The notes under the pieces: generated by a model | The model's input: only the letters and a program-made list of their open reading frames with translations | Database searches by the model: none | What the model was told of the DNA's origin: nothing | IMG/VR virus record: IMGVR_UViG_2778261571_000003 | DNA length: 11,656 nucleotides | Strand: one strand, 5' to 3' | From: a virus | Taxonomy: Duplodnaviria; Heunggongvirae; Uroviricota; Caudoviricetes | Program-made: the position numbers and the translations under genes | In this document: in pieces, positions 1 through 11,656 of the stretch | Layout of the letters: every line of letters begins with the position of its first letter | Numbering within the stretch: the stretch's first letter is position 1

Positions 1-51
1 GACCACCATTATCAAGCTTGCGCCGAAGAGCATCATTTTCAGCTTTCGCAT
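1..51 (-). CDS. Rz1: Rz1-like o-spanin, 5' part only (embedded in the +1 frame of Rz; runs off window start)
   Basis: Minus-strand ATG at 51..49 inside Rz in the +1 frame; translation begins [17 protein letters not shown], matching the N-terminus recalled for lambda/DLP12 Rz1 lipoprotein precursors (MRKLKMM...). Only 17 codons are in the window, so the lipobox is not visible. Confidence 0.45.
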
Positions 52-271
52 CAGCTAACTCCTTCGTGTATTTATCATCGAGTGCATCAGCATCACGCTG
101 GCGCTGCTGCATGTCAGTAATGGTGGCGTTCGCCTTCTCCAGTTCACTGGCCTTGTTATCGCGCTGTTCTTTGTAGGCGATTGCATTATCACGGTAATGA
201 TTAACAGCCCATGACAGGCAGACGATGATGCAGATAACCAGAGCGGAGATAATCGCGGTTACCCTGCTCAT
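1..271 (-). CDS. Rz: Rz-like i-spanin, N-terminal ~90 codons (3' end off window)
   Basis: Minus-strand ATG at 271..269 overlaps the endolysin stop (ATGA). Translation [90 protein letters not shown] has an N-terminal TM helix then a charged coiled-coil-like region, typical of Rz; position after the endolysin fits. Confidence 0.8.
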
Positions 272-765
272 TGTTGCCCCCACAAACAGACCTCACGCTC
301 AATCTCACGACGAGTCATCAGGCCTTTCCATTGCTTACCGCCAGCGTATGCCCAGCGACGTAGCTGGTCACATGCGCCCTTGATATCGCCCTGGTTTATT
401 TTGCGAAGAAGAGTAGATGTTCTGAAATTGCCTGCGCCCACGTTATAGACGAACGAGTAAAGAGCGCCGCGCGTTGTTTCCGGTATATCGACTTTGATGT
501 ACGGGTTAATTTGTCTGGCTACCGTGGCAAGGTCTTTATTCAGGAGGGCTTTGCATTCTGCTTCGGTATACGTTTTACCGGGAATGATGTCTTTTCCTGT
601 ATGCCCGTGACATACAGTCCATACGCCAACGATATCTTTGTATGGTATGTAGCTGACACCTTCCAGACCATCGTTACCACTTGGGCCAGTGATTAACACT
701 GATGCTATAGCAATTGCTCCGCCACCAATAGCAGCAGCAACGGCTTTTCGTAATGATGGAGGCAT
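268..765 (-). CDS. R: SAR endolysin (phage-21 R-type lysozyme, T4-lysozyme fold)
   Basis: 165-aa ORF. N-terminal Gly/Ala-rich weakly hydrophobic segment ([20 protein letters not shown]) typical of a signal-anchor-release domain. Catalytic triad spacing E-8aa-D-5aa-T is visible in [17 protein letters not shown]. Near-identical from memory to phage 21 R / DLP12 RrrD. Start ATG at 765..763 overlaps the holin stop (TAATG). Confidence 0.92.
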
Positions 766-980
766 TATTCACCTCTCGCAGCCTTGCGCTTATCTTCTTT
801 AATCTTGAAATAAAGGTTTGTCAGGTACGTCAGCAGGCCAAATACCAAGCTACCCAGCACACCTATTGCTGCCCACTGTGAGGGCGTGACTTTATCGAGC
901 AGCTGTAAAAACCAGTAGCCAGCACTGCCTGCGGAGGTGCCGTAGGCAATGCCCGTTGTTAACTTATCCATGGATTTCAT
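765..980 (-). CDS. S: Pinholin (phage-21 S-type class II holin), dual-start motif
   Basis: 71-aa [29 protein letters not shown]...[22 protein letters not shown] with two TM segments and a charged C-terminus. Met1 and Met4 (MKSMDK) fit the antiholin/holin dual-start arrangement known for S21. RBS GGAGGTGAGG upstream of ATG at 980. Confidence 0.9.
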
Positions 981-1069
981 AGCCTCACCTCCGCAAATAA
1001 CGGATGGTGTACACGGTTCGGAACGAAGAGGAAAGGTATAGAAGTTACATTAGCGTAAGGCTTGAACAT

Positions 1070-1106
1070 CTATTCAAAAAGAAAAACGCCGCGATTATTC
1101 TGGCGT
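1070..1106 (-). terminator. Possible intrinsic terminator after the AraC-family gene
   Basis: On the minus strand a short hairpin (ACGCC ... GGCGT, 5-bp stem at 1086-1090 / 1102-1106) is followed by a T-rich run (complement of the plus-strand A-run around 1075-1085). The stem is weak. Confidence 0.3.
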
Positions 1107-1167
1107 AGCTGAAAGCATCATACAATTATCAAATACGAAAATTACAAAATCATTAAAACGCATCACG

Positions 1168-1899
1168 TTACATCATGTCTTTTTCTAAAAAAAATCTTGA
1201 TGAATATTGATGGGGAGGAACACCAAAATACCTTCTGAAAACACTTACAAAATATGACGTGTTTTCATAACCGCATATCTCAGCAACTTTTCCAACAGAA
1301 TATAAATTGTAGCTTAATAACCTTTCCGCCATCACCATTCGCTCTTCAAGAATTAACTTACTAAATGATAAGCCTTCGTGCTTTAATTTTCTTTTTAACA
1401 GACTTTCACTCAGATACAGTCTTGAAGATATATCACAAAGTCTCCATGCTGCAGATATATCCGTGTGAATAATAGCCTTAACTTTACTTCCTAAACTATT
1501 AAGACATCCAAATAAAAAACTTTGCACTATTTTCTCTGAAGATAAGATAGCAAGACATGCAAGTGATATTTGATTTCTAACAAAATCCACAGTTCTGCCA
1601 TCACAATTCAAGCATGCAATCAAGTTCTTTAACAATGAAAAATCTTCACATTCCACCATCAAGTATGCCGGATAAAACCTTCTTACAGAAAAAGGTGAGA
1701 GTGTGTTGCTTTTAAAGAAATCATTAACTGTTTTCTCTTCAACATCTACGATCATTACATGATCTATATTTGATGAAAAAAAATCTTTTAAATTGTAATC
1801 AATGAGAACAGCACTTCCTTTTTTAAACAAAATATCTTCTTTACCAATTCGGACATCAAACGAGTTCAACACCAAAATGATAGAACATATGTATGGCAT
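1168..1899 (-). CDS. AraC-family transcriptional regulator (AppY/EnvY-like, AT-rich)
   Basis: C-terminal AraC-type HTH signature (..VGKVAEICGYENTSYFVSVFRRYFGVPPHQY..). Gene is visibly AT-rich compared with the phage backbone. The track ORF begins at GTG 1908; I prefer ATG 1899 (MPYICSI...) because AGGTGG sits 5-6 nt upstream. Stop TAA at 1170..1168. Confidence 0.85.
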   Translation of the reverse strand: MPYICSIILVLNSFDVRIGKEDILFKKGSAVLIDYNLKDFFSSNIDHVMIVDVEEKTVNDFFKSNTLSPFSVRRFYPAYLMVECEDFSLLKNLIACLNCDGRTVDFVRNQISLACLAILSSEKIVQSFLFGCLNSLGSKVKAIIHTDISAAWRLCDISSRLYLSESLLKRKLKHEGLSFSKLILEERMVMAERLLSYNLYSVGKVAEICGYENTSYFVSVFRRYFGVPPHQYSSRFFLEKDMM

Positions 1900-2250
1900 A
1901 TTATCCACCTGATATCATTGGGGTTACACCAGGTAAGTATAGGTGGAAAATCAATATTCGCCAGTTCAACAATAAGGAAAATTTCATTGCATCACAAGTA
2001 TAAAATTATGTATTTAACTCACAAAGACAAATTATTAAACCAATCCGTTATATTATATATAGCTGCGTGGAATCATAATATTATATATTTTGACTGGCAT
2101 GTTTACCAACTTTAAGTTGCATCTCAATTGTTTCTTCAGCGTAAACAGAGTTTTTATACAAACTGACACTCTGGGTATCATAGTGTAGTTTTTACGATTG
2201 TAAATATCCTGCATGCAGGAACTCATCCTTTTGGATGATATCGCATACAA

Positions 2251-3210
2251 TTAATTTACCATCAGTCTTAGAGCCAGTTCGTCCGGATAGGGATCGAAGT
2301 AATTCTGTGTAAGCAAGTAATCATTAGGATACTCACCCAGATAATGCTTCAGCAGAGTCAACGGCGCAAGAAGAGGTAATGTGCCAGAACGATAGTTAAG
2401 TATAACCTCGCTCAACTCTTTACGCTGGCGTGTACTTAAGTAGTTACTAAAATACCCCTGTATATGCATCAGCACATTCGTGTGATTTTTACGTGATGCA
2501 GGTTTTCTGAGAATCGCCATCAGCTTATCACGATACACCTCAAAGTATGATTCAAGGTCCGCCCACTCGTGTATTGCAGCCACAAATGGTCCCATATCTT
2601 TATAGCCTGCCTGACTATGCGCCAACAACTGAAGCTTATAACGACTATGAAAAGCTAATAACTCTCTTCTTGATAATTTCTCCTTGTAAAGGTGATTGAG
2701 CTCATGCAAAGCAAAAACTCTTTCAACAAAATTCTCACGAAGCACTGGATCATGTAATCGCCCATCCTCTTCAACCGGTAGCCAGGAAAACTTTTCCATC
2801 AAAGTGCTCGTAAATAGTCCCACTCCATCTTTACGACCTCGATTACCATTTTCATCATAGACACGCACGCGCTCCATGCCACAGCTGGGAGATTTAGCAC
2901 AAACCACAAACCCCGATACATCCTTTAATTTGTCCATATAAGAACGACTAAACTCTGTCATTCTCTCTGTCACATCCTCATTCTGGTCGTGGCTGAAACA
3001 CATCCGTATATTTCCTTGCGTCGAGCGCACAAGACGTAGAGCAGGACGCGGAACTGGCAGCCCTATAGCCATTTCCGGACATACTGGTCTGAATGTTACC
3101 CATTCCACTAATTTGTCCATTAAAAAGTCAGCTCTTTTGTGACCACCATCAAAACGAACAGCAGAACCGGCCAAACAACCGCTGATTCCAATCACAGGTT
3201 TTTTTATCAT
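2251..3210 (-). CDS. DUF523/DUF1722 two-domain protein (YbgA/TudS-like family)
   Basis: 319-aa ORF. N-terminal region (PVIGISGCLAGSAVRFDGG...VCPEMAIGLPVPR...) resembles the Cys-containing DUF523 core; the C-terminal half resembles DUF1722. RBS GGGGGAG before ATG at 3210. Family assignment is from memory, not a search. Confidence 0.7.
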   Translation of the reverse strand: MIKKPVIGISGCLAGSAVRFDGGHKRADFLMDKLVEWVTFRPVCPEMAIGLPVPRPALRLVRSTQGNIRMCFSHDQNEDVTERMTEFSRSYMDKLKDVSGFVVCAKSPSCGMERVRVYDENGNRGRKDGVGLFTSTLMEKFSWLPVEEDGRLHDPVLRENFVERVFALHELNHLYKEKLSRRELLAFHSRYKLQLLAHSQAGYKDMGPFVAAIHEWADLESYFEVYRDKLMAILRKPASRKNHTNVLMHIQGYFSNYLSTRQRKELSEVILNYRSGTLPLLAPLTLLKHYLGEYPNDYLLTQNYFDPYPDELALRLMVN

Positions 3211-3402
3211 ATTCTCCCCCTTGACTAATTCATTAACACATAAACTGTGTAGTGCACGGAATAAATTGCCTTTCTGGCGTCATCACTGACAATTTTTCTG
3301 TTATGGACTATTCCTAATATAGTATGAAAGTTCTTTAAGTGATCGGTCGTAATCATCTATCTTTCATACTTACTCTCAACTATCAAAAGTACAGGATTTA
3401 TT

Positions 3403-3927
3403 ATGAAGTTATGGCCTGTGTTGACTGGCATTGCACTCTCTTTCACTCTTATAGCATGTAAGGCCCCGACACCACCTAAAGGTGTGCAGCCGATTACAAA
3501 TTTTGACGCCAACCGCTACCTCGGAAAATGGTATGAAATAGCTCGCCTCGAGAACCGGTTCGAACGTGGTCTGGAACAGGTCAGCGCTACTTATGGAAAA
3601 CGGAACGACGGAGGGATTCGTGTACTTAACCGTGGATACGATCCAACGAAAAATAAATGGAGCGAGAGCGAAGGTAAAGCATACTTTACTGGAGATACTA
3701 AAACTGCAGCATTGAAGGTTTCGTTTTTTGGCCCCTTCTATGGTGGCTATAATGTAATCAAACTGGATGATGAGTATAAGTATGCTCTTGTCAGTGGTCC
3801 GAACAGAGAATACCTATGGATTCTGGCAAGGACCCCAACTATTCCAGATAAAGTAAAAGCAGACTATGTGCGAACCGCTCAAAAGTTGGGATTCAATGTC
3901 AATGAATTATTATGGGTTAAACAATAA
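3403..3927 (+). CDS. blc: Outer-membrane lipoprotein Blc (bacterial lipocalin) homologue
   Basis: 174-aa ORF with signal peptide and lipobox (..FTLIAC|KAPTPP). Lipocalin signature recalled from E. coli Blc: NFDANRYLGKWYEIARLENRFERG, GKAYFTG, LKVSFFGPFYGGYNVI, YLWILARTP. Only gene of the operon region on the plus strand; clearly diverged from the E. coli chromosomal Blc as I recall it. Confidence 0.88.
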   Translation: MKLWPVLTGIALSFTLIACKAPTPPKGVQPITNFDANRYLGKWYEIARLENRFERGLEQVSATYGKRNDGGIRVLNRGYDPTKNKWSESEGKAYFTGDTKTAALKVSFFGPFYGGYNVIKLDDEYKYALVSGPNREYLWILARTPTIPDKVKADYVRTAQKLGFNVNELLWVKQ

Positions 3928-3953
3928 AATCCCTACCCGAAATAATACTTATT

Positions 3954-3982
3954 AGAAAAAAACCAGCCTTTGGGGAGGCTGG
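3954..3982 (-). terminator. Rho-independent terminator downstream of Q (tR'-like position)
   Basis: Minus-strand RNA: CCAGCCU-CCCCAA-AGGCUGG (7-bp GC-rich stem at 3963-3969 / 3976-3982, 6-nt loop) followed by a U7 run (plus-strand A-run 3956-3962). Lies ~100 nt beyond the Q stop, where lambdoid phages place the late-leader terminator. Confidence 0.6.
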
Positions 3983-4082
3983 CTAAATCAGGAAACAAGC
4001 TGTTATATGATAATAACTACGTTGCGATTCCAACATTTAAAATGTTAGACTAATGACAATCAGACAGCAACTTTTCCTTTAA
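3983..4082 (-). promoter_or_regulatory. Putative late promoter / Q-utilisation region between Q and the terminator
   Basis: Inferred from position only (lambdoid late promoter and Q binding/pause site lie directly downstream of Q). Candidate minus-strand elements such as TTGGAA ... TATCAT exist, but no confident -35/-10 pair could be fixed by eye. Confidence 0.3.
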
Positions 4083-4460
4083 TTATTTCGAACAATCAGC
4101 ATCCATCTCCAATCGGAGATCCAACACCATCAGCATACCCTCCACTACGCCCTCAGCTTTCTGAAGCATCCTGCCAACCCAACAATCAGATCGCCCATGC
4201 TTACGTGCAAGCGCCATAAAAGTCATGCCGCCGACATAATAGTCCACCAATAAATCATGCAAATCGCTGTTGTTCTTTTTCAGACGGGCCATGCACCCGC
4301 AAATGATCATCGCGTCATCGTCACAACATTGTGGGCGAGATTTTACTTTTGAAGGAATTAATCCCTTAAAACCGGCGGCAATGGACGACCAGGTCACATC
4401 TTCATGATTATTAGCCGCCCACGCTCCCCAACGCTCAAGAACCATCTGAATATCACGCAT
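4083..4460 (-). CDS. Q: Late-gene antiterminator Q (phage-82 / DLP12 QuuD type)
   Basis: Translation [75 protein letters not shown]... matches what I recall of DLP12 QuuD, including the Cys-rich segment. Track ORF starts at TTG 4475; ATG 4460 (MRDIQ...) preferred. Stop TAA 4085..4083. Confidence 0.85.
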
Positions 4461-4545
4461 CAACTTACTCCACAAAACTCAGACCAGAACGCCAATTACA
4501 AGCAAAAATCAACAAAACAGTATTAGTTGATTGTTATCTCTGACT

Positions 4546-4686
4546 TCATACTCCTGCTCCTGTCAGTGTTTTGGCGTAATTCTTCAGTATTCGGTAATCG
4601 GTCAAAACAGAACCGGGGAAACGATATAAGCGCAGACGCCCCCAGCGGTGGCGAAGAAGTTCTGCCATATTAAACTCAAACATCAT
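4546..4686 (-). CDS. ylcG: Small protein, YlcG-like (46 aa)
   Basis: Not in the ORF track (<60 aa). Hand translation from minus-strand ATGATG at 4686: [46 protein letters not shown], stop at 4548..4546. Start overlaps the rusA stop (ATGA). Sits between rusA and Q as ylcG does in DLP12. Confidence 0.55.
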
Positions 4687-5045
4687 TCATTCCCCATTTC
4701 GGTGATGGTCAGTTCCAGCCTCCCACCTTTGGTAACAGGCATCTTCACAACGCGGTAATCAACGACCTGAGCATCATCCAGCCAGAAACATGCTTTAGTG
4801 AGTGCGTCAAAAGCGGCTTTTTGCAGATTATCCAGGTCACGGCGACGGCGATCCGGCATGTGGCACTCAATGCGGATTTTCACAGGCATAGCCAGGCCGA
4901 TATCTAGCATTGCGTTTTTAATGATTCGGGCGACGTTATCGCGGTATGCCTGCCCCTCTGCGCTGATGTGCGTGCGTCCGCGATTATGGCGGTAATAGCG
5001 ATTATTGCTCGGAGGCCAGGGTAATGTGATGCTGTAGGTATTCAC
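4683..5045 (-). CDS. rusA: Holliday-junction resolvase RusA
   Basis: 120-aa [29 protein letters not shown]...[31 protein letters not shown], essentially the DLP12 RusA sequence as recalled. Start codon is GTG (5045..5043), overlapping the ybcO stop. Confidence 0.95.
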
Positions 5046-5332
5046 GCCTTAATAACCCCCTCTTTCAGCCAGATAACCTGTGTTCTCGCCATACCTTCCA
5101 GCGCGCATTCTTTTGCATATGCAGCATCGACAAAATGTGTGCGGCGGTCGATTTCGTCGTGGCAGGCAGAACATGCAATGGTGGCAATCAGGTCTGGCGG
5201 TTTGATACCGGTACCGCACAATCCAGCCAGCCGGATATGTGCCAGTACAGACGTCTCAGAATTGCCATTACATACGCCAGGGATTCTTACCTGGCATTCC
5301 CGACCACGCGCTGCTTTTCTCAAATCAGCCAT
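5042..5332 (-). CDS. ybcO: YbcO-like protein (DUF1364; Cys-rich putative nuclease)
   Basis: Translation from ATG 5332: [67 protein letters not shown]..., matching recalled DLP12 YbcO. RBS AAGGAGGA 4 nt upstream. The track ORF start at 5371 is an in-frame upstream extension that overlaps ninE. Confidence 0.8.
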
Positions 5333-5495
5333 GATTCCTCCTTGCTGCCAGTCGCAACCATTTTTTATCAACCAGGCTAGCGGTATATCCGAGCAGTGTT
5401 GGTATTTCGGATGGCTTCAGCTCAGGCTTACGCTTACGACGATTTGATACTCTGTAGATGTGTCCGTTCATGACACGAATAAGCGGTGTAGCCAT
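5325..5495 (-). CDS. ninE: NinE-like small protein (56 aa)
   Basis: Not in the ORF track. Hand translation from ATG 5495: [56 protein letters not shown], stop 5327..5325. ATG overlaps the ybcN stop (TAATG) with AGGAGG upstream. Order ybcN-ninE-ybcO-rusA matches DLP12. Confidence 0.65.
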   Translation of the reverse strand: MATPLIRVMNGHIYRVSNRRKRKPELKPSEIPTLLGYTASLVDKKWLRLAARRNHG

Positions 5496-5950
5496 TACGC
5501 CTCCTGCTTGTCGCGGAGCAGCTGGAACTCGCAGCTCTGCGGAATAGTCAGGTGGCAGCCAATATTCATCGCCCAGGCTTCAACCTTACACAGGAAGACA
5601 TACATCTCTCCGGTATCAAGATTGGAGGTATGACGTAATGACTGAATGGTGGTGATTTCACCGGTTACGACATCAACCAGTTCTTTGGTTTCATAACCGA
5701 GATAAGTGTGTTTGAGAGCATCTTTTACCCAAGCTGGAGTGGCGAACGTTTTACCCCTGCTGATGAGGTATTCACTGATTTCGCTGTACCACATGTGGCT
5801 GAGTGCATTCTGGGAAAGACTGCGTCTCTCGCGCCACGGTTTAAGCACCATGCGAAAGCATTTGCCGTCCTCCAGATAAGGCTGGATCTGCCGACCGATA
5901 GCGGTGAAGTTACCGCGATGCAATTTGATACCATCTTGTGGGAGGTTCAC
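5495..5950 (-). CDS. ybcN: YbcN-like protein (NinB-related; DLP12 YbcN family)
   Basis: 151-aa [24 protein letters not shown]...[18 protein letters not shown]... The RSLSQN..W motif resembles lambda NinB (RSLDQNRKLW) and the whole matches recalled DLP12 YbcN. GTG start at 5950 with GGAGG 6 nt upstream. Confidence 0.75.
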
Positions 5951-6156
5951 GCTTCACCTCCGCAGAGATCAAACGCTGGATGCAAAATATCGCAGGTGCA
6001 TTTCTGCATCTGTGAATGGAGAAGAGAGGTTGGATTGTATGTGCGCATAAACGTCCCCGTTTAGCGCAGAAGTCACCGGAGTTGTTCAGGCTCCGATTAC
6101 TTAATTATGGCAAGTTGATTATCGCAAATCAAAGGTTTTAATTGTGCTTTATTCTT

Positions 6157-6357
6157 TCAAGCGTTTCCTTCATACCAAAGCCTATAAAGTTTTTCTTCTT
6201 CGTTTGGGTTAATAGGCTCACCATGTTTTAATTTTTCAGTGTACAAAATTGTTGAACAAATCGCGGAAGTTAATCCAGTGATCGCCATCTGCCGCAGATC
6301 GGATTTTTGTGTCCCCCTCAACAGACGATCTCCCATCCATGTAATAATTGTATCCAT
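6157..6357 (-). CDS. Hypothetical small protein (66 aa), no recognised family
   Basis: ORF MDTIITWMGDRLLRGTQKSDLRQMAITGLTSAICSTILYTEKLKHGEPINPNEEEKLYRLWYEGNA with only a weak SD (AAGGG, ~9 nt spacing). Co-oriented with the operon and downstream of the ORF-free stretch. Coding status uncertain. Confidence 0.35.
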   Translation of the reverse strand: MDTIITWMGDRLLRGTQKSDLRQMAITGLTSAICSTILYTEKLKHGEPINPNEEEKLYRLWYEGNA

Positions 6358-6940
6358 GCTTCAGCCCTTCTTAGTAAATAGTGTGTAGGGCGACTGAAGG
6401 ACCGAGTTTATGCTTTTTCGCATTGCTTTCAGTTAGTAGACCGGTATAGCACCGGAAACAATCCTACGGCAAATTGGTTGTCTGACCTCTCGGTTTTTCG
6501 TGCATTAACCGATACCCACTACAGTCTCGGCGAAAGCTGCACACCCCCAAGGTGTACTGGTAGCACTCGGCACAGCCTAGCGCGCCACTTTCTCCTCACT
6601 ATCCAGTCTAATTTTATCCCCTAGTCAGACACTCAGATGTAGTGCTCAGCAGCGGCATGCGGGGGAATACAAAAACTCGGACAAAATTGGGCCCTCCTTT
6701 TTGAATCACTCGCGGGGATGTAGTTATTAATACATGGGAAAAGATCTGTTTTCAAATCCAACATTATATGGTTTCAATACCACGGGGTGGCTATGTGTTT
6801 CTCATTATTATTTACAATCTACTGTAATCGCTCCGAACGCAAATGCGTCAATACTCGAATCAACTGATCATCCTGCCACGACTGAAATCTCAAATAGGCC
6901 GTTTCTCAAGTAAGAGATTTTGAATGCATTATTGGCTACT

Positions 6941-6969
6941 GAAATAAAAAACCCAGCGCAAACTGGGTT
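6941..6969 (-). terminator. Rho-independent terminator after the secreted-protein gene (tR2-like position)
   Basis: Minus-strand RNA: AACCCAG-UUUGCG-CUGGGUU (stem 6950-6956 / 6963-6969) followed by UUUUUUAUUU. Lies immediately after the stop of the 6987..7481 gene. Confidence 0.55.
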
Positions 6970-6986
6970 CATATGAAATTTTTTTG

Positions 6987-7481
6987 TCATTTCCAATTGC
7001 AAGACTGTGAAATTTTTTCCACAACCTTATCAATCTCAGACAAGTCAAACTCAACTACTTGCATAGTTGATCCATAAGGTTCAAACCCAAAAATAGCTTT
7101 TTTATGCTTAGCCAAGGTCTTTATAAATTGTATTGGTTGTGGAGCAAATGCAGAATCACCGCCTTCCCCACCTCCCCAAACACTCTTGACCGGCTTTCCG
7201 CCATCTAACCGCACTGTAATTCTTGGGTTGTCCGAACCCATATAATCATTGAATGATAAATAGGCATCTGTTTTGTTATCACTACAACGCAACACCAGTG
7301 AAGTTGCACGATCAGTACCTGCTTTGTTATATGAATCTGGTGATAAATTAAGAGCCACAAAGTCAGTCTGGTCAGTCATTTTATTTATCTCAGACTTTGT
7401 TATCCACGGCCCTAACTTCTCTACACCAGCATTTGCTGTAAACGAGGCACTTATAACAAAGGCTAAAATAAATTTTCTCAT
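6987..7481 (-). CDS. Secreted/periplasmic protein of unknown function (cargo gene)
   Basis: 164-aa ORF with a classical signal peptide (MRKFILAFVISASFTANA|GVEK...). Strong RBS AAGGAG 8 nt before ATG 7481. AT-rich relative to neighbours. No family recognised; no counterpart at this position in lambda. Confidence 0.7.
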   Translation of the reverse strand: MRKFILAFVISASFTANAGVEKLGPWITKSEINKMTDQTDFVALNLSPDSYNKAGTDRATSLVLRCSDNKTDAYLSFNDYMGSDNPRITVRLDGGKPVKSVWGGGEGGDSAFAPQPIQFIKTLAKHKKAIFGFEPYGSTMQVVEFDLSEIDKVVEKISQSCNWK

Positions 7482-7627
7482 AACCCTATCTCCTTGGATT
7501 CAAAGAACTAAATATTATCAAGTCTCTTGCCACTAGAAAACCCACTTTATTTCCAAACTCTGATGGCATTCCTGAAAATCCGCTTCATACTCACTTGCCC
7601 CGCCCTATCATCCTGAGTAGCTAACCG

Positions 7628-7801
7628 TTAAACAAACGTTCGCCAGACCTTACCATCAATGACCAGGATTCCTGCCCGCGTCATTTTTGCCGCAGCCTTA
7701 TTTATGCTGGTTAATGTCACACCTGTTGTCGCAGCAACGTCCGGCGCACAGAAGCTCTTGTGCGTCTCCAGATAATGAATAATTGCCTCTTTGCCCGTCA
7801 T
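7628..7801 (-). CDS. ren: Ren-like protein, truncated (57 aa; lambda Ren is longer)
   Basis: Not in the ORF track. Hand translation from ATG 7801: MTGKEAIIHYLETHKSFCAPDVAATTGVTLTSINKAAAKMTRAGILVIDGKVWRTFV*, which matches the recalled N-terminal half of lambda Ren up to ..KVWRT and then stops (TAA 7630..7628). ATG overlaps the P stop (ATGA). Confidence 0.6.
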   Translation of the reverse strand: MTGKEAIIHYLETHKSFCAPDVAATTGVTLTSINKAAAKMTRAGILVIDGKVWRTFV

Positions 7802-8499
7802 ACAGTTGCTCCTTTCAGTCCGAACTTCGCTTTGATTTCTGCGATCTTCGCCAGAGCCTGAGCCCGGTTAAGTGGTCTACCGCCCATGACAGGAAGTTGT
7901 TTTACTGGTTCAGGTATAGCCTCACCACGGTTAATTCGTGCGGTCATACAGGACAGTTCATCGGCAGCCTTGCGCCGTAATTCCGCGTCAGTCAACGCAT
8001 TGGCCCGCATGTTCTGATACAGGTTGGTAACCAGCCAGTAGTGCGCGTTTGATTTCCACGGATAAGACTCTGCATCCGGATACAGCCCGCGCTTCCGGCA
8101 ATACTCGTAAACCATATCAACCAGCTCGCTGGCGTTTGGCAGCCCGGCGGTAACGGATGCTTCTTCCCGGCACCAGGCGACAAACTGCCCGGGTGATGGC
8201 AGGAATGGTCGATTCTGCCGACGGGCTACGCGCATTCCAGCGTTAACCTGTTCCATTGTGGTGATCCCGTTTTCCCGGAAAGCCAGAACCCACTGGCGGC
8301 GAATTTCGTTCAGTTCGTTCTGGTCACGGTTAGCCAGGCTCGCAGGGAAAGTTGCCAGCAACTGGCTGAATACACCGTTGATGATCTGCGCTACCTGCTG
8401 TACCTGCGGCTTTTCGTCGTACTGTTCCGGCATGTTGTTGGCGATCCGGCGCATCTGCTCACGGTCAAAGTTAATCATCTGTGCGGCGATGTTTTTCAT
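7798..8499 (-). CDS. P: Replication protein P (lambda P-type DnaB helicase loader)
   Basis: From ATG 8499: MKNIAAQMINFDREQMRRIANNMPEQYDEKPQVQQVAQIINGVFSQLLATFPASLANRDQNE...GLKGATV (233 aa), almost residue-for-residue lambda P as recalled. ATG overlaps the O stop (ATGA at 8499..8496). The track ORF start at 8604 is an upstream in-frame extension inside O. Confidence 0.95.
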   Translation of the reverse strand: MKNIAAQMINFDREQMRRIANNMPEQYDEKPQVQQVAQIINGVFSQLLATFPASLANRDQNELNEIRRQWVLAFRENGITTMEQVNAGMRVARRQNRPFLPSPGQFVAWCREEASVTAGLPNASELVDMVYEYCRKRGLYPDAESYPWKSNAHYWLVTNLYQNMRANALTDAELRRKAADELSCMTARINRGEAIPEPVKQLPVMGGRPLNRAQALAKIAEIKAKFGLKGATV

Positions 8500-9425
8500 A
8501 GATCCACCCCGTAAATCCAGTCTGTGTTTGTCAGGTCGAGTTTTGGTTTGCCGGCTGTCACGCCAGCCTGTTGCTTGTTTCGGTTGATTTCGAGCTGGGT
8601 CCACTTGTCGCGGAGTTTGGCCGGACTCAGCACGTTACCGGACCAGAAGTTGTCCTGGCATGCCCAGCGGAACAGTACACACATGTCGCGGTGGTTACGT
8701 CCGTCACGTTCACGCATCAGGCGGATATCGTTAGCCCACCCTGCAAAATTCGGTTTTCTGGCTGATGGCGCGATGGTCTTCACCATGTCAAACATCCACT
8801 CTGCGGCGGTCAGGTCTTCTGCTGTCCCCCACTTGCTGCCGCTCTGAATTGCAGCATCCGGTTTCACCACAGGAAGGGCATTTTCTGGCTGGTCAGAGGA
8901 TTCGCCATAATTCTCGGACGAAAAAGGTTTTATATTGTCTTTTGTTAGTTTGTCTTTTGTGTTTACCTGATTCGGGTAAATGCCTTTACCTGATTTGGGT
9001 AAGCTTTTCTTACCTGATTCAGGTAAATTTACCTCTTTCAGGTAAACTTTATTTTTCTTACCCGATTCGGGTAATGTTGACCATTCACTGACCACATTAT
9101 TGATGCCGATATTCCGCCCGCTCTGAATAAGAATTCCACGCTTTACCAGAACACTTTTTGCAGCAGAACACTTGTGCGGCAATATCCCGGTCAATTCGGA
9201 AAGTTGCTCGTTGCTCACCCAATCCAGTCTTTTATTAAAGCCATATGTTTTGCGCATGACAGCCAGGAAGACCAGAAGCTGGTGCTGTGTTAATCCGGCC
9301 AGCATCACAGCTTCCAGCAACTCATTTGCAATGCGCGTATAACCATCGTCGAGATCTGCCACGCGCCGCTCCTTTTGTGCCACATCCGGCACTGGAAAAT
9401 TGAATATCTCAGCAGTGTTTGCCAT
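8496..9425 (-). CDS. O: Replication initiator O (lambda O family) with embedded origin
   Basis: From ATG 9425 (RBS GGGAGGA 4 nt upstream): MANTAEIFNFPVPDVAQKERRVADLDDGYTRIANELLEA..., ending ..LDLTNTDWIYGVDL like lambda O. The central linker (..LPESGKKNKVYLKEVNLPESGKKSLPKSGKG..) is encoded by the iteron repeats. The track start at 9515 is an upstream extension. Confidence 0.9.
   Translation of the reverse strand: MANTAEIFNFPVPDVAQKERRVADLDDGYTRIANELLEAVMLAGLTQHQLLVFLAVMRKTYGFNKRLDWVSNEQLSELTGILPHKCSAAKSVLVKRGILIQSGRNIGINNVVSEWSTLPESGKKNKVYLKEVNLPESGKKSLPKSGKGIYPNQVNTKDKLTKDNIKPFSSENYGESSDQPENALPVVKPDAAIQSGSKWGTAEDLTAAEWMFDMVKTIAPSARKPNFAGWANDIRLMRERDGRNHRDMCVLFRWACQDNFWSGNVLSPAKLRDKWTQLEINRNKQQAGVTAGKPKLDLTNTDWIYGVDL
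8921..8962. other. AT-rich segment flanking the iterons (candidate DNA-unwinding element of the origin)
   Basis: AAAAAGGTTTTATATTGTCTTTTGTTAGTTTGTCTTTTGTGT lies immediately on the O-downstream side of the iterons and contains a tandem direct repeat TTGTCTTTTGT (8935-8945 and 8950-8960). Iterons followed by an AT-rich stretch is the ori-lambda architecture. Confidence 0.5.
8963..9074. repeat. Origin iterons: five 17-bp dyad-symmetric repeats inside O
   Basis: TTACCTGATTCGGGTAA (8963-8979), TTACCTGATTTGGGTAA (8986-9002), TTACCTGATTCAGGTAA (9010-9026), TTACCTCTTTCAGGTAA (9029-9045), TTACCCGATTCGGGTAA (9058-9074). Each is a near-palindrome TTACC..GGTAA, spaced 19-29 bp apart, in the middle of O as in ori-lambda. 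Confidence 0.8.
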
Positions 9426-9511
9426 AATTCCTCCCGCAATGAGTGCGTTACGATTTGCACCTGAAAGTCGGCTCTGTTCCCGCAGACCGGCTTTCGCCAT
9501 TTCCGAACCTG

Positions 9512-10051
9512 TCATATTGCCCCCAGCATGGTGGTGACCATCGCCATCAGTGGACCAGCCAAATCCGGGTCCACACGAAACATCGACACAATGCCTTCAC
9601 TCATCTCCTTCAGTTTCTGGTGGCGTGGTGCGTTGAGAATGACAGCCTGTTTTGCCTCACTGAGTTCCTTTTCCATTTCAGCCAGCCGAGCCATGAAGCT
9701 ATCCTGCTCAACCAGGTGGCCGCGATATTCCAGCGGTAGTACCGCCAGAATTGCCGGGGTCAATTCACGCACGTTATTTCGGTATTTTTCAGAATCGAAT
9801 TTGTTATCGAGGAAGCGGAACAGCTTCTGGCGTGCACGGCTGACATCATCAGGGAAATCGATGGTGCCGCCGCCCTGCTCCCGATACTCATTCACAATGA
9901 GTGCGGCAACGACATCCTGATTATCTACAGCCGACCAGGCGCGGACGGCATCACGGATTTTTTCGTGGCCTGGAGCTTGTTTTGTTTGAGAACGATTTAT
10001 CACCGCAGTCGGGCTAAATCCGCTAGTCTGTTGGTATGTAAGTGGTTGCAT
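9512..10051 (-). CDS. YdaT-family protein (CII-position regulator; annotated 'toxin YdaT' in Rac-like prophages)
   Basis: 179-aa ORF in the cII position between the Cro-like gene and O. Motifs IVNEYREQGGG and ELTPAILAVLPLEYRGHL resemble those I recall from Rac YdaT. RBS AAGGAG 7 nt before ATG 10051. Confidence 0.65.
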   Translation of the reverse strand: MQPLTYQQTSGFSPTAVINRSQTKQAPGHEKIRDAVRAWSAVDNQDVVAALIVNEYREQGGGTIDFPDDVSRARQKLFRFLDNKFDSEKYRNNVRELTPAILAVLPLEYRGHLVEQDSFMARLAEMEKELSEAKQAVILNAPRHQKLKEMSEGIVSMFRVDPDLAGPLMAMVTTMLGAI

Positions 10052-10096
10052 AATTGACTCCTTTAGTTTGAATTGACTGTTAAGTTGATTGCTTAT

Positions 10097-10109
10097 TGTT
10101 AAAGAGCGT
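10097..10109 (-). promoter_or_regulatory. boxA-like element (candidate nutR) between the Cro-like gene and the YdaT-like gene
   Basis: Minus-strand sequence CGCTCTTTAACAA matches the boxA consensus recalled from lambda nut sites and rrn antiterminators (CGCTCTTA / TGCTCTTTAACAA). It sits just downstream of the Cro-like stop, where lambda has nutR. No clear boxB hairpin was found by eye. Confidence 0.45.
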
Positions 10110-10120
10110 GAAATGGAAAT

Positions 10121-10351
10121 TTAAGCTGCGTTCTTTTCAGTGTGTGGAAACAACTTCGGAAGATCCGGGCGAATCTGGTATGCCTTCACTACTCCACCAG
10201 TAGCCGTAACAATGCTGCCGACATGTTCAGGGGATACCTTTGCTTTGTTGTGAAGCCACTTATAGACGGCCTGCTGTGAAACTTCGCAGGCAGCGCCTAG
10301 TTTCTTTTGTGAACCAACGATATTGATCGCTGTTTTGATGGCTGGGTTCAT
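10121..10351 (-). CDS. Cro-like HTH regulator (YdaS family)
   Basis: 76-aa ORF divergent from the repressor gene. HTH-like segment (..GSQKKLGAACEVSQQAVYKWLHNK..) and overall similarity to Rac YdaS as recalled. RBS GGAGG before ATG 10351; stop TAA 10123..10121. Confidence 0.75.
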   Translation of the reverse strand: MNPAIKTAINIVGSQKKLGAACEVSQQAVYKWLHNKAKVSPEHVGSIVTATGGVVKAYQIRPDLPKLFPHTEKNAA

Positions 10352-10455
10352 AACAACCTCCGTGGTTAATTTGAATCAAGATTAAAACTATGGTTGTTTT
10401 TAGTCAACAACCATTTTCGTTTGATGAAATAAAACCTTGGTTGTACATTTGGACT
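10352..10455. promoter_or_regulatory. Divergent operator/promoter region between the Cro-like and cI genes
   Basis: Perfect 9-bp inverted repeat ATGGTTGTT-7bp-AACAACCAT at 10390-10414. Half-site GGTTGT/ACAACC recurs at 10353-10358, 10392-10397, 10407-10412 and 10439-10444. Candidate rightward promoter on the minus strand: -35 TTGACT (10402-10407) overlapping the palindrome, 17-bp spacer, -10 TAATCT (10379-10384). Candidate cI promoter: TTGATG (10421-10426), 17-bp spacer, TACATT (10444-10449), ending 6 nt before the cI ATG with no SD, suggesting a leaderless mRNA. Confidence 0.5.
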
Positions 10456-11145
10456 ATGAAAACAACACTCTCAGAAAGACTTAAAGAAGCCAGATTAGCG
10501 CGAGGCCTTACACAAAAGGCGCTTGGGGATTTGGTCGGGGTTAGCCAAGCAGCTATTCAGAAAATCGAAACAGGGAAAGCTAACCAAACAACTAAAATCG
10601 TGGAGATCGCGAACGCTTTGGGTGTGCGCGCAGAATGGTTATCTTCTGGCGTTGGAAATATGTCAGACAGTACAGTGCAACCAATACAAACAACTGTCAG
10701 CCATTCCAAATACTTTAAGATTGACGTTCTTGATATCGAAGTGAGTGCCGGGCCGGGAGTCATCAACCGTGAGTTTGTAGAAGTTCTACGTTCGGTTGAG
10801 TATTCGTTTGACGATGCTCGTCACATGTTCGATGGCAGGAAGGCGGAAAATATCCGTATCATTAACGTACGCGGTGACAGCATGTCAGGAACGATCGAAC
10901 CAGGTGATCTGCTGTTCGTTGATATCACTGTTAAATCTTTCGACGGTGATGGTATCTATGCGTTTCTGTACGACGACACAGCCCATGTAAAGCGCCTGCA
11001 AATGATGAAGGATAAACTGCTGGTTATCTCTGATAACAAGAGCTACTCACCGTGGGACCCAATCGAGAAAGACGAGATGAACCGGGTATTCATCTTCGGG
11101 AAAGTCATCGGGAGCATGCCGCAGACGTATAGGAAGCATGGATAA
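10456..11145 (+). CDS. cI: CI-type prophage repressor (XRE-family HTH + LexA-like S24 peptidase domain)
   Basis: From ATG 10456: MKTTLSERLKEARLARGLTQKALGDLVGVSQAAIQKIETGK.. (HTH), with a C-terminal autocleavage domain carrying the Ser/Lys dyad context (..VRGDSMSGTIEPGDLLFVD.. and ..AHVKRLQ..). Divergent from the Cro-like gene. The track start at 10390 is an extension that would begin inside the operator palindrome. Confidence 0.9.
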   Translation: MKTTLSERLKEARLARGLTQKALGDLVGVSQAAIQKIETGKANQTTKIVEIANALGVRAEWLSSGVGNMSDSTVQPIQTTVSHSKYFKIDVLDIEVSAGPGVINREFVEVLRSVEYSFDDARHMFDGRKAENIRIINVRGDSMSGTIEPGDLLFVDITVKSFDGDGIYAFLYDDTAHVKRLQMMKDKLLVISDNKSYSPWDPIEKDEMNRVFIFGKVIGSMPQTYRKHG

Positions 11146-11240
11146 TTCGACATAAATTCAACAAGTTAACTTTGGCTTCAAAAAAGCATCGATAACATTG
11201 CATTATATTTTTCCTTTTGTCTAACTTAAAAGGATGAACA

Positions 11241-11494
11241 ATGGAAGAACGTGGGAATTACCTAATAGCCCCCCTAGAAGTAATTGGTTCTGGCGGTTTT
11301 GGCCTTGTAGAAAAAATAAGGTTATATAACTCACAAAGAAAAATTTGTGGTCTATATGCCAGAAAAATTTTACGACCTGATGCAACAGATCCTGAACTCT
11401 TTACCAGATTTGAACGAGAAGTAAGATATCAAACTGAATGCCTGCATACTAATATTGTCCAAATATTCATATGCCACTTACAGAATGCTCAGCC
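11241..11494 (+). pseudogene. Hanks-type protein kinase gene, N-terminal ~84 codons only, interrupted by IS10
   Basis: MEERGNYLIAPLEVIGSGGFGLVEKIRLYNSQRKICGLYARKILRPDATDPELFTRFEREVRYQ... shows the glycine-rich loop G-S-G-G-F-G-L-V, a beta3 lysine (YARK) and an alphaC glutamate (FEREV). The ORF ends at a stop supplied by the first bases of IS10 (cTGAtg at 11496-11498). RBS AAAAGGA before ATG 11241. Confidence 0.7.
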
Positions 11495-11656
11495 CTGATG
11501 AATCCCCTAATGATTTTGGTAAAAATCATTAAGTTAAGGTGGATACACATCTTGTCATATGATCAAATGGTTTCGCGAAAAATCAATAATCAGACAACAA
11601 GATGTGCGAACTCGATATTTTACACGACTCTCTTTACCAATTCTGCCCCGAATTAC
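11495..11656 (+). mobile_element. IS10 (Tn10-type IS4-family element), outside end; continues beyond window end
   Basis: From 11495 the sequence CTGATGAATCCCCTAATGATTTTGGTAAAAATCATTAAGTTAAGGTGGATACACATCTTGTCATATGATCAAATGG... matches the IS10 outside end as I recall it, including the terminal repeat, the IHF-site region and the Dam GATC (11561-11564) in the transposase promoter region. The 9 bp just outside (TGCTCAGCC, 11486-11494) fit the IS10 target consensus NGCTNAGCN. Confidence 0.85.
11602..11656 (+). CDS. IS10 transposase, first 18 codons (continues beyond window)
   Basis: ATG at 11602 followed by MCELDILHDSLYQFCPEL, the recalled N-terminus of IS10/Tn10 transposase. Confidence 0.8.
   Translation, partial: MCELDILHDSLYQFCPEL

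Follow-up and report, generated by a model that had tools for sequence, protein, structure and literature searches.

A probable lysogenic-conversion cassette with blc, rudS and an AraC/XylS-family gene between Q and the lysis genes of a lambdoid coliphage

What are three non-phage genes doing between the antiterminator gene Q and the lysis genes of a lambdoid phage, and where did they come from? In the window (the whole stretch of DNA that was analyzed, 11,656 nucleotides), the interval 1168-3927 contains an araC-family gene, a TudS/DUF1722 fusion gene, and a gene for a Blc-type lipocalin lipoprotein. A previous, sequence-only reading had described this interval as a three-gene cargo block, and the block was indeed recovered, with its ORFs at the coordinates given in Table 1 and with flanks identified by Pfam as a Q21-family antiterminator gene and an S21-type holin gene. 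It is likely that the interval represents a mosaic lysogenic-conversion (moron) cassette, which occupies the late-operon cargo site of lambdoid coliphages and is linked to a Q21-family Q.

Boundaries and late-operon signals of the cassette

The limits of the cassette were defined by comparison with the related phages ev243 and DLP12, in which the same place between the same junctions is occupied by a porin gene (nmpC/ompD type); this agrees with the earlier designation of the Q-S interval as a moron site. Homology to both was restricted to window positions 24-991 and 4101 onwards (blastn), and the junctions were found at 991/992 and 4100/4101 (alignments A1 and A2). The insertion site and the flanks are shared with the porin cargo, and the porin gene, like the phage blc, lies antisense to late transcription. 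In contrast, the gene content differs, and the exchange here extends to the final six codons of Q and to the entire promoter/terminator region next to Q. Stx phages contain yet other cargo (stx and tRNA genes) in the Q-S site. The shift in base composition that had been pointed out for the block was evident from the GC content of the whole swapped cassette (38.1%, versus 47.1% in the rest of the window), with values of 31.8% for araC, 32.2% for the rudS-araC spacer, 43.4% for rudS, and 43.8% for blc.

Q was 87.5% identical to QuuD of DLP12 and matched the Q21 structures 6p18/6jnx (E=1.9e-8). It accompanies the cargo in Qin-like prophages, and homology to such contexts (L009-L011) extends to window position 4497. 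The layout of a Q-dependent late-operon site is present, i.e., Q, a terminator, and then the lysis genes, all on the minus strand. Within positions 700-4500, the terminator scan reported only one terminator-like site (3984-3954), and the cargo lies downstream of this only strong terminator after Q. It follows the Q stop codon at a distance of 99 nt, which fits the Q cassette model, and its 131-nt fold had a z-score of -4.25, with none of 200 shuffled sequences folding as well. A consensus promoter scan of the Q-to-terminator spacer yielded no match of at least 9/12, except one overlapping the end of Q. The sequences of PR', the pause element, and the Q-binding site were not pinned by consensus, and the candidates are confined to weak PR' hexamers, TTGCTG (4070-4065) and, after 17 nt, TAACAT (4047-4042). 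The porin-type cassette shares a -10-like TATCAT (4012-4007) with ATAACAG after it (alignment A1). The hairpin between araC and the holin gene was present in the centroid fold with a z-score of 0.77, which is no better than shuffled sequences, and was not reported by the terminator scan.

Table 1. Features of the cassette and its flanks in the window.
Feature	Position	Strand	Remarks
Lysozyme gene	268-765	-	Phage_lysozyme 155.7 bits (Pfam)
Holin gene, S21-type	765..980	-	Phage_holin_2_1 120.9 bits; first late gene after the cargo; labelled essD in identical genomes
Exchangeable cassette	992..4100	-	Defined against porin-carrying relatives; includes the final six codons of Q and stops 11 nt short of the holin start
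Weak hairpin (ACGCC...GGCGT) with T-rich run	1076..1106	-	Possible araC terminator, read from sequence
AraC/XylS-family gene, YdeO/AppY/PatE/Psr group	1168..1899	-	243 aa; 31.8% GC; HTH profiles
rudS-araC spacer	1900..2250	-	AT-rich (32% GC); candidate araC promoters
rudS, TudS (DUF523) + DUF1722 fusion	2251..3210	-	319 aa; predicted [4Fe-4S] tRNA 4-thiouridine desulfidase
Divergent blc/rudS spacer	3211..3402	.	AT-rich (34% GC); presumed blc and rudS promoters; IS2 target 3278-3283
blc-type outer-membrane lipocalin lipoprotein gene	3403..3927	+	174 aa; antisense to late transcription
Intrinsic terminator, tR' equivalent	3954..3984	-	AGCCAGCCT-CCCCAA-AGGCTGG(TT), then T run
Q-to-terminator spacer	3985..4082	-	Presumed PR' and Q-loading site, from the canonical Q cassette position
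Q antiterminator gene, Q21 family (PF06530)	4083..4460 annotated (ORF 4083-4475)	-	Phage_antitermQ 173 bits

Identity of the three cargo genes

The three family assignments made before were all supported by profile searches (Pfam, NCBIfam). For the middle gene, the proposed fusion of DUF523 and DUF1722 was found within one polypeptide, the N-terminal part matching 2-thiour_desulf/DUF523 (PF04463) over the full profile length (residues 7-149, 137.9 bits) and the C-terminal part matching DUF1722 (PF08349; residues 192-309, 138.2 bits); an NCBIfam YbgA-type model covers residues 160-315, and a direct match to the TudS structure 6z92 was weak (E=2.2e-4). Over all 319 residues, the protein is 93% identical to RudS_vir (gp66, H3V29_gp66) of phage 1H12, which, when expressed in E. 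coli, leads to less s4U in tRNA (PMC11417400), with tRNA desulfidation below that of other RudS enzymes despite good expression (PMC11417400). Judged by this relationship, the DUF523/DUF1722 protein is not one of undefined function: it is RudS, the phage orthologue of which has been assayed, and it is predicted to convert 4-thiouridine in tRNA to uridine. Cysteines are present at positions 12, 44, 71, 104, and 110, of which C12, C44, and C110 do not vary in alignment A5 and correspond to those holding the cluster in RudS_vir and RudS_ST (Cys12, Cys44, and Cys110; PMC11417400, Table 1). Also present and invariant in this alignment are Glu46, Arg55, Ser107, and Ser109, which were located by their constant distance to the neighbouring cluster cysteines (C-P-E and S-P-S-C motifs), i.e., by motif and not by structure, with the catalytic residues known from RudS_KT mutants being E51, R60, S111, and S113. 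All seven residues essential in RudS_KT (three Cys, Glu, Arg, and two Ser) are, on this mapping, found in the cassette RudS. Phage 1H12 has the same three-gene arrangement, with this gene in the corresponding position and with the Cys and Glu/Arg/Ser/Ser set retained; the two are different alleles, and the blocks are about 90% identical at the DNA level. The RudS paper (Jamontas et al. 2024, PMC11417400) does not address the neighbouring blc and araC genes or the late-operon position.

The gene that runs against the late genes had been called blc-like, and its product matched Lipocalin_2 (PF08212) with 149.7 bits, the Blc subfamily model NF007786 with 316.1 bits (cut-off 267), and Blc chains in the PDB (3mbt and 1qwd) with E values from 1e-66 to 1e-69 (3mbt, E=3.5e-69). 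The N terminus, as read from the translation (MKLWPVLTGIALSFTLIAC-K), contains a lipobox (L16-I-A-C19) with Lys, not Asp, at position +2; the phage Blc is thus predicted to be a lipoprotein with signal peptide, lipobox cysteine, and sorting to the outer membrane. Fold, family, lipoprotein signal, and lipobox are shared with Blc of E. coli (b4149, next to ampC) and with Blc encoded on plasmids and linked to CMY-2, but identity to these is only 60% (K-12) and 61.5% (CMY-linked), whereas the chromosomal Blc proteins linked to rudS in Enterobacter, Leclercia, and Citrobacter sedlakii reach 77-82%. Orthology to the ampC-linked blc of E. coli/Citrobacter was rejected on the basis of these values. 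By sequence comparison, the phage Blc belongs to a separate, second lineage within the Blc family, which is linked to rudS in other Enterobacteriaceae. That blc is among the frequent morons of lambda phages has already been reported (Mathieu et al. 2020).

The ORF of the very AT-rich third gene was listed as 1168-1908; its true start is likely the ATG at 1899, as RefSeq annotates the identical gene. Its product has a C-terminal double helix-turn-helix (Pfam HTH_18, residues 161-237, 54.9 bits; HTH_AraC, 44.1 bits) and matched phrog_1450 with 358.7 bits. Of the AppY/EnvY-type likeness suggested by the sequence-only reading, the common AraC/XylS subgroup was retained but not the closest kinship: the protein is 52-54% identical to ECs_0287 of strain Sakai, a PatE (z0321) candidate equated with PatE from its position in Sp1/OI-8, and 39% identical to PsrA, whereas AppY (30-32%), YdeO (31%), GadW (33%), GadX (26%), and EnvY (24-29%) are more distant members of the subgroup. 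Alignment with ECs_0287, PsrA, YdeO, AppY, and GadW was full-length, including the N-terminal domain, with M1 and C5 invariant (alignment A4), and the HTH recognition helices hardly differ from those of ECs_0287. The possibility that the regulator is YdeO itself was rejected, as the equivalog model NF007407 scored 127.3 bits (residues 4-239 aligned) against a cut-off of 348. PatE (z0321, OI-8/CP-933H), PsrA, and PsrB of EHEC O157:H7 are likewise prophage-borne, AT-rich in their genes, and about 240 aa long, and have the N-terminal motif MxxxCS(V/I)I in common with the regulator. In the Sakai prophage Sp4, the Q-to-lysis interval likewise contains psrA; the PatE/PsrA prophages and the gene neighbours, however, differ from those of the cassette, and appY and envY are at the far end of DLP12, not at the Q-S site. 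PatE, PsrB, and AppY all activate gadE/hdeAB, and AppY, YdeO, GadX, and GadW converge on gadE. From these orthologues and the conserved recognition helices, the regulator would be expected to switch on the gadE/hdeAB acid-resistance regulon, like PatE, PsrB, and AppY, and to raise acid resistance.

Distribution, origin and selection

The cargo block was present in 999 of 5426 complete E. coli genomes (~18%), and 74 of 80 IMG/VR contigs had the gene order Q, blc, rudS, araC, holin, lysozyme. It is also carried by isolated plaque-forming phages (IdasGreatGrand, 1H12/Lambda_ev*). Every copy inspected in E. coli was inside a lambdoid prophage, irrespective of integration site and backbone (lambda-like next to ybhC; Qin-like), and the three genes were not found together outside prophages. 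In other Enterobacteriaceae, a Blc with 77-82% identity is encoded divergently upstream of rudS in about 45 of 64 chromosomal rudS loci, and none of Q, holin, lysozyme, or the cassette AraC gene was found within 6 kb of these blc-rudS loci. In this chromosomal system (merR-like/transthyretin-like/rudS with divergent blc in Enterobacter), with which ORF242-ORF319 of Salmonella SPI-2 was grouped, identity is 66-77% for rudS and 77-82% for blc; the chromosomal versions differ from the cassette in that a MerR/MlrA-type regulator gene and a transthyretin-like gene lie between blc and rudS, and in that an AraC gene and phage genes are absent. The blc-rudS spacer comprises 188 nt in C. sedlakii versus 192 nt in the cassette, and no sequence conservation was found between the phage spacer and the Citrobacter chromosomal spacers. 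Because the phage Blc is closer to the rudS-linked chromosomal Blc than to that of E. coli, blc and rudS appear to have been captured together from a Citrobacter/Enterobacter-type enterobacterial chromosome, without the accompanying MerR-type regulator, and araC (32% GC) was probably added in a separate acquisition. As judged from these identities, we count the chromosomal origin of the blc-rudS pair among the established results; the chromosomal pairs point to the source of the cargo and do not mark the lysis cassette as the insert.

The block is often truncated or interrupted by IS elements (IS2, IS3, IS1, and IS5; an IS2 junction in the blc/rudS spacer was found in strain PK8566), and derivatives of E. 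coli B have only a rudS stub left, which indicates that the genes are dispensable. The ORFs were intact in the 999 genomes, with alleles differing by up to about 10% in DNA. The dN/dS ratios between the alleles of the window and of 1H12 were 0.26 for araC, 0.11 for rudS, and 0.06 for blc, with 0.10, 0.07, and 0.06 for the flanking Q, holin, and lysozyme genes, respectively. Thus, the cassette genes are under purifying selection.

Expression and role of the cassette in lysogens and in the lytic cycle

The region's two best promoter-like sites, TTTACA-16-TATGAT (2204-2177) and TTGGTA-18-TATAAT (2109-2080), both matching at 10/12 positions, are in the rudS-araC spacer, where neither an Rfam family nor a tRNA was found. 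Another promoter-like sequence, TTGAGA-16-GATGAT, is in the blc/rudS spacer (3379-3352, minus strand), and rudS has a strong Shine-Dalgarno sequence. In the lysogen, transcription of each gene would probably start at a separate promoter within the AT-rich spacers, and transcripts from PR' would end at the terminator; under laboratory conditions, H-NS probably silences the very AT-rich araC. Once the prophage is induced, RNA polymerase modified by Q would pass the terminator and proceed through blc (in antisense) into rudS, araC, and the lysis genes. The earlier statement that none of the three genes has a phage function stands insofar as the cargo is non-phage, with the caveat that rudS and araC, being co-oriented with the late operon and downstream of tR', would be transcribed lytically. 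By analogy with orthologues, RudS would lower s4U in tRNA and thereby blunt the growth delay caused by near-UV (UVA), and Blc may take part in outer-membrane lipid homeostasis.

Compatible with a moron cassette, albeit rather unlikely in our view, is that RudS, and perhaps the regulator, is mainly of use during the lytic cycle, as a late-operon auxiliary gene. The sunlight that induces prophages also cross-links s4U8 of tRNA to C13, which results in translation arrest and a burst of ppGpp; RudS made from the late operon would strip s4U and sustain translation for virion production. Consistent with such a role are the co-orientation of rudS with the late genes downstream of tR', similar to stx in Stx phages, the loss from the phage copy of the MerR-type regulator that accompanies chromosomal rudS, and the strong purifying selection on phage rudS. 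The Shine-Dalgarno sequence and the promoter-like sites in the divergent AT-rich spacer, however, suggest independent expression in the lysogen; moreover, tRNA that already carries the modification may not be turned over fast enough in a single latent period, and the activity of RudS_vir is modest.

Even less probable is that the genes are neutral hitch-hikers, H-NS-silenced DNA kept solely by linkage to the essential Q/PR' module and the lysis genes. Their low GC content (32-44%), the frequent IS insertions and truncations, including those in widely used E. coli B derivatives, and the fact that a porin gene at the same site serves the phage equally well would agree with it. Neutral drift is difficult to reconcile, though, with ORFs that stay intact despite the divergence of the alleles, with dN/dS values (0.06-0.26) as low as those of the holin and lysozyme genes, with the retention of all RudS catalytic residues and of the Blc lipobox, and with a blc-rudS pairing that is maintained in chromosomes too. 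That the block is ancestral chromosomal DNA into which the phage lysis and Q genes were inserted is scarcely credible. Non-phage blc-rudS pairs do exist in Enterobacter, Leclercia, and Citrobacter, but they are only 66-82% identical, are not accompanied by an AraC gene, and are not found in E. coli; the inspected E. coli copies all reside in lambdoid prophages at varied sites and in varied backbones, complete genomes of isolated phages contain the block, and, according to the K-12 and RudS literature, E. coli including K-12 has no chromosomal rudS (PMC11417400).

The moron cassette is, consequently, genuine but ordinary, common, and mostly already known; nothing about it is conceptually new, as each component and the cargo site have been established before. 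A more far-reaching proposal, which we consider doubtful, is that blc-rudS constitutes a conserved two-gene module of Enterobacteriaceae against near-UV/photo-oxidative stress, captured by lambdoid phages and placed under Q-dependent late transcription, where it would erase s4U after induction by sunlight. The affiliation of the phage Blc with the rudS-linked lineage hints at a functional link between blc and rudS. If this stress-module proposal were true, the phage would avoid the tRNA cross-linking, translation arrest, and ppGpp burst that curtail phage production, and roughly a fifth of E. coli strains would gain, as lysogens, a capacity for tRNA de-modification that the species reportedly lacks.

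With the cassette, a temperate phage spreads a predicted tRNA-demodifying enzyme, an envelope lipocalin, and a regulator of the acid-stress type through E. coli. The araC gene adds a further member to the PatE/Psr group, whose regulators reprogram acid resistance as well as, in EHEC, type III secretion. E. coli has been called RudS-less, yet about 18% of the strains have a prophage rudS, which could explain differences between strains in UVA growth delay and in the s4U level of tRNA.

Layout of the window and limits of the cassette

The window covers part of a lambdoid prophage, early-right and late-left, with the rightward and late genes on the minus strand. The three genes that the sequence-only reading had placed between Q and the lysis genes were recovered as open reading frames at exactly the same positions, the lipocalin gene running, as described there, against the late genes. 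PGAP, in its annotation of identical genomes, does not call the two small reading frames in the rudS-araC spacer. Searched for Rfam families and tRNAs, the spacers gave nothing in the block above gathering score; one sub-threshold match lay on the terminator hairpin.

Features of the window, from the repressor side to the lysis genes
Feature	Position	Strand	Assignment or remark	GC
Kinase-like ORF	11241-11498	+	Ser/Thr protein kinase-like
cI-like repressor gene	10390-11145	+		
cro-like gene			next in order	
YdaT-family gene	9512-10051	-	PF06254, 103.7 bits	
Replication genes O and P				
Candidate cargo ORF	6987-7481	-	164 aa; between P gene and nin region	~38%
NinB, YbcO, RusA			nin region, ahead of Q	
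Q antiterminator gene	4083-4460	-	Q21 family, PF06530	
Intrinsic terminator	3984-3961	-	followed by a T run; fold z-score -4.25	
blc-type lipocalin gene	3403-3927	+	Lipocalin_2	43.8%
Promoter-like site	3379-3352		upstream of rudS	
rudS	2251-3210	-	DUF523/DUF1722	43.4%
Small ORFs	2053-2250; 1918-2115		rudS-araC spacer	
Promoter-like sites	2204-2177; 2109-2080		upstream of araC	
araC-family gene	1168-1908	-	ATG at 1899 gives 243 aa (RefSeq, identical gene)	31.8%
Hairpin	1106-1076		after araC; with T run	
S21-type holin gene	765-980	-		
Lysozyme gene	268-765	-		

Comparison of the Q-S interval across related prophages set the boundaries of the block. In phage ev243 and the cryptic K-12 prophage DLP12, a porin gene of the nmpC/ompD type lies between Q and S, and homology to both is limited to window positions 24-991 and 4101 onwards; the exchangeable cassette is therefore 992-4100. 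It covers the final six codons of Q, continues through the whole control region next to Q and the three genes, and then takes in the spacer, stopping 11 nt short of the holin start (junction alignments A1 and A2). In Qin-like prophages, homology reaches 4497, and thus the whole Q gene travels with the cargo there. That the interval is a classical site for late-operon cargo (moron genes) was borne out, because a porin gene occupies the same place in ev243 and DLP12. The predicted shift in base composition was also evident (38.1% GC in the cassette versus 47.1% in the rest of the window).

Some further features of the window lie outside the cassette. The cII position is held by the YdaT-family protein, which is not a homologue of lambda CII. 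An IS10 end lies within 11241-11656 (RNA-OUT, RF00240, 98.8 bits at 11540-11609, minus strand), and homology to other E. coli genomes ends at 11497; IS10 appears to interrupt the kinase-like ORF adjoining the repressor gene (Pkinase E = 3e-5; phrog_2361, "serine-threonine kinase"). A second candidate for cargo is the reading frame at 6987-7481, with a signal-peptide-like N-terminus, a match to phrog_1848, and a borderline match to VasI of type VI secretion (PF11319; 26.7 bits, cut-off 26.5).

Identity and origin of the cargo genes

Pfam and NCBIfam searches upheld the family assignments of all three proteins; the PHROG families that they match are labeled "unknown function". The middle gene encodes 2-thiouracil desulfurase (DUF523) and DUF1722 domains in one protein, each at ∼138 bits and over the full profile length. 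TudS-DUF1722 fusions strip the 4-thiouridine (s4U) modification from tRNA (Jamontas et al., NAR 2024, PMC11417400), and overexpression of RudS results in a smaller UVA-induced growth delay of E. coli (PMC11417400). Six enzymes were tested there, among them RudS_vir, which is the gp66 product of Escherichia phage 1H12; RudS_vir cut tRNA s4U, but less than other orthologues, despite good expression (PMC11417400). Phage 1H12 carries the same three-gene block in the same place, and its RudS is 93% identical to that of the window across all 319 residues. The window protein keeps the cluster-ligating Cys12, Cys44, and Cys110, and its E46, R55, S107, and S109 are the equivalents of E51, R60, S111, and S113 of RudS_KT, mutation of which abolishes activity; all of these are invariant across an alignment with twelve enterobacterial homologues. 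Judged by these features, the fused protein is RudS, its predicted function being carried over from the orthologue at 93% identity.

The lipocalin matches Pfam Lipocalin_2 at 150 bits and the NCBIfam Blc subfamily at 316 bits, above the curated cut-off of 267, and solved Blc structures at E ∼1e-68; its function is taken at family level. A lipoprotein signal can be read from the sequence (lipobox LIAC with Cys19, Lys at +2), which predicts sorting to the outer membrane. The protein is only 60% identical to Blc of E. coli K-12 and 61.5% identical to the CMY-linked plasmid Blc, which derives from the Citrobacter ampC locus. Closer relatives were encountered in a survey of chromosomal rudS genes (one genome per bacterial species, 6-kb flanks). 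It yielded 64 loci in Citrobacter, Enterobacter, Leclercia, Lelliottia, Kluyvera, Klebsiella oxytoca, Pectobacterium, Dickeya, and others, with RudS proteins 66–77% identical to that of the window, and in ∼45 of the 64 a blc gene (product 77–82% identical to the window Blc) lies directly upstream of rudS on the opposite strand. By these identities, the phage Blc is a member of the rudS-linked lineage. Citrobacter braakii ATCC 51113 has two chromosomal rudS copies (loci L013 and L014) on separate contigs; both are 76% identical to the window protein, and neither has blc next to it.

Had the three genes occurred together outside prophages, the lysis cassette rather than the cargo could have been the insert. 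No such locus was found: Q, holin, lysozyme, and this AraC-family gene were absent within 6 kb of the blc-rudS pairs in the survey of all 64 loci. Two members of the trio, blc and rudS, do pair on chromosomes of other genera. That chromosomal pair is the source of the cargo and not evidence for the lysis cassette as the insert. In Enterobacter cloacae, a gene for a MerR/MlrA-type regulator and a transthyretin-like gene separate blc from rudS, the same arrangement as that discussed for Enterobacter and Salmonella ORF242-ORF319 (PMC11417400). The two genes of Citrobacter sedlakii diverge directly across a spacer of 188 nt (192 nt in the window) and are flanked by genes for a BCCT transporter and a pseudouridine synthase; the chromosomal spacers are unrelated in sequence to that of the phage. 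From these arrangements we conclude that the phage acquired blc and rudS jointly from the chromosome of an enterobacterium, leaving the MerR-type regulator behind, and that the much more AT-rich araC joined separately. Synteny is what points to a functional link between blc and rudS; a literature search for a lipocalin link to LitR/MerR light regulons gave nothing usable.

The regulator contains the Pfam domains HTH_18 and HTH_AraC, and its best NCBIfam model is YdeO, aligned over the full length but at 127 bits against a cut-off of 348. It aligns with the YdeO/AppY/GadW/PatE/Psr group from its first residues (motif MxxxCS[V/I]I) through the double helix-turn-helix domain (alignment A4). Identity is 83–85% to phage alleles (1H12; a Qin-like prophage), 52–54% to Sakai ECs_0287, 39% to PsrA (ECs_1087, long reading frame), 33% to GadW, 31% to YdeO, 30–32% to AppY, 26% to GadX, and 24–29% to EnvY. 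The "AppY/EnvY type" of the sequence-only reading therefore holds at the level of the subgroup but not for the nearest relatives, which are ECs_0287 and PsrA. Both recognition helices are nearly identical between the regulator and ECs_0287. We infer that ECs_0287 is PatE (z0321): patE lies in OI-8/CP-933H, the counterpart of prophage Sp1, and Sp1 has no AraC-type gene other than ECs_0287. PatE, PsrB, and AppY have in common the activation of gadE and hdeAB and higher acid resistance; acting through GadE, PsrA and PsrB also repress type III secretion. The psrA gene of Sakai prophage Sp4 likewise lies between Q and the lysis genes, and such regulators thus recur at this site. The cassette araC is a faster-evolving member of the PatE/Psr group, with a predicted function carried over from relatives at 52–54% identity. 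Overexpression of "PatE (CIW80_12240)" in E. coli Nissle has been described (bioRxiv 10.1101/2025.08.01.668021); the RefSeq Nissle locus tags have been renumbered, and RS12240 is bcsZ.

Transcriptional setting

Q matches Q21 structures (E = 1.9e-8). Between 700 and 4500 there is a single strong intrinsic terminator, 99 nt past the Q stop. Q cassettes consist of the Q gene, PR′, a pause element, a terminator, and the late genes, and the order of Q, terminator, and late genes here is that layout. When PR′, the pause element, and the Q-binding element were sought by consensus in the Q-proximal region, no convincing −35/−10 pair was found. This cassette and the porin-type one, otherwise dissimilar, both keep a −10-like hexamer with ATAACAG after it, an element that may form part of the Q-loading site. 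In the porin-type cassette, the stretch next to Q (L007 10341-10529 and L004 3923-4110) contains three consecutive hairpins versus the single terminator here, and this element is all that it shares with the window; the comparison may be useful for delimiting where Q loads in this subgroup of Q.

The layout suggests that, after induction, Q-modified polymerase would read antisense through blc, then in sense through rudS and araC, and then into the lysis genes, the same read-through setting for rudS and araC as that of stx in Stx phages. In the lysogen, the three genes would depend on their own promoters; promoter-like sites precede rudS and araC, and rudS has a strong Shine-Dalgarno sequence. 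The weak hairpin after araC may protect the holin gene, but its fold is no better than those of shuffled sequence.

Distribution, selection, and meaning

Among 5426 complete E. coli genomes, 1152 matched the cargo alone, of which 999 contain 80% of it or more; with the flanks included, 953 reach that share. The alleles fall in bands of ≥99%, ∼95%, ∼90%, and 80–90% identity. The block was found in a complete lambda-like prophage next to ybhC, in Qin-like prophages, and in the isolated phages IdasGreatGrand (98%) and 1H12 with eleven related infant-gut lambda phages (90%). More than half of the lambda phages listed by Mathieu et al. (2020) carry blc as a moron. Of 80 IMG/VR contigs, 74 have the order Q, blc, rudS, araC, holin, lysozyme, and most others are cut by contig ends. 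In an alignment-based scan of IMG/VR for more distant phage RudS, the best 80 of 150 relatives were the same close loci. Two short contigs (L065 and L070) of the metagenome-assembled genome "Candidatus Nanosynbacter sp." D148_maxbin.008 (Saccharibacteria) carry the E. coli phage cassette at 94–100% amino acid identity (Q, Blc, RudS on one; RudS, AraC, holin, lysozyme on the other) and are almost certainly mis-binned coliphage DNA.

When the window alleles were compared with those of 1H12, dN/dS was 0.26 for araC, 0.11 for rudS, and 0.06 for blc, similar to Q (0.10), holin (0.07), and lysozyme (0.06); thus, all three cargo genes are under purifying selection. Insertions of IS2, IS3, IS1, and IS5 are common in the block, and in E. 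coli B derivatives all that is left is blc and a 147-nt stub of rudS, which makes the genes dispensable. In strain PK8566, IS2 lies at window 3278-3283 in the divergent blc-rudS spacer, 68–73 nt upstream of rudS. An IS2 annotation and an identical gain of 1336 bp recur in at least eight more of the genomes listed, which come from various hosts and countries. In the E. coli B laboratory lineage, as in C43(DE3) (NZ_CP011938.1, 1587616-1589012), a Qin-like prophage contains Q, an intact phage blc, and the 147 nt of rudS left by an IS3 insertion; strains of this lineage, in common use for expression, therefore possess an additional lipocalin gene and no functional RudS.

The late-operon cargo site, blc as a lambda moron, an assayed rudS orthologue, and the group of prophage regulators were already known. 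What is added here is that the three genes form a single conserved cassette, linked to a Q gene of the Q21 family, that the phage Blc belongs to the rudS-linked lineage and the blc-rudS pair is of chromosomal origin, and that the cassette, lying downstream of tR′, should belong to the Q-dependent transcript. The functions ascribed to it are predicted throughout from orthologues. A rather unlikely reading takes blc and rudS together as a near-UV stress module used by the phage to keep translation running in sunlight-triggered induction. About 18% of complete E. coli genomes contain the cassette, whereas E. coli is said to be without RudS (PMC11417400).

What the first reader, a model, noticed from the sequence alone, without database searches (positions are those of the whole stretch)
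6157..6986. ~580-bp ORF-free, stop-codon-dense stretch with a small ORF inside the early operon
Between the terminator at 6941-6969 and the 66-aa ORF (start 6357) there is no ORF of 60 aa or more on either strand, and the minus strand has stops in all three frames. That is unusual for a tightly packed phage operon in which the neighbouring genes overlap by 1-8 nt. The stretch alternates AT-rich promoter-like sequence (e.g. TATAAT-like hexamers around 6760-6770) with GC-rich segments having potential long-range complementarity (ACCGAG at 6400-6405 vs CTCGGT at 6488-6493; CTCGGC repeated at 6525-6530 and 6566-6571). Candidates are a structured non-coding RNA or long regulatory leader for the small ORF, a decayed pseudogene, or a recombination scar. 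I could not assign it to any known RNA family.
Basis: seen in the sequence. Interest (0 to 1): 0.6.

Follow-up and report, generated by a model that had tools for sequence, protein, structure and literature searches.

The report
New structured RNA gene in prophages
The "empty" stretch mostly holds a gene for a 333-base, intricately folded RNA that matches no catalogued RNA family, is shared by lambda-like prophages of E. coli, Klebsiella, Enterobacter and Obesumbacterium, and has no known function.

Summary
The ORF-free stretch is real, but it is four things, all on the minus strand. (1) 6949-6970 is the terminator of the upstream VasI/TagO-like gene. (2) 6822-6905 is the leftover last 28 codons of an antirepressor gene, ending at a recombination junction near 6907. 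(3) 6727-6755 is a conserved promoter-like pair of hexamers. (4) 6387-6719 is a 333-nt RNA gene.

Thirty-four distinct variants of the RNA were collected from viral and metagenome contigs. They support 92 base pairs in 17 helices, including a long-range pseudoknot. 97.3% of cells pair, against 29-44% in slid controls. 21 pairs show compensatory changes, against 2-7 in the controls. There are 377 G-U cells and 5 A-C cells, which fixes the minus strand as the RNA strand.

Flanking genes differ between phages, and 18 of 28 variants end in an intrinsic terminator. Nothing in Rfam 15 matches on the RNA strand, and seven literature searches found no description.

The 66-aa ORF is a deletion-truncated copy of a 118-aa four-helix protein of unknown function.

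Best reading: a stand-alone, trans-acting structured RNA carried as a prophage accessory gene (a "moron"). Its function is unknown, and transcription has not been shown.

The parts
6387..6719 (-). The RNA gene, 333 nt. The 5' end is the A of AUCCCCGCGAG at 6719. The last conserved helix ends in CAGUCGCC at 6389. Domain 1 is RNA nt 1-104 (6719-6616). Domain 2 is roughly nt 112-330.
   Evidence: nhmmer placement; alignments A3 and A4; 92 pairs in 17 helices with 97.3% of cells paired and 21 compensatory pairs; 377 G-U cells against 5 A-C cells; 98.2% identical between two E. coli lineages whose flanks are 90-92% identical.
6623..6629 (-). 5' strand of the pseudoknot (UCUGACU, RNA nt 91-97). It pairs with 6481-6487.
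   Evidence: Seven pairs, 99.6% of cells paired. Pair 96/236 changes from C-G to U-A in the four-sequence clade L089/L110/L116/L118. Pair 97/235 is C-G in 20 variants and U-G in 14.
6481..6487 (-). 3' strand of the pseudoknot (GGUCAGA, RNA nt 233-239).
6489..6494 (-). 5' strand of helix P13 (ACCGAG). It pairs with 6401-6406 (CUCGGU).
   Evidence: The outermost pair is A-U in 13 variants, G-C in 11, G-U in 3 and C-G in 1.
6727..6755 (-). Promoter-like element: TTGAAA (6755-6750), a 17-nt spacer, TATTAA (6732-6727), then 7 nt to RNA nt 1.
   Evidence: Both hexamers and their spacing are kept in all variants while the spacer sequence varies, and helix P1 starts at the predicted start site. Inferred only: the simple sigma-70 scan did not call it, because the second hexamer is non-canonical.
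6757..6772 (-). Inverted repeat just upstream of and touching the -35 hexamer. It is CCATATAATGTTGG here and ACCATATGTTGTATGGT in most relatives. It may be an operator.
   Evidence: Seen in the upstream alignment. Not tested.
6819..6907 (-). Remnant of the last 28 codons and stop of a 202-aa Bro-N/P22_AR_C antirepressor gene. Homology to phage IdasGreatGrand ends at 6907-6909, which marks a recombination junction.
   Evidence: tblastn 68% identity over 28 aa, E 1e-8, and the blastn break points; Pfam assignment of the intact gene.
6949..6970 (-). Intrinsic terminator of the upstream 164-aa VasI/TagO-like gene (6987-7481).
   Evidence: gene identity.
6358..6386 (-). Spacer between the RNA and the small ORF, carrying its ribosome-binding site (AAGAAGGG). 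This lineage has no terminator here.
6157..6357 (-). 66-aa ORF. It is a copy of a 118-aa protein family (phrog_12412) that an internal deletion of about 130 nt has truncated.
   Evidence: PHROG matches; the deletion is visible in blastn against L001; the family has 21 clusters, none with a functional name; the predicted structure is a four-helix bundle with no significant PDB match.
6646..6684 (-). Short ORF inside the RNA: Shine-Dalgarno GGAGG, a UUG start at 6684-6682, and a stop here at 6648-6646 (12 codons). In most relatives it runs 19 codons to a UGA that corresponds to 6627-6625.
   Evidence: Read from alignments A3 and A4. Variable sites fall evenly on the three codon positions (about 5-6, 5 and 5), so there is no sign of selection on a protein.

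Best explanation
Window 6387-6719 (minus strand) is a gene for a roughly 331-333-nt non-coding RNA of a family not previously catalogued. The RNA folds into two domains. Nt 1-104 is closed by helix P1, and nt 112-330 is closed by helix P6. A 7-bp pseudoknot ties the two domains together.

It is most likely a transcription unit of its own. A conserved sigma-70-like promoter would place the start at the first base of P1. In most relatives an intrinsic terminator follows 8-12 nt after the last helix.

The unit lies in the early-right operon of lambda-like prophages, after the replication genes. It is followed by a slot whose accessory genes differ between phages, and then by ninB. That layout, with its own promoter and terminator and with variable neighbours, is the layout of a prophage accessory gene (a 'moron').

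I infer that the RNA acts in trans as a folded RNA that binds a conserved protein or RNA-protein machine of Enterobacterales or of competing phages. That would make it a decoy, sponge or scaffold in phage-host or phage-phage conflict. I do not think it works by antisense pairing.

In this window the terminator is missing, so transcription would continue into the truncated 66-aa ORF.

Shown: conservation, the fold, the RNA strand, and independence from the neighbouring genes. Inferred: the promoter, the discrete transcript, and action in trans. Unknown: the target and the phenotype.
For: Conservation limited to the RNA: the Klebsiella phage Kp4856-1 shares only this roughly 330-bp block with the window, at 78% identity, and its flanking genes differ. 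Between two E. coli lineages the RNA is 98.2% identical and the flanks are 90-92%.

Fold: 34 distinct variants give 92 pairs in 17 helices. 97.3% of cells pair, against 29-44% when partners are slid. 21 pairs carry compensatory changes, against 2-7. The covariation score is 0.232 against 0.04-0.06, and 0 of 500 shuffles reach it (earlier versions).

Strand: 377 G-U cells against 5 A-C cells.

Pseudoknot: a compensated pair in a four-sequence clade.

Own transcription unit: the -35 and -10 hexamers and their 17-nt spacing are kept while the spacer varies. Terminators follow in 18 of 28 variants, and their sequences differ between variants.

Independence from neighbours: upstream and downstream genes vary between phages. 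In L052 the terminator is followed directly by an ordinary nin-region gene, DUF1367.

Not coding: no ORF is shared, and there is no codon periodicity in the variable sites.

Not a known family: Rfam 15 gives nothing on the RNA strand even at E<=10, in three variants.
Against: There is no transcript evidence at all. The promoter's second hexamer is non-canonical (TATTAA here, TTTAAT or TTAAAT elsewhere), and the simple scan did not call it. The 5' end could therefore come from processing of read-through from the early promoter.

In three lineages, this window's among them, no terminator separates the RNA from the next ORF. There the RNA would be a long 5' leader.

The near-invariant 5' domain contains a strong Shine-Dalgarno sequence, a UUG start and a 12-19-codon ORF. 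That would suit a leader that senses translation.

No partner or target was found. The 31 to 34 variants come from a few clades, so cell counts overstate the number of independent events.
Confidence: 0.55

Rival explanations
1. The RNA is a cis-acting leader. Translation of the short internal ORF would unwind domain 1 and the pseudoknot, refold the RNA, and set how much transcription passes the downstream terminator into the accessory gene and the nin genes. This would resemble the roughly 260-320-nt mgtA/mgtL and tnaC leaders of enterobacteria (comparison from established knowledge).
For: A strong Shine-Dalgarno sequence, a UUG start and a 12-19-codon ORF sit inside the near-invariant domain 1. 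A terminator follows in 18 of 28 variants. Where it is missing, an ORF starts 29-60 nt downstream. The RNA and the 118-aa gene are linked without a terminator in E. coli, Enterobacter and Obesumbacterium.
Against: The terminator stems differ in sequence between variants, and no conserved alternative pairing with the RNA was seen. The ORF's stop lies about 250 nt before the terminator. The downstream genes are unrelated to each other, and in L052 there is no accessory gene at all. One fold accounts for 97% of the cells. The ORF shows no coding signature, and this window's lineage has a premature stop.
Confidence: 0.2
2. The RNA is an antitoxin or regulator for a toxic product of the variable downstream gene. 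The layout would be that of type III toxin-antitoxin loci: promoter, RNA, terminator, then the toxin gene.
For: The order promoter, RNA, strong terminator, small uncharacterised gene is seen in most variants.
Against: There are no tandem repeats. The same RNA precedes at least five unrelated proteins, and in L052 none. No downstream protein matches ToxN-like or any other PADLOC or Pfam family. A 51%-identical homologue of the 118-aa protein occurs without the RNA.
Confidence: 0.07
3. The RNA mimics a type I-E CRISPR repeat and acts as a decoy for Cas6e or Cascade, like the RNA anti-CRISPRs. Helix P1 with the base of P2 reads UCCCCGCG...GGGGAU(G/A)AA, which resembles the E. coli repeat GAGUUCCCCGCGCCAGCGGGGAUAAACCG.
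For: The repeat sequence was verified in 4260 of 5426 E. coli genomes. There is an 8/8 match at the RNA's 5' end and a 9-11-nt match on the paired strand. RNA anti-CRISPRs and prophage-borne type I-E repeat-like arrays in Salmonella are documented (PMC10651486; bioRxiv 10.1101/2024.10.29.618823).
Against: The match is barely above chance. With dinucleotide shuffles, p is 0.008-0.011 for both halves in the window and L063 variants, 0.06 in the Klebsiella variant and 0.37 in L089, and the comparison was made after the fact. The part resembling the crRNA 5' handle is not kept in the L089/L110/L116/L118 clade. From memory, Klebsiella type I-E repeats differ from the E. coli one, and the Klebsiella variant shows no sign of matching them. 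A repeat mimic also does not explain a conserved 331-nt fold.
Confidence: 0.04
4. The stretch is only debris, a decayed gene and recombination scars with no function, or else a DNA-level site.
For: Part of it is debris: 6822-6905 is a gene remnant and the 66-aa ORF is a deletion product.
Against: The RNA block is more conserved than its flanks. It is kept across four genera. It shows compensatory changes and a strong strand asymmetry of G-U over A-C, which neither debris nor a double-stranded DNA site would produce.
Confidence: 0.03

Closest known systems
GOLLD and ROOL, large ornate RNAs carried by phages and prophages
   Same: A large, multi-helix, strongly conserved non-coding RNA carried by (pro)phages. 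It is not tied to one protein partner, and its function is unknown.
   Different: There is no match to their covariance models. It is smaller, about 331 nt against roughly 580-800 nt. It occurs in lambda-like prophages of Enterobacterales, not in Firmicutes, rumen or lake lineages. It is not next to tRNA genes. Whether it forms multimers was not tested.
Type III toxin-antitoxin loci (ToxIN, CptIN, TenpIN)
   Same: The order of parts: promoter, non-coding RNA, intrinsic terminator, then a small gene, on a mobile element.
   Different: The RNA is a single complex fold, not an array of tandem repeats. The downstream proteins are unrelated to each other and to ToxN-type nucleases.
Long enterobacterial leader RNAs with short ORFs (mgtA/mgtL, tnaC)
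   Same: About 300 nt, structured, and containing a short ORF with a ribosome-binding site, upstream of a termination point.
   Different: This RNA is not tied to one downstream gene. The terminator's sequence is not conserved with the RNA. One fold fits nearly all variants, and the ORF shows no sign of selection on its product.
RNA anti-CRISPRs (Racr) and phage CRISPR-like regulatory RNAs
   Same: A phage-encoded RNA with its own promoter, and a short resemblance of helix P1 to the type I-E repeat hairpin.
   Different: The resemblance is not significant and is not conserved across variants. Racrs are single repeats or mini-arrays, not 331-nt pseudoknotted RNAs (PMC10651486).
Known prophage small RNAs of E. 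coli and Salmonella (DicF, IpeX, AsxR, AgvB, StxS, IsrK, Pas sRNAs)
   Same: Encoded in lambda-like prophages of enterobacteria.
   Different: Those are 50-200-nt base-pairing RNAs located elsewhere, in the immunity region or downstream of Q. Those with Rfam models did not match. The Pas sRNAs lie near Q and the lysis genes.

Membership tests
Any Rfam 15 family (4227 models) | A match to the family's covariance model on the RNA strand | tested here: not met
   The only match at gathering score in the window is RNA-OUT at 11540-11609. Scans at E<=10 of three variants give nothing on the RNA strand within the RNA body; the few weak hits fall on the opposite strand or on the terminator and downstream flank.
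tRNA / tmRNA | A tRNA-like domain that ARAGORN can detect | tested here: not met
   No genes found in the window.
Type III antitoxin RNA (ToxI-like) | Tandem direct repeats of about 34-36 nt | tested here: not met
   No tandem repeats in 6100-7050 at minimum score 30.
Type III antitoxin RNA (ToxI-like) | A cognate endoribonuclease toxin gene directly downstream | tested here: not met
   The downstream proteins are mutually unrelated and have no Pfam or PADLOC match.
Retron msr-msd RNA / reverse-transcriptase-associated RNAs | An adjacent reverse-transcriptase gene | tested here: not met
   The ORFs within about 1.8 kb in 18 loci are replication, nin and small accessory genes, and none is long enough in the right place. 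The annotated record shows none.
RNA anti-CRISPR / CRISPR-repeat mimic | Near-identity to a host CRISPR repeat, conserved across variants | tested here: not met
   The repeat was verified. The split match has p of 0.008-0.37 depending on the variant and is lost in one clade.
Riboswitch or attenuator leader | A terminator conserved with the RNA and able to form an alternative pairing with it, and association with one gene family | tested here: not met
   Terminator stems differ between variants and are absent in three lineages, and the downstream genes vary. Alternative pairings were only looked for by eye.
GOLLD / ROOL type large phage RNAs | A covariance-model match, or multimeric assembly | tested here: not met
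   No model match. Assembly cannot be tested with these tools.
Base-pairing (antisense) small RNA | A conserved, accessible seed complementary to a target | tested here: inconclusive
   No complementarity of 11 nt or more recurs at the same RNA position across 8 loci. Host targets could not be searched.
Protein-coding gene or pseudogene | A shared reading frame, or similarity to a protein | tested here: not met
   For 6387-6719 there is no shared ORF and no codon periodicity in the variable sites. The feature is met only for 6822-6905, the antirepressor remnant.

The most novel reading that the evidence does not exclude
This would be a new class of large, pseudoknotted RNA carried by phages of Enterobacterales that works without a dedicated protein partner. 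It could be a ribozyme, an RNA-only assembly, or a decoy for a conserved cellular or defence machine such as the ribosome, RNA polymerase, an RNase or an immune effector. It would be expressed from the repressed prophage to change the outcome of phage infection.
Probability: 0.3. Interest if true: 0.85.

Novelty: categorically new. Interest (0 to 1): 0.72.

Why it matters
Large RNAs with complex conserved folds are rare, and most known classes turned out to be ribozymes, sensors or cores of RNA-protein machines. E. coli and Klebsiella are among the most thoroughly annotated bacteria. Even so, this 331-nt RNA is left unannotated in the RefSeq record inspected, or covered by short "hypothetical protein" calls in GenBank phage records.

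It is present in 187 of 5426 complete E. coli genomes and in inducible Klebsiella and E. coli phages. Lysogens and phages exist for experiments, so the question can be tested directly.

The RNA also marks the left edge of a slot, before ninB, that holds a different uncharacterised gene in each phage. Such slots are a place to look for new defence or counter-defence genes.

The novelty label applies to the RNA family only. No new mechanism has been shown.

Tried and rejected
- **Rfam.** Gathering thresholds on the whole window, and E<=10 on three variants, gave only terminator-like chance hits.
- **Single-sequence folding.** The 629-nt stretch is not unusually stable (z -1.36 on the minus strand, -0.13 on the plus strand). 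Single-sequence energy would have missed the RNA.
- **Representative-genome scan.** The genome-contig scan with an 18-mer returned only chance hits in unrelated phyla. The representative genomes scanned had no exact match to this 18-mer in any relative.
- **Plasmids.** No match.
- **CRISPR-repeat mimicry.** Rejected as the main reading after the shuffle test.
- **Leader peptide or small protein.** No codon-position bias, and a premature stop in this window's lineage.
- **Antisense target nearby.** None recurs across loci.
- **Other resemblances considered by eye.** I compared the RNA with boxA/boxB nut-like decoys, a sarcin-ricin-loop mimic, a sigma-32 promoter and a CsrA sponge with GGA motifs. 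In each case the motif is not conserved or is no more frequent than chance.
- **The 118-aa protein.** Structure prediction gives a generic four-helix bundle with no significant PDB match, and it lacks the HEPN motif.
- **Pfam, PHROGs and PADLOC** on the accessory ORFs gave no function.
- **Covariance model.** I did not try to build one for the full 335 columns, because calibration was likely to exceed the tool's time limit. I used nhmmer profiles instead.
- **Literature.** Seven searches found no description.

Full report
**Setting.** The window is part of a lambda-like prophage related to DLP12. It is 100% identical over 6100-7050 to E. coli PM4. The early-right operon runs on the minus strand in this order:
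- a cII-position gene (9512-10051)
- O (8496-9515)
- P (7798-8604)
- a frameshifted ren
- a 164-aa secreted VasI/TagO-like protein (6987-7481)
- the gap
- a 66-aa ORF (6157-6357)
- ninB/ybcN (5495-5950) and the remaining nin genes
- Q (4083-4475)

No ORF of 60 aa or more lies in 6358-6986. The minus-strand terminator is at 6970-6949. G+C rises to 52-58% inside the gap, against 33-40% around it.

**What drew attention.** Among 50,697 phage records, only two E. coli and two Klebsiella phages match the region. The Klebsiella phages share only window 6391-6719 or so, at 78% identity, and have different genes on both sides. The alignment shows invariant blocks alternating with variable blocks. In Klebsiella a rho-independent terminator follows on the minus strand.

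**Collecting relatives.** Exact-pattern scans with four conserved blocks brought in about 100 loci from IMG/VR and metagenomes. Look-ups of homologues of the downstream protein added more. nhmmer found the element in all true hits. They comprise 34 distinct full-length sequences of 329-334 nt. Named hosts are Escherichia, Klebsiella, Enterobacter bugandensis and Obesumbacterium proteus. The element is present in 187 of 5426 complete E. coli genomes, in no plasmid of PLSDB, and in none of the GTDB representative genomes by exact 18-mer.

**It is a folded RNA read from the minus strand.** RNAalifold on 13 and then 31 variants gave a consistent model. I added a pseudoknot (UCUGACC with GGUCAGA) and the variable hairpin, then counted pairs on 34 variants.

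| Measure | Model | Controls with partners slid 1-3 columns |
|---|---|---|
| Cells forming a standard pair | 97.3% | 29-44% |
| Pairs with changes on both sides | 21 | 2-7 |
| Covariation score | 0.232 | 0.04-0.06 |

The model has 92 pairs in 17 helices, and none of 500 shuffles reaches the observed values.
- The best-supported helices are P7, P9, P11, P12, P13 and the variable hairpin P16.
- The pseudoknot has one compensated pair (C-G to U-A) shared by a clade of four sequences, and a C-G/U-G alternation at another pair.
- G-U cells outnumber A-C cells 377 to 5. On the opposite strand only 85% of cells would pair.
- Single-sequence folding energy was not unusual. The evidence is comparative.
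- Caveat: the variants fall into a handful of clades, so the number of independent events is much smaller than the cell counts suggest.

**It looks like its own transcription unit.**
- Upstream, all variants keep TTGAAA/TTGAAT/TTGTAT, a 17-nt spacer of variable sequence, and TTTAAT/TTAAAT (TATTAA here). Six or seven variable bases follow, and then the invariant AUCCCCGCGAG, whose first base opens helix P1.
- The simple promoter scan did not call this site, because the second hexamer is non-canonical. The promoter is therefore inferred from its conservation pattern.
- An inverted repeat touches the -35 hexamer in most variants.
- Downstream, 18 of 28 inspected variants have a canonical terminator 8-12 nt after the last helix, and the stem sequences differ between variants.
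- Three lineages lack the terminator. They are the E. coli type that includes this window, the L055/L060 type and the L069/L100 type. In them an ORF starts 29-60 nt downstream.

**The neighbours vary.** Upstream genes differ between phages. Downstream, before ninB, I found six arrangements:
- a 118-aa protein
- a 178-aa protein with predicted membrane helices
- a 183-aa protein (phrog_27260)
- a 177-aa protein
- a pair of 95 and 162 aa
- in L052, nothing but the ordinary nin gene DUF1367

None of the accessory proteins matches Pfam or PADLOC. The RNA is thus the conserved left border of a variable accessory slot.

**The rest of the gap.** Window 6822-6905 translates to the last 28 residues of a 202-aa Bro-N/P22_AR_C antirepressor that is intact in phage IdasGreatGrand (68% identity, E 1e-8). 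Nucleotide homology to that phage breaks at 6907/6909. Here the VasI/TagO-like gene and its terminator replace the rest. The 66-aa ORF is the 118-aa family with an internal deletion of about 130 nt. The family has 21 clusters, none with a functional name. Its predicted fold is a four-helix bundle (mean pLDDT 80) with no significant PDB match. A 51%-identical homologue occurs elsewhere without the RNA.

**What it is not.**
- No Rfam family matches.
- No tRNA or tmRNA is present.
- No tandem repeats are present.
- No reverse transcriptase lies nearby.
- No antisense target recurs in the neighbourhood.
- The internal 12-19-codon ORF has a strong Shine-Dalgarno sequence and a UUG start, but no codon-position bias in its variable sites. 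This window's lineage has a premature stop.
- The resemblance of helix P1 to the type I-E CRISPR repeat (repeat verified) is close to chance (p 0.008-0.37 by variant) and is not kept in one clade.
- Seven literature searches found no description. The prophage Pas sRNAs described in 2026 lie near Q and the lysis genes.

**How it most likely works.** The fold, the strand and the independence from neighbours are shown. I infer that the RNA is made as a discrete transcript of about 335-365 nt from its own promoter. I also infer that it acts in trans through its three-dimensional structure, because the invariant bases sit in junctions, loops and the pseudoknot and not in one accessible seed.
- The moron-like layout, the position beside a variable accessory slot and the patchy spread across genera point to a role in phage-host or phage-phage conflict. 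No test here bears on that.
- The main rival is a cis-acting leader that senses translation.
- I put the structured-RNA gene at about 0.9, the stand-alone trans-acting reading at about 0.55 and the leader model at about 0.2.

**Novelty and interest.** The RNA lies outside every family I could test. The nearest analogues are GOLLD and ROOL, large phage-borne RNAs of unknown function, but only by analogy. I file it as categorically new at the level of RNA family. Its mechanism is unknown, and a prior description outside the searched literature cannot be excluded.

Noticed in passing
window 11540-11609 (-): A full-length match to RNA-OUT, the antisense RNA of IS10/Tn10 (98.8 bits, gathering score 41). 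An IS10 end therefore sits at the right edge of the window, just beyond the cI-like repressor gene (10390-11145).
   Followed up: no
window 6987-7481 (-): A 164-aa protein with a signal-peptide-like N-terminus. RefSeq names it 'type VI secretion system-associated protein TagO'. Its Pfam VasI match is borderline (26.7 bits against a cut-off of 26.5), and it belongs to phrog_1848. It has its own terminator and replaces most of an antirepressor gene, so it looks like a separately acquired accessory gene.
   Followed up: partly
window ~7530-7801 (-): In the identical prophage of E. coli PM4, the ren gene is annotated as a pseudogene (frameshift and internal stop). Only a 57-aa ORF (7628-7801) remains open here.
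   Followed up: no
window 6757-6772 (-); the same position in L055, L060, L063 and others: An inverted repeat just upstream of and touching the -35 hexamer of the RNA's promoter. It reads ACCATATGTTGTATGGT in most variants. It may be an operator for an unknown regulator.
   Followed up: no
window 6655-6660 (RNA nt 60-65): GCAUGC, a 6-nt palindrome, is invariant in all 34 variants and lies partly unpaired at the junction between helices P2 and P4. It could mediate RNA-RNA dimer contacts, which is speculative.
   Followed up: no
Between the RNA and ninB in L003, L026, L062, L069, L055 and others (window 6157-6357): A slot that holds a different uncharacterised gene in each phage: 118 aa; 178 aa with membrane helices; 183 aa; 177 aa; or a 95-aa and 162-aa pair. 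None matches Pfam or PADLOC. These are candidates for new defence or counter-defence genes.
   Followed up: partly
L122 300-656: A 51%-identical homologue of the 118-aa protein lies in a different setting, between a DNA polymerase III theta-like gene and DUF1233, next to an integrase, and with no copy of the RNA.
   Followed up: partly
L120 1796-2637: In the Obesumbacterium proteus prophage, about 840 bp with no called gene lie between the P gene and the RNA. I did not examine this stretch.
   Followed up: no
NZ_CP174001.1 (hit H19): One E. coli match lies on a 43-kb record classed as a plasmid. All 194 others are chromosomal. It may be a phage-plasmid or an excised or misassembled prophage.
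   Followed up: no

Follow-up and report, generated by a model that had tools for sequence, protein, structure and literature searches.

A single-gene cassette behind a truncated ren in a lambdoid prophage: a probable moron with a VasI/DUF3121-family product predicted to be periplasmic

Introduction

Morons are the rent that temperate phages pay to their hosts, and most moron products have no assigned function. The window analyzed here, an 11,656-nucleotide (nt) stretch of DNA from a virus of the Caudoviricetes (IMG/VR record IMGVR_UViG_2778261571_000003), raises the question of what stands behind the replication gene P, where a 57-codon ren-like open reading frame (ORF) is followed by a gene for a 164-amino-acid (aa) protein. 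An earlier note, made from the sequence, had read this arrangement as a ren gene whose 3' end was replaced by a moron for a secreted protein. The explanation favored here, with a probability of roughly one half when taken as a whole, is a moron cassette whose periplasmic product protects the lysogen.

Organization of the cassette

The segment from about 7545 to 6943 on the minus strand is very probably a single-gene moron of about 600 bp, composed of a predicted sigma-70 promoter with an extended -10, a Shine-Dalgarno sequence, the gene and a terminator, which has been relocated between genomic slots (Table 1). P is the final conserved early gene ahead of the variable region and is given for context only. 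The GC content is 39.0% in the 164-aa ORF, 54.4% in P, 48.9% in the ren ORF and 50.2% in ybcN, in agreement with the AT-rich gene described before; the stop codon of the ren-like ORF, at the place given before, and a ribosome-binding site for the cassette gene were likewise recovered. The two ORFs are separated by a gap of 146 nt, so that the gene does not lie immediately downstream of ren, as had been claimed. On the other side of the cassette, window positions 6168 to 6907 match positions 3852 to 4594 of sequence L003 with 94% identity (blastn), and positions 4506 to 4829 of L003 are annotated as a P22AR C-terminal domain protein. Homology of the DLP12 type resumes here, which marks the downstream junction of the cassette. 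No RNA family was found in the ren-cassette region with Rfam.

Table 1. Features of the ren-cassette region, in window coordinates
Feature	Position	Strand	Basis or remark
Replication gene P	7798..8499	(-)	Pfam Phage_lambda_P, 1.2e-61
P in PGAP annotation	7798-8499		702-nt CDS, L001 9399-10100
ren 5' part, 57-codon ORF	7628..7801	(-)	ends ...KVWRTFV-TAA, TAA at 7630-7628
Diverged dead ren 3' part	7540..7627	(-)	alignments A1 and A3; PGAP pseudogene 7533-7801
Cassette upstream end	7512..7545	(-)	alignment A4
Half of upstream terminator hairpin (GTGGGTTTT)	7545-7537	(-)	
-35-like TTTTCT	7540-7535	(-)	
TG of predicted extended -10	7520-7519	(-)	
Predicted -10 hexamer TAATAT	7517-7512	(-)	
Shine-Dalgarno AAGGAG	7495-7490	(-)	8 nt before ATG, read from sequence
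164-aa VasI/DUF3121-family ORF	7481-6987	(-)	Pfam VasI, PHROG 1848, hhalign
Predicted Sec signal peptide, codons 1-19	7481-7425	(-)	
Predicted intrinsic terminator of cassette	6943..6970	(-)	terminator scan, folding
3'-end remnant of P22-antirepressor C-terminal-domain gene	6819..6907	(-)	blastn vs L003

Transcription signals

An extended -10 element (TGnTAnnAT) occurs at a constant distance in all 19 aligned upstream regions, but the -35 element agrees at only three of six positions and a generic promoter scan missed the site. In this alignment (A4), the only invariant columns are the T, A and T of the -10 hexamer, and the guanine of the TG is conserved at 90% or more, at a mean column identity of 51%. 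Transcription is predicted to start near 7505. The predicted terminator at the other end is formed by a 9-bp GC-rich stem, a 4-nt loop and a U-tract (hairpin and T-run at 6970 to 6949), with a folding energy of -12.2 kcal/mol (z of -2.2), and bears out the terminator noted earlier. The terminator scan by itself was not above chance (2 found versus 1.7 expected), and a hairpin with a U-tract is found 3' of the gene in all seven relatives that were folded, with stem sequences that differ through compensatory changes. The cassette gene would be transcribed from its own promoter in the lysogen, with read-through from pR during lytic growth.

Alternatively, the gene could be an ordinary one of the lytic cycle, reached only by transcripts that read through from pR, or, in the tail-slot copies described below, from the late promoter, and would then not be a moron expressed in the lysogen. 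Conditioning of the envelope, or stopping the re-adsorption of progeny to lysed cells, as T5 Llp does, would be possible roles. The weak -35 element agrees with such a gene, as do its sense orientation, within the early-right operon here and within the late operon in relatives, and the structural look-alikes of its product in the virulent T4-like phages RB16 and KP15. This alternative is nonetheless unlikely, since the -10 element is conserved while the surrounding noncoding DNA is not, and the gene is set apart as its own unit by terminators on both sides, the one directly upstream being found in relatives. The gene is furthermore absent from most related phages and is therefore not needed for growth.

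The ren stub and its junction

The 57-codon ORF matches PHROG 7054 over 57 of 57 positions (5.5e-42) and PHROG 142, the Ren-like exclusion protein, over profile positions 11 to 65 of 116 (2.4e-19), and the Ren N-terminal domain, which is helix-turn-helix-like, is retained. At the nucleotide level, intact ren alleles are matched with 85 to 94% identity over codons 1 to 55 and with 62 to 65%, with one gap, beyond them, whereas the intact alleles remain 93 to 96% alike among themselves past codon 55. The discontinuity at residue 55 is real, and identity falls abruptly at a fully conserved 18-nt block. The break lies at the point where similarity to Ren had been said to end, but a diverged remnant continues to about 7540, which corresponds approximately to lambda codon 87 of 96. 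Its alignment score of 29 compares with -24 ± 5 for shuffled sequences and is thus about 10 standard deviations higher. The defects comprise an in-frame TAA, which is the stop at codon 58, a 1-nt deletion and the loss of the last ~10 codons, and PGAP labels 7533 to 7801 as a ren pseudogene ("frameshifted; internal stop"). Relative to lambda, codons 1 to 55 are conserved, and the ren of the window counts as a pseudogene or, with its diverged 3' part dead, as a 57-aa stub. The window holds no full-length Ren (an ORF of about 93 to 100 aa after P), and relatives have an intact ren of 93 to 100 aa, the 57-aa form being one allele rather than the full-length gene. An intact protein with a repaired C terminus of the diverged remnant was sought as donor, and the search returned no candidate.

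In lambda, ren, the tR2 hairpin and ninB follow one another in order; the window has the cassette in that place. Judged from these alignments, the insertion would have taken away only the last ~10 codons of ren together with the region of the lambda tR2-type terminator, and the truncation itself can be assigned to the stop codon within the diverged remnant. This stop is situated ~90 nt upstream of the insertion junction, and the insertion itself therefore did not make it.

The same distance could indicate that ren decayed by chance in place and that the insertion of cargo was coincidental. The gene is dispensable in lambda, and DLP12 of K-12 also has a ren pseudogene, which would fit such a decay. 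The distribution of the allele makes coincidence very unlikely: the identical stop and the remnant were found in 41 of 41 E. coli-type cassette-bearing sequences checked, as part of one near-invariant haplotype block (~7700 to 6990), and the remnant occurs with at least 95% identity in ~82 genomes, a number near that of the genomes with the cassette (84). Moreover, the abrupt drop at the 18-nt block resembles a crossover point and not gradual decay, and in strain 720632 a NACHT-domain gene is joined to ren at the same KVWRT point, without the remnant. Cargo found after ren in other prophages consists of emrE-ybcK, HD+DUF4041, a NACHT gene, Lar, or ead/Ea22-like genes.

Export, selection and predicted fold of the 164-aa protein

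The N terminus of the protein, MRKFILAFVISASFTANA followed by G, presents a positive n-region, an 11-residue hydrophobic core and an A-x-A site, with no lipobox. This signal peptide, already recognized in the earlier note, keeps its n-h-c pattern with A-x-A in 24 of 24 relatives although the signal sequence varies, and a hydrophobic or transmembrane segment precedes the domain in 133 of the best 150 superfamily matches. The sequence pattern and the model together show the features expected for Sec export, namely a cleavable signal, no lipobox and no further membrane segment, and the protein is quite probably located in the periplasm. As only a Sec signal was found, "periplasmic" replaces the earlier term "secreted", and release into the medium is improbable. 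A lipoprotein was rejected for want of a lipobox Cys. A spurious ORF was also rejected, given a dN/dS of ~0.1 (range, 0.09 to 0.12) and the large family to which the protein belongs.

Following Sec export, the signal peptide would be cleaved after Ala19, and the mature protein of ~145 aa would fold in the periplasm into an IalB-like, beta-rich domain. Cys66 and Cys161 are invariant in relatives and probably form a disulfide in the mature protein, which may work alone in the cell envelope. The AF2 model has a mean pLDDT of 79 and a pTM of 0.76, with low pLDDT for residues 1 to 17 and a folded domain for the remainder. Structure prediction gave an IalB-like fold; the fold search with Foldseek gave no significant match to PDB structures. 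A sequence-profile search of the PDB returned nothing below an E of 1, and the BFVD matches are only uncharacterised phage proteins. The look-alikes are IalB (invasion-associated locus B of Bartonella, PDB 3dtd) and the MotY chain of the Vibrio LPHT ring (8z5n_A), which are envelope or periplasmic proteins, as is predicted for that of the window. Sequence identity to them is 9 to 11%, so that the modeled likeness would hold at the level of the fold only, and neither has a known biochemical mechanism that could be transferred to the window protein. One VasI-like relative of ~217 aa also has a weak match to Pfam IalB.

Relationship to VasI/TagO proteins

No homologue had been recognized for this protein, but profile matches identify it as a VasI/DUF3121-family domain and not an orphan. 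Pfam VasI (PF11319, formerly DUF3121) is matched with 26.7 bits, just over the gathering cut-off of 26.5, and PHROG 1848 with 2.7e-70. With hhalign, residues 19 to 164 align to residues 61 to 208 of full-length VasI-like proteins of ~210 aa, with a probability of 100% and an E of 3.5e-47. A superfamily profile search retrieved 3,817 cluster representatives at an E of 1e-3 or below, and the matches sampled carry PF11319. Homology to VasI spans the mature protein from end to end and takes in two motifs, RC..NKT and, at the C terminus, C.WK with the Cys pair; VasI is exported, as is predicted for the window protein. The N-terminal module of the ~200-aa forms (C...RLxC[FY]D) is absent, and the mature protein begins at the beta domain. 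By this alignment, the window protein corresponds to the entire C-terminal domain of VasI/TagO-type proteins, without the Cys-motif module.

PGAP, the annotation pipeline of NCBI, names the protein "TagO", and it could accordingly be a genuine T6SS accessory protein (TagO/VasI) through which the prophage tunes the T6SS of its host, for instance by raising killing. The family member VCA0118 of Vibrio cholerae is exported, dispensable for Hcp secretion and required for full T6SS-dependent killing (PMC3166118), which together with the Pfam and hhalign matches speaks for such a role. This explanation is quite unlikely, because the VasI equivalog TIGR03360 gives 14.4 bits against a cut-off of 124.2 and aligns only over profile positions 84 to 187, the C-terminal half, and because the N-terminal module is missing. 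The genomic setting also differs from that of VasI/TagO: the window, L001 and the 20 loci for which genes and Pfam domains were tabulated have phage genes as their only neighbours, with no T6SS gene among them. For 83 loci from IMG/VR and from genomes, the comparison covered phage markers alone (P, ren, ybcN, tape measure and DUF6246). In addition, the gene family occurs in phages of several genera regardless of the T6SS content of the host, and a 2026 review gives the function of TagO itself as unknown. In none of the loci with listed neighbours does the gene belong to a T6SS cluster, and the label "T6SS-associated protein TagO" therefore misleads both the annotation of prophages and surveys of T6SS. 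VCA0118 is the sole family member with genetics, and its role is in T6SS-dependent killing, not in phage exclusion (PMC3166118). Literature searches for the protein accession and for DUF3121 gave nothing beyond this 2011 V. cholerae study.

A related proposal is that the protein works in the periplasm as a decoy, or in the manner of an immunity protein, and thereby counters T6SS effectors, colicins or other toxins that come in across the envelope. A small, beta-rich periplasmic protein, probably disulfide bonded, would suit this task; the family is tied to T6SS loci (PMC3166118), and some moron products, Cor for example, also give protection against colicin M (PMC3594210). However, no effector gene adjoins the gene at any locus with gene tables, and in V. 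cholerae and V. fluvialis VasI lies among the T6SS core genes and not beside effectors, which renders the proposal quite improbable.

Distribution and mobility of the gene

The cassette was found in 84 of 5,426 complete E. coli genomes (~1.5%), nearly always beside ren, whereas 3,503 genomes have a match somewhere in the 1.6 kb around it, for the most part in P and ren. Lambda, L003, L018 and L108 to L110 are without it. A core lambdoid gene, the reading that the earlier note had named as an objection to its own proposal, is rejected by this low frequency. The frequency, the quite different phage module in which its relatives lie and the conserved signals uphold a horizontally acquired moron between P/ren and the nin-type genes, although what it replaced of ren was limited to the missing end. 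In IMG/VR, the order P, 57-codon ren and cassette gene is present in all 40 loci with at least 98% aa identity, and ybcN lies downstream in each of the 36 that extend that far; all 40 share the same ren stop. An isolated phage, IdasGreatGrand, has the identical gene together with the 57-aa ren, and the arrangement is therefore compatible with a working phage.

More distant copies occupy a different position. At 54 to 81% identity, the gene lies after DUF6246 and upstream of the tape-measure gene in 40 of 43 loci, and it does likewise in 20 of 20 loci from nine protein clusters. DNA homology to these tail-slot copies is 76 to 78% and spans exactly the Shine-Dalgarno sequence, the ORF and the hairpin, beginning at 7489 to 7495 and ending at 6943. 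A virion or tail-assembly protein, as the tape-measure neighbour might suggest, is disfavored by the conserved signal peptide and the flanking terminators. The usual home of the gene would be the slot just upstream of the tape measure in siphovirus prophages of Klebsiella, Serratia, Pantoea, Salmonella and relatives. A single transfer would have brought one copy to the cargo hotspot that DLP12/lambda-like E. coli phages have behind P/ren. There it would have taken the place of the 3' end of ren and of the terminator region next to it in lambda, and would then have spread with a fixed haplotype that includes the dead, diverged 3' remnant of ren.

Possible function and significance

The anatomy of the cassette, mobility of the gene between slots, purifying selection on it, its family relationship and its extracytoplasmic targeting signals are established by the data above. 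The likeliest role of the product would be protection of the lysogen at its envelope, for example a periplasmic block to the entry of DNA from superinfecting phage, as in the case of gp15 of HK97. The gp15 moron (Juhala et al. 2000; Cumby et al. 2012; reviewed in PMC3594210) encodes an envelope-acting product that keeps phage DNA from entering (PMC3594210), and the gene order in HK97 is G-T chaperone, gp15 moron, terminator and tape measure. Both gp15 and the window gene are single-gene units with promoter (predicted here), terminator and deviant base composition, and the close relatives of the window gene lie in the very slot of gp15, with a terminator a few bases before the start of the tape measure. 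In contrast, the 62-aa gp15 belongs to the YebO family and is located in the inner membrane, whereas the mature window protein is predicted to be soluble, periplasmic and beta-rich; the gp15 cassette lies in the tail region and that of the window in the early region. No similarity of the 164-aa protein to gp15 was found, and PADLOC gave no defence-model match for it. An exclusion-type function, which is suggested by this analogy of position, a case of guilt by association, is put forward tentatively as one possibility. Lysogenic conversion, the other role named in the earlier note, is likewise conjectural.

A broader and rather doubtful idea is that the short VasI-like proteins of PHROG 1848 are a new class of periplasmic factors acting on envelope-crossing injection machines, be it the tail and tape-measure complex of an incoming phage or T6SS needles, with VasI/TagO as the mirror image that serves a cell's own needle. 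If true, this single-gene cassette, testable in K-12, would offer a first mechanistic approach to the VasI/TagO/IalB-like fold.

The recurrent junction after ren codon 55, with at least two different cargos, is a marker for cargo and defence genes in lambdoid prophages. The cassette itself represents a minimal case of a moron, with a single gene that apparently needs no partner and is under strong purifying selection, two classic cargo slots and a culturable phage, IdasGreatGrand. If the protein turns out to act in exclusion or in protection of the envelope, the membrane proteins and lipoproteins known for such roles would be joined by a soluble periplasmic kind, and the DUF3121 domain would gain its first function.

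Genomic setting of the cassette

The window, part of a DLP12/lambda-like Escherichia coli prophage that has its early-right operon on the minus strand, spans immunity, replication, nin and lysis genes. Over the 1.6 kb queried, it is 100% identical to the chromosome of strain PM4. The isolated phage IdasGreatGrand has a replication region very close to that of the window and encodes an identical 164-aa protein; the cassette, a unit of about 600 bp (7545-6943, minus strand), is compatible with viable phage.

Features of the window, in order of decreasing coordinate
Feature	Position (nt)	Strand	Remark
RNA-OUT	11540-11609	-	Rfam match
85-codon ORF	11241-11498		N-terminus GSGGFGLV
cI-like repressor	10390-11145	+	
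cro-like gene	10121-10351		
YdaT/CII-like gene	9512-10051	-	cII position; 179 aa
O	8496-9515		
P	7798-8499		
ren-like ORF	7801-7628	-	57 codons
ren pseudogene	7533-7801		PGAP annotation
Half upstream hairpin	7545-7537		GTGGGTTTT
-10 hexamer	7517-7512		TAATAT
164-codon ORF	7481-6987	-	
Downstream hairpin	6970-6949		9 bp, T-run
P22-antirepressor-C-domain remnant	~6819-6907		3' remnant
66-aa ORF	6157-6357	-	PHROG 12412/8527
ybcN (NinB-like)	5495-5950		
ninE, ybcO, rusA, Q			downstream, beyond ybcN
Lipocalin-family gene	3403-3927	+	Q-lysis cargo block
YbgA-family gene	2251-3210	-	Q-lysis cargo block
AraC-type regulator	1168-1908	-	Q-lysis cargo block
Lysis genes			near low-coordinate end

Three further features of the region were recorded. 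For the gene at the cII position, Pfam gives YdaT_toxin (7.2e-30) and PHROG gives "CII-like transcriptional activator" (4.9e-67), so that the functional names of one family conflict between the two databases. Just past the 85-codon ORF, the N-terminus of which resembles a protein kinase, a full-length match to the IS10 antisense RNA (98.8 bits, E 3.7e-20) suggests an IS10-type element inserted beside the immunity region. A second cargo block (1168-3927), partly AT-rich, lies between antiterminator Q and the lysis genes, the position of the stx/nmpC site in other lambdoid prophages.

The ren stub and its diverged remnant

The ren-like ORF ends in ...KVWRTFV-TAA with its stop at 7628, as the earlier note had read it, and this 55- to 57-aa stub contains a helix-turn-helix-like domain (PHROG 7054). 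Comparison with intact ren alleles revealed a discontinuity after codon 55. Nucleotide identity to the intact alleles is 85-94% over codons 1 to 55 and 62-65% past codon 55, where the intact alleles are mutually 93-96% identical. Ren similarity had been thought to end at about residue 55; identity indeed drops sharply exactly there, but in DNA alignments with the intact ren genes of lambda (96 aa), the DLP12-type prophage L003 (100 aa) and the ren-bearing prophage L018 (93 aa) homology runs on to ~7540, approximately lambda codon 87. The similarity of this remnant is far above chance, its alignment scoring 29 where shuffled sequences give -24 ± 5.

This 3' stretch contains an in-frame TAA and a 1-nt deletion, which is why PGAP annotates a "frameshifted; internal stop" pseudogene. 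Its conceptual translation displays conservative replacements (RLATQDDRAGQVSMKRIF versus RFATREEREGKMSTNLVF) and the remnant therefore looks like the end of a ren gene from a distant orthologue, which was joined at a fully conserved 18-nt block at KVWRT, GGTAAGGTCTGGCGAACG, and died later. A search for an intact protein with the repaired C-terminus of the remnant found no donor.

The content after ren varies among prophages, being nothing in lambda (ren, tR2 hairpin, ninB), emrE-ybcK in L003, an HD-domain gene and DUF4041 in L018, Lar and DUF7301 in L108, ead/Ea22-like genes in L110 and a NACHT-domain gene in L109 (E. coli 720632). In L109 (913-3172) the 563-aa NACHT-domain gene is joined to ren directly past KVWRT, exactly where the window has its discontinuity (compared at 7628-7660), and PGAP labels this ren "missing C-terminus." Crossover thus seems to recur at the KVWRT block, which may be the site bounding a cargo and defence hotspot; we suspect that the NACHT-, HD- and DUF4041-domain genes found there are defence genes.

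Anatomy and boundaries of the cassette

At 39.0%, the GC content of the 164-codon ORF is lower than that of P (54.4%) and ren (48.9%). AAGGAG precedes the ATG by 8 nt and a hairpin with a T-run follows the ORF. The low GC, ribosome-binding site, signal peptide and terminator noticed earlier are all borne out. In comparison with L003, homology from P into ren extends down to 7557 and restarts at 6907, within the 3' end of a P22-antirepressor-C-domain gene. The interval from one point to the other holds emrE, ylcJ, ybcK and most of that gene in L003, but about 650 bp in the window.

The nearest relatives of the gene outside E. coli (76-78% nucleotide identity) align to 7489/7495-6943, which is exactly the Shine-Dalgarno sequence, ORF and hairpin. 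The 60 nt upstream appear unique by blastn, yet they are homologous in an alignment of 19 upstream regions. There the T, A and final T of the -10 hexamer are invariant, as no other column is, and a TG lying two bases 5' of the hexamer has its G conserved to at least 90%. Together these columns make a putative extended -10 sigma-70 promoter, which keeps a fixed distance of 30-33 nt to the start codon. The relatives have a complete terminator hairpin upstream, and their weak -35 overlaps its U-tract; half of this hairpin is kept in the window, which therefore places the left junction at ~7540-7548. The downstream hairpin and U-tract are present in every relative folded, with differing stems (AACCCAGC, AACCCUCC, AACCUCGC, AACCCGC), which amounts to compensatory conservation. 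A generic promoter scan did not call the -10 site and a terminator scan gave counts at chance level; this anatomy is beyond the reach of generic scans alone. Putative promoter, gene, terminator and deviant composition make classical moron anatomy (PMC3594210), and the earlier proposal of a moron was right in substance.

In Klebsiella-type copies a perfect palindrome, GGATGCATCC, stops 3-4 nt short of the start codon (5988-5997 in L005; also L008, L017, L101 and L104), which could be an operator or a structure masking the ribosome-binding site; the window copy lacks it. On the other side of the cassette, the 66-aa ORF corresponds to a 118-aa gene of L003 shortened by a deletion of 124 bp. The 630 bp between this ORF and the cassette (within 5951-6986) hold no convincing gene and include the P22-antirepressor-C-domain remnant.

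Two genomic slots

P, the 57-codon ren and the gene stand at fixed spacing in all 40 IMG/VR loci with a protein at least 98% identical, and ybcN lies downstream in 36 of them, every locus reaching that far. At 54-81% identity, 40 of 43 loci have the gene upstream of the tape-measure gene and downstream of a DUF6246 gene, which comes after the major tail protein; the other three are truncated or ambiguous. The tape-measure slot was also found in 20 of 20 loci from nine protein clusters (Klebsiella, Pantoea, Serratia, Salmonella and others), the identity of the downstream gene being confirmed by PHROGs, and it often houses Arc, antirepressor, KilA-N or YafO-type cargo as well. It is the slot of HK97 gene 15, the first moron described (PMC3594210), where the order is G-T chaperone, gp15, terminator and, a few bases on, the tape-measure start. 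Distant relatives (25-28% identity) occur in P2-like, Pasteurella and Brucella temperate phages. A purely lytic-cycle function is unlikely.

A single ren stop and a single diverged remnant are common to all 41 E. coli ren-side sequences, which hardly vary over ~7700-6990 and vary more on both flanks, with several ren 5' alleles. Since the relatives normally occupy the tail slot, the ren-side copy is best read as a single relocation event. The cassette occurs in 84 of 5,426 complete E. coli genomes and the remnant, at ≥95% identity, in a similar number (~82), whereas 3,503 genomes have a match somewhere in the surrounding 1.6 kb, for the most part to P and ren. The cassette gene is thus no conserved core gene, and relatives have a ren of 93-100 aa, both in keeping with the earlier note.

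A probably exported VasI-family protein

The N-terminus (MRKFILAFVISASFTANA, then GV) has the n-h-c layout and A-x-A of a Sec/signal-peptidase-I substrate and no lipobox, so the protein, first described as secreted, is probably periplasmic. Nor is it without homologues, as had been supposed. Pfam VasI (PF11319, formerly DUF3121) matches residues 56-163 with 26.7 bits against a gathering score of 26.5, PHROG 1848 matches end to end (2.7e-70), and an exhaustive profile search retrieved 3,817 cluster representatives at E≤1e-3. Profile-profile comparison with VasI-like proteins of ~210 aa (probability 100%, E 3.5e-47) aligned the whole mature protein (residues 19-164) to their residues 61-208. This region takes in RC..NKT and the C-terminal C.WK, and the invariant cysteines 66 and 161 are thus common to phage and long forms, whereas the N-terminal C...RLxC[FY]D module is found only in the latter. 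With a dN/dS of 0.09-0.12 against the nearest tail-slot copies, the protein is under strong purifying selection.

A signal-like or membrane segment precedes the domain in 133 of the 150 best hits, and the VasI domain is predicted to be extracytoplasmic throughout the family. Proteins with an IalB domain, which are fold relatives, belong to the envelope. In some members a zinc-ribbon, DUF2939 or cytochrome c module is attached to the VasI domain. Among the architectures (P0038-P0072, VasI-like proteins of about 200-217 aa, and P0064, P0066, P0070, P0103, P0123), the domain lies behind the C...RLxC[FY]D module, behind a cytoplasmic zinc ribbon and membrane segment in an anti-sigma-like layout, behind DUF2939, or fused to cytochrome c motifs. 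Structural look-alikes in BFVD, D9IC73 (phage RB16) and D5JF58 (phage KP15), come from virulent T4-like phages (Foldseek E 1e-3 to 6e-3, TM about 0.5), and the fold therefore extends beyond temperate phages.

PGAP names the protein "T6SS-associated protein TagO." Vibrio cholerae VCA0118 (VasI) is exported and dispensable for Hcp or VgrG-1 secretion, yet amoebae and E. coli are fully killed only when it is present, by a mechanism not established (PMC3166118); TagO/VasI function is still listed as unknown in a 2026 review (PMC13584744). The 164-aa protein scores 14.4 bits with the T6SS VasI equivalog model (TIGR03360; cut-off, 124.2), which none of the 10 ~200-aa forms tested reaches either (26-59 bits), and no T6SS gene is nearby at any locus with listed neighbours. 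The name was transferred at the level of the domain and is no evidence for a function in T6SS, and a true T6SS accessory role is quite improbable.

Proposed role

Temperate phages carry the cassette at cargo slots, as a mobile and self-contained unit whose one gene is under selection and encodes an exported VasI-type domain. In a lysogen it would be transcribed from its own extended -10 promoter, and additional read-through from pR would be expected because the cassette takes the place of the terminator region found behind ren in lambda. The product would be exported by Sec, form its disulfide in the periplasm and act alone in the envelope. The favoured role, at a tentative probability of about 0.3, is that the protein shields the lysogen at its envelope, more precisely by hindering superinfecting phages from bringing in their DNA. 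This is proposed because the relatives occupy the gp15 slot beside the tape-measure gene, because exclusion by gp15, an envelope protein, depends on the excluded phage's tail region (PMC3594210), and because the ren-side hotspot holds suspected defence genes; such support is association, not demonstration. The 164-aa protein has no sequence similarity to gp15 and no match in PADLOC. Protection against bacterial toxins by the same exported protein seems a distinctly poor prospect.

The feature is real and well defined. Morons and DUF3121/VasI-family proteins are both already-known kinds, the protein itself being catalogued as PHROG 1848 and under the PGAP name "TagO," and the cassette gene is unusually tractable.

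Follow-up and report, generated by a model that had tools for sequence, protein, structure and literature searches.

Does the O gene of this prophage contain the origin from which the prophage would replicate, and if so, which initiator specificity does that origin have? We analysed a window of 11,656 nucleotides (11.6 kb) from a tailed virus (Caudoviricetes; IMG/VR record IMGVR_UViG_2778261571_000003). An earlier note on this DNA had claimed that five copies of TTACC-N7-GGTAA in the middle of O, followed on the O-downstream side by an AT-rich stretch with a tandem repeat, reproduce the architecture of ori-lambda with a different iteron sequence. Our results agree with this description. We are confident that the region is the vegetative (theta-mode) origin of an E. 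coli lambdoid prophage, which has the build of ori-lambda and a different initiator specificity.

Five palindromes and an AT-rich element inside O

The elements of the proposed origin and the gene that contains them are as follows.

8496..9425, minus strand: gene O, replication initiator (Phage_rep_O), 309 aa, with the start codon ATG at 9425 preceded by GGGAGGAATT
9058..9074, no strand: iteron 5, TTACCCGATTCGGGTAA, perfectly palindromic over 17 bp, an extra copy at the distal end; frame L-P-E-S-G-K
9029..9045, no strand: iteron 4, TTACCTCTTTCAGGTAA; other frame, V-Y-L-K-E-V-N
9010..9026, no strand: iteron 3, TTACCTGATTCAGGTAA; frame L-P-E-S-G-K
8986..9002, no strand: iteron 2, TTACCTGATTTGGGTAA; frame L-P-K-S-G-K
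8963..8979, no strand: iteron 1, which adjoins the AT-rich element, TTACCTGATTCGGGTAA; other frame, I-Y-P-N-Q-V-N
8921..8960, no strand: AT-rich element, presumed unwinding region, 25% GC, with a tandem 15-bp repeat containing TTGTCTTTTGT

The dyad TTACC-N7-GGTAA occurs exactly five times in the window (8963-9074), and the arms of all five copies are exact. The pattern search tolerated one mismatch, had a chance expectation of 0.26 matches and found no further copy elsewhere in the 11.6 kb; none of 200 shuffled sequences reached five dyads. Repeat finding grouped these five copies into a single family, whose starts lie 23, 24, 19 and 29 bp apart. The array therefore consists of at least four tandem, dyad-symmetric repeats of about 15–19 bp with roughly two-turn phasing, as in ori-lambda.

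The conserved unit is larger than the two arms. We compared 417 iterons from related arrays (85 distinct ones). Their seven inner positions read YGAATCA and carry 0.8–1.85 bits, whereas the flanks carry 0.06–0.43 bits. Hence, the unit is a near-palindromic 17-mer, TTACCYGAWTCRGGTAA, that extends beyond the two 5-bp arms. The spacing is conserved as well: 60 of the 85 arrays are spaced 29-19-24-23 and another 16 are spaced 19-24-23. Iteron 5, which sits 29 bp from the neighbouring copy, is the one missing in related four-iteron arrays. The inner bases of iteron 4 are an atypical variant that is nevertheless kept across genera. In 77 near-identical IMG/VR copies, only 3 of 50 arm positions segregate, all of them as singletons, compared to 7 of 31 positions in the linkers between iterons (5 non-singleton). 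An Rfam scan of the whole window gave no match in or near the origin.

Directly past the last iteron, on the downstream side of O (which lies on the minus strand), GC content falls to 25% (about 8920-8960), compared to 50–60% in the remainder of the gene. This is again the arrangement of ori-lambda. The two copies of the tandem 15-bp repeat lie at 8930-8944 and 8945-8959. The repeat motif TTGTCTTTTGT, which reads ACAAAAGACAA on the O sense strand, is common to the origins of lambda/434, P22, Klebsiella phages and the TTAGC-type relatives described below (class B). The element also holds the conserved motif ACAAAAGACA, shared by lambda/434, P22 and other origins.

One could also argue that the repeats serve the protein, as a repetitive flexible linker of LPESGK-like units between the O domains, and that the symmetry of the DNA is incidental. 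The region is indeed translated: the iterons encode approximately residues 118-155, between the DNA-binding and the partner-binding halves of O, so that the origin lies inside its initiator gene. In an AlphaFold model, residues 118-197, which include the iteron-encoded stretch, are disordered (pLDDT below 50) and link two folded domains. Natural variants without 16 or 24 residues in frame exist, as would be expected for a tolerant linker. It is very unlikely that this argument explains the repeats, for the following reasons. First, copies 5, 3 and 2 encode LPESGK or LPKSGK, but copies 4 and 1 are read in a second frame and encode the unrelated peptides VYLKEVN and IYPNQVN. Hence, what is conserved is a DNA word and not a peptide, and we rejected the peptide-repeat explanation on this ground. 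Second, every copy shows inverted symmetry at the DNA level, and a repeated peptide would not require such symmetry. Third, it is the DNA word that is kept across genera and that changes together with the recognition helix of O. Furthermore, the roles of linker and origin are compatible; in lambda the same DNA serves as both linker coding sequence and origin.

The O gene as a mosaic of two modules

The halves of O and its neighbour P differ in their relationship to lambda.

9078..9425, minus strand: N-terminal Phage_rep_O domain of O, residues 1-116, predicted winged helix
9141..9179, minus strand: predicted recognition helix, residues 83-95, PHKCSAAKSVLVK, whose sequence tracks the iteron type across loci
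8915..8960, no strand: mosaic junction, where identity to lambda/434 DNA rises from 0.5–0.6 to 0.92 or more
8496..8915, minus strand: lambda-type C-terminal half of O, near-identical to lambda/434 O
7798..8499, minus strand: gene P, lambda-type helicase loader, 233 aa, 98% identical to phage 434 P

O is annotated in databases from an upstream ATG at 9515, which gives a protein of 339 aa. Residues 21-115 of the 309-aa form match Pfam Phage_rep_O (E=3.5e-34). The gene directly downstream matches Phage_lambda_P (E=8e-62), and the 434 proteins used in our comparisons are annotated as homologues of lambda O and lambda P. O is therefore followed by a helicase-recruiting partner that matches its C-terminal domain. 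In lambda, the N-terminus of O binds the iterons as a dimer, the C-terminal half is the P-binding domain, and the two are connected by a flexible linker (PMC6022878).

The N-terminal domain (residues 1-116) is 50% identical to lambda/434 O, whereas from about residue 168 on the identity is about 96%. The earlier note had described this contrast between a diverged N-domain and a lambda-like C-terminus and P, and had read it as a modular swap of origin specificity that keeps the P-interaction domain. The DNA bears this out: identity to lambda/434 is low (0.5–0.6) across N-domain and iterons and high (0.92 or more) across C-domain and P, with the change at 8915-8960. Judged from these alignments, the O gene is a recombinant of two modules joined at the conserved AT-rich sequence. 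The first module, comprising N-domain, iterons and AT-rich element, is inherited as one piece and is related to P22 gene 18; the second, comprising the O C-domain and P, is of lambda type.

The AlphaFold model shows residues 47-108 as a helix-helix-helix-hairpin (pLDDT 70–85). A Foldseek search of the model against the PDB gave weak matches (best E 0.02, none at 0.001), but the best of these are uniformly dimeric winged-helix regulators, which lends soft support to the predicted fold. By sequence, we found no meaningful match to the N-domain among known structures (best E=0.26).

Recognition helix and iterons change together

If the N-domain recognizes the palindromes, then helix and iteron should be co-inherited. 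We compared 140 non-redundant O loci. All 123 loci with a helix of the PHKCS(A/S)AK type carry three to nine TTACC dyads right after the N-domain, and all 17 loci with other helices lack them and carry other iterons instead (TTAGC-N7-GCTAA, TCCCTC..GAGGGA or CATTTCAACCGTnATGGAAA), in the same 19/20-24-23 bp phasing as in lambda. The 123 loci are mostly close relatives and phylogenetically non-independent, so that the independent support corresponds to about nine genera: the dyads occur in E. coli, Klebsiella, Enterobacter, Pseudocitrobacter, Pantoea, Xenorhabdus, Providencia, Arsenophonus and Sodalis. The earlier note had named homologous O genes with the same N-domain and without the repeats as evidence that would count against it. 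We saw no such genes; a different helix goes with different repeats.

A locus from Enterobacter sichuanensis (L008) at first sight breaks this rule. Its N-domain is 74% identical to that of the window, and the 2.5 kb on either side contain no TTACC dyad. However, L008 differs exactly in the predicted recognition helix, which is replaced, and it has an array of four repeats of its own, which lies at the corresponding position and is phased in the same way (20-24-23, as in class B). We therefore rejected it as a refutation of the link between N-domain and iterons. L008 also carries an inserted T5orf172 domain, and helix, insertion and array are all three common to four IMG/VR contigs. Among the sister classes, the helix IHHTHVCKAK goes with TTAGC-N7-GCTAA, APTKCSTAKN with the shorter TTACC dyad of P22 and AATRCSTAKN with the L008-type array.

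The same data bear on the possibility that the dyads are sites for another factor, such as a repressor or a host, packaging or partition protein, and not the iterons of the initiator. Palindromes of 17 bp are typical operators of many dimeric regulators. However, the dyad type tracks the recognition helix of O and not the immunity region or the partner gene; dyads of this type accompany lambda-P, DnaC-like and Toprim-helicase (primase-helicase) partners and are found in different genera. Position, copy number and phasing match the curated O-binding iterons of 434, 21 and phi80, and the window holds no dyad outside the array. Of all the explanations that we considered, a foreign factor is the least probable.

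Comparison with known origins

With ori-lambda (lambda, 434, 21) the window shares an origin in the middle of O, made of tandem dyad iterons followed by an AT-rich element with ACAAAAGACA. Counted from the AT-rich side, the curated iterons of phage 434 are spaced 23, 24, 20, compared to 23, 24, 19 (and 29) in the window. The iterons themselves differ, being 18–19 bp in lambda (TCCCTCAAAACGAGGGA) and 17 bp in the window (TTACCYGAWTCRGGTAA), with four copies in lambda versus five here, one of them extra and distal. The recognition helix differs as well (VKRCNEAKLELVR in lambda, PHKCSAAKSVLVK in the window). Reading by eye, we found no lambda-type iterons at the origin of the window. Our regular expression for these iterons was too strict (it found 0 on the phage 434 control), and we therefore took lambda-type iterons from curated features and from reading the sequence. 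With an N-domain identity of 50% and another helix, the window falls outside the lambda specificity group (lambda, 434, 21 and Stx phages; TCCCTC..GAGGGA). The origin of phage 21 is lambda-type, unlike that of the window.

Shiga-toxin phages 933W and P27 carry six lambda-type iterons, the extras being added at the end of the array that is distal to the AT-rich element. In Stx phages the extra iterons lengthen the O linker, and only the four proximal ones are bound efficiently, although the extras are still needed (PMC7466680). Iterons and O of these phages keep lambda specificity with few substitutions, whereas the window differs in the specificity itself.

Among experimentally named systems, gene 18 of P22 is the nearest relative of the specificity module and belongs to the same clade (N-domain 59% identical, DNA about 73%). 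The two share the TTACC/GGTAA half-site and a nearly identical AT-rich repeat, TTGTCTTTTGT. However, P22 has four iterons of 15–16 bp (TTACCGATYTGGTAA), whose spacer is 1–2 bp shorter than in the 17-bp unit, and its recognition helix is another one (APTKCSTAKNELIR; APTKCSTAKN versus LPHKCSAAKS in the window). We therefore do not place the window in the P22 specificity group. The C-terminal domain of the gene 18 protein is unrelated to that of O, and its partner is a DnaB-type helicase (gp12) and not a lambda-P loader.

Phage phi80 follows the same design: its O-like gene (gene 15), in which four gp15-binding repeats are annotated, is followed by a P-like gene (gene 14). Its iterons (TTCCCGAAAACGGGAA, about 21-bp spacing) are not those of the window and its N-domain is very different, which places the window outside this group, too. 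Klebsiella and Enterobacter prophages such as Klebsiella phage ST11-VIM1phi8.2 share with the window the iteron word, an array of five copies spaced 29-19-24-23 and the AT-rich element. The N-domain of the ST11-VIM1phi8.2-type O is 83% identical to that of the window, but the C-terminal domain is unrelated and an IstB/DnaC-like AAA+ ATPase lies downstream in place of lambda P.

How the origin would fire

Iteron binding, unwinding, recruitment of P and DnaB and firing of the origin are inferred by homology with lambda. O dimers would bind each 17-bp palindrome TTACCYGAWTCRGGTAA through the winged-helix N-domain, with residues 83-95 (PHKCSAAKSVLVK) as the recognition helix. The four copies near the AT-rich element, phased by 23-24-19 bp, would assemble a lambda-like 'O-some', which would strain and open the adjoining element (8921-8960). 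The lambda-type C-terminal domain of O would then recruit the lambda-type P carrying the host DnaB helicase, and release of P by host chaperones would lead to bidirectional replication. The fifth palindrome (9058-9074) probably plays an auxiliary part, as the additional distal iterons do in Shiga-toxin phages.

Prevalence of the allele and state of this copy

The allele is found in 2,297 of 5,426 complete E. coli genomes (42%) at 95–99% identity, sometimes in two or three copies per genome. A further 16 phage records, which represent 15 distinct sequenced phages, contain it, and none of them has the origin annotated. Phages recovered as such, among them PhiR70_1, 4A7, Perceval, 1W and 3W, carry it at about 97–98% identity, so that the allele is likely still in use.

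Nevertheless, the architecture in the window could be a non-functional relic in a decaying cryptic prophage. In strain TB06053, which is 99.5% identical, ren is a frameshifted pseudogene. The right end of the window is broken by an IS10, whose RNA-OUT is the sole Rfam match, and there are variants with a frame-breaking 23-bp deletion. Although somewhat less remote than the explanations by peptide linker or foreign factor, a relic is still improbable: the reading frames of O and P are intact, the 77 copies hardly vary in the iteron arms, and the allele is both widespread in E. coli and present in phages isolated as such. Decay would also bear on this copy only, and not on the identity of the element. 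Given the ren pseudogene and the IS10, this prophage copy may be defective and its origin silent in this host, even if the allele is functional elsewhere.

Implications

The origin exists as described and is very widespread. It varies a theme known for a long time in an ordinary way, and it leaves our understanding of how such origins work unchanged. We found no binding, footprint or replication data for the TTACC iteron class in the searchable literature. We tentatively suggest, without leaning towards it, that the TTACC-class O/origin module is an experimentally uncharacterized specificity among the commonest lambdoid replicon types of E. coli, judged against the origins of lambda, 434, 21, P22, phi80 and Shiga-toxin phages. 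The iteron sequence and copy number of the phage 82 origin were reportedly published in 1979–1981, and the origin in the window may be identical to it; a taxon exists for this phage, but there was no record of its O or ori among our matches in the phage collection.

If the suggestion is correct, the sister classes form a natural series of specificity swaps on a fixed 19/20-24-23-bp scaffold, and this series could disclose the code by which O-type initiators recognize their iterons. The correspondence between helix and iteron across these classes provides ready hypotheses for specificity swaps. It would also become possible to predict replication cross-talk, or competition between origins, for prophages that reside together and have this module in common.

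The practical value lies mainly in annotation, since approximately 2,300 complete E. coli genomes and the 16 phage records carry the origin unmarked. A simple rule would be to look for a PHKCSAAK helix, then arrays of TTACCYGAWTCRGGTAA and then ACAAAAGACA. The comparison also makes the modular build of these replicons visible: one DNA-recognition module is combined with partners of the lambda-P, DnaC-like or primase-helicase kind, and in P22 a related version is combined with a DnaB-type helicase, the joint between the modules being always at the conserved AT-rich sequence.

A probable origin inside O

A search for TTACC-N7-GGTAA, with one mismatch allowed, returns five copies in the window. 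The arms are exact in all five, 0.26 matches are expected by chance, and none of 200 shuffles gave five. An independent repeat finder recovers the same five copies as one group (spacing 23, 24, 19, 29), so the iterons described in the earlier note are real and correctly placed. GC content is 25% at 8920-8959 versus 50-60% in the rest of O, and this stretch contains a tandem 15-bp repeat with TTGTCTTTTGT. Because O is encoded on the minus strand, the AT-rich element lies downstream of the iterons in the direction of O, as had been claimed.

Features of the window
Right part of the window, plus strand: S24 repressor
9512-10351, minus strand: YdaS-like (76 aa, HTH) and YdaT-like (179 aa) genes, at the cro and cII positions
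8496-9425, minus strand: O, 309 aa from an ATG preceded by GGGAGGAATT (Pfam Phage_rep_O, E=3.5e-34)
8963-8979, 8986-9002, 9010-9026, 9029-9045, 9058-9074: iterons, copies 1 to 5 counted from the AT-rich side (pattern search and repeat finder)
7798-8499, minus strand: P (Phage_lambda_P, E=8e-62)
7533-7801, minus strand: ren
6987-7481, minus strand: TagO/VasI-like gene
3403-3927, plus strand: lipocalin-family gene

A consensus was taken over 417 iterons in 85 distinct related arrays. The seven inner positions, which were free in the search, read YGAATCA and carry 0.8-1.85 bits, versus 0.06-0.43 bits in the flanks. Hence, the iteron unit is the near-palindromic 17-mer TTACCYGAWTCRGGTAA; the copy at 9058-9074 is a perfect palindrome.

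It is the DNA word that is conserved across the five iterons and not the peptide it encodes. In the sense direction of O, copies 5, 3, and 2 translate as L-P-E/K-S-G-K; a different frame applies to copies 4 and 1, which give V-Y-L-K-E-V-N and I-Y-P-N-Q-V-N. Polymorphism among 77 near-identical IMG/VR copies points the same way: the arms have 3 segregating positions out of 50, each a singleton, and the linkers between iterons have 7 out of 31, five of them non-singletons. The iterons and the AT-rich element code for O residues 118-197, which in the AlphaFold model form a disordered linker between two folded domains, the layout also described for lambda O (PMC6022878).

Individual IMG/VR copies of this allele (L054-L133 in our collection of O loci) show further variation. 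One contig has the AT-rich 15-bp repeat triplicated (three copies of ACAAAAGACAAAATA), in one a 23-bp deletion takes out an iteron and would put O out of frame, and one has an in-frame stop in a linker (GGTAAGTAAAG).

Counted from the AT-rich side, the iterons of the window are spaced 23-24-19(-29). The curated 434 iterons are spaced 23-24-20, as are the arrays of two other iteron types discussed below (the TTAGC class and the L008 type). The window array is a lambda-like four-iteron core with one extra distal copy. Among the 85 distinct TTACC arrays, the spacing is 29-19-24-23 in 60 and 19-24-23 in 16, and expansions are repeats of the distal 29+19 unit. Because this 48-bp unit is in frame, there are natural O variants that lack 16 or 24 residues; they keep three or two iterons. 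In Shiga-toxin phages, distal extra iterons are bound weakly yet are required for replication, while the proximal four are bound efficiently (PMC7466680). These extra iterons are the best available model for copy 5.

Initiator helix and iteron type

The O loci that we collected, from a set with one genome per species and from IMG/VR, were reduced to 140 non-redundant loci; for each we noted which helix aligns to residues 80-93 and which downstream dyad array is best. All 123 loci (123/123) with the helix (L/F/S)P(H/N)KCS(A/S)AK have 3-9 TTACC-type dyads; the repeats are thus present in O genes that share this part of the N-domain. Four loci with the helix IHHTHVC(K/T)AKN have four copies apiece of TTAGC-N7-GCTAA. 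Lambda-type helices go with TCCCTC..GAGGGA iterons, and an Aeromonas locus has TGTCC..GGACA. Across these sequences, iteron type tracks the helix.

One locus, L008 from Enterobacter sichuanensis, has an N-domain 74% identical to that of the window and no TTACC dyad within 2.5 kb on either side. It was the only apparent exception. Residues 1-77 match the TTACC class, but AATRCSTAKNELIR takes the place of the helix region, and four CATTTCAACCGTnATGGAAA-like repeats, spaced 20-24-23, stand just before the AT-rich element. Since the replaced helix comes with its own array, we reject L008 as an exception: it follows the rule. In this O gene (L008:2501-3622), a T5orf172 (GIY-YIG-like) domain is inserted after the N-domain and before the origin, and four IMG/VR contigs (L134-L137) share all these features. 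The L008-type variants have a DnaC-like partner downstream.

The TTAGC loci (L017-L020) form a sister class, one base per arm away from the window's iteron, with a 17-bp unit and 20-24-23 spacing. They come from Scandinavium, Siccibacter, Enterobacter, and a contig that bears the label Paraclostridium.

In the AlphaFold model, residues 83-95 of the window's O (PHKCSAAKSVLVK) are the third helix of a helix-helix-helix-hairpin unit (pLDDT 70-85). Structural neighbours are weak (best E=0.02) and uniformly dimeric winged-helix regulators (FNR/CRP, MarR, CodY).

Mosaicism and distribution

Residues 1-116 of O are 50% identical to the lambda-type O of phage 434, versus about 96% from about residue 168 on and 98% for P, in agreement with the claim of a diverged N-domain joined to a lambda-like C-terminus and P. 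DNA identity to 434 is 0.5-0.67 from 9425 down to about 8960 (with a low of 0.30 over the iterons), rises to 0.78-0.88 over the AT-rich element, and reaches 0.92-1.00 in the stretch that begins at 8915 and runs through the end of P. This switch places the crossover at the AT-rich element, whose ACAAAAGACA core recurs in lambda/434, in P22, in Klebsiella phages, and in all other O-type origins that we inspected.

The TTACC module (N-domain, iterons, and AT-rich element) is found with differing O C-domains and downstream genes.

Replication partners of the TTACC module
Lambda P: window; Pantoea (L011, L012); Arsenophonus (L015)
IstB/DnaC-like AAA+ ATPase: Klebsiella phage ST11-VIM1phi8.2; Enterobacter (L005); Xenorhabdus (L010)
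Toprim and DnaB-like protein, 620 aa: Pantoea (L013); Providencia (L014)

In P22, the gp12 helicase is the partner of the related module. One module with several partner types is direct evidence for the modular swap that had been proposed; the junction lies at the AT-rich sequence. An E. coli O variant of 395 aa (P0005) has most of the lambda-type C-terminal domain tandemly duplicated.

Sixteen phage records, representing 15 distinct E. coli phages (PhiR70_1, 4A7, Lambda_4C10, 1W, 3W, and Perceval among them), carry the N-domain and iterons at 97-98% identity; none of the 16 annotates the origin. The allele occurs in 2,297 of 5,426 complete E. coli genomes, and its 90%-identity protein cluster has 7,825 members. 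The module is about 80% identical at the DNA level in Klebsiella phages, and P22 gene 18 shows about 73% DNA and 59% protein identity to it. The annotated P22 origin has 15-16-bp TTACCGATYTGGTAA repeats and the same AT-rich repeat as the window.

Assemblies of unrelated bacteria, among them Bradyrhizobium, Pseudomonas, Shewanella, Neobacillus, and Ruminococcus, also gave many matches with a lambda-type N-domain, 50% identical to that of the window (L021-L033, L035, L039, and others). Their contigs are either short or, at low coverage, about 48 kb long, and the matches look like contamination with lambda control DNA.

Comparison with known origins

The reading of the element as an ori-lambda architecture with a different iteron holds: layout, phasing, and AT-rich core are shared. 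It belongs to the family of lambdoid origins embedded in O, and we infer that it works like ori-lambda. If so, O dimers would bind each palindrome through the winged-helix domain, as in lambda (PMC6022878; PMC7466680). The phased array would form an O-some that strains the adjoining AT-rich element, the lambda-type C-domain of O would recruit P-DnaB, and release of P by host chaperones would start theta replication. Binding, unwinding, and firing at the window origin are expected on this analogy.

The iteron specificity differs from that of lambda, 434, and 21, and from that of phi80. P22 gene 18 has a sister specificity; the spacer of the window is 1-2 bp longer and its helix is different. 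The division into N-terminal ori specificity and C-terminal P interaction, with functional hybrids, has been known since the late 1970s (Furth and Yates 1978, as cited in PMC6022878). That lambda, P22, and L use different O-type proteins on different internal iterons has been stated explicitly (bioRxiv 10.1101/2020.10.05.325894).

We found no description of the iteron word in the searchable literature, a comparison that does not extend to the published phage 82 origin. The phage 82 origin probably has about five repeats. The rusA/DLP12-like nin region of the window also resembles the one reported for phage 82 (with reference to Mahdi et al. 1996), so identity with ori82 is a real possibility. 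The origin is an ordinary case of a well-understood design, a new or at least unannotated one.

Prophage context

The window comes from an E. coli lambdoid prophage and matches the TB06053 chromosome at 99.5% identity over 11.5 kb. The minus strand encodes all genes except the repressor and the lipocalin-family gene. Leftward from the right end, the order is S24 repressor, YdaS-like cro, YdaT-like gene, O, P, and ren, followed by a TagO-like gene, the nin region (ybcN, ninE, rusA), Q, and the lysis genes. The YdaS-like and YdaT-like genes stand in place of lambda-type Cro and CII, and the annotators of phage Perceval labelled the latter 'CII regulatory protein'. The TagO/VasI-like gene between ren and the nin region belongs to a family associated with type VI secretion (Pfam VasI, E=5e-6). 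The TB06053 annotation gives ren a frameshift and an internal stop.

Upstream of the ATG at 9425, the O frame contains no stop for 30 codons (9425-9515, minus strand), and public annotations (PGAP, phage Perceval) give a 339-aa O from 9515 that overlaps the stop of the YdaT-like gene. Since lambda O and homologues from other genera begin at the MANTAE/MTNTAK position and GGAGG precedes 9425, the 309-aa O looks like the real form. A sigma-70-like promoter (9400-9428, plus strand; TTGAAT-17-CATAAT with TG upstream) overlaps this start codon and faces the opposite way to O, entering the YdaT-like gene at its 3' end. It is like lambda pO, the oop RNA promoter, in position and orientation; there was no match to any Rfam family, and no clear terminator was seen downstream.

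Homology to TB06053 ends at 11497, within a gene annotated as a serine/threonine protein kinase. An IS10 end (CTGATGAATCCCCTAATGATTTTGGTAAAAATCATTAAG) begins at the same position (region 11497-11656), with an RNA-OUT match at 11540-11609 (minus strand, 98.8 bits). Hence, the window's copy carries an IS10/Tn10 insertion.

Follow-up and report, generated by a model that had tools for sequence, protein, structure and literature searches.

Early antitermination in lambdoid phages is taught as a matter of either the N protein and its nut sites or a put RNA. What, then, is to be made of a spacer downstream of a cro-like gene in which a boxA motif is followed by three short repeats instead of a boxB hairpin? 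The spacer in question, 69 nt long, separates a cro-like gene from a gene of the YdaT family in a window of 11,656 nucleotides (the whole stretch of DNA that was analysed), which represents the early-right arm of a lambdoid E. coli prophage and is read on the minus strand. The first-pass annotation of this DNA had placed a boxA-like signal at the nutR position and suggested that the repeats might indicate a non-lambda type of antitermination signal or a protein-binding array. The comparisons described below point to the following reading, to which we would give an even chance: the spacer is the nutR-equivalent of an N-less lambdoid prophage related to phi80 and HK639, with a perfect boxA, a deleted boxB-like hairpin and a function that would depend on the Nus factors independently of N.

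The cro-ydaT spacer and its setting

The principal features of the immunity region and the spacer are listed here in the order in which the early-right transcript reads them, beginning with the divergent repressor gene.

10390..11145, plus strand: cI-like repressor (HTH and S24 peptidase domains; Pfam), divergent from cro
10390-10414: operator-type palindrome, ATGGTTGTT-N7-AACAACCAT
10352-10460: operators and PR
10121..10351, minus strand: cro-like gene, HTH protein of the YdaS family, 76 aa (Pfam YdaS_toxin, E 4e-17; P22_Cro weak; PHROG 'transcriptional repressor')
10121-10123, minus strand: stop codon of the cro-like gene, TAA
10096..10108, minus strand: boxA, CGCUCUUUAACAA on the PR transcript, fitting all 13 consensus positions and the functional consensus GYTCTTTAANA
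10029..10106, minus strand: G-poor unstructured tract (C 19, G 6 in 78 nt), covering spacer and ydaT start
10083..10090, plus strand: repeat copy 3, AGTTGATT (RNA AAUCAACU), in the boxA-to-hairpin spacer; contains TTGATT, a YdaT operator half-site
10077..10083, minus strand: TTAACAG (RNA sense), site of a 12-nt deletion relative to the hairpin-bearing allele; the rare allele reads TTAACAG-ACTGA-TTAACAG (alignment, folds)
10071..10078, plus strand: repeat copy 2, AATTGACT (RNA AGUCAAUU), holding the orphaned 3' arm (CAGUC) of a lost boxB-like hairpin
10063-10058, minus strand: ydaT SD, AAGGAG
10052..10059, plus strand: repeat copy 1, AATTGACT (RNA AGUCAAUU), made up of the last two SD bases and the 6-nt spacer before the ydaT ATG
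9512..10051, minus strand: YdaT-family gene in the cII position, 179 aa (Pfam YdaT_toxin, E 7e-30; PHROG_163 CII-like, E 5e-67)

The motif on the minus-strand transcript, previously described as a close match to boxA, turns out to be exact. CGCTCTTTAACAA at 10096-10108 (minus strand) agrees with the boxA consensus at 13 of 13 positions and is the sole match without mismatch in the window, where arithmetic gives an expected chance count of ~3.5e-4 for the exact 13-mer per 2 x 11,656 positions. The window's GCTCTTTAACA, lying in an unstructured context, is likewise a perfect match to the functional consensus GYTCTTTAANA (for both consensus sequences, see PMC5725501). boxA starts 12 nt after the stop codon of the cro/YdaS-like gene, and from its last base it is 44 nt to the ydaT ATG (10051-10049) and ~32 nt to the SD. 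In phage IdasGreatGrand, which has an identical spacer in a complete genome of 47.9 kb, the same boxA is the only consensus boxA.

RNA structure prediction agrees with the earlier impression that no clear hairpin lies downstream of boxA: the 96-nt transcript forms no stable structure (-5 kcal/mol, z = +0.71, with 153 of 200 shuffles folding at least equally well), and folding reveals no boxB or put structure in the spacer. Since the window allele has no boxB hairpin, the element is not a lambda-type N site. Rfam searches of the window and seven related loci returned only matches to RNA-OUT, C4 and isrK, all of them outside the spacer. The tract at 10029-10106 has the highest C/G ratio (3.17) among the 78-nt windows of the minus-strand transcript, within the top 0.3%, with C making up only 24%, and it is a possible candidate for a Rho-loading (rut-like) region.

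Among 5,426 complete E. coli genomes, 1,524 contain the cI-cro-spacer-ydaT module, which also occurs in the isolated phages IdasGreatGrand, PhiR5_1, PhiR26_1, PhiR34_1, PhiR47_2 and Turner. The YdaT protein of the window is a phi80-type 'CII-like activator' with a distant match to the structure of CP-933P YdaT (8bt1, E 3e-4). On the minus strand ydaT is followed by O, P, a remnant of ren and a TagO/VasI-like moron, downstream of which come ybcN/ninB, ninE, DUF1364, rusA, Q (4083-4475), cargo genes, a holin and a lysozyme. The cargo between Q and the lysis genes (1168-3927) comprises an AraC-type regulator, a YbgA-family protein and a lipocalin. ren has been cut down to a 57-aa ORF (7628-7801), the homologue of which carries a pseudogene annotation in L003, a near-identical prophage. 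At the other end of the window an IS10 end (11495-11656), with RNA-OUT at 11540-11609 (Rfam, 98.8 bits), interrupts a Ser/Thr kinase gene downstream of cI, of which the ORF at 11241-11498 is the truncated remainder; L003 has an intact 241-aa gene together with a gene for a PP2C phosphatase. Directly after the moron (6987-7481) lies a strong intrinsic terminator (6949-6970, minus strand; 9-bp stem and T-run) and, as this is located inside the PR operon and upstream of an internal promoter (see below), the right arm must either consist of two transcription units or require readthrough.

Relatives, alleles and the absence of N

The wider relationships of the spacer were followed in 45 prophages that have a homologous Cro and come from other species of Enterobacterales. 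In 16 of the 45 a boxA with 0-2 mismatches starts 6-23 nt after the cro stop codon, normally with a hairpin after it, and most of these boxA-bearing prophages also carry a boxA in the leftward leader as well as N homologues or arginine-rich ORFs. The window boxA occupies the homologous position, and because these prophages share boxA (and hairpin) there, mostly alongside a left boxA and N, this can be regarded as a genuine nutR position, as had been proposed. The closest Cro relatives (80-86% identity; L256, L257/8, L259 and L261/2, also L125/L100) have the order boxA, ~17 nt, hairpin, SD, next gene, the hairpin being GGCUGA-(AUUA/GGAA/GAAA/GUAA)-UCAGCC.

The window allele itself is found in 1468 of 5426 complete E. 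coli genomes (27%), and its hairpin-less spacer is also that of the plaque-forming phages PhiR5_1, PhiR26_1, PhiR34_1, PhiR47_2 and IdasGreatGrand. A rare allele of the same module (52 genomes, e.g. PEC403 and 2016C-3878) possesses a hairpin, GACUG-AUUAA-CAGUC, at the aligned position, with a stem that differs from that of the relatives by one compensatory pair (G-C to A-U). In the window allele a boxB stem-loop 3' of boxA is missing: the equivalent 21-nt segment folds at 0 kcal/mol, as against -5.7 to -12.4 kcal/mol in the rare allele and the relatives. What the window allele lacks is exactly ACTGATTAACAG, 12 nt of the rare allele bounded by two TTAACAG repeats. To judge from the alignment, this loss is a typical slippage deletion that took out the 5' arm and the loop of the boxB-like hairpin. 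The prophage in which the hairpin-bearing allele sits is itself N-less and has its left leader in common with the window lineage, which implies that the hairpin had been orphaned already by the time of its loss.

Is the lineage really without N? tblastn with ten N/Nun-type proteins (N of lambda, P22, 21, phi80 and 933W-type, Nun and four further N-like proteins) gave no credible N homologue in the window, in L001-L003, L264 or HK639, or in the complete IdasGreatGrand genome, nor did annotation and PHROGs (the latter applied to leftover small ORFs) reveal an N gene in L003, 4A7, IdasGreatGrand or the hairpin-allele prophage. An unannotated small N gene after PL was considered and rejected, the only ORF there being an in-frame upstream extension of kil of which only the Kil part matches a family. 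An N-like gene to the left of cI, the presence of which had been put forward as a check on the antitermination reading, was sought in complete relatives and not found, and the phage lineage appears to lack N, unless in a highly divergent form. The first-pass annotation had taken the joint absence of an N-like antiterminator and of boxA conservation among relatives as grounds for abandoning the signal; the antiterminator is indeed absent, but comparison with the nut sites of related prophages finds boxA conserved.

The left operon gives a similar picture, with no boxA (up to 3 mismatches, core conserved) detected in that of L003. In the relatives the cI operon is followed by a terminator, OL/PL, a ~200-nt structured leader and then kil-gam-bet-exo. 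Given that the prophage and viable phages of identical spacer have neither an N homologue nor a left boxA, the site is a nutR-derived one with boxA only.

The left leader deserves comment in its own right. The PL leader of the lineage (L003:12420-12570; also L264, L002:10310-10470 and L001) is a conserved structured RNA of ~150 nt, with no match in Rfam, in which base changes in one stem compensate each other (CUU-CGGG-AAG versus CUC-CGGG-GAG). It fills the slot where L256 and HK639 have a putL-like RNA; nothing convincingly similar to the HK022/HK639 put emerged when left leaders of the window lineage were considered, and the L003-type leader is a candidate for a new cis-acting antiterminator RNA. 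In other N-less relatives (L257:3121-4260, L259:1210-2094 and L125:5700-6050, leftward) the PL leader resembles that of phi80, contains a boxA of nutL type (CTGCTTTTTAACAA) as well as a 'core' hairpin, and is followed by ~700 nt of conserved, apparently non-coding sequence that stands in place of the N gene and has no Rfam match.

On the right, the 80 IMG/VR loci with YdaT at least 98% identical to that of the window show only two types of spacer, the window type and the 4A7 type. The latter (~60 of the 80 loci) is 30 nt long and without boxA, with a hairpin across the cro stop codon. The occurrence of two spacer types beside near-identical YdaT proteins indicates that boxA travels with cI/cro and not with ydaT. 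In the sister modules (4A7, HK639, phi80 and a Klebsiella phage) the cro stop codon is spanned by a GC hairpin of 5-6 bp, GCCGCC-UAAxx-GGCGGC (L002:7575-7595, L084:4985-5005, L210:4463-4480 and L086:3955-3975), its stems conserved and its loops variable; the hairpin occupies the place expected for nutR, which is not annotated in phi80.

Possible functions of the site

With the hairpin deleted and N missing, any function that remains to boxA must rest on host factors alone. The most likely account, judged from sequence comparison, is that the boxA-only site loads NusB/S10 without N and thereby brings about anti-Rho processivity or control of ydaT translation, a relic also being possible. Following derepression of PR, the nascent boxA RNA would be bound in vivo by host NusB-S10, and with the addition of NusA, NusG and SuhB the polymerase would come to carry a Nus complex formed independently of N, like those at suhB and at the leaders of rrn and CRISPR loci. 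The most probable effect of such a complex would be to shield the early-right transcript (ydaT-O-P-ren) from Rho-dependent termination starting on the G-poor spacer, and the same complex could also damp ydaT translation.

Single-stranded RNA with a consensus boxA is bound by NusB-S10 (Nodwell & Greenblatt 1993; PMC2800207; PMC3177189), and documented cases in which boxA functions independently of N include suhB, a gene for a ParE-like toxin and rrn reporter constructs (PMC5725501). Antitermination of Rho-dependent terminators by boxA is documented for rrn-derived constructs (PMC5725501) and, in N-independent form, for CRISPR arrays (Stringer 2020, as cited in PMC7862264). At suhB the Nus complex represses translation, with Rho termination, even when boxA and SD are 100 nt apart (PMC5725501), and because it represses there instead of antiterminating, the direction of any effect at the window boxA is uncertain. 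Anti-Rho processivity is favoured because a constitutive attenuator in front of the replication genes would be of no benefit to an N-less phage; an attenuator of the suhB type and a plain relic are nonetheless serious competitors.

Several observations weaken the need for such a function. Translated operons are largely protected from Rho anyway. 4A7-type phages have an identical YdaT and no boxA, hence boxA is dispensable for the ydaT operon, and an internal promoter at 6104-6132, upstream of nin/Q, may reduce the requirement for processive antitermination from PR. Nor is the perfection of boxA a signature of N-independence, since N-encoding relatives have a perfect boxA too; the notion that a perfect boxA implies an N-less phage was rejected, L231 and L217 both combining one with arginine-rich N-like ORFs.

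The boxA could instead be a relic, that is, the non-functional remainder of an N-dependent nutR from which first N and nutL and then boxB were lost, in a module that spread too recently to have decayed. The dominant allele is already without the hairpin and still viable, boxA is missing from sister phages whose ydaT-O-P genes are the same, and variation in the spacer is too low to reveal purifying selection: in ~30 sampled copies it is nearly invariant, which does not separate function from recent spread, and conservation was for this reason rejected as a sign of selection. We nevertheless consider a relic rather unlikely. Every transcript of a consensus boxA should be bound by NusB/S10, making complete neutrality improbable, and boxA persists with 0-1 mismatch in a number of N-less spacers of different kinds (L256, L257/8, L259, L261/2 and L125).

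What of the repeats? The three similar direct repeats reported earlier are present, AATTGACT being exact at 10052-10059 and 10071-10078 (plus strand) and AGTTGATT at 10083-10090 (plus strand) equalling it at 6 of 8 positions and differing at 2 of 8. Window-wide, 8-mers of the AATTGACT type with at most one mismatch are not enriched (10 matches against 14.9 expected). Three TTGAYT motifs on one strand within 40 nt are seen in 0.8% of whole-window shuffles and 0.45% of local dinucleotide shuffles, a test that was picked after the data had been seen. The repeats resemble half-sites of the YdaT operator: CP-933P YdaT binds TTGATT-N6-AATCAA at the ydaS/ydaT junction and Rac YdaT binds ATGATT-N6-AATCAA across the ydaT start (PMC9986795, PMC11879457), and Rac YdaT has also been reported to bind the region equivalent to racR-ydaS. 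In principle, therefore, TTGACT-N13-TTGACT-N6-TTGATT could be an array of low-affinity half-sites for a YdaT tetramer, regulating a PRE-like leftward promoter or ydaT itself. Such a DNA-level role is compatible with, and not exclusive of, an explanation at the RNA level.

We think an array of this kind unlikely, although there are parallels with CP-933P and Rac. The gene pair (a YdaS-like Cro and a YdaT-like CII analogue) and the junction are the same, TTGAYT occurs three times, the window YdaT has a similar recognition helix, the two inner repeats share the 6+6+6 spacing of the operator, the TTGAYT cluster is rare in shuffles and a perfect operator, at 6115-6132, is conserved in the phage group. 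The window copies are, however, direct and not inverted: there is no inverted TTGATT-N6-AATCAA at the spacer, the best overlapping match (10085-10102) having 3 mismatches. The identical YdaT in the 4A7 immunity context has no such sites at the junction, and the rare allele shifts the spacing by 12 bp and changes copy 1, which there reads AATCAATT. With regard to a lambda CII-type PRE site, in which direct repeats flank a weak -35, TTGACT-N6-TTGATT does occur as a direct repeat, but no promoter-like site was found on the plus strand of the spacer; the idea that the TTGACT repeats are -35 boxes was rejected on the same ground. Nor are they cI/Cro operators, which in this phage are unrelated palindromes of the GGTTGT/ACAACC type.

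Alignment with the closest relatives and the rare allele, in showing the 12-nt deletion of the boxB-like hairpin, gives the three copies separate origins at the RNA level: copy 2 contains what is left of a hairpin arm, copy 3 is the spacer between boxA and hairpin and copy 1 the SD-ATG spacer, the repeats being for the most part a residue of this history. The AAUCAA motif of copy 3 (RNA AAUCAAC) is at the same place in L256, L125 and L259. Of the original proposal, the boxA at the nutR position, the lack of a boxB hairpin in the window allele and the non-lambda character of the element are borne out; a role of the repeats as a dedicated signal or array is weakly supported.

The only perfect TTGATT-N6-AATCAA in the window is at 6115-6132, 4 kb from the boxA spacer, and the IdasGreatGrand genome likewise has a sole perfect box. 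The motif is kept in 4A7 and HK639 and has 1 mismatch in prophage L213, from which it is very probable that the phage group uses this operator. On the minus strand it supplies the -35 (TTGATT) and spacer of a sigma70-like promoter (6104-6132) with an extended -10 (TGc-CATAAT), pointing toward ybcN/nin and Q, with counterparts at L002:1142-1159, L084:62-79 and L213:10960-10977. The operator arms, the -10 and the downstream leader (CGGAGCCTGAACAACTCCGGTGACTTCTGCGC) are kept in 4A7, HK639 and an Enterobacter prophage, whereas the 6-nt spacer and the upstream sequence differ. The site has the appearance of an internal promoter for nin/Q that is gated by YdaT, the analogue of CII, and would be functionally comparable to the control of Q by CII/PaQ in lambda. 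A further site with 2 mismatches to the operator, GTGGTTAATTTGAATCAA (10362-10379), lies between PR and the cro start codon, and 4A7 has a comparable 2-mismatch site across its own cro start. Taken as a joint scheme, in which antitermination of the rrn/CRISPR type, adopted by a phage as a boxA-only, N-independent Nus complex, would serve the early-right operon, an undescribed structured leader the left operon and the YdaT-gated promoter nin/Q, the proposal is tentative.

Returning to boxA itself, a suhB-type attenuator would have the Nus complex repress ydaT initiation, leading to uncoupling and Rho termination, and so constitute a host-dependent tR1 that tunes YdaT, O and P. Lambda has its Rho-dependent terminator tR1 at this same position, and the tract here is G-poor and unstructured. 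The geometry fits as well, boxA being 44 nt from the ATG and ~32 nt from the SD where repression of suhB extends over a range of 2-100 nt, and the motif agrees with the screening rule of GYTCTTTAANA within 50 bp of a start (PMC5725501). Without an N to lift it, constitutive attenuation before the replication genes would nonetheless be harmful to lytic growth, no sign of a terminator emerged, and we regard this as improbable.

Finally, an HK022-type put RNA or other structured cis-acting antiterminator in the spacer can be dismissed: although Salmonella phage UPF_BP1 has an HK022 putR directly after a homologous cro, and HK639 and L256 have putL-like leaders, the 69-nt window spacer is without stable structure, which refutes the idea at the level of the fold, and has neither similarity to put nor a match in Rfam.

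Comparison with known systems and significance

With a lambda-type nutR the window site shares its place directly after cro on the PR transcript, its boxA sequence and its homology to the boxA+boxB sites of prophages with related Cro proteins; it differs in that the window allele is without boxB and the phage without an N homologue or a nutL boxA. By these comparisons the element is a descendant of a nut site, yet one that fails three of the four testable features of the lambda type (boxB, N and nutL). It resembles the boxA elements of rrn leaders, CRISPR-array leaders and the suhB 5' UTR as a lone, single-stranded consensus boxA with no phage factor, located less than 50 nt from a start codon, but in contrast to these it lies between two genes of a translated phage operon and has no boxC. 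In its sequence it conforms to the N-independent Nus boxA elements.

HK022 and HK639 are likewise lambdoid and N-less, with related cro and cII-analogue genes. HK639 reportedly carries a put RNA. Here, however, the spacer contains no put structure, and the left leader of the lineage is a different structured RNA. An HK022-type put is an RNA of ~70 nt with two stem-loops, and a true putR after a homologous cro is seen in L087; the relative L256 combines a putL-like leader with boxA and hairpin on the right. phi80 shares the YdaT-type cII, and its PL leader begins in a related way, but it also has N and an annotated nutL, of which the window lineage has neither, and a stop-codon hairpin on the right where the window lineage has a consensus boxA.

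Beyond the lambdoid phages, CGCTCTTTAACAAT occurs exactly in at least 120 viral contigs (IMG/VR L090-L209). Many copies lie tens of nt past strong promoters in leaders, or before tRNA genes, and are often extended (...AACAATCTGG); in one group a hairpin, AGCGCCCTAxxGGACGCTT, comes immediately before the motif, which is the rrn-like order boxB-boxA. The use of boxA by phages appears to be much broader than lambdoid nut sites.

A widespread family, present in 27% of complete E. coli genomes and including plaque-forming members, has neither N with nut sites nor put RNA on its right operon, only a consensus boxA. Alleles with and without the boxB-like hairpin, together with the boxA-less sister module, provide natural controls. 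Were the site a relic, the locus would record the stepwise decay of a nut site after the loss of N. If, on the other hand, boxA works through the host Nus factors alone, N-independent boxA regulation would reach beyond rRNA, CRISPR and suhB into the early operons of phages, and this would help to explain how the right arm is expressed in N-less phages such as HK639.

What the first reader, a model, noticed from the sequence alone, without database searches (positions are those of the whole stretch)
11241..11656. IS10 insertion cuts a kinase gene next to the prophage repressor
The kinase-like ORF after cI ends after ~84 codons exactly where the IS10 outside end begins (11495); its stop codon comes from the IS terminus. 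The 9 bp flanking the element (TGCTCAGCC) match the IS10 hotspot consensus NGCTNAGCN, so this looks like a genuine transposition event rather than an assembly artefact. The IS10 outward promoter (pOUT, established for IS10) would read antisense into the kinase fragment and toward cI.
Basis: partly seen in the sequence, partly recalled or inferred. Interest (0 to 1): 0.65.

Follow-up and report, generated by a model that had tools for sequence, protein, structure and literature searches.

The report
IS10 insertion splits a prophage kinase
A common jumping gene (IS10) has landed at its preferred target sequence inside a protein-kinase gene next to the repressor of a lambda-like E. coli prophage and has destroyed that gene; this is a real but ordinary mutation.

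Summary
Window 11495-11656 is identical (162/162) to the outside end of IS10-right and carries RNA-OUT on the minus strand and the first 18 transposase codons. The kinase ORF (11241-11498) is 85 codons long. Its TGA stop lies in the IS terminus CTGATG. The 9 bp before the element, TGCTCAGCC, fit NGCTNAGCN exactly. The window is a whole 11,656-bp draft contig (NLNA01000062.1) that breaks inside IS10, so its own far end cannot be read. Two results stand in for it. An uninterrupted prophage (L032) is 100% identical to window 3496-11494. It continues through the single TGCTCAGCC into an intact 241-aa Ser/Thr kinase and an overlapping 247-aa PP2C phosphatase. In another E. coli genome, the 165-aa ORF I predicted from "IS10 inside end + TGCTCAGCC + rest of kinase" exists exactly, two accession numbers after an 85-aa fragment. 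The truncated product lacks the HRD and DFG motifs, so the allele is null. The pOUT geometry (antisense to the kinase fragment and cI) is correct, but no effect of it is shown. The kinase-PP2C pair sits in a variable cargo slot after cI, like rexAB or 933W stk. It is plausibly an exclusion or toxin-antitoxin module, but that is untested. Verdict: a genuine, routine IS10 hotspot insertion of low to moderate interest.

The parts
10121..10351 (-). Cro-position regulator (YdaS-type HTH, 76 aa), divergent from cI
   Evidence: Pfam YdaS_toxin 4e-17 and P22_Cro 8e-5. Annotated as Cro or transcriptional regulator in relatives.
10390..11145 (+). cI-type prophage repressor (HTH_3 + Peptidase_S24). The longest ORF is 251 aa; RefSeq calls the 229-aa form, which starts at 10456.
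   Evidence: Pfam Peptidase_S24 1.5e-18 and HTH_3 6.5e-13. Annotated as S24 family peptidase or cI in relatives.
11241..11494 (+). 5' fragment of a Hanks-type Ser/Thr kinase gene (native codons 1-84 plus two bases of codon 85). It keeps the P-loop GSGGFG, the ARK lysine and FEREV, and lacks HRD (aa 131) and DFG (aa 151).
   Evidence: 100% identical to the start of the intact 241-aa kinase of L032. The intact allele scores 112 bits against Pfam Pkinase.
11486..11494 (.). IS10 target site TGCTCAGCC (fits NGCTNAGCN), expected to be duplicated at the far end
   Evidence: It is the only GCTNAGC site in the 1.47-kb kinase+PP2C cassette. The consensus is quoted in PMC4574204.
11496..11498 (+). TGA stop codon of the truncated kinase ORF, supplied by the IS10 terminus CTGATG
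11495..11656 (+). IS10-right, outside end, bp 1-162 of the 1329-bp element. The contig ends here.
   Evidence: 162/162 identical to IS10R of R100 and 6 mismatches to IS10L..
11540..11609 (-). RNA-OUT, the antisense RNA made from pOUT, transcribed toward the IS end, the kinase fragment and cI
   Evidence: Rfam RF00240, 98.8 bits, E = 3.7e-20, full length 1-70.
11610..11656 (-). Region that must hold pOUT. A -10-like TAAAAT lies at 11622..11617, 7 nt upstream of the RNA-OUT 5' end.
   Evidence: Minus-strand sequence read. The existence of pOUT is established knowledge (Simons et al. 1983, cited). The hexamer assignment is my inference; the simple promoter scan reported nothing here.
11602..11656 (+). 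First 18 codons of the IS10 transposase (MCELDILHDSLYQFCPEL), in the same direction as cI and the kinase

Best explanation
A copy of IS10-right transposed by cut-and-paste into the single perfect target site (TGCTCAGCC) of a prophage-encoded Ser/Thr kinase gene. That gene lies directly downstream of the cI repressor of a lambdoid (DLP12/lambda-like) E. coli prophage. The outside end of the element faces the 5' part of the kinase gene. The insertion ends the kinase reading frame after 85 codons with a TGA from the IS terminus. This removes the catalytic loop (HRD) and the DFG motif, so the kinase is a null allele (shown from sequence). In intact prophages the kinase gene overlaps a PP2C phosphatase gene by ATGA. 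The 1.3-kb insertion is therefore expected to be polar on the phosphatase unless an outward promoter at the IS10 inside end drives it (inference). pOUT and RNA-OUT point out of the element, antisense to the kinase fragment and cI. cI-sense transcripts enter IS10 in the transposase direction. Those geometries are shown; their effects are inferred. The draft contig stops inside IS10 because the element is repeated in the genome, so the far junction lies on another contig.
For: The element is IS10R: 162/162 identity to IS10R and 6 mismatches to IS10L, an RNA-OUT match and the transposase N-terminus. The junction is in exact register with a full-consensus hotspot, one of only 3 GCTNAGC sites in the window. 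An isogenic empty site exists: L032 is 100.000% identical to window 3496-11494 (7,999 bp, 0 mismatches). It reads ...GAATGCTCAGCC|TTGGTTCG... and encodes an intact 241-aa kinase of the same A10 allele plus the PP2C. The 10 other distinct uninterrupted copies fetched (17 locus entries in all, several being re-fetches of the same contigs) also have a single TGCTCAGCC. The far junction is seen by proxy. The 165-aa protein predicted from IS10 inside end + TGCTCAGCC + rest of kinase (MRGSLSAQPWFV...) exists exactly as MCZ5468642.1. It lies on a contig of the same recorded length (5,759,448 bp) as an 85-aa N-fragment, MCZ5468640.1, two accession numbers earlier. That is the same site and orientation, with a solo IS10 and A-Q-P codons on both sides. 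The window is a complete contig ending in the repeat. HRD and DFG lie downstream of residue 85.
Against: The far end in the source assembly was not seen. A Tn10 terminus or a later IS10-mediated deletion or inversion therefore cannot be excluded for this genome. The junction is absent from 5,426 complete E. coli genomes and from the viral, GTDB-representative and JGI metagenome collections, so there is no DNA-level replicate. The proxy genome carries a different kinase allele (D10, not A10) and was checked only at protein level.
Confidence: 0.88

Rival explanations
1. The end seen is the IS10-right terminus of a complete composite Tn10 (about 9.3 kb, carrying tetracycline resistance) inserted in the kinase gene, not a solo IS10.
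For: Outside ends are also the termini of Tn10, and the window shows only an outside end of IS10R type. Tn10 uses the same target consensus.
Against: In the only other genome with an insertion at this site, the far junction is an IS10 inside end, and exactly one gene lies between the two kinase fragments. Solo IS10 copies are abundant on E. coli chromosomes, with up to 45 places per genome. Predicted fusion ORFs for an outside-end far junction are not in the protein collection, but I built them from the IS10R sequence, not IS10L, so this is weak evidence.
Confidence: 0.08
2. IS10 inserted here, or nearby, and then promoted an adjacent deletion or inversion. In that case the DNA beyond the element in this genome is not the rest of the kinase-PP2C cassette.
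For: IS10/Tn10 are known to promote adjacent deletions and inversions (established knowledge). The far flank is unseen.
Against: The left junction sits exactly at a perfect consensus site, as a primary insertion would. A simple insertion at the same site is documented elsewhere.
Confidence: 0.05
3. The junction is an assembly chimera: reads from an unrelated IS10 copy were joined to the prophage contig.
For: The contig ends in a multi-copy repeat in a short-read draft assembly.
Against: A chimera would not place the exact IS terminus directly against a full NGCTNAGCN site, which has a chance of about 3 in 10,000. The same 85-aa truncation with an IS10-derived continuation exists in an independent genome. 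The same contig is recorded for 2 samples.
Confidence: 0.02

Closest known systems
IS10-right / Tn10 insertions at NGCTNAGCN hotspots (IS4 family; annotated by NCBI as ISVsa5 family)
   Same: The terminal 162 bp, RNA-OUT, the transposase start and the perfect target consensus are all identical to the textbook element. In a second genome the 9-bp duplication is implied at protein level. The outward promoter pOUT is present.
   Different: Nothing mechanistic differs. Only the target is new: a prophage kinase gene. The junction is absent from 5,426 complete E. coli genomes.
933W Stk, the prophage kinase between cI and OL/N that excludes phage HK97
   Same: It is a Hanks-type kinase on the cI strand, immediately downstream of cI in a lambdoid immunity region. 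Its exclusion role is reported in PMC3681748.
   Different: It is only 25.7% identical (E = 3e-7). It is 348 aa against 241 aa. The annotated 933W-like immunity-region record examined shows no adjacent phosphatase gene, whereas this kinase overlaps a PP2C gene.
KKP (PfkA-PfkB-PfpC), the kinase-kinase-phosphatase toxin-antitoxin and defence module of Pf and other prophages (PMC11341870)
   Same: It is a prophage-borne pairing of a Pkinase with a PF13672-type PP2C phosphatase. It offers a plausible logic of kinase as toxin and phosphatase as antidote.
   Different: The module here has one minimal kinase with no CSD or FHA domain, two genes rather than three, and the order kinase then phosphatase. 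It does not meet the published definition.
lambda rexAB and other cargo genes in the slot downstream of cI
   Same: Same position and strand as cI. In relatives with the identical cI, the slot instead holds the PADLOC candidate PDC-S42. In phage PhiR26_1, with a closely related cI, it holds a putative lipoprotein.
   Different: The proteins are unrelated. No exclusion phenotype has been shown for this cassette.
IS transposition into defence genes (for example cas genes, PMC10359306)
   Same: An IS knocks out a gene of a putative anti-phage module.
   Different: The defence role of this kinase is not demonstrated, and selection for its loss is not shown.

Membership tests
IS10-right (IS4 family) | Outside-end terminal sequence of IS10R | tested here: met
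   162/162 identical to IS10R of R100 and 6 mismatches to IS10L. 2,736 plasmid records match at >=99%.
IS10-right (IS4 family) | RNA-OUT antisense RNA gene reading toward the outside end | tested here: met
   Rfam RF00240, 98.8 bits against a gathering score of 41, at 11609..11540 on the minus strand.
IS10-right (IS4 family) | Transposase ORF starting at bp 108 | tested here: met
   Window 11602-11655 translates to MCELDILHDSLYQFCPEL, the first 18 residues of the R100 IS10R transposase. The rest lies beyond the contig.
IS10-right (IS4 family) | Insertion at the NGCTNAGCN target | tested here: met
   TGCTCAGCC at 11486-11494 abuts the terminus. There are 3 such cores in the window. The consensus is quoted in PMC4574204.
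IS10-right (IS4 family) | 9-bp direct duplication at the other end, and a full 1329-bp element with an inside end | not testable with these tools
   The contig ends 162 bp into the element. Proxy evidence comes from another genome: the exact predicted 165-aa inside-end fusion ORF, MCZ5468642.1, and the 85-aa fragment, MCZ5468640.1.
Hanks-type protein kinase (Pfam PF00069) | Full kinase domain with the P-loop, the catalytic Lys/Glu pair, HRD and DFG | tested here: not met
   The intact allele scores 112.4 bits against a cut-off of 31.7. The window fragment scores 23.9 bits, below the cut-off. HRD at aa 131 and DFG at aa 151 lie beyond the break at aa 85. The window therefore holds a kinase gene remnant, not a kinase.
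933W Stk exclusion kinase | Close sequence relationship to Stk | tested here: not met
   25.7% identity, E = 3e-7. The lengths are 241 aa and 348 aa.
933W Stk exclusion kinase | Location on the cI strand between cI and OL/N | tested here: met
933W Stk exclusion kinase | Activation by an infecting phage and abortive infection | not testable with these tools
   This needs infection assays.
KKP module (PMC11341870) | PP2C phosphatase plus two kinases, one with a CSD domain and one with an FHA domain | tested here: not met
   There is one 241-aa kinase with Pkinase hits only, and one PP2C.
PD-T4-6 (PADLOC) | Match to PD-T4-6 profiles over their whole length | tested here: inconclusive
   E = 1.5e-34, but only kinase-domain positions 15-205 of 327 are matched. 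mad6 and Stk2 profiles match equally well.

The most novel reading that the evidence does not exclude
The kinase-PP2C pair downstream of cI is an uncharacterised two-gene, phosphorylation-based toxin-antitoxin or abortive-infection module. It would be a minimal relative in logic of KKP and 933W Stk. Its single perfect IS10 hotspot would act as a recurrent off-switch, because the same site is hit in at least two allelic backgrounds: A10 in this window and D10 in the MCZ5468640/42 genome. A third 85-aa truncation exists in the E10 allele, but its cause is unverified. The insertion would also place pOUT antisense to cI, which could alter how stably the prophage stays dormant.
Probability: 0.25. 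Interest if true: 0.5.

Novelty: new member of a known kind. Interest (0 to 1): 0.27.

Why it matters
As it stands, this is a clean natural example of IS10 target specificity. It has an isogenic empty site, and it inactivates a cargo gene in the immunity region of a lambdoid prophage. It matters mainly for annotation: the 85-aa "hypothetical protein" WP_201793148.1 is a kinase remnant, and the contig break is caused by IS10. Wider interest would come only if the kinase-PP2C cassette proves to be a phage-exclusion or toxin-antitoxin module. The cassette is rare, found in 15 of 5,426 complete E. coli genomes, and sits where rexAB and stk sit. In that case the natural IS10 allele and its 100%-identical intact counterpart would form a ready-made mutant and wild-type pair. 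Repeated hits at one hotspot would then show how mobile elements switch off costly prophage defences.

Tried and rejected
- **Junction searches.** Exact-pattern scans found nothing. I searched the left junction and the predicted right junction in viral contigs. I also searched a degenerate pattern covering both junctions in GTDB representative genomes and JGI metagenomes; the pattern was validated on the window. A megablast of a junction-spanning query against 5,426 complete E. coli genomes found no place covering the junction.
- **DNA of the second insertion-bearing genome.** Look-ups of the window's cI and O protein did not surface the 5.76-Mb contig. The O look-up did yield the isogenic empty site, L032.
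- **Edge-of-contig partial ORFs.** Eight hypothetical ORFs for the far junction of the source assembly are not in the collection.
- **Outside-end fusion ORFs.** Tn10-type fusion ORFs are not in the collection. This is weak evidence, because I built them from IS10R rather than IS10L.
- **Promoter scan.** The sigma-70 consensus scan found no promoter in 10000-11656, not even the established pOUT and pIN. It is therefore uninformative here.
- **Source strain.** A literature search for the assembly accession found nothing.
- **Kinase orthology.** I considered and rejected that the kinase is an orthologue of 933W Stk (26% identity) or a KKP member.
- **Recurrent inactivation.** I considered whether frequent inactivation of the kinase points to selection. 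Truncated and frameshifted alleles exist. However, all 15 copies in complete genomes are intact, and the intact alleles sit on 593, 828 and 42 contigs. Loss is therefore rare, and selection is not supported.

Full report
**What is in the window**

The window is a complete 11,656-bp draft contig, NLNA01000062.1 of NCBI assembly GCA_002229155.1. It comes from a lambdoid E. coli prophage. Read on the minus strand, it carries:
- a partial spanin gene, then lysozyme and holin genes;
- AraC-type, YbgA and lipocalin cargo genes;
- Q, ylcG, rusA, ybcO, ninE and ybcN;
- a TagO/VasI-like gene, ren, P and O;
- a YdaT-type gene in the cII position and a YdaS-type gene in the cro position.

On the plus strand it carries an S24/HTH cI repressor (10390-11145) and the ORF in question. 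The best-matching complete genome, E. coli TB06053, is 99.5% identical over window 1-11494.

**Check of the observation**

- The sequence from 11495 begins CTGATGAATCCCC.
- Window 11495-11656 is 162/162 identical to IS10-right of Tn10 in plasmid R100. It differs from IS10-left at all six positions that separate the two copies in this stretch.
- It matches thousands of plasmid records annotated as IS4-like ISVsa5/IS10 transposase.
- Rfam finds a full-length RNA-OUT at 11609..11540 on the minus strand, scoring 98.8 bits against a gathering score of 41.
- Window 11602-11655 encodes the first 18 residues of the IS10 transposase.
- The kinase ORF runs 11241-11498 and has 85 codons. Codon 85 straddles the junction, and the TGA at 11496-11498 lies within the IS terminus.
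- The nine bases before the element, 11486-11494, are TGCTCAGCC. They meet every specified position of the IS10 consensus NGCTNAGCN, which is quoted with its 9-bp duplication in PMC4574204.
- The window has only three GCTNAGC cores. A breakpoint in exact register with one is therefore expected by chance about 3 times in 10,000.

**Empty sites**

Alignment shows the window following uninterrupted prophages up to ...GAATGCTCAGCC and then switching to IS10. A look-up of the window's O protein returned locus L032 (GCA_053275515.1). L032 is 100.000% identical to window 3496-11494, that is 7,999 bp with no mismatch or gap. It has the same kinase allele, with Ala at residue 10. It continues ...TGCTCAGCC|TTGGTTCGTAATGG into an intact 241-aa kinase and a 247-aa PP2C phosphatase.

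The other ten distinct uninterrupted copies fetched also carry a single TGCTCAGCC; these span 17 locus entries in all, several of which are re-fetches of the same contigs. That site is the only GCTNAGC in the 1.47-kb cassette. This replaces the proposed in-silico joining of flanks: removing IS10 restores a full kinase.

**The far end**

The far end is not in the contig. I built IS10R + TGCTCAGCC + the rest of the kinase in silico. This predicts a 165-aa ORF that starts at an ATG in the IS10 inside end, MRGSLSAQPWFVMELAE.... That exact protein is in the public collection as MCZ5468642.1, on a 5,759,448-bp E. coli contig. An 85-aa N-fragment, MCZ5468640.1, is recorded on a contig of the same length, two accession numbers earlier.

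So another genome has an insertion at the same site and in the same orientation. It has room for one gene between the fragments and has A-Q-P codons on both sides. That is what a solo IS10 with a 9-bp duplication would give.

That genome carries Asp at residue 10. Ala-10, Asp-10 and Glu-10 all exist as common full-length alleles, on 593, 828 and 42 contigs. Two independent hits at this hotspot are therefore more likely than one inherited event, although a single SNP separates the alleles. A third 85-aa truncation exists in the Glu-10 allele (P0023). Its cause is unverified, because a TGG-to-TGA change at codon 86 would give the same product.

DNA-level confirmation was blocked. The junction is also absent from the other collections searched.

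**Consequences**

The intact protein is a Hanks-type kinase. It scores 112 bits against Pfam Pkinase, and its closest solved relatives are StkP and PknB. The 85-aa product keeps the P-loop (GSGGFG, aa 16), the ARK lysine and FEREV. It lacks HRD (aa 131) and DFG (aa 151), so it cannot be catalytic.

In intact prophages the kinase stop and the phosphatase start overlap as ATGA. I therefore infer that the insertion is polar on the phosphatase. IS10 is reported to carry outward promoters at both ends (PMC4574204), so some expression of the phosphatase remains possible.

RNA-OUT is transcribed from 11609 toward 11540, that is, toward the kinase fragment and cI, both on the plus strand. pOUT is documented to drive adjacent genes (PMC2744996; PMC4574204). 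No terminator-like site was found on the minus strand between the IS end and the cI start. Whether antisense transcripts reach cI, and whether they matter, is inference only.

From my own knowledge, IS10 is reported to be protected against such read-through (Davis, Simons and Kleckner 1985). I did not check that claim here.

**What the disrupted gene belongs to**

The kinase-PP2C cassette lies between cI and kil-gam-bet-exo, on the cI strand. The same cI protein is followed in other prophages by a 313-aa protein that matches the PADLOC defence candidate PDC-S42 at E = 3e-86. In phage PhiR26_1, whose cI region closely matches the window's, the next gene is a putative lipoprotein. This is therefore a variable cargo slot, positionally like lambda rexAB.

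In 933W-type phages the same slot holds stk (OR-cI-stk-OL-nutL). Stk is reported to exclude HK97 (PMC3681748). It is only 26% identical to this kinase.

A homologous kinase and PP2C pair, 44% and 47% identical, sits after the lysis genes of phage Flotzy. The two genes therefore travel together. The kinase matches several defence-kinase profiles, including PD-T4-6, mad6 and Stk2, but only over the kinase domain.

The closest characterised analogue in logic is the prophage KKP module, in which kinases act as the toxin and a PP2C as the antitoxin (PMC11341870). This cassette has one minimal kinase without CSD or FHA domains, so it is not a KKP member. The cassette is rare, in 15 of 5,426 complete genomes, and intact in all 15. 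There is therefore no evidence of widespread selection for its loss.

**Rivals**

- A Tn10 terminus rather than a solo IS10, about 8%.
- A secondary IS10-mediated rearrangement, about 5%.
- An assembly chimera, about 2%.

All three would be settled by finding the far-junction contig or reads of the source assembly.

**Verdict**

The observation and the interpretation are both supported. This is a genuine, recent and routine IS10-right insertion at a perfect hotspot that knocks out a prophage kinase gene. It is a new instance of a well-known kind of event. Its modest added interest is threefold: the target is an uncharacterised kinase-phosphatase cargo module in the rex/stk slot; the same hotspot has apparently been hit more than once; and a 100%-identical intact allele exists for comparison.

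Noticed in passing
L001 6852-8317 and L032 1810-3275; the window holds only 11241-11494: In intact relatives the kinase is the first gene of a two-gene cassette: a 241-aa Ser/Thr kinase and a 247-aa PP2C phosphatase joined by a 4-bp ATGA overlap. The cassette is in only 15 of 5,426 complete E. coli genomes. A homologous pair, 44% and 47% identical, sits after the lysis genes of phage Flotzy. It may be an uncharacterised toxin-antitoxin or exclusion module.
   Followed up: partly
L005 6830-7771 (the slot downstream of a cI identical to window 10390-11145): Other prophages with the identical cI carry, instead of the kinase-PP2C pair, a 313-aa protein with no Pfam hit that matches the PADLOC defence candidate PDC-S42 at E = 3e-86. 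Phage PhiR26_1, with a closely related cI, carries a putative lipoprotein there. The slot after cI is a variable cargo site.
   Followed up: partly
Predicted far junction (not in the window); proteins P0003 and P0018: The IS10 inside end supplies an in-frame ATG that overlaps the transposase stop (TTATGA). The 3' part of the kinase therefore becomes a 165-aa ORF, MRGSLSAQPW..., which GenBank annotates as 'protein kinase' (MCZ5468642.1). It lacks the N-lobe and is unlikely to be active.
   Followed up: partly
Proteins P0017/P0009, P0022 and P0023 (relatives, not the window): Other inactivated alleles of the same kinase exist. There are frameshifts in A-rich runs near codons 95-102, giving 99-aa + 164-aa and 113-aa products. 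There is also a third 85-aa truncation, in the Glu-10 allele, of unverified cause.
   Followed up: no
window 1-270 and 11495-11656: The window is a whole contig. Its left end breaks inside the spanin (Rz-like) gene of the lysis cassette, and its right end breaks inside IS10. Both are sequences repeated within E. coli genomes, as is typical of short-read assemblies.
   Followed up: partly
window 10390-10414: A 9-bp-stem inverted repeat, ATGGTTGTT-TTTAGTC-AACAACCAT, lies in the cro-cI divergent region. It overlaps the first ATG of the 251-aa cI ORF, whereas RefSeq starts cI at 10456 (229 aa). It looks like an operator or promoter-region palindrome rather than a terminator.
   Followed up: no
window 1168-3927 and 6987-7481: There are cargo genes between Q and the lysis genes: an AraC-type regulator, a YbgA/DUF1722 protein and a lipocalin. 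A TagO/VasI-like 164-aa gene sits in the nin region.
   Followed up: no
window 10390-11656: IS10 is oriented so that cI-sense transcripts, if they read through the kinase fragment, enter the element in the transposase direction, while pOUT transcripts run antisense to cI. No terminator-like site was predicted between them on either strand.
   Followed up: no
window 11476-11494 (query positions 97-115): BLAST matches to other chromosomal IS10 copies extend 15-19 nt beyond the IS terminus into their own flanks. This probably reflects the shared target-site consensus among thousands of IS10 insertion sites rather than common ancestry.
   Followed up: no

Follow-up and report, generated by a model that had tools for sequence, protein, structure and literature searches.

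An IS10-interrupted Hanks-type kinase gene next to cI in an Escherichia coli lambdoid prophage and the kinase/PP2C phosphatase cassette to which it belongs

Only a handful of systems, namely 933W Stk, KKP, Stk2 and PD-T4-6, are known in which a prophage kinase kills the infected cell, and the way in which phage is sensed is largely open. The stk gene of the Shiga-toxin phage 933W is described in two reports as coding for a eukaryote-like Tyr kinase which is cotranscribed with cI and aborts HK97 infection; Tyr autophosphorylation and activation by HK97 are known for Stk from the same reports (PMC3564112, PMC3681748). The KKP system (PfkA/PfkB/PfpC) is a kinase-kinase-phosphatase module of Pf6 and of P2/P4/Mu-like prophages, in which the kinases constitute a joint toxin, both being needed for toxicity, and the PP2C phosphatase is the antitoxin, an arrangement assigned to the type VII TA systems (Guo et al. 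2024, PMC11341870). Inhibition of the KKP phosphatase by T4 Gp59 leads to abortive infection, and the module also controls Pf lysogeny by way of MvaU phosphorylation. As defined in the same work, KKP consists of a PP2C gene followed by two kinase genes, the genes being of 900-1300 bp (300-430 aa) and including CSD and FHA fusions (PMC11341870).

The locus described here lies on contig NLNA01000062.1 of the draft assembly GCA_002229155.1, whose 11,656 bp make up the whole stretch of DNA analysed (hereafter, the window). This DNA, which has 95-100% identity to prophages of E. coli, holds a lambdoid prophage segment in which, from right to left, the lysis genes, Q, the nin region, P and O are followed by a YdaT-like gene, a cro gene of YdaS type and, on the plus strand, cI. 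The features concerned are the following:

10121-10351, minus strand: gene for a Cro-like repressor of 76 aa with a YdaS-type HTH, divergent from cI (Pfam YdaS_toxin E 4e-17, P22_Cro E 8e-5)
10382-10425, no strand assigned: oR operator region, including a 25-nt palindrome at 10390-10414
10456-11145, plus strand: cI-type prophage repressor, 229 aa (Pfam HTH_3 E 1e-18, Peptidase_S24 E 5e-13)
11146-11240, plus strand: cI-kinase spacer of 95 nt separating the cI stop from the kinase ATG, the left edge of an AT-rich cargo
11241-11494, plus strand: remnant of a Hanks-type, putatively Ser/Thr, kinase gene, comprising codons 1-84 and two bases of codon 85 out of 241 codons
11486-11494, no strand assigned: IS10 target 9-mer TGCTCAGCC, from the junction read against the intact allele
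11495-11656, plus strand: first 162 nt of IS10, beginning with the outside end CTGATGAATCCCC..., 100% identical to the annotated IS10 of phage CL707 (EF120459)

The cI ORF, labelled in RefSeq as an S24 family peptidase, shows 100% nucleotide identity to that of E. coli strain T2. The kinase remnant is the first gene after cI, as had been proposed in an earlier reading of the letters without database searches (the sequence-only reading), the neighbour having the HTH_3 and Peptidase_S24 domains; the kinase ATG is preceded by an AAGGA ribosome-binding site at 11230-11234. The kinase subdomain motifs on which that reading was built are all at the places it gave, and correspond to residues 16-23 (GSGGFGLV, nt 11286-11309), 39-42 (YARK, nt 11355-11366) and 57-61 (FEREV, nt 11409-11423) of an ORF of 85 aa at 11241-11498 on the plus strand, which is translated as MEERGNYLIAPLEVIGSGGFGLVEKIRLYNSQRKICGLYARKILRPDATDPELFTRFEREVRYQTECLHTNIVQIFICHLQNAQP and then closes with a stop. 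Only kinase subdomains I-IV are represented, with the Gly-loop G16-V23, Lys42 and Glu60, and the Pfam Pkinase profile (PF00069) matches the fragment, the N-terminus of a Hanks-type kinase, with E 3.1e-5 and 23.9 bits, a score which lies under the gathering cut-off of 31.7 bits solely on account of the fragment's length, as three quarters of the domain is absent. Such a score, taken alone, would speak for kinase-like motifs that arose by chance in DNA that is non-coding or unrelated, an explanation to which we give practically no credence and which was ruled out by the full-length alleles, their Pkinase score and the conservation of the family: 15 complete genomes contain full-length kinase genes (Pkinase E 3e-32) whose 5' end matches the fragment with 99% DNA identity, and the catalytic residues are invariant in a family of about 58 clusters. 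According to the family alignment, H131, R132, D133, K135, N138, D151, F152 and G153 are all past the break, and none is present in the window copy. The remnant has neither catalytic loop, nor DFG, nor any of the C-lobe, and therefore cannot be a kinase; the copy in the window is an inactive pseudogene of a member of this kinase family, generated by IS10.

The junction can be read to the base. From 11495 the outside end of IS10 reads CTGATGAATCCCCTAATG..., with 162/162 nt identical to the IS10 of EF120459, and the transposase ATG is at 11602 (nt 108 of the element), the translated product starting with MCELDILHDSLYQFCPEL. Across the junction the intact allele reads ...AATGCTCAGCCTTGG..., and therefore IS10 entered after TGCTCAGCC. 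This 9-mer is a perfect match to NGCTNAGCN, the Tn10/IS10 hotspot consensus, which reportedly goes back to Halling and Kleckner in 1982. Insertion of IS10 gives a 9-bp target duplication; one copy of the 9-mer is found in the window, and the expected second copy would be past the contig end, the contig stopping inside IS10. Both the last base of codon 85 and the TGA stop that closes the ORF at 11498 come from the element, and therefore no foreign residues are added. Thus, IS10 landed at the consensus hotspot after codon 85 and destroyed the kinase gene. The view that the copy is inactivated is borne out by this cut in the reading frame at 11494/11495, and the end coordinate proposed from the letters alone, 11494, is exactly the last kinase base ahead of IS10. 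A contig break inside the IS10 repeat is usual for short-read assemblies, and IS4-like ISVsa5/IS10 copies in E. coli number in the thousands. For the other IS10 flank, an exact-sequence look-up of the truncated ORF gave the window contig alone, and a look-up for the PP2C gene of the source assembly, which lies outside the window, gave another assembly.

An intact gene, whose existence elsewhere had been raised as a possibility, is indeed present: the kinase gene is uninterrupted in 15 of the 5426 complete E. coli genomes, at an identity of at least 99.8%. It has 726 bp (6096-6821 in the intact locus L001, where the window coordinate equals the L001 coordinate + 5145) and codes for 241 aa. The kinase HMM search on the full-length ORF, which had been suggested as a check, gave E 3.2e-32 and 112.4 bits with Pfam Pkinase, and the signatures of the domain were found as G16xG18xxG21, K42, E60, HRDIKPLN at 131-138, DFG at 151-153 (in the context SDFG), D194 and R225; the concern that the reconstructed ORF might have neither HRD loop nor DFG, or that the N-terminal similarity might be spurious, is dispelled by the presence of HRDIKPLN and SDFG in the intact allele. 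In a database search the kinase family comprises about 58 clusters, of 241-282 aa and E <= 1e-46, from Enterobacterales, Xanthomonas and Acinetobacter, with a clear gap between it and the generic kinases, which begin at E 1e-27. A genome contig scan with the family alignment returned mostly generic Hanks kinases, 2 of the 80 loci being family members and adding Raoultella and Pseudomonas koreensis as sources.

In an alignment of 41 sequences (40-86% identity), all catalytic residues are invariant, including G18, G21, K42 and E60, and the activation-loop residues T168 and T176 are nearly so. In the enterobacterial subclade the APE motif is replaced by TPKYFD, with loss of the APE glutamate, and in comparison with StkP about 36 aa around helix alpha-G are missing from the kinase family; substrate handling may therefore be unusual. 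The AlphaFold2 model (pLDDT 90.6) has a kinase fold in which the activation loop alone is disordered, and Foldseek aligns it with the kinase domains of FGFR2, PknB and others at a TMq of about 0.8. The fold search was discarded as a guide to Ser/Thr or Tyr specificity, FGFR2, PknB, BRAF and CaMKII all scoring alike; the HRDxK loop suggests Ser/Thr specificity, with the caveat that Stk shows sequence not to be decisive here. As predicted from its sequence, the protein is a minimal RD-type Hanks catalytic domain without sensor or targeting domain.

The kinase does not stand alone. In every intact E. coli copy the end of the gene shares 4 nt with the beginning of a gene for a PP2C phosphatase of 247 aa (1-4 nt for the conserved cassette in general), a partner that was not visible in the window to the sequence-only reading. 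The product gives E 5e-12 with PP2C_2 (PF13672) and E 1e-31 with the Stp1-type profile, and the metal-binding motifs NQD, DGVGG, SDG and DD can all be read from its translation. A PP2C homologue (42-100% identity) has its start no more than a few nt from the kinase stop at 10/10 of the family loci examined, which come from E. coli, phages Flotzy and phiES15 (Cronobacter), Klebsiella, Yersinia, Xanthomonas, Acinetobacter, Raoultella and Pseudomonas koreensis, and the divergence of the phosphatase keeps pace with that of the kinase (42-59% vs 40-63% identity). The kinase and the PP2C phosphatase are thus predicted to be a two-gene functional unit. In a nanopore-polished metagenome contig (L018) both genes are split, which may be a sequencing error.

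The two genes form a cargo of 1.56 kb, rich in AT (33-36% GC vs 44-53% in the flanks), bounded on one side by the cI stop codon and on the other by the backbone terminator ahead of oL/pL. Its boundaries were set by comparison of the kinase-bearing prophage TB06053 with prophages of the same backbone which were either cargo-free or carried other cargo: backbone homology extends as far as the stop codon of cI and is found again from the first base of the terminator onwards, a strong hairpin CCCGGCCACCGTGCCGGG followed by a T-run (L001 7566-7583). Past the terminator there are operator-like repeats mirroring oR, and then kil-gam-bet-exo. These mirror-image copies of oR (oL), downstream of the PP2C terminator in the intact relatives, were recovered as the inverted repeats I1/I2/I9, in which L001 5237-5280 is paired with 7718-7762 (19 nt, 95% complementary). 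On the basis of the homology boundaries and of the oL-like repeats past the terminator, the cassette is therefore in the position of lambda rexAB, inside the immunity region. A consensus scan of 10300-11656 had the oR palindrome as its sole match and found no promoter-like or terminator-like site in the cI-kinase spacer, which is weak evidence of absence; a promoter of its own for the cassette within the spacer, considered as a candidate, had no match in the same scan, with the same reservation. With no intervening signals between cI and the kinase, we therefore infer cotranscription with cI. The earlier proposal of a slot beside cI, of the lysogen-expressed type, thus holds as regards position, which is observed, and presumably also as regards transcription.

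The rexA-rexB pair of lambda has the same map position, between cI and the immunity terminator/oL, and is a two-gene exclusion module, as the cassette is proposed to be; the presumed cotranscription of the cassette with cI is a further likeness; in sequence and mechanism the two are unrelated. Rex consists of a sensor and a membrane ion channel and is no phosphorylation system. As for Stk, both it and the present protein are Hanks-fold kinases of the cI (pRM) operon of a lambdoid prophage, encoded between cI and the immunity terminator, and both are presumably lysogen-expressed accessory genes. However, the identity over the kinase domain is 26% (tblastn E 3e-7), Stk, at 348 aa, is extended at the C-terminus and has a non-RD HFD loop, as against 241 aa and HRD, and it lacks a phosphatase partner; moreover, in the 933W-type phage 24B stk is fourth in the cI operon (cI-DUF3024-res-stk) and not next to cI. 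An orthologue of stk was accordingly ruled out on identity, loop and length. The earlier statement that 933W has a kinase gene, stk, in the cI region was correct (PMC3564112, PMC3681748), and the comparison with Stk which had been advised showed that the two kinases are not orthologous.

The KKP system offers a closer parallel, with prophage-borne Hanks kinases and a PF13672 PP2C phosphatase in one operon. The differences are that the cassette has one bare kinase of 241 aa without extra domain and is not a triplet, that the kinase precedes the PP2C gene, which comes first in KKP, and that the carrier is lambdoid. The kinase being one half of a conserved kinase and PP2C cassette, the toxin/antidote logic of KKP is therefore a closer analogy than Stk. 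Among the PADLOC kinase models, mad6 (E 5e-39), PD-T4-6 (E 1e-34) and Stk2 (E 2e-27) match the kinase, but these matches carry little weight because they cover the generic kinase domain alone, the spans matched within the three profiles being, in no particular order, 15-205/327, 129-352/500 and 54-249/659. The likeness to Stk2 (Staphylococcus), PD-T4-6 (E. coli) and the MADS kinase MAD6 consists in this PADLOC/NCBIfam kinase-domain match, whereas these three possess further regions, sensor or C-terminal, and are not paired with a PP2C; the NCBIfam scores for PD-T4-6, Stk2 and MAD6 are far under the cut-offs, and membership of any of the three was not adopted as a conclusion, the matches being confined to the kinase domain.

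Furthermore, the best curated profiles were PknB_PASTA_kin (E 4e-30, 105 vs 450 bits) and Stp1_PP2C_phos (E 1e-31, 110 vs 230 bits), 450 and 230 bits being the equivalog cut-offs, so that the cassette scores well under both. With the Stk1/Stp1 pairs (PknB/PstP, PrkC/PrpC) the cassette shares adjacent overlapping genes and a PP2C phosphatase that, in those pairs, resets an RD kinase autophosphorylated on the activation loop. It differs from them in that the present kinase has no transmembrane or PASTA sensor part, in the reversed gene order, and in being sporadic mobile cargo (15/5426 E. coli genomes) and not a core gene. A literature search returned no paper describing a two-gene kinase/PP2C cassette and no experiment on the kinase family.

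By analogy with KKP and Stk, we think it somewhat probable, and likelier than any alternative considered, that the intact cassette serves for phage exclusion, with the kinase as toxin and the phosphatase as antidote. In such a mechanism, the cassette would be cotranscribed with cI from pRM in the lysogen and the kinase would be activated by autophosphorylation of its activation loop, at the conserved T168 and T176. Unchecked, the kinase would phosphorylate host and/or phage proteins, presumably essential ones, and so stop growth, and in healthy lysogens the PP2C phosphatase would act as antidote by continually resetting it; a superinfecting phage that inhibited the phosphatase or stimulated the kinase would tip the balance and the infection would be aborted. 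In the source strain the system is off, because its toxin-like half, the kinase, is broken. The fuller form of the proposal is put forward more tentatively: the intact pair may represent an anti-phage system not characterised before, a relative of KKP reduced to a minimum of two genes, toxin and antidote, and acting by phosphorylation. As a unit it would move among at least three lambdoid moron slots (after cI, Q-lysis and Rz-terS), variable islands in the chromosomes of Gammaproteobacteria and, in Klebsiella, a locus adjoining a P4-type primase gene; the bare RD kinase without alpha-G would be the effector and the PP2C phosphatase the phage-sensing brake.

The place of the cassette in a repressor operon, the suitability of a reversible kinase/phosphatase pair for regulation, and the control of Pf lysogeny which KKP exerts through MvaU phosphorylation all fit with a different function as well, namely a regulatory or lysogenic-conversion module tuning a host or prophage regulator (a nucleoid protein, for example) for induction or host physiology. 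We regard this as unlikely. The cI allele is found at full length in 1520 complete genomes and the cassette in 15, and the cassette is therefore a rare optional cargo, dispensable for the prophage; in addition, it occurs in non-prophage variable islands and in differing phage slots, which argues against a role tied to the switch of one phage.

Those other contexts also bear on the remaining alternatives. The phiES15 cassette separates Q from the lysis genes and the Flotzy cassette separates Rz from terS, each being followed by a terminator of its own. This late-region position is an observation which counts against the exclusion reading. Late-transcribed DNA would suit a lytic-growth enzyme of host takeover, similar to the T7 gp0.7 kinase, whose damage the phosphatase would limit, and yet in the E. 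coli prophage the cassette belongs to the leftward cI operon, where it precedes the immunity terminator and oL, and this operon is expressed in the lysogen and shut off on induction; the late-region cassettes end in their own terminator, as morons do, and non-phage island contexts exist, all of which makes a takeover enzyme improbable.

In Klebsiella the cassette adjoins a P4-type primase gene and an Imm_superinfect gene, and in Yersinia it lies in a variable island with either TIR and STAND NTPase genes or AAA_15 and DUF3226 genes as neighbours; the neighbours in both genera are of defence type. Carriage on mobile elements and overlapping genes with opposing enzyme activities, in a type VII TA-like layout as in KKP, would also be compatible with pure addiction (post-segregational killing) by a stable kinase toxin and a labile phosphatase antidote, with no anti-phage role. 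Against this, an integrated prophage has little need of segregational stabilisation, the Yersinia and Klebsiella neighbours are defence-type genes, and the characterised prophage kinase systems do defend, for which reasons pure addiction is given a low probability. Regulation, addiction and host takeover are each less consistent than phage exclusion with the variety of contexts in which the cassette occurs, with its dispensability and with its location in the cI operon.

An independent lesion of the kinase was found in another E. coli, where a 5-bp CCAAT duplication shifts the frame and the PP2C gene is intact. The IS10 insertion in the kinase is the type of lesion that a cell tolerates under the toxin/antidote model; however, two kinase lesions (IS10 and the 5-bp duplication) are too few to prove a toxin-like asymmetry, and the comparison of truncated-kinase with truncated-PP2C alleles was dropped as a test of toxin/antidote asymmetry because the numbers are small and one of the cases, L018, may be a sequencing error. 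For the source strain itself the message is modest: the kinase gene is dead, and the contig break is the IS10 repeat. If the proposal of a phage-exclusion pair were true, a kinase/PP2C cassette of 1.5 kb that switches cleanly on and off would offer a model far simpler than KKP, and one for which natural null alleles (the IS10 insertion and the 5-bp duplication) and isogenic backbones with other cargo in the slot are at hand; it would be no surprise, but a compact model system open to testing.

Finally, the slot between cI and the terminator is put to different uses among prophages of the same backbone. JJ1886 has no cargo in it (121 nt), whereas strain 147 has a gene for a protein of 353 aa together with an ASCH-domain gene there, and strain DAM a gene for a BamE-like lipoprotein. 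The DNA after this widespread cI allele is thus a sharply bounded cargo hotspot, useful for the mining of further lysogen-expressed genes.

The DNA running from the cI stop codon of the widespread allele to a shared terminator, equivalent to window positions from 11146 onward, behaves as a cargo hotspot with sharp bounds. On three prophage loci of the same backbone, its content is as follows.

Content of the slot downstream of cI
JJ1886, L006 4256-4376: empty
Strain 147, L007 4256-5756: a 353-aa hypothetical gene and an ASCH-domain gene
Strain DAM, L008 4259-4874: a BamE-like lipoprotein gene

The cargos of strains 147 and DAM are uncharacterised and are candidates for lysogen-expressed functions.

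In the alignment of 41 members of the kinase family, the enterobacterial subclade carries TPKYFDxxV at kinase residues 176-185, while more distant members keep GTxxYMAPE; the APE glutamate has thus been lost from the subclade by this replacement, although its usual partner, R225, is still invariant. Furthermore, all members of the family lack the alpha-G segment that StkP and PknB have.

In E. coli GCA_052517245.1 (L017 5001-5609), the same kinase as in the window has been broken independently: the 5-bp unit CCAAT is tandemly duplicated downstream of codon ~171, and the PP2C gene beside the frameshifted kinase is intact. In a metagenome contig (L018), a 1-bp deletion lies at the same spot, but here the lesion may be a sequencing error, since the PP2C gene of this contig is split too.

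The PP2C gene of the intact E. coli cassette (L001 6818-7558) matches positions 276-519 of the 565-position PHROG profile phrog_5650 (E 1e-53), whose function annotation is unknown. Some phage members of this family may be longer by ~275 residues at the N terminus, and the added part could be a fused kinase.

In Yersinia enterocolitica, an identical kinase-PP2C cassette is found with different neighbours depending on the strain.

Genes adjoining the cassette in Yersinia enterocolitica
L011 (one strain), 7051-9602: TIR and nSTAND NTPase genes
L012/L013 (other strains), 7100-8952: AAA_15/AAA_21 and DUF3226 genes

The cassette is flanked upstream by Deam_C/DUF6911 genes and downstream by a giant LPD/MuF-domain gene, and the region resembles a variable island of defence or conflict genes.

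As regards the insertion in the window, the outside end of IS10 (11495-11656) faces cI. The pOUT promoter of IS10, near nt 115, is directed outward; given this orientation, pOUT could give rise to antisense RNA across the kinase remnant and into the 3' end of cI in the window strain (10456-11494, minus strand). A promoter consensus scan of window 10300-11656 returned no match for pOUT. IS10 is also inserted in a second lambdoid immunity-region record, that of phage CL707 (EF120459, L002 3738-5055), downstream of N.

Elsewhere in the window, three non-phage-looking genes (1168-3927) separate the Q antiterminator gene from the holin/lysozyme genes, and two further ORFs drew attention.

Other unusual genes of the window
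Within 1168-3927, minus strand: AraC-family regulator, 246 aa
Within 1168-3927, minus strand: 2-thiouracil-desulfurase/DUF1722 protein, 319 aa
Within 1168-3927, plus strand: lipocalin, 174 aa
6987-7481 (-): 164-aa ORF of the nin region, weak VasI match
~7628-7801 (-): short 57-aa ORF at the ren position

The AraC, DUF1722 and lipocalin genes are cargo in the late-operon moron slot, the same slot that is occupied by stx in Shiga-toxin phages. For the 164-aa ORF, the RefSeq annotation in relatives is 'type VI secretion system-associated protein TagO', and such a gene is unusual in the nin region of a lambdoid phage. Finally, the equivalent of the 57-aa ORF in E. coli TB06053, a strain with an intact cassette, is annotated as a ren pseudogene, frameshifted and with an internal stop.
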